Source of the DNA: a virus
Lineage: Duplodnaviria; Heunggongvirae; Uroviricota; Caudoviricetes
DNA: 6,119 bases
Strand: one strand, 5' to 3'
Virus record (IMG/VR): IMGVR_UViG_2534681763_000010
Coordinates: 1-6,119 of that record
The notes below the pieces were generated by a model, which was given only the letters and a program-made list of their open reading frames with translations, was not told the DNA's origin and searched no databases. Both the position numbers and the translations under genes were made by a program. This document shows, one piece after another, positions 1 through 6,119 of this stretch; within the stretch, counting starts at the first letter, position 1, and the number at the start of each line of letters is the position of its first letter.

Positions 1-236
1 GGTTTTGACTGGTCAGCGATGGCCTGCAACGACGCCGCCAGCGTGCCTTTTTTACCGGCCTTTGCAATTGCGCTCTGCACATTGGTAATCAGCACAGGTT
101 TATTGAGGGGAAAGGTTTCCGCATCCGCATCGCTGGCCGTGCAGACCATGCCGACAATGGCAGTGGATACGGTGGAAATGACGCGGGTGCCGTCGTTAAT
201 CTCCAGCACCTGCACGCCGTGATGATAGTCACTCAT
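1..236 (-). CDS. FI: Tail sheath protein FI, N-terminal fragment (gene continues past the window start)
   Basis: Minus-strand ATG at 236..234 preceded by GGAG about 10 nt upstream. Translation [78 protein letters not shown] matches my memory of the P2 gpFI N-terminus. The plus-strand track ORF 19..222 is the antisense shadow. Confidence 0.9.
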
Positions 237-299
237 CCGTTTAACTCCGTGGTTAATGGGTGCAACTATTTTCTGTTGTGCAGAGCATGAGACGCTATT

Positions 300-314
300 T
301 GACCTGGCTGGTCA
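300..314 (-). promoter_or_regulatory. Perfect dyad TGACC-N5-GGTCA in the short promoter region upstream of FI; candidate activator/operator site for the late sheath operon promoter
   Basis: Seen directly: TGACC at 300..304 and GGTCA at 310..314, about 80 nt upstream of the FI ATG, between a terminator and the FI ribosome-binding site. P2 late promoters are activator (Ogr)-dependent, but this dyad does not match the TGT-N12-ACA consensus I recall, so the assignment is tentative. Confidence 0.25.
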
Positions 315-330
315 GGGGATGAAACAACAG

Positions 331-358
331 ATAAAGAAAATGCGGGCAATTCGCCCGC
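331..358 (-). terminator. Rho-independent terminator (minus-strand orientation) ending the upstream cargo/tail-fibre transcript before the FI promoter
   Basis: GC-rich 6-bp stem GCGGGC (342..347) pairing with GCCCGC (353..358), 5-nt loop. On the minus-strand transcript it is followed immediately by the U-rich run AUUUUCUUUAU (plus 341..331). Confidence 0.5.
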
Positions 359-579
359 CTGTCCTGATTTGTACTCACTCATTTTCCGCCTGACAATTTA
401 CATAGCCCAAATGCTATCAAATCTGACAGTCTGCTTTGAGCGAAGAGCGGACTTGAGACTATTGTAAATGAAAACCATATAATTTTAACCGGCAGAAACA
501 CATGAGTAATTTTAAGGCTAATTAGTTATCTGGGAGATGAGGGGCAAAGCACGATATCGTACACCAATGGAATAAGCTT

Positions 580-613
580 ATGATTAATATAAATATAAAA
601 GGCAGAAAGCCTT
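580..613 (-). terminator. Weak candidate terminator-like hairpin inside the 600-bp non-coding spacer
   Basis: 5-bp stem AAGGC (599..603) / GCCTT (609..613) with loop AGAAA; on the minus strand it is followed by the U/A-rich run UUUUAUAUUUAUAUU (plus 598..580). Short stem, so low confidence. Confidence 0.25.
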
Positions 614-833
614 CCTCAAAATGGCTTGAATCGGGGGCATCTGTCTGCGAAACGATTTTTTAGACGTTTTTATCGCTTTCAGTTCAGTTTTCCCCTCGAA
701 TCCAAGTGACAAAGCCGATTTAGTTTTCACACATCCGTACAATGTGCATCCCTCGATGAGCCTTTTCAGGCAAAGTTACGGGGATGCTTGATTCATTTAA
801 ACTGAGTTAGTACAACTTAATTAATAATATCAT

Positions 834-1826
834 TTATGCTAGAGTTGAATATTCTCCATTTCCTCGGTCGGTGAGTGTTAATTCGCGGCCATTTTCTGTA
901 AATGTAATGGCATCCAGCAGGCTTTTTCCTGTTACAGCTATACCATATCCAAGGTTATCAATCTTTGAACTGTCCTCAGATGATATTGGTATTTGTACAA
1001 GCATACCAACAACAAAGCCGTATTTGTTAATTATAGGGCCACCGCTATTCCCCCCCTTAACCCTAGCATTGAATAATAAAAAGTCTTGTGAATCTAAGTA
1101 AGAGTGACCAGAACCAACAATTCGCCCCTTTGACAGTCGGACAAACGAATTTATATGCGAAACGTCATATAACTTTAATGCATCAAATCCTGGAATGGGT
1201 GGAAATCCTATTGATAAAATTTCATCCAGTACCGAGGCTTTGGTTGAGACCTTAAGTGGTTGAATATTATCTTCATTCGGAATGGTTGTGAAAACTAAAG
1301 CGATATCAATACGTTCATCGTTAGATACAAAGATTTTATGTATTGGTAAAGCCTCACCACCAGCTCTAAGTATCCTGATACTCTTCATGTCTTCAATAAC
1401 ATGTCTGGCTGTAAATATCGTGTGGTTATTCCCAACAATAAAACTAGTACCAAGATCATGTGAACCATCACTTTTTTCAACAACAACAGGTAAAACGGAA
1501 GGACTAAGGCGGTCTATGATTGACTCAAATCCATCAGCTATAAAATCATACTTTCCATATTTCGCATCTGATTCATTGAAATTCGGTGCGAAATAGCAAC
1601 GGTCCAAAAGAGTATGTCCTGAAGATAATTCCATTAAAATACCTTCAGTTGCTAGCTTTTCACAATTGCGTATTAACTTCATCATATCGAGAGTATTTTC
1701 CCACTCAGGTTTGAGACGGGTCAGGCTCTCAATTGTTTTTCTCTCTTTTACGTTATCGTTTTCCGGTTTGTCATAAAAATATTTCACTATTTCTGTTGGT
1801 GTTACATATGTTTTTTTTATAGTCAT
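834..1826 (-). CDS. Trypsin-like (chymotrypsin-fold, S1 family, HtrA/DegP-like motifs) serine protease with an uncharacterised N-terminal domain; cargo (moron) gene in the G-FI hotspot
   Basis: Long minus-strand ORF ending at TAA 836..834. Catalytic motifs in canonical His-Asp-Ser order: TARHV (His codon 1401..1403), DIALVF (Asp codon 1305..1307), GGNSGGP (Ser codon 1044..1046). No hydrophobic signal peptide or transmembrane stretch at the N-terminus, so probably cytoplasmic. About 35% GC versus about 55-63% in flanking tail genes. Start chosen at ATG 1826 (MTIKKTYV...) because a candidate promoter lies just upstream; the track ORF starts at an in-frame GTG at 1880 (18 codons longer), which cannot be excluded. 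Confidence 0.8.
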   Translation of the reverse strand: MTIKKTYVTPTEIVKYFYDKPENDNVKERKTIESLTRLKPEWENTLDMMKLIRNCEKLATEGILMELSSGHTLLDRCYFAPNFNESDAKYGKYDFIADGFESIIDRLSPSVLPVVVEKSDGSHDLGTSFIVGNNHTIFTARHVIEDMKSIRILRAGGEALPIHKIFVSNDERIDIALVFTTIPNEDNIQPLKVSTKASVLDEILSIGFPPIPGFDALKLYDVSHINSFVRLSKGRIVGSGHSYLDSQDFLLFNARVKGGNSGGPIINKYGFVVGMLVQIPISSEDSSKIDNLGYGIAVTGKSLLDAITFTENGRELTLTDRGNGEYSTLA

Positions 1827-1870
1827 TTTTGTACCCGCGATGACGTTATTCCATATATTTTTCTTTGTAG

Positions 1871-1899
1871 AAAATATCACTATTGCTGGTAAATGTTAA
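1871..1899 (-). promoter_or_regulatory. Candidate sigma70-type promoter for the protease gene
   Basis: On the minus strand, TTAACA (plus 1899..1894), 17-nt spacer, TATTTT (plus 1876..1871). This predicts a transcript start near 1864, consistent with the ATG at 1826 rather than the GTG at 1880. Pattern match only. Confidence 0.3.
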
Positions 1900-2144
1900 G
1901 TTCAGTGCTCGCACTAAAGCTGGATGATCAACGTCGCCCTCGTATGGAAATCAGGTAAGATTCATGTCTACTTGGGGTCTAGGGTAGACAGCATAAAAAC
2001 GTACGATAGCGTTCGATTGGCTCTCACCCCCGCCTATAAACCATGAGGTTGATAGGGTAGTATCGTTAGGCAATAGTATACATGTAAGTATCCAACCTAA
2101 TTGGTCTTGAGATTTCTAACTAACGTGTCGTTATGTCCGCTCCT

Positions 2145-2168
2145 GGCACAGAGCGGACTGTCAGATTA
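2145..2168 (-). other. Strong perfect hairpin about 50 nt downstream of the gene G stop: possible terminator or RNA-stability element, or part of a structured RNA
   Basis: Perfect 8-bp inverted repeat GTCCGCTC (2145..2152) / GAGCGGAC (2161..2168) with an 8-nt loop. No U-tract follows on the minus strand, so it is not a canonical intrinsic terminator. Confidence 0.4.
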
Positions 2169-2219
2169 GGCTTTACTCTGTTCTATAGGTATGTAAGCTC
2201 ACACAAGAGTTCATACAAC

Positions 2220-2747
2220 TTATTGCGGCATTTCCGGCCATTCAGGATTTGCAGGATCCACACGACTGATCAGAACGCTGTAGCGTTCCCATGATTCCAG
2301 TCGGCTACGCTCCTCATCTGTTGCCATGTTCAGTCTGACCGCGCGCTCCAGCGGCAAAATCACGGATTCAGCATCTGCAAGAAGTCTGGCTTTCCGAATT
2401 TCTGCCTGCTGCTGTAATTCCTCTGCCGTATAAATGCGTTTAATCACTTTGCCGTCCTTAAACATCCAGTTCCCTGAAATGTCCGCCCGTCGGTTAGCAG
2501 TAATATCCGCCACTTCAACAACACTTAATCCATCCGGTCTGATAGCTGTCACATCCTTTTCCACATAGTGGATGATATTATCTTTGTCGTACGCTATTTT
2601 TATCGTGTCATCAGCAAAATACTTTTGTTCTTCGTACCAGTTCTTACCATCTTCTGAAAAAAACCAGACAACATCAAAGTCCTTTGTCAATTGATATTGT
2701 TCAACCGTTTTTGGATTACCCACCGTTATATTTATCAAATGCTGCAT
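2220..2747 (-). CDS. G: Tail fibre assembly chaperone (P2 gpG-like)
   Basis: 175-aa ORF; N-terminus MQHL.N...GNPKT.EQYQLTK and C-terminus [44 protein letters not shown] match my memory of P2 gpG. The ATG at 2747 lies 3 nt downstream of the H stop codon, typical operon packing. Confidence 0.9.
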
Positions 2748-2750
2748 AAA

Positions 2751-5069
2751 TTATACCTGCGCCACGTTATACCATGTCCCGTTAATGTATTTCTGCACCG
2801 GTCTGTAATATATGCCACCAATGTTATCGGCAGAGTTTGAGCCGGTATCCTGAACAATAATGCCGGAATATACACACCCGGACGGTGCCTGATGTGTCCA
2901 TGTCATGCCATTGTTCGCAGGTTTGTATGTGGCAGCACCACCAAGCCGGATATCCCGGACATAGCGTGAATCAAAGTTGCCATAGTTAGATGGTGATACC
3001 TGCCCGTTAACAGCAAAAGTGATGCTGTTATCTGTATTTCTCTGACTGTAAAAATGCCAGCCTGCATCATCACCTAATTCAGCCACCACCGGACGACTTG
3101 AGTTTCCCCACAAATTGAATGCGGCTTCCTTCGTGGATGTATTACTGCTGCTGACCGTGAATTTTTTCCCGCTACCGGCACGTACTTTGGTACTTGAGAC
3201 AATATCACCAGTAACATTCAGGCCATGCCCCATTGATACAGCACCCGTGGCATCATTTATAATCAGCGGTCTTAAATTATTATAACTGCCTAATCTGTCA
3301 CCTGATTTAGTCAACATAAAATAAGTGCTGCTGCCATCATTCCTGATAAAGAAACCATAATTGCCATAAGCAATGCGCAGACCATTAGCACTGAGTGATG
3401 TAATCTCACCTCTTGAACGGAGACCATAAGCGGAGCTGAGTGATAATTCTTCCTGAGCATCAGTATTACCAGTCGCCCAGCGAACTACCCCGCCCTGTAC
3501 TGTTTCATGCCAGATAGTGTCTCCTTCTCCACCACGAAACTTTCTGAGATATTTTTTGCCGCCTCTGGTGCCTGAACATAAGGCCGTAGACATATAGGCA
3601 TTCTGGCTTCCGCCATCCTGATTAATCGTTCCGGTCATTGCGTCGCCCTGACGATTCCAGTCACGACGCCAGCCGGGGGAGTAGCCGTCCCCATGATTTA
3701 TGTAAGTGAATTGCGCGCTGGTTGTACCGCCACCGCTTGATGTTGTCGGCGTGGTCACTCGGATAGTGATTGCAGATTTAGTTCCCATGACCTCGACGAC
3801 ACAACCAGCCAGGTGGATATCACCACATCCGGTATCCGTAATGATTTTGTTATTTGCATATGACCAGGAGCCTTTGCACATCCAGTACGGATGATTAAAT
3901 GCACCACGGGAATCCAGCCATTCAATAAACTGAGCGGTTGTCCAGTTTCCGGCTTCAGTGCTCAAAGCGCCGCTATAAGCACGACAGGCACCGATATTTT
4001 TCGTGAAGGTATCCTTTCCCGGAATATCCGCACCGTTCTGATCTTTCTGAAGACGTTTTTCAGCATTGTCATAGGCAGACTTCACCGCTTTTGATGTTGC
4101 GGCCAGCGTTTCAGAATCACTGTTGGTGGCGCTACTGAGCTGAACAAGACCTTTCCGCGCCGTGGTGGCGTCCTGTGCAGTGTATTTCCCGTTAGCAAGG
4201 TCATACGCTGTCTTAACCGCCTTTGGCGTTGCCGCAAGCGTTTCAGAATCGCTGTTGGTGGCGCTACTGAGCTGGACAAGACCTTTTCGCGCTGTGGTGG
4301 CGTCCTGTGCAGTGTATTTCCCGTTAGCAAGGTCATATGCTGCCTTTACCGCTTTTGGTGTTGCGGCGAGCGTTTCAGACGTGCTGTTGGTGGCGCTACT
4401 GAGCTGGACAAGGCCTTTTCGCGCTGTGGTGGCATCCTGCGCAGTGTATTTCCCGTTAGCAAGATCATACGCGGCCTTTACCGCTTTCGGCGTTGCGGCC
4501 AGTGTTTCAGACGTGCTGTTGGTCGCATTGCTTAACTGAGTAAAACCTTTTGCGGTCAGCGAGGCGTCCGGGTGACGTCGTGACTGTTCATGCTCTGCAA
4601 TTTTGTCATCAACGTAATCCTGCGTCGCCATCACCGTTGTGGTGTCAATGGTCAGCGCCACTGAGGCCACACTGCTGACGATGATGACCATGCGACAGGT
4701 CTGCGAACGCCCTGAGCCTTCGGCAAGAGCTGGCTTATAACTTTCGGCCATGTTCGCCACGGCAATTAATGTTCCCGCATCATCGTACAGGCCAAGCTCA
4801 CGCATCCAGAAACCGCCCACCTCCGGCGGAATAACCAGCTCTGCGATAATATAATTACTGTTTCGTTTGTCCTGGCTGATTTTGTTCAGCGCATGTCGCC
4901 AGACTTCATGGATAAGCCCGGTCTGTCCGGCATTCGGGACAGGCAATTTACCACCGCCATCCCCGACGGCCATCGTGGTAATGTTGACCTTCCGCCCTCC
5001 CGGCGCGGTTGCCGCTGCCAGCTTTGCTGCACCGGCAGTGGTGATAACGGTTCTGAATTTTGTGCTCAT
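2751..5069 (-). CDS. H: Tail fibre protein (P2 gpH-like), mosaic: conserved N-terminal baseplate-attachment region, expanded 44-aa repeat shaft, divergent central region, P2-like C-terminus
   Basis: 772-aa ORF with GAGGA 5 nt upstream of the ATG at 5069. The N-terminal approx. 170 aa (MSTKFRTVITTAGAAKLAAA...ATQDYVDDKIAEHEQSRRHPDA) and the C-terminal approx. 138 aa (...AGWHFYSQRNTDNS...PVQKYINGTWYNVAQV) resemble P2 H as I recall it. It is longer than P2 H (about 669 aa from memory). Confidence 0.9.
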   Translation of the reverse strand: MSTKFRTVITTAGAAKLAAATAPGGRKVNITTMAVGDGGGKLPVPNAGQTGLIHEVWRHALNKISQDKRNSNYIIAELVIPPEVGGFWMRELGLYDDAGTLIAVANMAESYKPALAEGSGRSQTCRMVIIVSSVASVALTIDTTTVMATQDYVDDKIAEHEQSRRHPDASLTAKGFTQLSNATNSTSETLAATPKAVKAAYDLANGKYTAQDATTARKGLVQLSSATNSTSETLAATPKAVKAAYDLANGKYTAQDATTARKGLVQLSSATNSDSETLAATPKAVKTAYDLANGKYTAQDATTARKGLVQLSSATNSDSETLAATSKAVKSAYDNAEKRLQKDQNGADIPGKDTFTKNIGACRAYSGALSTEAGNWTTAQFIEWLDSRGAFNHPYWMCKGSWSYANNKIITDTGCGDIHLAGCVVEVMGTKSAITIRVTTPTTSSGGGTTSAQFTYINHGDGYSPGWRRDWNRQGDAMTGTINQDGGSQNAYMSTALCSGTRGGKKYLRKFRGGEGDTIWHETVQGGVVRWATGNTDAQEELSLSSAYGLRSRGEITSLSANGLRIAYGNYGFFIRNDGSSTYFMLTKSGDRLGSYNNLRPLIINDATGAVSMGHGLNVTGDIVSSTKVRAGSGKKFTVSSSNTSTKEAAFNLWGNSSRPVVAELGDDAGWHFYSQRNTDNSITFAVNGQVSPSNYGNFDSRYVRDIRLGGAATYKPANNGMTWTHQAPSGCVYSGIIVQDTGSNSADNIGGIYYRPVQKYINGTWYNVAQV
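4040..4560. repeat. Tandem 132-bp (44-codon) in-frame repeats inside tail-fibre gene H: three near-full copies plus diverged partial copies at each end
   Basis: The motif GCTACTGAGCTG(A/G)ACAAG recurs at 4131, 4263 and 4395, an exact 132-nt period. Encoded units read TARKGLVQLSSATNS(T/D)SETLAATPKAVK(A/T)AYDLANGKYTAQDAT. The repeats also generate the spurious overlapping track ORFs 4082..4336 (-) and 4162..4539 (+). Confidence 0.85.
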
Positions 5070-5079
5070 TATTCCTCAC

Positions 5080-5610
5080 TTATCCGGGATAAACCGTAAT
5101 TACATCGCCGTCGTAAGCCACACCACCGGCGAACAGGTAGCCGGGAATGTCCCGGGTAATGTTCAGGCCAATAAGGTGACGGCTTGCAGGTTTGGCATCA
5201 GCAATCAGCCGTTCCATTTCCTGATACATTGCCTCTGTGATGCCACTTTCCAGTACACCAATATCAAGCCGGAAGGTGCCGGGCGGGTCACTGTTTTCCC
5301 ACCACTCCGTCACGTTGATGAGATAGCCGAGCGGCTCCACCACACGCCGGATTGCACCTATAGTGCCTTTATGACAGTGGATGAAATACGCATCGCGGAT
5401 AACGGCGCGTTTTGTCGCTTCCGGCCACTTCTCATCCCACCTGTCGACCGAAAACGCCCACGCCAGCCACGGCAGCAAATTTGCCGGACAGGTATCCGGG
5501 TTCCACAGCTCACGAATACTGACCGGCGTTTTTTCAATTTCCGCACAGGCTTTTGCGGCGGCGACCTCAAGCGGTGATGAGCCGGTCGGCAGCAGTCGCG
5601 AATCACTCAT
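5080..5610 (-). CDS. I: Baseplate/tail protein I (P2 gpI-like)
   Basis: 176-aa ORF directly upstream of H on the coding strand; the sequence (MSDSRLLPTGSSPLEVAAAKACAEIEK...) agrees with my memory of P2 gpI. Its ATG at 5610 overlaps the J stop codon by 8 nt (ATGAGTGA), indicating translational coupling. Confidence 0.9.
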   Translation of the reverse strand: MSDSRLLPTGSSPLEVAAAKACAEIEKTPVSIRELWNPDTCPANLLPWLAWAFSVDRWDEKWPEATKRAVIRDAYFIHCHKGTIGAIRRVVEPLGYLINVTEWWENSDPPGTFRLDIGVLESGITEAMYQEMERLIADAKPASRHLIGLNITRDIPGYLFAGGVAYDGDVITVYPG

Positions 5611-6119
5611 CCGAGCCTCCGGTCACGACGCGGTATTCGGTACAGAAAGACGCCTGCGTACTGTTGAGCACGATGTCGGCCAGTGGTGCAGCCAGTTCGA
5701 CACGCTGCACACCTTCCACATGCAAAGCGGCATAAATGGCAGACAGACGGATGTCACGCCCCAGCCGGTGCTGTGCCGTGATATACGCTTCCAGTTTTTT
5801 CACGGCGGCAGCGCGGATGGGTTCGCTTTCGGGACCAGGGTAAAGGTAAAGCGTGGCGTTTATCTGGTATTCAACAATGGCGGCAGACTGCACGGTCACG
5901 CGGTCGGCCACCGGCCTGACGTCCTCGCCATTAAGGGCGTTACGCACCGCCGCCAGCAGATCTTCGGATGCCACACCGTTATTTTCACGTGACAGCACGG
6001 AGATGGTGACGCAGGCCGGAGACGGACTGGTGACAGAGATATCCGCGACACGCCCGTCGGCACTGCGACCATGATACTGATAGGCTCCCACCGACCCGGC
6101 GACGCTTAAGCCTTCAAAC
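5603..6119 (-). CDS. J: Baseplate assembly protein J (P2 gpJ-like), C-terminal part (gene continues past the window end)
   Basis: The track ORF starts at an internal GTG at 6091, but the frame stays open to the window edge; codons 6118..6092 read FEGLSVAGS, continuous with VGAYQYHGRSADGRVADISVTSP..., which matches P2 gpJ as I recall it. Stop TGA at 5605..5603. Confidence 0.9.
   Translation of the reverse strand, partial: FEGLSVAGSVGAYQYHGRSADGRVADISVTSPSPACVTISVLSRENNGVASEDLLAAVRNALNGEDVRPVADRVTVQSAAIVEYQINATLYLYPGPESEPIRAAAVKKLEAYITAQHRLGRDIRLSAIYAALHVEGVQRVELAAPLADIVLNSTQASFCTEYRVVTGGSDE

What the first reader, a model, noticed from the sequence alone, without database searches (positions are those of the whole stretch)
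237..833. Unusually long (about 600 bp) AT-rich non-coding spacer between the protease stop and FI
Operon-packed P2-type tail genes normally have intergenic gaps of a few nucleotides (3 nt for H-G, 8-nt overlap for J-I in this window). Here about 600 bp separate the protease stop from FI, with no ORF of 60 codons or more, roughly 35-42% GC, and two terminator-like hairpins (about 331..358 and 599..613). It could be a decayed remnant of an earlier cargo gene, a small RNA or micro-protein that was not called, or a recombination scar marking the module boundary.
Basis: partly seen in the sequence, partly recalled or inferred. Interest (0 to 1): 0.4.

Follow-up and report, generated by a model that had tools for sequence, protein, structure and literature searches.

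The report
Composite spacer at P2 cargo hotspot
The 600-base gap is not one element: it joins the tail-sheath promoter, an old operon terminator, a conserved inverted-repeat arm that marks the edge of the well-known P2 "Z/fun" cargo hotspot, and the untranslated tail of an imported protease gene cassette. It is therefore mostly ordinary.

Summary
The gap is real: 597 nt, window 237-833, all genes on the minus strand, longest ORF 52 codons. It is a mosaic of four parts.

- **237-330:** FI leader plus the P2 late promoter PF with its TGT-N12-CCA activator site.
- **332-362:** an intrinsic terminator. In P2-like phages with an empty hotspot it sits directly after gene G.
- **363-452:** a "right arm" present next to at least 33 unrelated cargos and in about 1,000 E. 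coli genomes. It is an inverted copy of a left arm after G (2135-2219). Each arm ends in a 24-nt palindromic unit at the exact cargo junction.
- **453-833:** the 3' flank of the protease cassette. It travels with the protease into non-P2 contexts in E. coli and Salmonella.

I found no Rfam family, no protein family and no conserved ORF. The only protein hit is a non-conserved ORF called on the same DNA in Salmonella. The 3' flank diverges about half as fast as four-fold sites, which I cannot explain.

Inverted repeats around this hotspot were already reported (Nilsson 2004, as cited in a review). Verdict: a new instance of a known hotspot architecture, of low to moderate interest. The junction units are a testable lead on how cargos are swapped.

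The parts
237..303 (-). FI 5' leader and core of the P2-type late promoter PF. The transcription start maps to 262-260.
   Evidence: Pairwise alignment to phage P2 (NC_001895), whose record annotates the F-operon start site 24-26 nt upstream of the FI ATG. Shown by homology only; no transcript data.
304..330 (-). Counterpart of the annotated activator (Ogr/delta) binding site of PF. It contains TGT(326-324)-N12-CCA(311-309), the same half-degenerate dyad as in P2.
   Evidence: The P2 feature 'activator binding site; activation of pF promoter' (L003 3556-3584) aligns here. The sequence was read.
332..362 (-). Intrinsic terminator: stem 358-342, T-run 341-332. It is the ancestral terminator of the V-W-J-I-H-G operon.
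   Evidence: Terminator scan; -13.7 kcal/mol. In the P2-like loci L019, L054, L056, L059, L079 and L082 it follows the G stop codon after 2-4 nt, with no cargo and no arms. Kept in 40 of 40 distinct sequences.
363..428 (-). Outer part of the right arm of the G-FI (Z/fun) hotspot. It is a conserved non-coding linker containing CTGTCAGATTTGATAGC...GCTAT...TGTCAG.
   Evidence: Conserved in P2 itself and in 1,048 of 5,426 E. coli genomes, typically matching window 237-452. Absent from empty sites. It is an inverted copy of 2159-2219. No covariation supports an RNA structure.
429..452 (-). R unit: the 24-nt palindromic unit GTCCGCT-CTTCGCTCAA-AGCAGAC at the right cargo junction. It can be read as 9-6-9: GTCCGCTCT | TCGCTC | AAAGCAGAC.
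   Evidence: Junction profiles over 32 distinct cargos. The cargo-side arm varies with the cargo, while the centre and the other arm stay with the phage. A C.A mismatch occurs in 23 of 40 sequences. Homology to the non-P2 copies of the cassette ends inside this unit.
453..514 (-). Pre-R segment of the protease cassette. It includes a sigma-70-like match (TTAAAA 488-483, TACAAT 466-461) pointing towards FI.
   Evidence: Conserved with the 80%-identical protease cassettes L008 and L095, where it lies 16-30 nt after the protease stop. The promoter-like match comes and its function is untested.
515..640 (-). AT-rich middle of the cassette's 3' flank, seen only in the E. coli and Salmonella copies of this cassette. 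It contains the weak terminator-like hairpin 615-597.
   Evidence: Absent from L008 and L093. Present at about 95% identity in Salmonella L167. No match in phages or plasmids. The hairpin stem is broken in DX6 and EC02.
641..833 (-). Protease-proximal 3' flank with two stem-loops: hairpin A 819-796 and hairpin B 787-746.
   Evidence: Shared with L093 (9.4% divergence against 21.5% at four-fold sites). Shared in progressively shorter pieces with L006, L011, L007 and L094. Both hairpins keep pairing through compensatory changes. Fold z-score -2.8 for 590-833.
834..1826 (-). S1/trypsin-like serine peptidase, the cargo gene (330 aa from the ATG at 1826).
   Evidence: Pfam Trypsin_2, E = 1.8e-17. 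RefSeq annotation as 'S1 family peptidase'. PADLOC gives domain-level hits only.
1827..2134 (-). 5' flank of the cassette, with a sigma-70-like promoter carrying an extended -10 at 1899-1871.
   Evidence: Promoter scan. It travels with the protease in every context.
2135..2158 (-). L unit: GTCCGCT-CTGTGCCAGG-AGCGGAC at the left cargo junction. Read as 9-6-9 it is GTCCGCTCT | GTGCCA | GGAGCGGAC.
   Evidence: -17.3 kcal/mol.
2159..2219 (-). Outer part of the left arm, directly after the G stop codon.
   Evidence: Conserved after G in P2 and in the P2-like loci. It is an inverted copy of the right arm: 61 of 97 aligned columns identical, z = 6.8 against 1,000 shuffles.

Best explanation
[quoted passage not shown] This is the classical Z/fun 'moron' position.

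Read in the direction of transcription (minus strand), it has four parts.
1. 833-453 is the untranslated 3' flank of a self-contained protease cassette: own promoter, coding sequence, two stem-loops after the stop, then AT-rich sequence.
2. 452-363 is the right arm of the hotspot. It starts with a 24-nt palindromic R unit.
3. 362-332 is the original terminator of the V-to-G operon. It now stops transcripts that enter from the cargo.
4. 330-237 is the Ogr-dependent late promoter PF and the FI leader.

What is shown: the homology relations, the sharp junctions, and the empty-site arrangement.

What is inferred: cargos are swapped by recombination at the two inverted units. L lies on the G side and R on the FI side, and the crossover falls in or next to their 6-bp centres. 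The cargo-side half of each unit therefore travels with the cargo and the other half stays with the phage. The enzyme is unknown. The 381-nt cassette flank has no demonstrated product and most likely acts as the 3' untranslated and terminating region of the protease transcript.
For: **PF promoter and terminator.** P2 annotation and alignment place the start site, the activator site and the FI ATG at 262-260, 330-304 and 236. Six P2-like loci have the G stop followed after 2-4 nt by the same terminator and PF, with neither arms nor cargo.

**Sharp, shared junctions.**
- In 80 P2-like loci, homology to the window ends at 443-457 on one side and 2133-2144 on the other, enclosing cargos of 847-4,128 nt.
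- 46 loci with both arms hold 33 unrelated cargos.
- Both junctions read arm-to-cargo as ...AGCGGAC-R-TT, after which conservation falls to background.
- The arms are inverted copies of each other, z = 6.8.

**The cassette moves as a unit.** Window about 2154 to about 429-446 occurs at 94-99.6% identity beside a thrW fragment and a P4-type integrase in E. coli DX6 and EC02, and beside umuDC-like genes in Salmonella. In each case homology ends inside the L and R units. Diverged protease homologues (80-88% aa) also carry L and/or R units.

**Cassette arrays.** R-linker-L junctions occur in L094, L013 and L080, and in about 17 of 66 R units found in 60 species-representative loci.

**Hybrid-site signature.** The cargo-side arm of R has C where the phage-side arm has A in 23 of 40 sequences.

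**Literature.** Review PMC8987985 states that fun is flanked by inverted repeats enabling site-specific exchange, citing Nilsson et al. 2004.

**No known product in the flank.** No RNA family, no protein family and no conserved ORF.
Against: - There are no transcript or protein data for any part.
- No recombinase is linked to the units. Local tblastn with P4-type integrases and Pin/resolvase found a convincing match in only one of the 60 loci carrying R units (a second hit was 23% identical), and the 25 commonest Pfam families among 150 neighbouring ORFs are ordinary accessory functions.
- No cargo was seen in both orientations, although inverted sites would allow that.
- Sharp junctions could also arise from homologous recombination in the 85-90-nt arms, with the units being only the last shared bases.
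- The arms are absent from empty sites, so their origin is unexplained. It could be a single ancient insertion with about 90-bp terminal inverted repeats.
- The cassette's 3' flank diverges about 2.3 times less than four-fold degenerate sites in two comparisons: 18/192 against 26/121, p = 0.004, and 17/365 against 14/132, p = 0.02. A purely passive flank would not be expected to do this.
- I could not read Nilsson et al. 2004, so I do not know how much of the unit anatomy is already published.
Confidence: 0.7

Rival explanations
1. 453-833 encodes a functional non-coding RNA or cis-acting RNA element of the protease cassette. Examples would be a structured 3' untranslated region controlling mRNA stability, or a small RNA made from the promoter-like site at 488-461 and ended by the terminator at 358-332.
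For: - The flank diverges about 2.3 times less than four-fold sites against both L093 and Salmonella L167.
- The fold of 590-833 is more stable than shuffles, z = -2.8, with 1 of 200 shuffles as good.
- Hairpins A and B keep pairing through compensatory changes in L093, L006 and L007.
- The pre-R segment 453-514 is kept in cassettes whose proteases are only 80% identical.
- A sigma-70-like match lies at 488-461.
Against: - No Rfam family matches, even at E <= 10.
- More distant protease homologues keep only the first 15-190 nt after the stop, and L008 lacks 515-815 altogether.
- Salmonella carries a 14-nt deletion in hairpin A plus small indels.
- The fold of 330-600 is not exceptional, z = -1.1.
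- Too few diverged copies exist for a covariation test.
Confidence: 0.2
2. The spacer holds the decayed remnant of a second cargo gene, a small protein gene downstream of the protease that is still intact in Salmonella.
For: Salmonella GCA_001570345.1 has an 85-aa ORF called 23 nt after its protease homologue (P0075). The window matches it across three reading frames: 59% identity in one frame at E = 5e-13. Relative to that ORF, the window has a stop at codon 7 and two frameshifts.
Against: - The more distant relative L093 also has a stop at codon 7 (TGA, against TAA in the window) and shares the window's length where Salmonella has a 2-nt deletion. The open frame is therefore a derived, lineage-specific state.
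- P0075 is a singleton cluster with no Pfam domain.
- No other frame hits Pfam, PHROGs or the 5.8-billion-protein set.
Confidence: 0.07
3. The L and R palindromes are not recombinase sites. They are structural intergenic repeats of the REP/BIME kind, or transcription insulators, that happen to sit at module ends. Cargo turnover is then ordinary homologous recombination between the conserved arms and flanking G and FI genes, plus occasional illegitimate joins.
For: - The genes next to R units in 60 species-representative loci are everyday accessory genes (GNAT, LysR, AraC, EamA, MFS, ArsBC), with no recombinase enriched.
- The arms of 85-90 nt, together with G and FI, give ample homology between P2-like phages.
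- No inversion of a cargo was seen.
- R-L pairs in alternating orientation resemble BIME organisation (established knowledge of REP/BIME).
Against: - Copy number in E. coli is low: median 1 and maximum 7 places per genome, 150 of them on plasmids. REP families have hundreds of copies.
- The same cassette sits in four contexts that share no flanking homology beyond the units themselves.
- The conserved-to-variable switch falls within a few bases of the unit centre for 32 different cargos.
- The C.A hybrid mismatch in R units is frequent.
Confidence: 0.3

Closest known systems
Z/fun hotspot ('moron position 2') of phage P2 and P2-like phages, between G and FI
   Same: Same position between G and FI. 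The flanking non-coding arms are the same as in P2 itself. The cargo is AT-rich and foreign with its own promoter, and turnover is high, with 33 cargos in 46 loci. Inverted repeats around fun and exchange by site-specific recombination were already proposed by Nilsson et al. 2004, as summarised in PMC8987985. The hotspot is also described in PMC3573123, bioRxiv 10.1101/2024.10.15.618418 and PMC13586616.
   Different: The cargo here is a lone S1 peptidase in the same orientation as the tail genes, whereas fun(Z) is antisense. Its 3' flank is unusually long at 381 nt. I could not check whether the 24-nt unit anatomy, the cassette arrays or the non-P2 copies are in the 2004 paper.
P2 late promoter PF (Ogr/delta-activated) and the V-operon terminator
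   Same: The start site, the TGT-N12-CCA dyad and the leader align with the annotated P2 features. In empty phages the terminator hairpin directly follows G.
   Different: The P2 record annotates a different, cargo-side hairpin as the V-operon terminator (L003 1640-1667). It leaves the conserved hairpin upstream of PF unannotated.
pdif modules of Acinetobacter plasmids, and recombinase-mediated cassette exchange in general
   Same: Discrete gene modules are bounded by two inversely oriented, near-palindromic sites of about 28-30 bp, and the same module is found in unrelated replicons. This rests on my own knowledge of that literature. The analogy fits the 9-6-9 reading of the L and R units.
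   Different: The unit sequences bear no resemblance to XerC/XerD sites (compared from memory), and no recombinase has been identified. The resemblance is one of logic only.
Integron gene cassettes with attC sites
   Same: Short, largely promoter-poor modules are separated by imperfect palindromes. Arrays of two or three cassettes occur. AAY...RTT at the unit edges recalls RYYYAAC/GTTRRRY.
   Different: There are two inverted sites per cassette instead of one directly oriented attC. No IntI gene or attI site was found nearby, gene orientation is not fixed, and the units are 24-30 nt rather than 57-141 nt.
REP/BIME extragenic palindromes
   Same: GC-rich palindromes of about 24 nt lie in intergenic DNA, often paired in alternating orientation with a short linker.
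   Different: Copy number is low (median 1 per E. coli genome), and the units are tied to variable or mobile regions and plasmids.

Membership tests
P2-type late promoter (PF) | Partial dyad TGT-N12-ACA centred near -55 from the start site | tested here: met
   TGT(326-324)-N12-CCA(311-309), centred about 56 nt upstream of the mapped start at 262-260. P2's own PF has the same CCA variant.
P2-type late promoter (PF) | Activation by Ogr/delta and a late transcript starting about 25 nt before FI | not testable with these tools
   There is only homology to the annotated P2 start site. An ogrK gene is present in the related prophage L005.
Intrinsic (rho-independent) terminator | GC-rich stem-loop followed by a U-run, placed at the end of an operon | tested here: met
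   358-342: 7 bp with 6 G-C pairs, followed by ATTTTCTTTA; -13.7 kcal/mol. It lies directly after G in empty phages and is kept in 40 of 40 sequences. Termination activity itself was not tested.
Intrinsic (rho-independent) terminator (second hairpin, 615-597) | Stable stem plus U-run, conserved | tested here: inconclusive
   3 G-C, 2 A-U and 2 G-U pairs, -8.4 kcal/mol. The stem G-to-A change in DX6 and EC02 breaks a pair, and Salmonella has a 1-nt insertion right after it.
P2 G-FI (Z/fun) cargo hotspot | Variable foreign DNA between G and FI, with conserved flanks shared with P2 | tested here: met
P2 G-FI (Z/fun) cargo hotspot | Inverted repeats flanking the cargo (Nilsson 2004, through PMC8987985) | tested here: met
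   33-nt inverted repeat 420-452 / 2135-2167. Whole arms: 61 of 97 columns identical, z = 6.8.
Recombinase core-type site (inverted arms around a 6-8 bp centre) | Two inverted binding arms separated by a short asymmetric centre; crossover within the centre | tested here: inconclusive
   The sequence fits 9-6-9, and the conserved-to-variable switch lies at the centre. Homologous recombination ending at the last shared bases would look similar.
Recombinase core-type site (inverted arms around a 6-8 bp centre) | A cognate recombinase that binds and cuts the site | tested here: not met
   No integrase or invertase gene is consistently nearby. Only one of 60 loci gave a convincing tblastn match (a second hit was 23% identical), and none appears in the 25 commonest Pfam families of 150 neighbouring ORFs. 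A trans-acting enzyme is not excluded.
Integron cassette / attC | One attC per cassette in direct orientation, next to an intI-attI platform | tested here: not met
   There are two inverted units per cassette. No integrase platform is present in the window or in the P2-like loci.
REP/BIME | Tens to hundreds of copies per genome in extragenic positions | tested here: not met
   Median 1 and maximum 7 places per E. coli genome, in 2,692 of 5,426 genomes.
Any curated RNA family (Rfam 15) | Covariance-model match | tested here: not met
   No hit falls in 237-833 at E <= 10 on either strand.
Protein-coding gene or pseudogene within 237-833 | Similarity to a protein family, or an ORF conserved across relatives | tested here: not met
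   No Pfam or PHROG hit. The single database hit, P0075, is not conserved in L093. Indels break every long frame.

The most novel reading that the evidence does not exclude
The 24-30-nt L and R palindromes (AAY-GTCCGCTyy-GTGCCA/TCGCTC-rrAGCGGAC-RTT) would be the two heterospecific, inversely oriented core sites of an uncharacterised site-specific cassette-exchange system. That system would shuttle single-gene modules, defence genes included, between P2-like phages, other prophages, plasmids and chromosomal islets across Enterobacterales and Idiomarinaceae. It would be the missing mechanism for the rapid defence swapping that recent surveys describe but cannot explain.
Probability: 0.3. Interest if true: 0.65.

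Novelty: new member of a known kind. Interest (0 to 1): 0.3.

Why it matters
For annotation, this shows that a 'long empty spacer' in a P2-like tail module is expected wherever the Z/fun hotspot is occupied. It also gives base-level landmarks for delimiting cargo automatically: the PF promoter, the relocated V-operon terminator, the arms, and the L and R units.

More broadly, the 2026 survey of P2 and P4 defence hotspots (PMC13586616) states that how defences move between these elements and unrelated mobile elements is unknown. It notes that transposable elements are nearly absent and that homologous flanks are lacking.

The results here point to a concrete, testable cis-element. The same protease cassette sits in four unrelated contexts with breakpoints inside two conserved palindromes, and the same palindromes bound at least 33 other cargos. 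An older proposal (Nilsson 2004) already hinted at this.

Tried and rejected
- **Rfam** scan of 1-2300 at E <= 10: nothing in the spacer.
- **Pfam and PHROGs** on all eight stop-free frames of 28 aa or more: nothing.
- **Search of 5.8 billion proteins** with the two longest frames: one hit, which turned out to be an ORF called on the same non-coding DNA in Salmonella, and none for the other frame.
- **blastn of the cargo-specific part** against phage and plasmid collections: no match.
- **RNAalifold on 40 right-arm sequences:** covariation term -0.14, only 2 pairs with double changes, so no support for a structured RNA in the arm.
- **P4 as the source of the arms:** the motif is absent from the P4 hotspot.
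- **Gin/Hin-type invertase sites and Xer dif:** rejected on sequence, compared from memory. The 'GTGCCAA' match to the R64 shufflon spacer is only a 7-mer and the arms differ.
- **Retron-like ncRNA:** considered because PADLOC's best hit is the protease domain of RT-protease type XI. There is no reverse transcriptase gene in the window, so I dropped it.
- **ERIC similarity** of the left arm (GAGCTTACATA): an 11-nt match only, not pursued.
- **Same cargo in both orientations:** none found.
- **Nilsson et al. 2004 and Odegrip et al. 2006:** neither is held in the paper library.
Full report
**Layout and check of the observation**

All genes in the window run on the minus strand: J, I, H (5069-2751), G (2747-2220), an S1 peptidase (1826-834 from the RefSeq ATG, or 1880-834 from the first GTG), and the first 78 codons of the tail sheath gene FI (236-1). 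The gap between the protease stop and the FI ATG is 237-833, 597 nt. Its longest ORF is 52 codons with a TTG start. GC is 0.355-0.44 over about 400-833 but 0.48 near FI.

One is strong (358-342 plus a T-run, -13.7 kcal/mol) and one is weak (615-597, -8.4 kcal/mol, two G-U pairs).

The yardstick used does not. G-FI is an operon boundary, not an intra-operon junction. Across 76 P2-like loci the distance from FI to the nearest ORF of 80 or more codons is as follows:
- 128-132 nt when the hotspot is empty;
- mostly about 210-575 nt when it is occupied, with an overall median of 288;
- 786 and 945 nt in the two loci that exceed this window.

**The FI-proximal third is P2 backbone**

A megablast of the spacer against 5,426 complete E. 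coli genomes found matches in 1,048. Nearly all cover only window 237 to about 452. Only 13 cover the whole spacer.

Phage P2 itself aligns from window 452 down to FI. In its record the activator-binding site of promoter PF, the F-operon start site and the FI ATG correspond to window 330-304, 262-260 and 236. The window keeps P2's TGT-N12-CCA dyad.

The hairpin at 358-342 lies immediately upstream of that site. In six P2-like loci (L019, L054, L056, L059, L079, L082) the G stop codon is followed after 2-4 nt by this same hairpin and then PF, with nothing in between. I therefore read it as the ancestral terminator of the V-to-G operon. Everything from 363 to 2219 is an insertion relative to that empty state.

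**The arms and the junction units**

In 80 P2-like loci fetched through FI, homology to the window stops at 443-457 on the FI side and at 2133-2144 on the G side. These limits enclose cargos of 847-4,128 nt. Forty-six loci with both arms hold 33 unrelated cargos.

The 85-nt left arm (2219-2135) and the 90-nt right arm (452-363) are inverted copies of each other: 61 of 97 aligned columns are identical, z = 6.8 against shuffles.

Each arm ends, on its cargo side, in a 24-nt palindrome:
- L = GTCCGCT-CTGTGCCAGG-AGCGGAC (2158-2135);
- R = GTCCGCT-CTTCGCTCAA-AGCAGAC (452-429).

Over 32 different cargos both junctions read ...AGCGGAC-R-TT and then fall to background conservation. The phage-side arm and the centre are 90-100% conserved. 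The cargo-side arm is 70-90% conserved. The two bases between the centre and the cargo-side arm are about 50% conserved.

In 23 of 40 distinct right junctions the cargo-side arm has C where the phage-side arm has A. That mismatch is what a hybrid of two different units would give. The units can be read as 9-6-9 sites, GTCCGCTyT | TCGCTC | AAAGCGGAC and GTCCGCTCT | GTGCCA | rrAGCGGAC.

RNAalifold on 40 right arms gives no covariation support for an RNA structure apart from the terminator.

**The cargo-side two thirds belong to the protease cassette**

Window 460-833 occurs in only 41 E. coli genomes, always at 95% identity or more, and in no phage or plasmid record.

The whole block from about 2154 to about 429 is found at 99.6% identity in E. 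coli DX6 and EC02. There it lies next to a thrW 3' fragment, a P4-type integrase and an unrelated prophage. From about 2154 to 446 it is found at 94% identity in Salmonella next to umuDC-like genes. In every case the homology ends inside the L and R units.

Protease homologues at 80-88% amino-acid identity keep progressively less of the 3' flank:
- L093 to window 641;
- L006 to 747;
- L011 to 784;
- L007 to 797;
- L094 to 818;
- L008 to about 818 and then 514-416.

Yet L008, L011 and L095/L096 each still end in a recognisable R unit 75-172 nt after the stop codon, with a degenerate one about 195 nt after it in L093. Several also have an L unit upstream. In L094 an R unit and an L unit, 12 nt apart, sit just upstream of the protease. 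This is a junction of two cassettes. L013 and L080 show two- or three-cassette arrays inside P2-like hotspots.

**Is anything encoded in 453-833?**

There is no Rfam match, and none of eight stop-free frames hits Pfam or PHROGs.

Of the two longest frames searched against 5.8 billion proteins, one found nothing. The other found a single 85-aa 'hypothetical protein' of Salmonella. That ORF lies on the homologous DNA 23 nt after the Salmonella protease. Relative to it, the window has a stop at codon 7 and two frameshifts. The more distant L093 also has a stop at codon 7 and shares the window's length where Salmonella has a 2-nt deletion. The open frame is therefore a Salmonella-specific accident, not an ancestral gene.

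Two stem-loops right after the protease stop (819-796 and 787-746) keep their pairing through compensatory changes in L093, L006 and L007. The fold of 590-833 is more stable than shuffles, z = -2.8.

One result remains unexplained. The flank diverges less than four-fold degenerate sites of the adjacent gene:
- 9.4% against 21.5% for L093, p = 0.004;
- 4.7% against 10.6% for Salmonella, p = 0.02.

I take this as weak evidence of constraint, perhaps on mRNA 3' structure or termination. It is why I keep an RNA function as a 0.2 rival.

**How widespread the units are**

The exact pattern GTCYGCTNNTCGCTCAAAGCGGAC hit 60 stretches in species-representative genomes. My rough estimate of the chance expectation is about 0.5. 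The hits are in Citrobacter, Pantoea, Erwinia, Enterobacter, Leclercia, Proteus, Shigella, Idiomarina and others, including a Pantoea plasmid. About 17 of the 66 R units are followed after 14-19 nt by an L unit.

In E. coli an R-linker-L query matched 2,692 of 5,426 genomes, with a median of 1 and a maximum of 7 places per genome, 150 of them on plasmids. This is not a high-copy REP-like family.

The neighbouring genes in the 60 loci are ordinary accessory functions: GNAT, LysR, AraC, EamA, MFS, ArsBC and dehydrogenases. No recombinase is enriched. The enzyme, if there is one, is not identified.

**Comparison with what is known**

The G-FI position is the classical Z/fun or 'moron position 2' hotspot. 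[quoted passage not shown] 2004. I could not obtain that paper.

The 2026 survey of P2 and P4 defence hotspots says the mechanism of exchange with other mobile elements is unknown, and it does not mention repeats.

The finding is thus a new instance of a known architecture, here with an S1-peptidase cassette that has an unusually long tail. The logic resembles pdif modules or recombinase-mediated cassette exchange. Membership in the integron, Xer, invertase or REP families fails on the features I could test.

**Verdict**

The spacer is real but composite and largely explained. About 36% of it is generic P2 regulatory and boundary DNA. The rest is the non-coding tail of an imported cassette with no detectable product. 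Interest is low to moderate. The most valuable by-product is the base-level definition of the cassette junctions.

Noticed in passing
window 1827-2134 (minus strand): The protease cassette also has a long non-coding 5' flank of 308 nt. A sigma-70-like promoter with an extended -10 lies at 1899-1871. That favours the ATG at 1826 (RefSeq, 330 aa) over the GTG at 1880 as the start codon. About 235 nt upstream of that promoter have no assigned role. This flank diverges 13.9% against L093 and 6.5% against Salmonella, also below four-fold sites.
   Followed up: partly
window 1966-1989: A third palindrome of the same geometry, GTCTACC-CTAGACCCCA-AGTAGAC, lies in the protease 5' flank. It is conserved in DX6 and EC02 but not as a hairpin in L008 or L093. 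The weak Rfam 'Na+ riboswitch' hit (17.5 bits against a gathering score of 40.5) lies on its opposite strand and is probably chance.
   Followed up: no
L004 about 8560-8610 and L002 (E. coli DX6 and EC02): In the non-P2 context the cassette is followed, about 250 nt after the R unit, by the 3' half of tRNA-Thr (thrW-like, ...TTCGTAATGCGAAGGTCGTAGGTTCGACTCCTATTATCGGCACCA) and then a P4-type integrase. The cassette therefore sits at the edge of tandem elements integrated at thrW.
   Followed up: partly
L014, L026, L028, L029, L035, L039, L040, L044, L049, L052, L053, L063, L068, L074: A second class of P2-like loci shares homology with the window only up to about 327. In these a 197-256-aa ORF ends just 59 nt before FI, so the upstream part of PF lies inside a gene. 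This is a different arrangement of the G-FI boundary, and I did not examine it.
   Followed up: no
L167 4001-4258 (Salmonella GCA_001570345.1): An 85-aa 'hypothetical protein' is annotated over the non-coding tail of the protease cassette. It looks like an over-call created by a C/T change and two small indels, or else a very young ORF.
   Followed up: yes
window 2219-2207, 819-804 and 369-385: The motif GTTGTA-nnn-ACTC follows both the G stop codon and the protease stop codon (TAA-GTTGTATGAACTC and TAA-GTTGTACTAACTC). Its reverse complement sits at the outer end of the right arm (GAGTGAGTACAA). It may mark the outer ends of the original insertion, or it may be chance: I estimate that about 0.5 such pairs would occur by chance in 2 kb.
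   Followed up: partly
window 506-488 and 400-382: The pre-R segment (ACTCATGTGTTTCTGCC) can pair with the outer right arm (GGCGGAAAATGAGTGAG), enclosing the R unit in the predicted fold. The complementarity is not kept in L008, so I treated it as fortuitous.
   Followed up: partly
L006 1596-5020: An 82%-identical protease homologue sits between a tail-fibre assembly gene and a convergent tail-fibre gene, about 1.8 kb from a resolvase/invertase gene, in a phage that also carries P2-type U and D tail genes. The cassette can therefore also lodge in a tail-fibre gene region that has an invertase gene nearby.
   Followed up: no

Follow-up and report, generated by a model that had tools for sequence, protein, structure and literature searches.

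A standalone winged-helix serine protease at the G-FI junction of a P2-like phage as a candidate one-gene anti-phage system

Defense proteases and the P2 cargo site

Proteolytic switches are now being recognized time and again in bacterial immunity, examples being gasdermin and pro-nuclease activation and the CHAT and caspase-like systems. A single-gene example is Lit of prophage e14, a zinc metalloprotease that causes abortive infection by cleaving EF-Tu. The known trypsin-like defense proteases all act on a co-encoded substrate: those of HamMAB, Avs1, Lamassu, and DRT variants activate a co-evolving MBL pro-nuclease (Tuck et al. 2026, PMC12799240). In each, the protease forms the N-terminal part of a fusion with HamA, LmuA, Avs, or RT, the MBL pro-nuclease gene always lies immediately upstream, and oligomerization of the fused sensor activates the protease (PMC12799240). 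As to genomic context, the junction between genes G and FI of P2-like phages is a cargo and defense hotspot where Z/fun resides and where Vassallo et al. validated three systems (PMC9519451), and DUF4238 is a validated P2-hotspot defense; defense hotspots also carry anti-defense, virulence, and partition genes. A Trypsin_2 gene (WP_001350593) is located in the other hotspot of P2.

In the window, by which we mean the whole 6,119-nucleotide stretch of viral DNA analyzed here, the G-FI junction carries a serine protease gene whose product is a good candidate for a new anti-phage system made up of one gene. Lit may serve, by analogy, as a model for this protein, being a prophage-encoded, single-gene cytoplasmic protease that is triggered by phage and has a host target, although it is a metalloprotease rather than a serine protease and the two have no sequence or fold relation. 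With Z/fun and the other G-FI defenses (Calendar 1998; Vassallo 2022, PMC9519451) the gene shares its site, its low GC content, its accessory nature, and its variability among P2-like phages, but the proteins are unrelated. New here are the HtrA/DegS-like domain without PDZ, its fusion to a winged helix, the one-gene cassette, purifying selection, and the spread across elements.

The protease gene and its cassette

Genes G and FI flank the protease gene (Table 1), as the initial annotation had stated, and its description of the junction as a hotspot of variable cargo agrees both with the literature and with our comparison: the P2 backbone (1..452 and ~2132..2800) matches other P2-like phages at 93-97%, and these carry unrelated cargo at the same site, namely HAD with NUDIX, a 251-aa hypothetical protein, or orf20. 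The protease ORF has 37.1% GC (GC3, 28%), close to the ~35% first given for the insert, whereas the 55-63% given for the flanking tail genes was overstated (G, 44%; H, 51%; I, 56%; J, 60%; FI, 56%). Hairpins at both arms of the inverted repeat that brackets the cargo were considered and rejected, since folding gives a stable stem at the G-side arm only.

Table 1. Coordinates of the features of the protease locus
Feature	Position	Strand	Basis
P2 gene FI, 5' part (tail sheath), downstream neighbor, start at 234	1..234	minus	annotation
Terminator-like hairpin 5' of FI	342..358		folding
Left arm of 33-nt inverted repeat, hotspot edge, backbone sequence	420..452		repeat search, backbone comparison
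Cargo-specific DNA, 37.8% GC, absent from P2-like phages with other cargo here	453..2131		comparison with P2-like phages
Terminator-like hairpin and T-run, 220 nt past the stop codon; weak, z -1.4	597..615	minus	folding
CDS, winged-helix and HtrA-like serine protease, 330 aa plus stop	834..1826	minus	ORF list, Pfam, phrog_18002, RefSeq, alignment, dN/dS
Chymotrypsin-fold HtrA/DegS-like protease domain, aa 113-330, with C-terminal beta-hairpin tail, without PDZ	837..1490	minus	Pfam, NCBIfam, Foldseek
Pfam Trypsin_2 match region	1002..1451	minus	Pfam
Catalytic Ser261 codon (GGNSGGP)	1044..1046	minus	alignment
Family signature G[FY]PPIPGFD, then loop exceeding that of HtrA by ~9 residues, aa 208-227	1146..1205	minus	alignment, model
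Catalytic Asp174 codon (DIAL)	1305..1307	minus	alignment
Catalytic His142 codon (TARHV)	1401..1403	minus	alignment
Helical linker, aa 83-112, family-conserved YGxYDF...GF (Y90, G91, Y93, G99, F100)	1491..1580	minus	alignment, model
Winged-helix core, aa 1-82; helices 10-18, 32-36, 48-60; strands 65-68, 77-79	1581..1826	minus	structure model, fold search
18-codon GTG 1880 extension; probably 5' UTR and promoter, non-coding	1827..1880	minus	phrog, RefSeq, relatives, promoter scan
Predicted sigma-70-like promoter, TTAACA, 17 nt, TATTTT, TG upstream	1871..1899	minus	promoter scan
Right arm of inverted repeat; stable 9-bp GC-rich hairpin 60 nt downstream of G, z -3.6, without U-tract	2135..2167		folding
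P2 gene G, tail fiber assembly protein (Caudo_TAP), upstream neighbor	2220..2747	minus	Pfam, annotation

The ORF runs on the minus strand to a stop codon at 834-836, and by our own arithmetic the chance of 330 stop-free codons is ~1e-10, given that ~6.8% of random codons would be stops at its composition. An identical gene of 993 nt, starting at ATG 1826, is in RefSeq under the name "S1 family peptidase" (WP_000152899.1), and the match to phrog_18002 is full length, with residues 19-348 of the 348-aa form aligned to positions 1-330 of the 330 in the profile (E = 4.3e-235). The protein sequence is therefore already in databases, both entries being without a function beyond the name of the peptidase domain. 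In a 31-sequence alignment, the equivalent methionine is the first residue in most relatives, and the best promoter-like site (-35 at 1899, -10 ending at 1871) is located in the GTG extension. Together, the RefSeq annotation, the phrog_18002 alignment, the methionine of the relatives, and the promoter-like site suggest that translation probably starts at ATG 1826 (330 aa) rather than at GTG 1880 (348 aa); of the 330-348 aa ORF first proposed, the ORF is thus real and the 348-aa start probably wrong.

Upstream of the gene, 340 bp without any ORF longer than 40 aa lead to G, and the region from -108 to -23 relative to the ATG, which contains the predicted promoter, is also conserved where relatives occupy other genomic contexts. 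An Rfam search of the locus found nothing, the small ORFs (including a 52-aa ORF downstream, 584..742) are not conserved in relatives, and in a clustering of neighboring ORFs no cluster was common to more than 3 of 51 loci, in line with the single gene proposed initially. As judged from sequence comparison, the protease gene is a one-gene cassette of ~1.7 kb with a conserved promoter region, and dN/dS values of 0.12-0.19, obtained against relatives of 53-87% identity, indicate that it is under purifying selection.

These observations bear on the idea that the gene is a selfish addiction or toxin module, or else a decaying passenger without function, both of which we regard as highly improbable. 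Relatives do occur near toxin-antitoxin modules on plasmids (TacAT, ParE-Phd), and proteases can be toxins, e.g., IetS; however, neither the Rfam search nor the neighbor clustering in 51 loci nor small-ORF conservation revealed an adjacent antitoxin-like partner gene or RNA. Decay is at odds with the ORF being intact in 41 of 41 E. coli copies, with the low dN/dS, and with an invariant catalytic triad.

Protein architecture

The C-terminal part of the protein matches Pfam Trypsin_2 (PF13365) over all 144 profile positions (E = 1.8e-17; 64.8 bits against a cut-off of 27.6). The triad motifs in canonical order that the initial annotation had read from the sequence (TARHV, DIAL, and GGNSGGP) are present, its serine codon is exact, and H142, D174, and S261 are invariant in the 31-sequence alignment, in which identity goes down to 26%. 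An AF2 model (pLDDT 84) superposes on the protease domains of DegS and DegP, and the best Foldseek matches are the protease domains of DegS, DegP, DegQ, AlgW, and MucD (E ~1e-14). Of the in silico checks proposed at the outset, the search with trypsin-like Pfam profiles confirms the protease, and structure prediction with fold search points to an HtrA/DegS-like domain; the protein is, on alignment and model, a PA-clan trypsin-fold serine protease with a complete catalytic triad. It is also, by prediction, cytoplasmic: the mean hydropathy of the N-terminal 30 aa is -1.2 and the highest 19-aa window reaches 1.2, which agrees with the absence of a signal peptide noted before and gives no transmembrane segment either.

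The closest enzymes by fold are HtrA, DegS, and DegP (MEROPS S1C), with which the protein shares the chymotrypsin fold, the H-D-S order, GNSGGP, and the GxPxGF motif (here, G[FY]PPIPGF). Identity to the HtrA family, however, is only 18-23%, and scores against the HtrA NCBIfam equivalogs (20-45 bits) fall below the cut-offs of 250-800. Whereas HtrA proteins have a PDZ domain and a signal peptide or membrane anchor, the protein here lacks these and has an N-terminal winged helix instead; for PDZ, there is no Pfam match, the protein ends ~70 aa past the catalytic serine, and structural alignments do not extend beyond the protease domain. The loop after GxPxGF is ~9 residues shorter in HtrA. In the protein here, this loop is conserved in sequence, yet modeled with low confidence (pLDDT < 50, residues 211-227), and it might be a regulatory or substrate loop.

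The initial annotation had named two identities that would speak against a cargo role, a housekeeping DegP and a virion protease, and we looked for both. A periplasmic DegP/DegQ/DegS orthologue was dismissed for want of a PDZ domain and a signal peptide and for the NCBIfam scores below cut-off. Prohead proteases have S49, S14, S78, or HK97-type folds and a position in the head module; the gene here lies between tail genes and encodes a chymotrypsin fold, and a viral structure library gave protease-domain matches only, so that a prohead or virion protease was likewise rejected.

The N-terminal domain was resolved as a winged helix by fold search alone; sequence searches with it found no Pfam family and, in the PDB, marginal matches only (AsnC-like, E = 0.013). 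A Pfam hit to CTD12 (ABC-3C) at residues 5-46 of the 348-aa form was dismissed, as it is below cut-off and lies partly in the untranslated extension. Searched against 1.84e9 representatives, a profile of the domain retrieved 148 clusters, essentially all of ~310-370 aa and with the same winged-helix-protease architecture, so that the domain appears to be private to this family. Its evolutionary rate is about double that of the catalytic domain, as one would expect if it serves in recognition. The domain is near neutral in charge and is not basic in most members, which is indirect evidence that duplex DNA is less likely to be bound than a protein or some other ligand; alternatively, its role could be merely structural or in oligomerization.

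Among defense libraries, the closest matches in PADLOC are the nuclease-protease pairs (RT-Protease_XI, 7.4e-13; LmuA, 4.6e-10; HamA1, 1.8e-7). These matches span the protease part only, the sole other domain here being the N-terminal winged helix. Like the pairs, the protein joins a cytoplasmic protease to a domain that is non-catalytic or a sensor, and it is plausible, by analogy, that sensor-driven oligomerization is an activation logic common to both. The pairs, however, have an N-terminal protease and an MBL gene, whereas the protease here is C-terminal to the winged helix and standalone. With no MBL-fold gene in the window, no conserved neighbor of any kind in the 51 loci, and a different fusion architecture, we rule out a pair of this type. 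The literature on proteases and MBL pro-nucleases had not entered the initial annotation, and the locus does not fit that scheme. More generally, PADLOC 2.0 recognized no named system in the protein and gave domain-level protease matches only, and its PD-T4, PD-T7, and PD-lambda families did not match; as NCBIfam and Pfam also matched at the level of the protease domain only, the earlier statement that it belongs to no named defense system holds.

Distribution, gene neighborhoods, and proposed function

The gene is carried by 41 of 5,426 complete E. coli genomes (0.76%), ETEC and APEC strains among them, in copies that are all at least 99.6% identical and sit in two different contexts. A copy of 86% identity resides on Klebsiella IncF plasmids. 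Further relatives occupy a different P2-like tail region, the flank of an integrase at smpB, a plasmid that bears ParM/ParE, and a neighborhood of transposase-like genes (HTH_32) together with one for a TacA antitoxin domain; the gene also occurs in a decayed P2/P4 island. Enterobacterial copies are strictly on mobile DNA, and the cassette is found there as one gene in at least four unrelated backbones. Across phyla, the distribution is sporadic (E. coli prophages and plasmids, Bacteroidota, Cyanobacteria, and Nitrospinota), some homologs lie amid housekeeping genes (Nitrospina) or beside a T3SS cluster, and among 50,697 deposited phage genomes the protein is absent save for one 23% match. From its sequence distribution, the family appears to be small, uncharacterized, and to travel alone among phages, plasmids, and defense islands.

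Neighbors of the homologs include HEPN_AbiU2, DUF4238, and a type I restriction-modification (R-M) system, as well as Drt2 (1e-143), PDC-S15 (1e-100), and, in three loci, type IIG R-M. A raw tally of the 142 nearest neighbors, made without a background rate, adds pAgo with TIR-APAZ, PARIS AriA (three times), AbiL (twice), RT-DUF3800 (twice), PDC-S73, and PDC-S01, and defense-type neighbors occur in several phyla. In three Bacteroidales-type genomes, the protease is embedded in an HKD+Snf2/DUF4391/type III MTase operon resembling type III R-M, the three proteases being 48-74% identical to each other. The maintenance of this subclade inside the operon, together with the fact that known trypsin-like defense proteases act on a co-evolving pro-nuclease and that their modules are the closest PADLOC matches, raises the question of whether the protein is an accessory that acts in trans with an R-M-type or nuclease system encoded elsewhere, activating or destroying a partner protein. 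We consider this quite unlikely, as the 51 loci and the window offer no such partner or MBL-fold gene and the movement of one gene among four or more unrelated backbones is hard to square with a specific partner.

It is decidedly unlikely, in our view, that the protease serves counter-defense by degrading host immune proteins or factors of competitors, thereby aiding establishment or spread of the element. Anti-defense genes, too, are found in variable hotspots of phages and plasmids, and the protease gene occurs on plasmids and next to integrases. It also shares its strand with the late tail genes around it and follows a hairpin without a U-tract, which would permit expression in lytic growth as well. 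However, many homologs are chromosomal, non-phage, and located beside or inside defense operons (Drt2, pAgo, R-M), a placement typical of defense genes and not of invader-borne inhibitors, and a conserved sigma-70-like promoter of its own, as predicted, suits expression in the lysogen.

Also unlikely is a non-immune "moron", i.e., a cytoplasmic quality-control or regulatory protease, possibly a winged-helix DNA-binding regulator, that alters the physiology, stress tolerance, or virulence of its host by lysogenic conversion. Stress response and quality control are the classical tasks of HtrA-type proteases, winged helices are common in transcription factors, and both the pathogenic carriers and the T3SS or housekeeping settings of some homologs would fit. 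Against this, the gene is rare, patchy, and linked to mobile DNA in enterobacteria, the protein has no PDZ domain, is not periplasmic, and carries a winged helix that is mostly not basic, and the defense-rich neighborhoods would be left unexplained.

Our best reading from context, to which we give about an even chance, is that the prophage encodes anti-phage immunity in one polypeptide through proteolysis triggered by the winged helix. The site, the architecture, the mobility, the defense neighbors, the kinship of the domain to defense proteases, and the rate of the N-domain argue for a defense role; the argument is weakened by being one of guilt by association, by the other gene classes that hotspots hold, and by homologs in housekeeping or T3SS settings. 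We infer the immune role and, with it, the sensor role of the winged helix, the mode of activation, and the target, as follows. The winged helix, standing in for the PDZ sensor of HtrA proteases, would bind a cue of infection; a protein or some other ligand is more probable here than duplex DNA. Binding would activate the protease either allosterically or by oligomerization. Since no substrate is co-encoded, the activated protease might cut a host or phage protein, and cleavage would either abort the infection, as with Lit on EF-Tu, or block the phage directly. More tentatively, and with rather more doubt than confidence, it is tempting to speculate that the family represents a new class of self-contained sensor-effectors, in which the family-private winged helix recognizes a phage-derived cue and the protease cuts a conserved host or phage protein without any co-encoded pro-toxin, and which has spread horizontally and been recruited occasionally into R-M operons.

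If the standalone protein protects alone, its protease would be both sensor coupled and the terminal effector, and protection would lead to a protein, of host or phage, the cutting of which halts infection. A defensive role would also add a family that PADLOC 2.0 does not recognize as a system and whose carriers include ETEC and APEC lineages and Klebsiella plasmids; if the role is not defensive, the family is still an unrecognized HtrA-like protease architecture on mobile elements.

Searches of papers on P2 hotspots, the Vassallo screen, DefensePredictor, metagenomic selection, and domain-centric surveys turned up no account of the protein, and the "Peptidase + TM" candidate cloned by Rousset (pFR104) is an unrelated ImmA/IrrE metallopeptidase. 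The winged-helix domain, the HtrA-like character without PDZ, the probable start at ATG 1826, and the spread beyond phages are all additions to the initial annotation.

The G–FI cargo site and its single gene

The window spans a stretch of minus-strand tail genes from a P2-like (Peduovirus) prophage, and an ETEC chromosome of 99.8% identity shows the same layout in its RefSeq annotation. Gene H holds four tandem Phage_fiber_2 repeats at 4080-4540 (near-identical units of about 43 amino acids, "...TAQDATTARKGLVQLSSATNS.SETLAATPKAVK.AYDLANGKY"), and in an otherwise near-identical ETEC genome H is annotated as fragmented pseudogenes. The backbone common to other P2-like phages runs up to 452 and resumes at about 2132-2144; the cargo-specific DNA here therefore spans about 453..2131, and its sole long ORF (834..1880, minus strand) encodes the winged-helix protease (wH-protease). 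Other P2-like phages carry unrelated cargo at this site, namely, HAD plus NUDIX, a 251-aa hypothetical protein, or orf20 of fiAA91-ss. This bears out the initial annotation, which had read the gene as cargo of the G–FI hotspot, a known site of defence genes, among them Z/fun as well as three systems that Vassallo et al. (PMC9519451) validated. Its description of a low-GC ORF among GC-richer tail genes stood for the ORF (37% GC, GC3 28%), whereas the flanking genes, at 44-60%, fall somewhat below the 55-63% claimed.

Coordinates of tail genes, cassette features, and operon-embedded homologs (window positions unless a locus is named)
Feature	Position	Strand	Remark
J, partial	5603..6091	-	P2 tail gene
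I	5080..5610	-	Tail_P2_I
H, tail fibre	2751..5069	-	P2 tail gene
G	2220..2747	-	Caudo_TAP
Low-GC DNA	between G and FI start		about 2 kb
Inverted repeat	420-452 / 2135-2167		33 nt, 85% complementary; in conserved P2 backbone, exactly at both hotspot edges
His142 codon	1401..1403	-	
Asp174 codon	1305..1307	-	
Ser261 codon	1044..1046	-	
FI, tail sheath, start only	from 234	-	
Operon-embedded protease	L052 4248-5231		
Operon-embedded protease	L055 7956-8945		
Operon-embedded protease	L057 5729-6700		

The inverted repeat is also found in P2-like phages with different cargo, and only its G-side arm folds stably, into a hairpin with a 9-bp stem and no U-tract (z -3.6); it could serve as an insulator of cargo transcription or as a recombination substrate in cargo swapping. 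The cassette is a single gene with its own promoter, because the stretch holding a promoter-like site (within -108 to -23 from the ATG) is conserved in relatives at other locations, a 52-aa TTG-initiated ORF (584-742, minus strand) behind the protease gene, reaching as far as the terminator-like hairpin, is not conserved, and an Rfam search gave no match. In two relatives (L087 and L088) the whole 515-833 segment is missing, and sequence resembling window 416-514 comes immediately after the stop codon. Translation likely starts at ATG 1826 (330 aa) rather than at GTG 1880, since RefSeq annotates the 330-aa form, the PHROG alignment starts only at residue 19, homolog N termini favor it, and the promoter-like site has its -10 element within the GTG extension. 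The sequence is already present in RefSeq and PHROGs, in both without a function. Comparison with relatives 53-87% identical gave a dN/dS of 0.12-0.19, and the gene is thus under purifying selection; that it is an addiction module or a decaying passenger appears very improbable.

An HtrA-like protease domain behind a private winged helix

As checks on its reading of a trypsin-like protease with a complete triad, the initial annotation had proposed a profile search and structure prediction with a fold search. In Pfam, the ORF matches Trypsin_2 (E value of 1.8e-17, above the cut-off) and Trypsin, and the triad His142/Asp174/Ser261 (330-aa numbering) is invariant in an alignment of 31 sequences with identities down to 26%, the serine codon lying exactly where it had been placed. 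The AlphaFold2 model, computed from the family alignment (pLDDT 84, pTM 0.84), assigns a chymotrypsin fold to aa 113-330, a part whose nearest solved structures come from DegS, DegP, DegQ, AlgW, and MucD, in each case from the protease domain (Foldseek E value of about 1e-14, 18-23% identity). Like HtrA proteins, wH-protease carries an alignable GNSGGP motif; where these have the "GSPFGFD" motif region, it has G[FY]PPIPGF, followed, unlike in HtrA, by an insertion of about 9 residues that is specific to the family. G[FY]PPIPGFD and the loop behind it (aa 208-227, window 1146-1205) are among the most conserved positions of the family and form the sole low-confidence part of the model (pLDDT below 50); the loop is a candidate for regulation, gating, or substrate binding. 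No signal peptide, as already claimed, and no transmembrane segment was found. The protein has no PDZ domain and scores far under the cut-offs of the NCBIfam HtrA/DegP/DegS equivalogs, and hence is no DegP orthologue. Nor did it pass membership tests for virion proteases, the other identity the initial annotation had considered as refuting its proposal, for nuclease-protease pairs, or for toxin-antitoxin modules.

Residues 1-112 match no Pfam family but, modelled separately (pLDDT 83), yield a winged-helix domain. This domain is near neutral family-wide (median pI 6.5), and its recognition helix has no conserved basic residues in the family alignment, which we take as pointing to a protein or ligand as partner rather than duplex DNA. 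A profile of the N-terminal domain, searched against 1.84 billion representative proteins, hit 148 clusters only, nearly all of them 310-370 aa long and thus of the same architecture. Judged by this search, the domain is private to this small family instead of being a shuffled sensor module.

Distribution and genomic neighborhoods

Of 5,426 complete E. coli genomes, 41 carry the gene, every copy being at least 99.6% identical, and among 50,697 deposited phage genomes it is absent apart from one 23% match. The same cassette (99.2% identical), terminating within the inverted-repeat arms (423..2154), is found in 28 of the 41 carriers, where it lies in a decayed composite P2/P4 island at tRNA-Thr, next to proA. 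As seen in E. coli CP66-6 (NZ_CP053723.1, 3752730-3781722), this island holds psu, an Ogr/Delta fragment, IS3, split integrases, an RNA-directed DNA polymerase with a hypothetical gene, DUF4236, DUF2971, and a tail-fibre-assembly fragment, and looks like a mobile-element graveyard retaining defence-like cargo. A copy with 86% protein identity adjoins IS3 and a TacAT module on Klebsiella IncF plasmids. Relatives 65-87% identical occupy four kinds of site: a further P2-like tail-fibre region, there with an invertase; the position directly behind an integrase at smpB; a plasmid with ParM/StbA/ParE; and the vicinity of transposase-like genes. More distant members (26-57% identity) are scattered over Pseudomonas, Nitrospinota, Bacteroidota, Cyanobacteria, Verrucomicrobiota, Acidobacteriota, and Alphaproteobacteria.

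These neighborhoods are, in qualitative terms, rich in defence genes. On a Pseudomonas metagenome contig (L003, 1-12026), a 54% identical homolog lies between HEPN_AbiU2 and DUF4238 genes, the latter a validated P2-hotspot defence; a DUF927/Toprim primase and several small genes in a row lie alongside. The contig resembles a mobile element of satellite or island type that bears a compact defence cluster. Elsewhere we found Drt2 (1e-143) and a large SNF2 helicase beside a homolog, a type IIG restriction-modification (R-M) system adjoining homologs in three loci, one neighborhood with type I R-M, UmuDC, and a transposase, as well as PDC-S15, HipA, and integrases. A bulk PADLOC scan of the 142 nearest neighbors added pAgo (2e-187) with TIR-APAZ partners, three PARIS AriA, and two each of AbiL, RT-DUF3800, PDC-S73, and PDC-S01. 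A counter-defence function for a gene in such surroundings is quite unlikely. Some homolog loci resemble housekeeping or T3SS regions; a non-immune "moron" or regulator is a fairly unlikely reading of the family.

When all neighboring ORFs of 51 loci were clustered, no cluster was common to more than three loci, in line with the proposed single-gene unit. In three Bacteroidales-type genomes (from Alistipes, Limimorpha, and an unclassified bacterium) the protease is embedded in a same-strand operon (gaps of 45-67 nt) in the order HKD plus Snf2 helicase, DUF4391, protease, and type III methyltransferase. These proteases are 48-74% identical among themselves and 28-32% to the window protein, with domain architecture and triad intact. 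Their place in the operon suggests that in this lineage they are functionally coupled to an R-M-like system. This subclade hints that wH-protease might be an accessory dependent on a partner in trans, which we nevertheless consider unlikely.

A possible single-protein immune function

HtrA-type proteases are activated allosterically and by oligomerization, via a sensor domain. Trypsin-like defence proteases fused to HamA, LmuA, Avs1a, or RT are activated by oligomerization of the fused sensor and then cut a co-encoded MBL pro-nuclease (Tuck et al., PMC12799240). The protease modules of these systems are the best PADLOC matches of wH-protease, but their defining partner is missing: the window lacks an MBL gene, and none of the neighbors in the 51 loci is conserved. 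With about even confidence, we propose that wH-protease is a single-polypeptide immune protein. Its private winged-helix domain would sense an infection cue and switch on the protease domain, which would then cut a host or phage protein encoded elsewhere, leading to abortive infection or direct phage inhibition. The proposal is like Lit in logic, although unlike it in chemistry. Structure, mobility, selection, and context of the gene are established here; its immune role, sensing by the winged helix, and the target are inferred.

Protease-based defence and the prophage hotspot are known, and wH-protease is a candidate defence gene there, with a plausible defence function; what is new is the architecture, a private winged helix joined to an HtrA-like protease with neither PDZ domain nor pro-enzyme partner. 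The protein goes unmentioned in the literature searched on P2 hotspots, E. coli functional selections, DefensePredictor, and protease-based defence. Rousset et al. cloned a "Peptidase + TM" candidate, which is a metallopeptidase with no relation to wH-protease. While one among many unknown genes in such hotspots, wH-protease is a clean and cheaply testable candidate of unusual architecture. Table S5 of Rousset et al. 2022 lists a different Trypsin_2/Trypsin protein (WP_001350593) at the other P2 hotspot (old/tin site), in a five-gene arrangement of a hypothetical gene, Trypsin_2, two hypothetical genes, and DinI.

Follow-up and report, generated by a model that had tools for sequence, protein, structure and literature searches.

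Proteases of the HtrA family are kept inactive and become allosterically activated via an appended ligand-binding domain. HtrA proteases trimerize via their protease domain and need a separate regulatory domain. A second type of dormant protease is Lit of the e14 prophage, a zinc metalloprotease that is activated by a T4 capsid peptide. Trypsin-like proteases are now emerging as recurrent parts of bacterial immunity, where they are fused to large sensors (Hachiman, AVAST, Lamassu, and retrons) or occur with partner pro-nucleases. Tuck et al. 2025 (PMC12799240; bioRxiv 10.1101/2025.09.03.673762) described pairs of a trypsin-like protease and an MBL pro-nuclease in Hachiman, AVAST (Avs1), Lamassu, and DRT/UG9. 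In these pairs the protease is fused to the N-terminus of HamA, Avs1, LmuA, or RT, and the MBL-fold nuclease gene is always found immediately upstream (PMC12799240).

Here we analyzed a stretch of 6,119 nucleotides, referred to as the window, to which all positions refer unless stated otherwise. The window contains a protease gene whose product combines an N-terminal winged helix (wH), a connector, and an S1 fold, and this domain anatomy is well supported. The protease is a candidate defense protein, an assignment that comes from its genomic context only. Our literature search found no study of this protease family or of its link to phage defense.

A one-gene cassette in a P2-like prophage

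We found that the window, when read on the minus strand, corresponds to the tail module of a P2-like prophage. Based on the ORF list, Pfam, and an identical E. coli locus annotated in RefSeq, it comprises baseplate gene J (5603-6091, cut), tail protein I (5080-5610), tail fiber H (2751-5069), tail-fiber assembly gene G (2220-2747), and the start of sheath gene FI (from approximately 234 downwards), all on the minus strand. The insert between G and FI has a GC content of 0.37-0.40 versus 0.52-0.58 in its flanks. Its sole supported gene encodes the protease of 330 amino acids (834..1826, minus strand; stop codon at 834-836), and no second supported ORF of at least 60 amino acids was found between G and FI. 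In RefSeq the product of the identical E. coli locus is WP_000152899.1, an "S1 family peptidase" with a CDS of 993 nt. The gene starts at the ATG at 1826, not at the in-frame upstream GTG at 1880, and homologues share that Met. The family PHROG 18002 (phrog_18002, function unknown) matches residues 1-330 of 330.

A sigma-70-like promoter (TTAACA-17 nt-TATTTT with an extended -10 TG; 1871..1899, minus strand) was identified by a consensus scan approximately 45 nt 5' of the ATG, and the same kind of scan, as its only evidence, gave a terminator-like hairpin approximately 220 nt 3' of the stop codon (597..615, minus strand). An 86%-identical copy of the gene is present on Klebsiella IncF plasmids, beside IS3 and a GNAT/DUF1778 TA pair. 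The E. coli and Klebsiella copies are homologous at the DNA level only from approximately 135 nt upstream of the ATG through approximately 70 nt beyond the stop codon (window positions ~760-1960 versus positions ~7850-9050 of the Klebsiella michiganensis IncF plasmid sequence L009). Within this common stretch the promoter region is kept while flanks further out are not, and the terminator-like hairpin falls outside it. Since homology is limited to the promoter, the ORF, and approximately 70 nt beyond, the mobile unit is a single gene that carries its own promoter. Three observations rule out a hidden partner gene or RNA within the island: no other supported ORF, no match in an Rfam scan of the island, and a cassette that consists of promoter and ORF. 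The remaining cargo of approximately 480 bp (453-760 and 1960-2134) bears no relationship to the plasmid copy, contains no supported ORF, and may be a remnant of earlier cargo.

The entire G-FI cargo (453-2134) is bracketed by the arms of a 33-nt inverted repeat, each of which is itself a hairpin. A repeat search placed the FI-proximal arm at 420..452 and the G-proximal arm at 2135..2167, 53 nt after the stop codon of the tail-fiber assembly gene, and the two arms are 85% complementary. The core motif of the repeat, AATCTGACAGTCNGCT, has two occurrences in the window, where 0.01 would be expected. Furthermore, this core lies inverted at both edges of the G-FI slot of three further P2-like prophages from E. 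coli (L010 4920/6012; L011 4920/6511; L012 4920/6843), where the slot holds unrelated hypothetical genes. These inverted repeats are likely conserved hotspot borders that serve as terminators and/or as recombination anchors for cassette swapping. The protease island was found in 41 genomes only, versus approximately 1,690 E. coli genomes with the start of this P2-type sheath gene, and the locus has the variable cargo of the P2 fun(Z) hotspot, which lies between G and FI. The locus holding fun in P2 was described by Vassallo et al. 2022 (PMC9519451) as a second defense-enriched P2 hotspot, and Rousset et al. reported that P2 hotspots also carry non-defense cargo, such as partition systems and a cytolethal distending toxin.

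Elsewhere in the window, tail fiber H (2751-5069, minus strand) has four tandem Phage_fiber_2 repeats of approximately 40 amino acids, near-identical KGLVQLSSATNS...AATPKAVKAAYDLANGKYTAQDATTAR units, together with a T4 gp34-like trimerization domain. RefSeq lists this gene as broken pseudogene fragments in the locus that is otherwise identical, probably because the repeats caused an error in assembly or annotation.

Domain anatomy of the protease

A sequence-only reading of the window had proposed that an N-terminal domain of approximately 130 amino acids, with no motif that could be placed, precedes the catalytic His and is fused to the protease. The region concerned (1404-1826, minus strand) has a stop-free translation of 141 amino acids (MTIKK...TIFTAR), and His142 is the next residue. 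Our data indicate that these 141 amino acids are not one domain and instead comprise three parts, namely a winged helix, a connector, and the start of the S1 fold.

The chain adopts the canonical S1/HtrA fold from about residue 100 onward, and its His-Asp-Ser triad is intact. The catalytic residues His142 (1401-1403), Asp174 (1305-1307), and Ser261 (1044-1046, in KGGNSGGP), all on the minus strand, were identified as invariant columns and are invariant in 56 homologues. Pfam matches cover residues 126-275 (Trypsin_2, E=1.7e-17) and 119-279 (Trypsin), with no Pfam match upstream of them. When the family profile was compared with PDB sequences, matches included Deg2, HtrA, and DegS at approximately 1e-14, and alignments to HtrA, MarP, and DegS began at profile positions 101-122, never earlier; a profile of the junction (residues 82-180) aligned to PDB proteases from residues ~107-125. 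In the AlphaFold2 model a helix (residues 100-110) precedes the first barrel strand (111-117), which is followed by strands 123-131 and 136-139, all ahead of the helix that bears His142. A Foldseek search with the full-length model returned DegS, DegP, and DegQ at E~1e-14, with a TM of 0.5 over ~220-250 columns. On the alignments and the model together, approximately 40 of the 141 flagged residues (~100-141; 1404..1529, minus strand) are ordinary S1 fold, and the remainder of the protease (residues 142-330; 837..1403, minus strand) was delimited by invariant columns, Pfam, Foldseek, and the pLDDT profile. The S1 fold thus begins well ahead of the catalytic His, with Pfam matches from residues 119 and 126, PDB alignments from profile positions 101-122 or residues ~107-125, and a first strand at 111-117.

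No PDZ domain was detected by Pfam at E<=0.1, and just ~30 residues follow the protease fold. Neither a signal peptide nor a transmembrane segment was found, the maximum Kyte-Doolittle mean over 19 residues being 1.2 and the first 30 amino acids being strongly hydrophilic with a mean of -1.2. Judged by its sequence, the protease is a cytoplasmic, PDZ-less, HtrA-like enzyme.

Two further regions of the protease deserve mention. Residues 212-226 (1149-1193, minus strand), directly after the conserved GFPPIPGFDA motif, form a conserved loop within the protease that is the sole very-low-confidence segment of the model (pLDDT <50). This loop, which we take to be an insertion relative to HtrA sequences, could be a regulatory or autocleavage loop. 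The C-terminal tail (residues 300-330; 837-929, minus strand) has two short helices and a beta-hairpin, with a recurrent terminal G-[FY]-x-T motif. PDZ domains of HtrA proteases read C-terminal peptides, and by analogy a role of the tail in self-regulation is conceivable.

In the structural model, residues ~8-80 (1587..1805, minus strand) are a divergent winged-helix domain that is recognizable at the level of fold. The N-terminus of the protease forms a three-helix bundle (residues 10-18, 32-36, and 48-60) followed by a two-stranded beta-hairpin wing (residues 65-68 and 77-79), as expected of the winged-helix fold. The helical connector (residues ~81-99, with helices at 85-90 and 92-98; 1530..1586, minus strand) was delimited by alignment conservation and carries the family signature A-x-Y90-G91-x-Y93-D94-F95...G99-F100, abbreviated here as YGxYDF...GF. 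We found that the connector is the best-conserved portion of the N-terminal module and holds its strongest motif in the family. In the 56-sequence alignment G99 is the invariant position of the N-terminal part, and F17, Y90, Y93, F100, and V111 are conserved in at least 90% of sequences. Neither PDB nor Pfam gave a match to the connector. The full-length AlphaFold2 model has a pLDDT of 87.4 and a pTM of 0.86, which indicates that the winged helix and the protease are confidently placed relative to each other. Since a Foldseek search of the full-length model against PDB was dominated by HtrA proteases and therefore uninformative on the N-terminus, a separate model of the N-terminal segment was made. 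The segment modeled alone, a check that the sequence-only reading had proposed, has the same fold as in the full-length model (pLDDT 84.9).

At the level of sequence families the N-terminus has no significant match in Pfam, NCBIfam, or PADLOC, with PHROG 18002 being the single family that matches. Other hits of the N-terminal part in sequence-family searches were noise (YjjI-like at E~0.02, and DEP at 2e-4 in one member), and no Pfam HTH family scored above noise. When the N-terminal alignment was used as a profile against PDB sequences, nothing significant was returned; the best match, an AsnC-family RAM domain (E=0.07), was rejected as a chance match via the YGEYD motif. Among BFVD viral structures there was no significant match either (best E=0.19). 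The proposed absence of a placeable motif is thus borne out for sequence families (Pfam, NCBIfam, and PADLOC) and does not extend to the fold, given the winged helix at residues ~8-80. Likewise, a discrete folded module does precede the protease, with the correction that the non-protease part is approximately 100 amino acids long rather than ~130-141, which places the boundary for truncation constructs at residue ~99/100. That the N-terminus is merely protease fold or a pro-peptide, the outcome named beforehand as contrary to a separate domain, describes residues ~100-141 and does not describe residues 1-99.

The module formed by winged helix and connector is acidic, with a median pI of 5.75 and a positive net charge in 10 of 56 members. 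The share of K or R in wH columns reaches 70% at K30, 50% at R53, and 52% at K57, and exceeds 70% in none. An acidic module with no strongly basic column speaks against conserved binding of DNA or RNA and is consistent with winged helices of the protein-binding class. On this compositional evidence we favor protein binding over DNA binding for the winged helix. Conservation within the winged helix falls on buried hydrophobic positions (I13, F17, C55, L58, G62, and L64, as listed from the alignment), and because these residues are buried no conserved ligand site was identified on the winged helix.

Family distribution and genomic neighborhoods

A search of 5.8 billion proteins yielded 74 relatives, nearly all of approximately 330 amino acids, from Escherichia, Pseudomonas, Nitrospina, Bacteroidota, and metagenomes, with alignments that reach the N-terminus even at 40% identity. 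The N-terminal part is conserved across Escherichia, Pseudomonas, Nitrospina, and Bacteroidota, which indicates a module under selection rather than chance sequence. The protease gene was not found in sequenced free phages (INPHARED). In the alignment of homologues, identity to the query averages 0.29 in the winged helix, 0.41 in the connector, 0.50 in the protease, and 0.22 in the C-terminal tail. The winged helix is therefore the fastest-evolving folded part of the protein, the tail being the most variable region overall. Fast divergence of the winged helix (0.29 versus 0.50), combined with conserved core hydrophobics and a conserved connector, is the pattern to be expected of a specificity or regulatory domain.

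An HMM of the N-terminal part, searched exhaustively against 1.84 billion cluster representatives, retrieved 139 proteins. Among 127 new matches, 87 are full-length wH-proteases and 26 are colinear fragments truncated at the C-terminus, and the rest are partial or mis-started with one exception. This lone unrelated match (P0183) is a repeat protein that matches just the short YGxYDF segment and was set aside. Across the 1.84 billion representatives the wH-connector was found solely at the N-terminus of the ~330-amino-acid protease and with no other effector. A promiscuous sensor module common to other effectors is ruled out, since this exhaustive profile search gave one architecture. A full-length metagenomic member (P0153) has lost the catalytic His (TARH to TSAG) and the Ser motif GNSGG while keeping winged helix and connector. 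From these substitutions P0153 is a possible pseudo-protease, and it hints that the N-terminal module can function without catalysis.

We sampled 11 genomic contexts of the protease and its homologues. Six to seven of them are suggestive of a defense or mobile setting, and four or five are housekeeping or uninformative, with no conserved neighbor among the homologue contexts sampled. The homologues lie beside HEPN_AbiU2 and DUF4238 genes in a DUF927/Toprim element, RT and an SNF2 helicase, type I R-M with UmuDC and a transposase, TPR-CHAT with a kinase and an SMC-like ATPase, or an FRG-domain gene, while homologues from Nitrospina and from a Bacteroidota MAG are surrounded by housekeeping genes. 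The one-gene cassette moves between P2 prophage hotspots, plasmids, and defense islands, and the gene also lies in integrative elements.

An identical Pseudomonas homologue (P0013) occurs in two places, beside a T3SS cluster and inside the DUF927/Toprim integrative element. In the latter it sits between the HEPN_AbiU2 and DUF4238 genes (L003 538-1146 and 4306-5532), and a DUF4238 protein was reported by Rousset et al. to protect against T7. In two unrelated genomes, Pseudomonas and a Bacteroidota-like contig, a gene for an SDH_protease (PF01972, ClpP-like) lies approximately 5 kb from the homologue (L002 2649-3515 and L014 14686-15705, respectively); this proximity may be coincidence.

Proposed function and comparison with known systems

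We propose that the winged helix and connector are the regulatory or specificity module of a single-gene defense protease, which would license the HtrA-like protease upon binding a phage-derived or phage-altered protein; we put the probability of this reading at approximately 45%. Stated more broadly, the wH module probably serves to regulate or target a candidate anti-phage protease encoded by a single gene. The reading as a defense system draws on the fun/Z hotspot, the defense-gene neighbors, the mobile cassette, the low GC content, and a protease domain nearest to defense-system proteases. The earlier suggestion of a regulatory or specificity module agrees with a domain that is family-specific, confidently folded, and fastest-evolving, in a protein that lacks PDZ and sits in a P2 hotspot. 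What the data do not bear out is a shuffled "sensor" domain.

A fuller mechanism can be outlined tentatively, and we regard it as possible rather than probable. The protease would be an unnamed single-protein abortive-infection system, in which the acidic, fast-evolving winged helix directly recognizes a phage protein and, via the connector, allosterically licenses the PDZ-less cytoplasmic HtrA-like protease. The winged helix would be a protein- or peptide-binding domain, as in the RPA32C/Stn1-type wH domains that it most resembles, and would take over the job of PDZ in DegS and DegP. In the resting state the protease would be kept inactive. A phage-made protein, or a host protein altered by phage, would then bind the winged helix, and binding would be relayed via a rigid YGxYDF...GF connector to the protease barrel, thereby switching the protease on or recruiting its substrate. 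The active protease would cleave essential host or phage proteins, so that infection is aborted and the lysogen population protected. Such logic would be akin to that of Lit of e14 and to PDZ-mediated activation of DegS.

The N-terminal module might instead sense nothing. The winged helix together with C-terminal helices could be a PadR-type dimerization unit or an intramolecular scaffold that assembles or stabilizes the protease oligomer, or it could be a pro-domain. Any regulation would then reside in another region, such as the 212-226 loop or the C-terminal tail. A domain with a purely structural role would be just as likely to be coupled to one protease exclusively, but it should not evolve so markedly faster than the protease (0.29 versus 0.50). 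In addition, HtrA trimerization runs through the protease domain itself and a separate regulatory domain is needed, for which the present protein offers no other candidate, and toxicity would be expected of a cytoplasmic protease that lacks regulation and is carried on a mobile cassette. We consider a purely structural or oligomerization role rather unlikely.

Less likely still, the winged helix might bind nucleic acid (phage DNA, structured RNA, or its own operator) and thereby tether or activate the protease, or the protein might be a self-cleaving regulator resembling LexA or CI with S1 in place of S24. The winged-helix fold is shared with DNA-binding families, but the acidic module with no strongly conserved basic column speaks against the former, and the protease class, S1 and not S24, against the latter. 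We assign a similarly low probability to a prophage "moron" protease outside defense, acting in host physiology, processing of host or prophage proteins, competition, or virulence, with the winged helix as a substrate adaptor. Homologues among housekeeping genes (Nitrospina and the Bacteroidota MAG) or beside the Pseudomonas type III secretion cluster would fit such a role, as would the non-defense cargo in P2 hotspots reported by Rousset et al. and a family that is named in no defense database (PADLOC). Against it stand the location in the fun/Z hotspot, the recurrence of Abi, R-M, RT, CHAT, helicase, and mobile-element neighbors in distant phyla, and the similarity of the protease domain, which is nearest to defense-system protease domains; furthermore, a cytoplasmic protein would not be a secreted virulence factor.

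If licensing of the protease by its winged helix is true, the 330-amino-acid wH-protease would be among the smallest self-contained sensor-effector units, and it would represent new sensor-effector wiring in bacterial immunity as well as a new mode of regulation for HtrA-type proteases. Given how well HtrA allostery is understood, the protein would also provide a tractable model of non-PDZ gating in the HtrA class.

Compared with described winged helices, the present domain has approximately 10% identity and no sequence-profile link to RPA32 C-terminal, Stn1 C-terminal, Cdc6/ORC WHD, and PadR/MarR wHTH domains, and it is fused to a protease through a YGxYDF...GF connector not seen in those families. 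The basic recognition helix or wing and the family-level matches that mark DNA-binding wHTH domains (PadR, MarR, ArsR, and Fur) are absent. LexA and CI use an S24 Ser-Lys dyad peptidase and are cleaved at a site in the linker, unlike the S1 protease described here, whose class differs.

Among defense systems, the best database match is the type XI retron (PADLOC RT-Protease_XI, E=7e-13, residues 115-279), and both are single-gene architectures with a trypsin-like C-terminal effector. The present protein differs in having no RVT domain (Pfam) and no ncRNA (Rfam, island), its N-terminal partner being a wH module of approximately 100 amino acids. With the trypsin-MBL pairs it shares a trypsin-like protease domain, which is matched by the PADLOC models of protease-fused LmuA (E=4e-10) and HamA (E=2e-7); these matches span just the protease part of the models, and no PADLOC system model matches the whole protein. 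In contrast to those pairs, the protease is C-terminal to a small winged helix, the protein ends after the protease, and the cassette has one gene, with no MBL (Lactamase_B) gene in any of the 11 sampled contexts.

The chymotrypsin fold, the His-Asp-Ser triad, and the GNSGGP oxyanion/Ser motif are shared with HtrA, DegS, DegP, and DegQ (MEROPS S1C). Unlike these enzymes the present protease has no C-terminal PDZ and no signal peptide or membrane anchor, and its appended domain is an N-terminal winged helix; the HtrA family serves in housekeeping quality control, whereas this protease travels on mobile cassettes. Lit, in turn, is a zinc metalloprotease without a winged helix, and the likeness to it is a functional analogy: both are prophage-borne, single-gene, cytoplasmic proteases, and the present one would lie dormant until a phage product appears.

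Follow-up and report, generated by a model that had tools for sequence, protein, structure and literature searches.

Whole-unit gain and loss in a 132-nt coding tandem repeat of the tail fibre gene of a P2-like Escherichia coli prophage

The bacteria open to attack by a phage, or by a particle derived from one, are determined by its tail fibres. The fibres harboring the Pfam family PF03406 (Phage_fiber_2), namely P2 gpH, Mu S, lambda Stf and the fibres of E. coli prophages, share the motif …KGxvQLSsaT.S.SE..AAT.KAVK… with a period of about 44 amino acids, and in these proteins the repeat follows an N-terminal attachment domain. The tail fibre protein H analyzed here agrees with them in both respects and differs in number only, possessing four units compared to two in P2 and one each in Mu S and L-413C. 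Going by their titles, Tetart et al. reportedly described duplications in the T4 gp37 adhesin with an expanded host range in 1996 (PMID 8637004), and tail-fibre recombination at conserved motifs with swapping of modules in 1998 (PMID 9737921; both as cited in PMC3157838). The resemblance to T4 gp37 lies in a fibre gene that is changed by tandem duplication and by recombination at motifs; the difference is that the T4 duplications are located in the distal adhesin, whereas the units of H are proximal and far from the receptor-binding end.

The Phage_fiber_2 domain is present in lambda Stf and in prophage fibres of EHEC, where its structure and function were noted as unknown, and EHEC prophage fibre proteins show a length polymorphism of collagen-like and coiled-coil regions in whole multiples of the repeat (PMC3368898). 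Among the relatives of H, protein length likewise changes in steps of whole repeats, but the EHEC repeats are of low complexity with a period of 3 or 7 residues, while the unit of H comprises 44 residues and has a conserved motif. P2 fibres are currently being re-engineered for bacterial targeting (PMC9594776). Our full-text literature search returned no description of unit copy-number variation in P2-type fibres, though an earlier account may exist, and none is given in the papers on P2-like fibres PMC5285337, PMC7460101, PMC9594776 and PMC13100340. Both the repeat family and the exact H protein are already annotated in public databases. What is added here is the demonstration that unequal recombination adds and removes units, and the recognition of the array as the seam at which distal modules are joined.

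Gene H in the tail gene cluster

The window, by which we mean the whole stretch of 6,119 nt that was analyzed, covers the distal end of a tail gene cluster that belongs to a P2-like (Peduovirus) E. coli prophage and is read on the minus strand. The genes and the domains of H are located as follows.

From 5603 upward, minus strand: 3′ part of J, with a Pfam match to Baseplate_J
5080–5610, minus strand: I, baseplate protein, upstream of H (PF09684 Tail_P2_I, E=6e-56)
2751–5069, minus strand: H, P2-type tail fibre of 772 aa (PF12571, four PF03406 matches and PF21446)
4617–5069, minus strand: N-terminal tail-collar fibre domain of H, aa 1–151 (PF12571, E=4e-58; about 95% nucleotide identity to P2 H)
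3609–4073, minus strand: H aa 333–487, homologue of the variable part of the Mu G(-) fibre S′ (phmmer, PDB 8ju3 residues 176–332, domain E=1.8e-69)
3258–3449, minus strand: T4 gp34-like trimerisation domain of H, aa 541–604 (PF21446, E=5e-25; PDB 4uxe, 5nxf)
2757–3434, minus strand: distal H aa 546–771, homologue of the C-terminal receptor-binding region of Mu S (phmmer, 5yvq residues 262–503, domain E=1.6e-44)
2220–2747, minus strand: G, tail fibre assembly chaperone (PF02413 Caudo_TAP, E=2e-33; position as P2 G)
834–1880, minus strand: trypsin-like peptidase, a low-GC cargo gene

Eight closed E. coli genomes, including that of strain 120899, contain a gene annotated as 'tail fiber protein' with 100% nucleotide identity to H, and the product of H is 100% identical to the RefSeq entry WP_000104742.1 'tail fiber protein'. 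The same protein is encoded on more than 100 contigs, where it is sometimes annotated as 'phage tail fiber repeat family protein'. Since the N-terminus of Mu gp49 docks on a wedge protein (PMC11915804), the conserved N-terminal domain of H would by analogy be the part that attaches the fibre to the baseplate. Two open reading frames in other frames of the repeat region (4082–4336 on the minus and 4162–4539 on the plus strand) were rejected as genes, as they are repeat-driven, periodic by-products within the well-supported H.

With P2, the locus shares the gene order J-I-H-G with a Caudo_TAP chaperone downstream of the fibre gene, and the N-terminal region of about 210 amino acids is about 95% identical at the nucleotide level. 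This identity extends across nt 1–860 of the H gene, one unit excepted, and the homology stops just past the AATPKAVK of the last unit, beyond which the two proteins are unrelated. P2 H consists of 669 aa and carries two units, the first and the last, without any internal unit; H of the window differs from it by two extra internal units and by a distal part of 430 aa that is Mu S′/S-like and includes the gp34-type trimerisation domain. The expectation, stated in the sequence-only reading of this DNA, that P2 H would have fewer units and be about 100 aa shorter was thus correct (two against four units, 669 against 772 aa). Of the 103 aa by which the proteins differ, 88 aa are the two missing units and 15 aa are due to the different distal module, the non-repeat residues numbering 581 in P2 H and 596 in H of the window. 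The N-terminal domain and the gene order are those of a P2-type gpH, while a P2-like distal receptor-binding part is absent, and the fibre is a mosaic relative, as is usual for the H gene.

An in-frame array of four units

Between PF12571 and the distal domains, H contains four head-to-tail units of 44 aa each (aa 168–343, window 4041–4568) that are in frame and follow an exact period of 132 nt. The array and its units are given in the order in which the protein is read.

4068–4523, no strand: array at the DNA level (TRF: period 132, 3.5 copies, 89% matches, 0% indels, score 695)
4437–4568, minus strand: unit 1, diverged 'anchor', aa 168–211, with 29–32 nt differences to the internal units
4305–4436, minus strand: unit 2, internal, aa 212–255, with 12 differences in 132 nt to unit 3
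4173–4304, minus strand: unit 3, internal, aa 256–299; relatives gain or lose internal units
4041–4172, minus strand: unit 4, the last, aa 300–343, conserved to AATsKAVK and followed by the distal module

This arrangement agrees with the sequence-only reading, which had placed a 132-nt repeat with a 44-aa unit at 4040–4560 and had proposed a tandem-repeat finder as a check; the finder reported a single strong array in H. An ungapped repeat finder returned three copies of 226 nt spaced by 132 nt with 88% and 82% identity, and chance cannot account for 88% identity over 226 nt without a gap. The pairwise nucleotide identity amounts to 91% between units 2 and 3, 78% between units 1 and 2, 75% between units 3 and 4 and 61% between units 1 and 4. 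Hence, the identity of 85–90% that had been estimated by eye holds for the TRF consensus (89%) and not for the individual pairs, which range from 61 to 91%. Nine of the 12 differences between units 2 and 3 fall on third codon positions and two alter an amino acid. Unit 4 differs from the internal units at 33–35 nt, chiefly in its second half, and the divergence within the two end units is located in the 5′ part of unit 1 and in the 3′ part of the last unit. At the nucleotide level, the initial count of three near-full copies plus two partial ones therefore describes the array fairly.

On the protein level, PF03406 matches H four times, with units at aa 168, 212, 256 and 300, at 253 bits (gathering cut-off 22, E=8e-77), and the best stretch spans profile positions 1–41 of 42. 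The in-frame character of the units within the fibre protein, as originally read, is thereby substantiated, and the array is an in-frame coding minisatellite of the known Phage_fiber_2 repeat family. It also shows what is expected of a coding minisatellite or VNTR, namely similar units in frame, alleles that differ in number only, and chimeric and duplicate units.

Structural information on the unit is scarce in the PDB, in which the sole sequence with a unit is that of the Mu fibre S (residues 111–154), and the in-situ study of Mu modelled the N-terminus of gp49 only (PMC11915804). Prediction of aa 144–389 as a single chain without alignment by AlphaFold2 yielded an unusable model (pLDDT 43, pTM 0.26). 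The exact Chi sequence GCTGGTGG is absent from the array, in which one-mismatch variants alone recur with the repeat; Chi sites as a stimulus of recombination were hence rejected.

Unit number among relatives and footprints of its change

We counted the units in three independent samples of related fibres. The first comprised the best 120 protein clusters of a search in 5.8 billion proteins, all of which possess the distal domain of the window. Three units were found in 39 of these clusters, four in 71, five in seven and six in three, and the respective protein lengths of 728, 772, 816/819 and 862/863 aa correspond to these numbers. The second sample was picked by the N-terminal domain alone and consisted of 80 IMG/VR loci, supplemented by 25 genomes of other species (among them Citrobacter, Enterobacter, Salmonella, Buttiauxella and Scandinavium). 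The IMG/VR loci carried two (10 loci), three (3), four (53) or five units (14), and the genomes of other species one (5 genomes), two (11), three (7) or four (2). In all 105 of these loci, the array starts at aa 167/168 and keeps the exact 44-aa spacing. Several distal types each occur with at least three different unit numbers among 102 relatives. Comparison of H homologues and counting of their units, which the sequence-only reading had suggested, thus gave three, four, five or six units in front of the same distal domain; a uniform copy number with diverged repeats, named there as the observation that would speak for a fixed domain, was not what we found.

The third sample, isolated phages with finished genomes, covers the lower part of this range, with one unit in L-413C, two in P2, three in P37 and four in vB_YpM_46, vB_YpM_115 and vB_YpM_117. 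Since these phages are infectious, each number from one to four yields working fibres, and since five and six units are found in prophages in addition, the array is tolerant of both shortening and lengthening of the fibre. The variable shaft length that had been envisaged is therefore borne out as protein length; for the physical fibre, each unit would contribute a fixed increment of length. The number of units does not correlate with the length of the distal module (Spearman -0.14, p=0.37, 44 architectures), and a compensation of one length by the other was rejected on this ground.

A neighbor-joining tree of the non-repeat parts of proteins with the window's distal type requires at least 13 changes of the unit number, and six protein pairs show no difference over the 596 non-repeat amino acids while their unit numbers differ by one or two. 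For three pairs that are alike outside the array and unequal in unit number, we compared the DNA and found 0–1 differences within the gene (about 1,800 nt) and 0–2 in the flanks (about 1,900 nt). The alleles L115 (five units) and L116 (six units) show no difference in the 510-nt 5′ part, in the 1290-nt 3′ part and in the shared units, and the extra unit of L116 duplicates unit 3 of L115 exactly. Exact duplicate units are present in L110/L116 and L111, and the internal units of expanded alleles are identical or only 1–2 nt apart.

The loss of a unit is illustrated by the three-unit allele L112, which resides in the closed genome CP057487, and the four-unit allele L113: outside the array, a single difference separates the two over 1,791 nt of the gene, and their flanks are identical over 1,930 nt. 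Units 2 and 3 of L113 differ at eleven sites. Compared to L113, the lone internal unit of L112 has the state of unit 2 at sites 6 and 13 and that of unit 3 at sites 42, 44, 55–57, 69, 72, 78 and 84, which places a single switch, without exceptions, between unit positions 13 and 42. Such a chimera bears the mark of an unequal crossover in register or, equivalently, of a strand slippage that deleted exactly 132 bp. Taken together with the exact duplicates, the pairs are a clean demonstration of gain and loss of whole units by unequal recombination in otherwise identical prophage backgrounds, and the suspicion that copy number varies by recombination among related prophages (three to six units with the same distal domain) proved justified.

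The proximal part of H, a trimeric fibre, thus very probably contains a coding minisatellite between the attachment domain and the exchangeable modules whose units change in number by unequal recombination. The diverged first and last units would act as anchors, and the likeness of the internal units (91% here and up to 100% in relatives) would allow homologous pairing exactly one unit out of register. Unequal crossing-over or slipped mispairing during replication could then add or remove whole units while the frame is kept, the outcome being fibres with one to six units. Either RecA-dependent recombination or replication slippage may be the enzymatic route. The process is unequal crossing-over of a textbook style with a visible footprint and involves no new mechanism.

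The number of units may be relevant to adsorption or host range. It is also conceivable, if rather unlikely in our estimate, that the number is an adaptive 'reach' by which the distance between tip and baseplate is tuned to the depth of O-antigen or capsule. If this were true, the minisatellite would be a determinant of host range independent of the receptor-binding domain, and selection would keep it prone to recombination.

Stability of the array, competing explanations and the distal junction

Among 5,426 closed E. coli genomes, the best 60 matches to H (96.8–100% identity) all have a length of 2319 nt and hence four units. A query with a three-unit allele gave about six closed genomes with the three-unit form among the matches listed, and a query with a five-unit allele gave no five-unit form in the best 30 matches. 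In 40 distinct four-unit arrays, units at the same position differ between alleles by a mean of 6.7–9.7, while units 2 and 3 within an allele usually differ at 11–16 sites, with a mode of 12. Since units at a given position are closer across alleles than the two internal units of one allele are to each other, most arrays have been inherited unchanged. Units 2 and 3 would usually be old paralogues by this measure; rare homogenised four-unit arrays exist in which they show a single difference. The retention of four units across closed genomes and the apparent age of the internal units point to a long-lived state with sporadic changes. The variation of the array is moderate, not rampant, and the array is neither hypervariable nor a contingency locus.

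A competing explanation takes the array of four units for a fixed domain of the structure, with the differences between relatives being ancient lineage architectures that were imported by module exchange with other phages. Copy number tracks the distal type in that the P2 type always has two units, the 642-aa type four and the 709-aa type five; the four units are conserved over 3% nucleotide divergence in the closed genomes listed, and the usual age of units 2 and 3 is in line with a fixed domain as well. Ancient architectures would not, however, leave pairs with no difference outside the array and an unequal number of units, nor an exact extra unit and a single-crossover chimera on backgrounds that are identical including the flanking genes, and neither the minimum of 13 changes on the tree nor the distal types with three or more unit numbers conform to them. 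The identical-background pairs and the footprints largely refute this explanation, and we consider it very unlikely. Somewhat less probable still is that the differences in copy number are artefacts of short-read assembly, caused by collapse or expansion of a 132-bp repeat. It is true that for the fibre type of the window, alleles with five and six units, among them those of GCA_021504165.1, GCA_052495845.1, ERZ28564728 and ERZ28564755, are confined to drafts and metagenomes in our samples, and that runs of identical units exceeding the read length assemble poorly. Yet alleles with two, three and four units are all represented both among closed genomes and among isolated phages whose genomes are finished, and the three-unit chimeric allele (P0008) occurs on 34 contigs including the closed genome CP057487. 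Collapse moreover reduces counts and cannot add exact copies, an identical six-unit array was recovered in two separate metagenome assemblies, and most units differ at several sites per 132 nt and can hence be placed by 150-nt reads.

A programmed diversification of the fibre at high frequency, by an invertible segment, a diversity-generating retroelement or a phase-variable simple repeat, is barely credible. It would be suggested by the distal part of H, which resembles both Mu S and Mu S′, the two fibres that are switched by the Gin invertase in Mu; invertible segments of this kind are Mu G and P1 C. Against it, Pfam detected neither an invertase nor a reverse transcriptase in the five large open reading frames of the 6.1-kb window (I, partial J, H, G and the peptidase), the 132-bp unit is not a simple-sequence tract, and the four-unit state lasts across diverged closed genomes. 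A coding minisatellite that changes by unequal recombination hence remains the preferred reading. In practical terms, a 132-bp array of this kind carries a risk of miscounting for short-read assemblies and annotation pipelines.

The array exactly marks the border at which the conserved attachment domain gives way to exchangeable distal modules. Among the 102 relatives, the stretch of 60 residues downstream of the last AATxKAVK belongs to at least 16 unrelated types, and the first half of the last unit, being conserved, is likely to serve as a patch of homology for the exchange of modules, as the sequence comparison suggests. Located at the domain border and equipped with the AATxKAVK patch, the array would be a length-variable spacer and a junction for module exchange at the same time. 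The junction fits, by analogy, the recombination at conserved motifs and the precedent of duplication within the gene that are ascribed to Tetart et al. In the last unit, …AATxKAVK forms the natural seam to at least 16 distal modules and suggests itself as a fusion point for chimeric fibres.

Distal modules of the tail fibre protein H

In the array of 44-aa units in the tail fibre gene H, the last unit (window 4041–4172) contains the motif AATxKAVK, and among 102 relatives (loci L004–L108) at least 16 unrelated distal sequences start directly after the last copy of this motif. The last AATxKAVK motif is a natural seam for the exchange of distal modules. The portion of H concerned was delineated by Pfam and by comparison with PDB sequences:

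Window 2757–4073, minus strand: distal two thirds of H (aa 333–771)

Residues 333–487 are similar to the Mu G(-) fibre S' (PDB chain 8ju3), residues 541–604 to the trimerisation domain of T4 gp34, and residues 546–771 to the C-terminus of the Mu G(+) fibre S (PDB entry 5yvq). By these similarities, H is a mosaic even within its distal two thirds. Whereas Mu carries the S'-like and S-like segments on alternative, invertible fibres, both are fused into one protein in the H of the window.

The cargo gene downstream of G

A further gene was assigned by Pfam:

Window 834–1880, minus strand: trypsin-like (S1) peptidase gene, 348 aa

It occupies the cargo slot 3' of the chaperone gene G, in which P2 instead has fun(Z), and its GC content is 36–40% compared to 52–59% for the adjoining tail genes (profile of window 401–2000). 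In PADLOC, the peptidase matches defence proteins (RT-Protease_XI, LmuA, HamA-like) in their protease domains only, and the slot after G in other E. coli holds SIR2, DarT with a macro domain, Lit, HNH, kinase, DUF3800 or DUF4145 genes. We regard the peptidase gene as a candidate anti-phage cargo gene.

Related loci and irregular records

The whole window was found as a single piece in no closed genome of the collection searched. E. coli 120899 (NZ_CP025916.1; L117) carries two P2-like prophages, at ~2.06 Mb and ~4.16 Mb, one of which has an H gene 100% identical to that of the window and a different cargo after G, while the other has the peptidase cargo and tail genes that are 97.8% identical. 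In L109, L110, L115 and L116, whose H proteins have 819 and 863 aa, G is immediately followed by gpU and the tape-measure gene on the opposite strand; the cargo slot and sheath genes expected here from the P2 order are missing, which suggests a rearranged tail cluster.

Genome records of the Gram-positive Vagococcus sp. WN89Y (L098) and of Chryseobacterium sp. 18061 (L103, Bacteroidota) contain an enterobacterial-type P2 H gene with 74–78% identity in the N-terminal domain, and these contigs are probably contaminated or mislabelled. Premature stops end H shortly after the array or inside the region following it in three IMG/VR loci (L063, 322 aa; L068, 289 aa; L078, 519 aa), which may represent pseudogenes or frameshifted assemblies.

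Follow-up and report, generated by a model that had tools for sequence, protein, structure and literature searches.

Why does a tail fibre gene that opens almost exactly like gene H of phage P2 lose that likeness in its middle, and what would this middle be for? The question arises in the 6,119-nt stretch of viral DNA analysed here (the window), which holds the J-I-H-G tail region of a P2-like prophage, all of its genes on the minus strand. The order J-I-H-G-(cargo)-FI is that of P2, and J, I and the 5′ part of H are 97% identical to P2 in nucleotide sequence. An earlier note on this DNA regarded the centre of H as a chimeric block, distinct in composition from both ends, and took it for the shuffled receptor-recognition part of the fibre, ahead of a C-terminus that stays P2-like. 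The mosaicism of H is real, and it is an ordinary, long-known exchange of tail fibre segments in an allele already annotated in many genomes. The 1992 P2 H/G sequence paper of Haggard-Ljungquist reportedly described such exchange among P2, Mu, P1, lambda-like and T-even phages, and it is said to have been textbook matter since. At a probability of roughly 85%, we read H as a working, intact tail fibre gene of a P2-like prophage, built via repeated segment exchange.

Gene H and its modules

Gene H has I on one side and a Caudo_TAP chaperone gene on the other, with the Z/fun slot and FI further downstream; 3′ of G the 6.1-kb window holds only an S1-peptidase ORF and FI, the latter starting near position 233. 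The features, in window positions, are these.

5080-5610, minus strand: gene I, baseplate (Tail_P2_I, 6e-56)
2751..5069, minus strand: gene H, tail fibre; intact ORF of 772 aa, stop codon included (ORF list)
4569..5069, minus strand: Module 1, aa 1-167, P2-type N-terminal baseplate-attachment domain (PF12571, GC 55.3%)
4050..4568, minus strand: Module 2, aa 168-340, four 44-aa Phage_fiber_2 repeats (132-nt tandem array)
4021..4049, minus strand: junction motif KDQNGADIPG, aa 341-350, gene nt 1021-1049; left breakpoint of the foreign block
3660..4049, minus strand: Module 3, aa 341-470, Mu/P1 S′-type globular domain (matches to PDB 8ju3 and P1 Sv′)
3435..3659, minus strand: Module 4, aa 471-545, poorly characterised linker block without a Pfam family (few close matches)
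3195..3434, minus strand: Module 5, aa 546-625, gp34-type trimerisation module (PF21446; lowest GC in H)
2985..3194, minus strand: Module 6, aa 626-695, P2 H-like distal shaft (72.7% nucleotide identity to P2 H)
2941..2984, minus strand: crossover zone, aa 696-710 (SNYGNFDSRYVRDIRLG), gene nt 2086-2129, where the matches of two relatives overlap
2751..2984, minus strand: Module 7, aa 696-772, fibre tip of P22H1/fiAA91-ss type, not P2 type (nucleotide identity, tip alignment)
2220..2747, minus strand: gene G, tail fibre assembly chaperone, 175 aa (Caudo_TAP, 1.9e-33)

Two Pfam families give H the make-up of a P2-type gpH, namely PF12571 (Phage_tail_fib) over aa 1-151 (E 4.4e-58; 196 bits against a cut-off of 23) and, after this N-terminal domain, PF03406 (Phage_fiber_2) in four stretches (8.4e-77); the third is Gp34_trimer (5.3e-25). 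Module 1 is 96-100% identical in nucleotide sequence to P2, vB_YpM_115, 12474III and fiAA91-ss, the values for P2 lying at 96-99%. The repeats behind it carry the SETLAAT motif at aa 187, 231, 275 and 319, and TRF resolves them as 3.5 copies of period 132 with 89% matches (4068-4523); the 44-aa unit occurs four times in the window, three times in fiAA91-ss and twice in P2. Differences between H and its relatives fall mostly on third codon positions (91 of 136 against Yp41, 69 of 91 against P1, with the same trend for all relatives), and the frame of H is therefore the selected one, under purifying selection. The same bias, against four relatives, marks the plus-strand ORFs within H (3706-3894, 3891-4094 and 4162-4539; 62-125 aa) as spurious, and an Rfam scan of the window returned no RNA family on either strand. 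From homology alone, the product is predicted to trimerise into a fibre and to bind the host receptor.

Sources of the middle and points of exchange

The block singled out by the earlier note, 3150-4040 on the minus strand, corresponds to H aa 344-640, and both peptides that it quoted are present. Its impression that the middle does not resemble P2 holds well: by MAFFT and BLASTP, H is ~98% identical to P2 H over aa 1-243 (94.8% over aa 1-251) and 57% over aa 621-772, with only scattered identities from aa 244 to ~630. In 100-nt windows of the gene, identity to P2 is 93-99% over nt 1-700, 18-47% over nt 701-1900 and 70-73% over nt 1901-2100. P2 thus shares with the window the locus and gene order, the repeat family, the N-terminal 243 aa, aa 626-709 and the last 17 aa of H and a G that is 75% identical, but its own middle (P2 H aa ~244-525) is unrelated, it has two repeats rather than four and its tip (GTRVVQLMARGGRYEKAGH...) is of another type.

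The likeness to other enterobacterial fibres, which the earlier note had suggested, is borne out by matches to Mu S′ (8ju3), Mu S (5yvq), T4 gp34 (4uxe), P1 Sv′ and gp37 of T4-like phages, and these show that the middle is itself a mosaic of an S′-type domain, a linker and a gp34/Mu S trimerisation module. Residues 176-332 of the Mu S/S′ fusion chain 8ju3 match H aa 333-487 (domain E 1.8e-69), which establishes homology to Sv′; the G(-) fibre Mu S′ is represented at aa 329-486 with 67.5% amino acid identity to Mu Sv′ (BLASTP), and aa 341-470 are the first Sv′ domain of Mu and P1, with 82% amino acid identity to P1 Sv′ (tblastn) and nucleotide identities of 77% to P1, 73% to Mu and 84% to Yp41, the matches either ending at nt 1411 or continuing beyond it. 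Past aa 470 the Mu and P1 sequences differ, being unrelated to the window until the last ~70 aa. Module 4 has close matches only in H of the vB_YpM_115 type (99-100% nucleotide identity) and in Yp41 Sv′ (84%). From aa ~478 on, H is 49-58% identical in amino acids to gp37-like distal fibre proteins of Serratia, Enterobacter and Klebsiella T4-like phages (aa 478-638), and aa 541-604 belong to PF21446 (Gp34_trimer; 88.6 bits against a cut-off of 27). Module 5 is 53-61% identical to the C-terminal region of T4 gp34 (4uxe, 5nxh); its structure matches are Mu S 5yvq and T4 gp34 4uxe/5nxh at aa 550-624 (E 1e-17), with T4 gp34 chains at E ~1e-24. H aa 598-697 also match T4 gp34, and Module 6, which is 72.7% identical to P2 H in nucleotide sequence over aa 635-703, also matches a short tail fibre, 9cuy. 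Only a module of ~80-160 aa is shared with T4, set in a P2-type fibre that differs from the T4 system in having neither a gp35/gp36 hinge partner nor a T4-type needle tip. An AF2 monomer model of aa 336-639 is of low confidence overall (mean pLDDT 56), with 10-residue-block means of 73-88 over model residues 31-100 (H aa ~366-435) and values below 50 over aa 470-560, leaving only the S′-type domain and the gp34-type module usable. A Foldseek search of this model against the PDB returned fibre structures only, adding nothing to the sequence matches, and no enzyme-like fold.

Domain shuffling, as the earlier note surmised, is what the identity profiles show, since identity to different relatives flips between ~100% and 11-50% within single 100-nt windows (most low windows are under 40%, near background). 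Breakpoints at gene nt 1021, 1411, ~1862 and 2086-2129 are common to P1, Mu and the 49-kb invertase-carrying Yersinia phage vB_YpM_41 (Yp41), those at nt 1021 and 1411 being seen in P1, Mu, Yp41, 12474III and fiAA91-ss. DNA similarity to the Sv′ of P1, Mu and Yp41 begins at nt 1021 in all three, and similarity to the Sc part of Mu stops at nt 1049. H of 12474III and fiAA91-ss is 97-100% identical to the window through nt 1100, 98% and 88% identical at nt 1101-1200 and ~75% identical to nt 1400, then 11-12% at nt 1401-1500. The Peduovirus H of vB_YpM_115/vB_YpM_117 matches at 97.8% over nt 1-2129 (for vB_YpM_115, 96-100% up to nt 2100, then 48-51%), with 99% protein identity in the flagged region, and P22H1 runs at 73-82% over nt 1-600, 37-55% over nt 601-2100 and 95-99% thereafter, its 97.1% match starting at nt 2086. 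The SNYGNFDSRYVRDIRLG peptide in which these two matches overlap is conserved in every fibre compared. H would accordingly owe its make-up to fibre segments exchanged repeatedly, by homology, at short linker motifs that are conserved, the right junction being a putative crossover inside SNYGNFDSRYVRDIRLG between an H of the vB_YpM_115 type and a tip+G cassette of the P22H1 type; pairwise identities alone cannot give the direction and order of the transfers.

Could the middle simply have diverged faster, by point mutation under diversifying selection and with no exchange at all? Receptor-binding proteins do evolve fast, and the GC12 gap between the parts is small (0.507 against 0.53-0.55). Yet identity decays stepwise and not gradually, from ~100% to 11-12% in the one 100-nt window seen in 12474III and fiAA91-ss; separate segments match separate relatives at 97-100%; and P1, Mu and Yp41, which are unrelated phages, have fibre genes that match the DNA of the middle at 73-84%, all from the same nucleotide on. 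The data contradict this explanation, and we give it next to no weight.

A mis-join during assembly, spanning the 132-nt repeats or linking two prophages, would also produce a chimeric look, and there are grounds to consider it: H contains the 3.5-copy repeat, many database copies are fragments labelled 'partial' and some genomes carry two P2-like prophages. Against this, the full-length H+G arrangement occurs in 25 listed complete E. coli genomes, out of 143 that cover at least 80% of the allele; the arrangement up to nt 2129 recurs in several complete phage genomes; and the ORF is intact, all of which makes an artefact exceedingly improbable. In the 25 listed of the 143 genomes, the allele aligns with 97.7-99.5% nucleotide identity and 100% coverage, collinearly, to annotated tail fibre genes, which is one half of what the earlier note would have counted against a chimera, the other being an even base composition. 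Among complete E. coli genomes the middle is found in 186, tip+G in 589 and both in 143; because of these counts, the middle and tip+G can be said to assort independently.

Base composition and the absent inversion site

The compositional part of the earlier note survives in a different shape. GC is raised at the 5′ end, as claimed (55.3% over aa 1-167 and 54.3% over aa 168-340), but the centre lies at 48.3% (3150-4040) and not at 42-45%; nor is the centre distinct from both ends, as the 3′ end (aa 635-772), with 47.1% GC, does not differ from it significantly (p = 0.84), against p = 0.005 (chi-square) for the centre versus the 5′ part. There is a single GC step near aa 340 and no central GC island. 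The step, a difference of 0.069 at aa 340/341, was reached in 1 of 2000 codon shuffles. Module 5 (GC 41.2%, GC3 32.5%) forms a marginal trough, as a 240-nt window equally low arose in 112 of the 2000 shuffles; within gene G, GC is 38.6% in the N-terminal and 50.6% in the C-terminal half. The lower GC of the 3′ two-thirds of H might reflect amino acid and codon constraints of fibre domains, not foreign origin, and the marginality of the aa 546-625 trough agrees with this. We nevertheless consider it distinctly unlikely, as the drop is mostly one of third positions, GC3 going from 0.53-0.59 in the 5′ part to 0.433 in the flagged region and 0.325 in the gp34-type module, and as the step that shuffling so rarely reproduces falls on a sequence breakpoint.

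In Mu and P1, DNA similarity to H starts just inside the invertible segments, and it is natural to ask whether the window retains any trace of inversion. Unlike these phages it has no gix or cix, no invertase and no inverted alternative Sv/U fibre cassette within its 6.1 kb. Its best match to the 26-bp Mu gix has 10 mismatches (Mu itself 0, Yp41 2-4, P1 5-7), and a core-pattern scan for a gix/cix/hix-type site found nothing in H; with neither the core pattern nor the full 26-bp site matched, a relic inversion site was rejected. In P2, the unrelated middle retains a 23/26 match to Mu gix that the window does not have. A close cassette is that of vB_YpM_41, whose 365-aa Sv′ aligns to H aa 340-772 at 65.7% amino acid identity, window-type tip included, and at 84% nucleotide identity over gene nt 1021-1862; it differs in standing within a gix-bounded invertible segment adjoining a hin invertase, in lacking ~70 aa of the distal shaft of the window and in a chaperone, U′, whose C-terminal half is 44% identical.

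The NGADIP motif stands on both sides of gix in Mu and in a single copy in the window. The left junction has the look of a product of deletion, from one NGADIP motif to the other across gix in a Mu-type S′ gene, which would fuse an Sc-like repeat region directly to an Sv′-type cassette with loss of the inversion site; this is one of several routes to the same junction. As a tentative possibility, and a rather unlikely one, the part of H from aa 341 on may be an S′ cassette frozen in place, captured by such a deletion from an invertible segment of the Mu/P1/Yp41 type by a P2-type phage, and the S′-type domain might still be a second, lateral binding site beside the tip.

Tip, chaperone and receptor recognition

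That the C-terminus stays P2-like is true of aa ~626-709 (73% nucleotide identity) and of the last 17 aa; the tip between them, aa 710-755, is of another type. Over aa 696-772 nucleotide identity is 97-99% to P22H1/fiAA91-ss, 44-54% to P2 and 48-51% to vB_YpM_115, whose tip (aa 710-755; 48-51%) and G (75% of amino acids), like those of vB_YpM_117, are of P2 type. Tip and whole G form one cassette, with DNA identity of 97.1% to P22H1, 94.5% to fiAA91-ss and ~75% to P2. G is a Tfa chaperone by PF02413 (Caudo_TAP; 115.9 bits against 22.1), by its length of ~175 aa and by its place directly 3′ of the fibre gene; it is 94.9% identical in amino acids to P22H1 G, 74.9% to P2 G and 73% to Mu U and P1 U. 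Published structure work (PMC9608196, citing North 2019) describes Tfa as having a variable N-terminal domain that binds the fibre and a conserved C-terminal domain that drives trimerisation, and the tip and G alignments reproduce this division, with an N-terminal domain matched to the tip: in its N-terminal half, the one that binds the fibre, G shares 96-98% of its residues with G of P22H1/fiAA91-ss and 67% with that of P2. Across the G/U group this half is 96-98% identical to the window beside a tip of the same type and 66-69% beside a P2-type tip, against 79-94% throughout for the C-terminal half. The co-variation is imperfect, Yp41 U′ being 69% identical to the N-terminal half of G despite a window-type Sv′ tip.

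Is the central block then the receptor determinant, such that its swap retargets the phage and the conserved P2-like C-terminus is there only for chaperone G? No part of P2-like H varies more than the middle, which is different in each of P2, L-413C, P22H1 and the window, the S′-type domain is compact and globular in the model, and the specificity of L-413C has been attributed to its GpH, in which the first ~207 and the last ~137 aa are P2-like and enclose a middle made of pieces of other enterobacterial phage fibres (PMC7460101). L-413C thus shows the same mosaic pattern, with an N-terminus 84% identical to that of the window, but its 913-aa middle is unrelated, which rejects it as a source, and its tip is of P2 type. 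On balance we find a receptor role for the central block doubtful. The solved structures related to the middle are those of shaft, knob and trimerisation modules; a middle 99% identical in amino acids carries a P2-type tip in the Yersinia phage vB_YpM_115, where the window has a different tip; tip and G are an exchange cassette of their own; and the part of Mu S bound by the chaperone is its C-terminal end. The middle of H is more likely shaft than receptor-binding tip, and the earlier note was probably mistaken on this point. From end to end, the fibre has a P2-type N-terminus that docks on the baseplate, the four 44-aa repeats, S′-type domain, linker, gp34-type module, P2-like shaft and tip; by analogy with its homologues, the middle would make up part of the shaft, knobs included, and determine how long the fibre is and what geometry it takes, and the chaperone-bound C-terminal tip would carry receptor specificity.

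The practical gain is a precise map of modules and breakpoints. Fusions are tolerated at the natural NGADIP and SNYGNFDSRYVRDIRLG junctions, which could be reused to retarget P2 particles or tailocins, and the map indicates that the tip must be moved along with G. Should the part from aa 341 on indeed be a frozen S′ cassette, a switchable host-range module would have been converted into a fixed one.

Locus layout, P2-like frame and base composition

All genes of the window lie on the minus strand, at the tail-fibre end of a P2-like (Peduovirus) prophage and in the P2 order J-I-H-G-fun(Z)-FI, and window 4344-6118 shares 97% DNA identity with P2.

Genes of the window, with coordinates and strand
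5603-6091, minus: J, partial
5080-5610, minus: I (Tail_P2_I, 6e-56)
2751-5069, minus: H, tail fibre, 772 aa
2220-2747, minus: G, tail fibre assembly chaperone (Caudo_TAP, 1.9e-33)
834-1880, minus: cargo ORF of low GC, 348 aa
near 233, minus: start of FI

H is an intact fibre gene, in which a P2 domain for baseplate attachment is followed by a shaft of repeats, imported shaft/knob modules and a tip that forms a cassette with the chaperone gene. Changes relative to four relatives fall mostly at third codon positions of its frame, and H is under purifying selection; plus-strand ORFs inside it, set against this same concentration of substitutions, were rejected as noise. Over aa 1-243, H is ~98% identical to P2 H (669 aa), while from aa 244 to ~630 identities are only scattered because the P2 middle differs; resemblance to P2 returns over aa 630-710 and gives way to divergence at aa 710-755, and the final 17 aa are near-identical. 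In 100-nt windows counted from the H start, identity to P2 is 93-99% at nt 1-700, 18-47% at nt 701-1900, 70-73% at nt 1901-2100 and 44-54% in the tip. These comparisons bear out an earlier note, made from the sequence alone, that had picked out window 3150-4040 (H aa 344-640, where the peptides it quoted are located) as unlike the middle of P2 H.

The compositional argument of that note was overstated. The stretch has 48.3% GC rather than the proposed 42-45%, with 55.3% and 54.3% in the 5' modules and 47.1% at the 3' end (aa 635-772), so that the middle is distinct from the 5' part (p = 0.005) but not, as had been claimed, from both ends (p = 0.84 against the 3' end). A fall in GC as large as that across aa 340/341 (0.069) occurred in 1/2000 codon shuffles, and the deepest trough, at the gp34-type module (aa 546-625; 41.2% GC, GC3 32.5%), is only marginally unusual (112/2000 shuffles). 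The profile of H is one step at the first breakpoint, with no central island.

The cargo ORF (834-1880; GC 36.8%, GC3 28.7%) occupies the place of fun(Z) between G and FI, a slot that in relatives holds DarT/macro, Lit, DUF3800, HNH or SMEK genes. It matches Pfam Trypsin_2 (1.8e-17) and, weakly and in its N-terminal part, CTD12 of ABC-3C systems (0.0039); PADLOC matches are confined to the protease domains of RT-Protease_XI, LmuA and HamA. The ORF may be a single-gene anti-phage defence or a moron. Some E. coli carry two P2-like prophages, e.g., NZ_CP025916.1 (2062580-2068629 and 4159450-4162299), with the S1-peptidase cargo in one and the H allele (99.5%) in the other; none of the complete E. 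coli genomes was found to pair the two as the window does.

Mosaic map and make-up of the middle

BLASTN of H-G against eight loci gave discrete boundaries, common to several relatives.

BLASTN matches to H-G (gene nt from the H start, identity)
P2: 1-726, 96.7%
12474III: 1-1411, 94.0%
fiAA91-ss: 1-876, 664-1411, then 2059-2850; 95.8%, 88.2%, 94.5%
vB_YpM_115: 1-2129, 97.8%
P22H1: 2086-2850, 97.1%
Yp41 Sv' (variable fibre part): 1021-1862, 83.8%
P1 Sv': 1021-1411, 76.7%
Mu Sv': 1021-1411, 72.5%

In 12474III and fiAA91-ss, identity falls from ~100% to 11-12% inside one 100-nt window (nt 1401-1500). An extra breakpoint lies inside the S'-type module (aa 341-470), near gene nt ~1200 (window ~3870, aa ~400): both phages are 99-100% identical at nt 1001-1100, 98% and 88% respectively at nt 1101-1200, and ~75% from there to nt 1411. 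Upstream, a 132-nt tandem array (window 4068-4523; 3.5 copies, 89% matches) encodes 44-aa fibre repeats, present in two copies in P2, three in fiAA91-ss and four in the window, vB_YpM_115 and 12474III; such differences among close relatives suggest unequal crossing-over that would alter shaft length.

Sequence searches against solved structures divided the middle into parts. The fibre chain 8ju3, a fusion of Mu S and S', aligns through its residues 176-332 with H aa 333-487 (domain E 1.8e-69). Mu S itself (5yvq) aligns with aa 546-771 and the C-terminal region of T4 gp34 (4uxe, 5nxh) with aa 550-624, and Pfam Gp34_trimer lies on aa 541-604 (88.6 bits, cut-off 27). By tblastn of 50,697 phage records, P1 Sv' is 82% identical over aa 344-474, from aa ~478 onward gp37-like distal fibre proteins of T4-like Serratia/Enterobacter/Klebsiella phages reach 49-58%, and over aa ~550-617 gp34 proteins of T4-like type, in their hundreds, reach 53-61%. 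The likeness to other enterobacterial phage tail fibres, suggested in the earlier note, is thereby confirmed. The model that AF2 gave for aa 336-639 as a monomer has low confidence as a whole (pLDDT 56), with one compact domain of alpha/beta type (model residues 31-100, H aa ~366-435) predicted confidently at block-mean pLDDT 73-88; Foldseek of this model against the PDB returned fibre structures only (8ju3, 5yvq, T4 gp34) and no enzyme-like fold.

The two junctions, the tip and chaperone G

In Mu, the constant fibre part Sc ends ...ARLAKDRNGADIPNKPLFIQNLGLQE, the inversion crossover site gix encodes IQNLGLQE, and the variable part of S' continues TVNQASGALQQNQNGADIPGKDTFTKNIGACRAYS; the NGADIP motif thus flanks gix on both sides. 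The left junction of the window reads ...AEKRLQKDQNGADIPGKDTFTKNIGACRAYS, with a single NGADIP motif and no gix site, the best match in the window to the 26-bp gix having 10 mismatches (Mu 0; Yp41 2-4; reference P2 H 3). In Yersinia phage vB_YpM_41 (Yp41), a cassette homologous to H directly follows a gix-like site, on a segment flanked by 55-nt inverted repeats and adjoining a hin invertase. The left junction may have arisen by recombination between the two NGADIP copies, or by an equivalent exchange, which would have joined a repeat region of Sc type to a cassette of Sv' type.

Two observations concern these phages themselves. vB_YpM_41 (OR545054.1, 49 kb, no taxonomy below 'Viruses') carries its hin-type invertase and invertible fibre segment at L006:3320-7062, with gix-like cores in the inverted repeats and a silent Sv' cassette nearly collinear with H aa 340-772 of the window. 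Reference P2 H holds a 23/26 match to Mu gix, TTATCGAATATCTCGGTTTACAGGAA (L001:5624-5649; P2 record ~13857-13882), which encodes ...YLGLQETVNRAGNAVQK, just as the Sc/Sv junction of Mu does, and P2 has no invertase there; such a relic is absent from H of the window.

At the right junction, the match of vB_YpM_115 type runs to nt 2129 and that of P22H1 type starts at nt 2086, both boundaries lying within the universally conserved peptide SNYGNFDSRYVRDIRLG. From that point on, the DNA of the tip (GGAATYKPANNGMTWTHQAPSGCVYSG...) and of the entire G gene matches P22H1, P24C9, 10W, 11W and others at 97% identity, against ~75% for P2. The proposal that the C-terminus working with G has remained P2-like thus holds only in part: aa 630-710 and the last 17 aa are P2-like, but the tip is not, and the role that the note gave to the C-terminus needs correcting. 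In its N-terminal half, G shares 96-98% identity with the G of same-tip phages and 66-69% with that of P2-type-tip phages; in its C-terminal half, identity is 79-94% throughout the U/G group. This pattern fits the Tfa model as outlined in PMC9608196 on North et al. (2019), which assigns fibre binding to a variable N-terminal domain and the driving of trimerisation to a conserved, helical one at the C-terminus. GC is 38.6% in the N-terminal half (2484-2747) and 50.6% in the C-terminal half (2220-2483), the low-GC half being the variable, fibre-binding one that co-varies with the H tip.

Distribution and probable roles of the modules

Among 5,426 complete E. coli genomes (presence being coverage of 80% or more), the middle block (window 2985-4049) is present in 186, the tip and G cassette in 589 and the whole of H and G in 143; the modules thus assort independently, and the allele is common, not new. 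The best H-G matches, which carry the annotation 'tail fiber protein', have 99.5% identity at 100% coverage. A protein database search returned 1,145 relatives of H (E at most 1e-5); the 120 listed come in their great majority from E. coli and otherwise from Shigella, Salmonella, Yersinia and Photorhabdus, and show many differing Pfam combinations around the same modules. Fragments of this family named 'sugar ABC transporter permease' (P0008) and 'short-chain dehydrogenase' (P0064) in public records look like annotation errors.

H is a real mosaic, as the earlier note sensed, and an ordinary, already documented one. A 1992 study of P2 H and G reportedly described the same phenomenon. In L-413C, GpH is described in PMC7460101 as P2-like in its N-terminal 207 and C-terminal 137 aa, with a middle that is a mosaic of other enterobacterial phage fibres, a pattern like that of H, although the two middles are unrelated; the modular, exchangeable nature of receptor-binding proteins is stated as a general principle in PMC12143355. 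Every feature of a P2-type gpH that was looked for is present in H. H has one domain in common with Mu/P1 S' and does not qualify as an invertible-segment system, since the window contains no crossover site, invertase or inverted cassette.

The P2 receptor is the LPS core. We infer that the middle would fix fibre length and geometry and supply trimerisation, and that the tip, folded with G, would serve receptor recognition. One and the same middle carries two different tips, in vB_YpM_115 and in the window, which argues against the middle as the main specificity determinant. That the H block is a 'frozen' S' cassette whose globular domain keeps a binding role seems to us rather improbable; it is the sole mildly novel reading and, if true, would be of modest interest.
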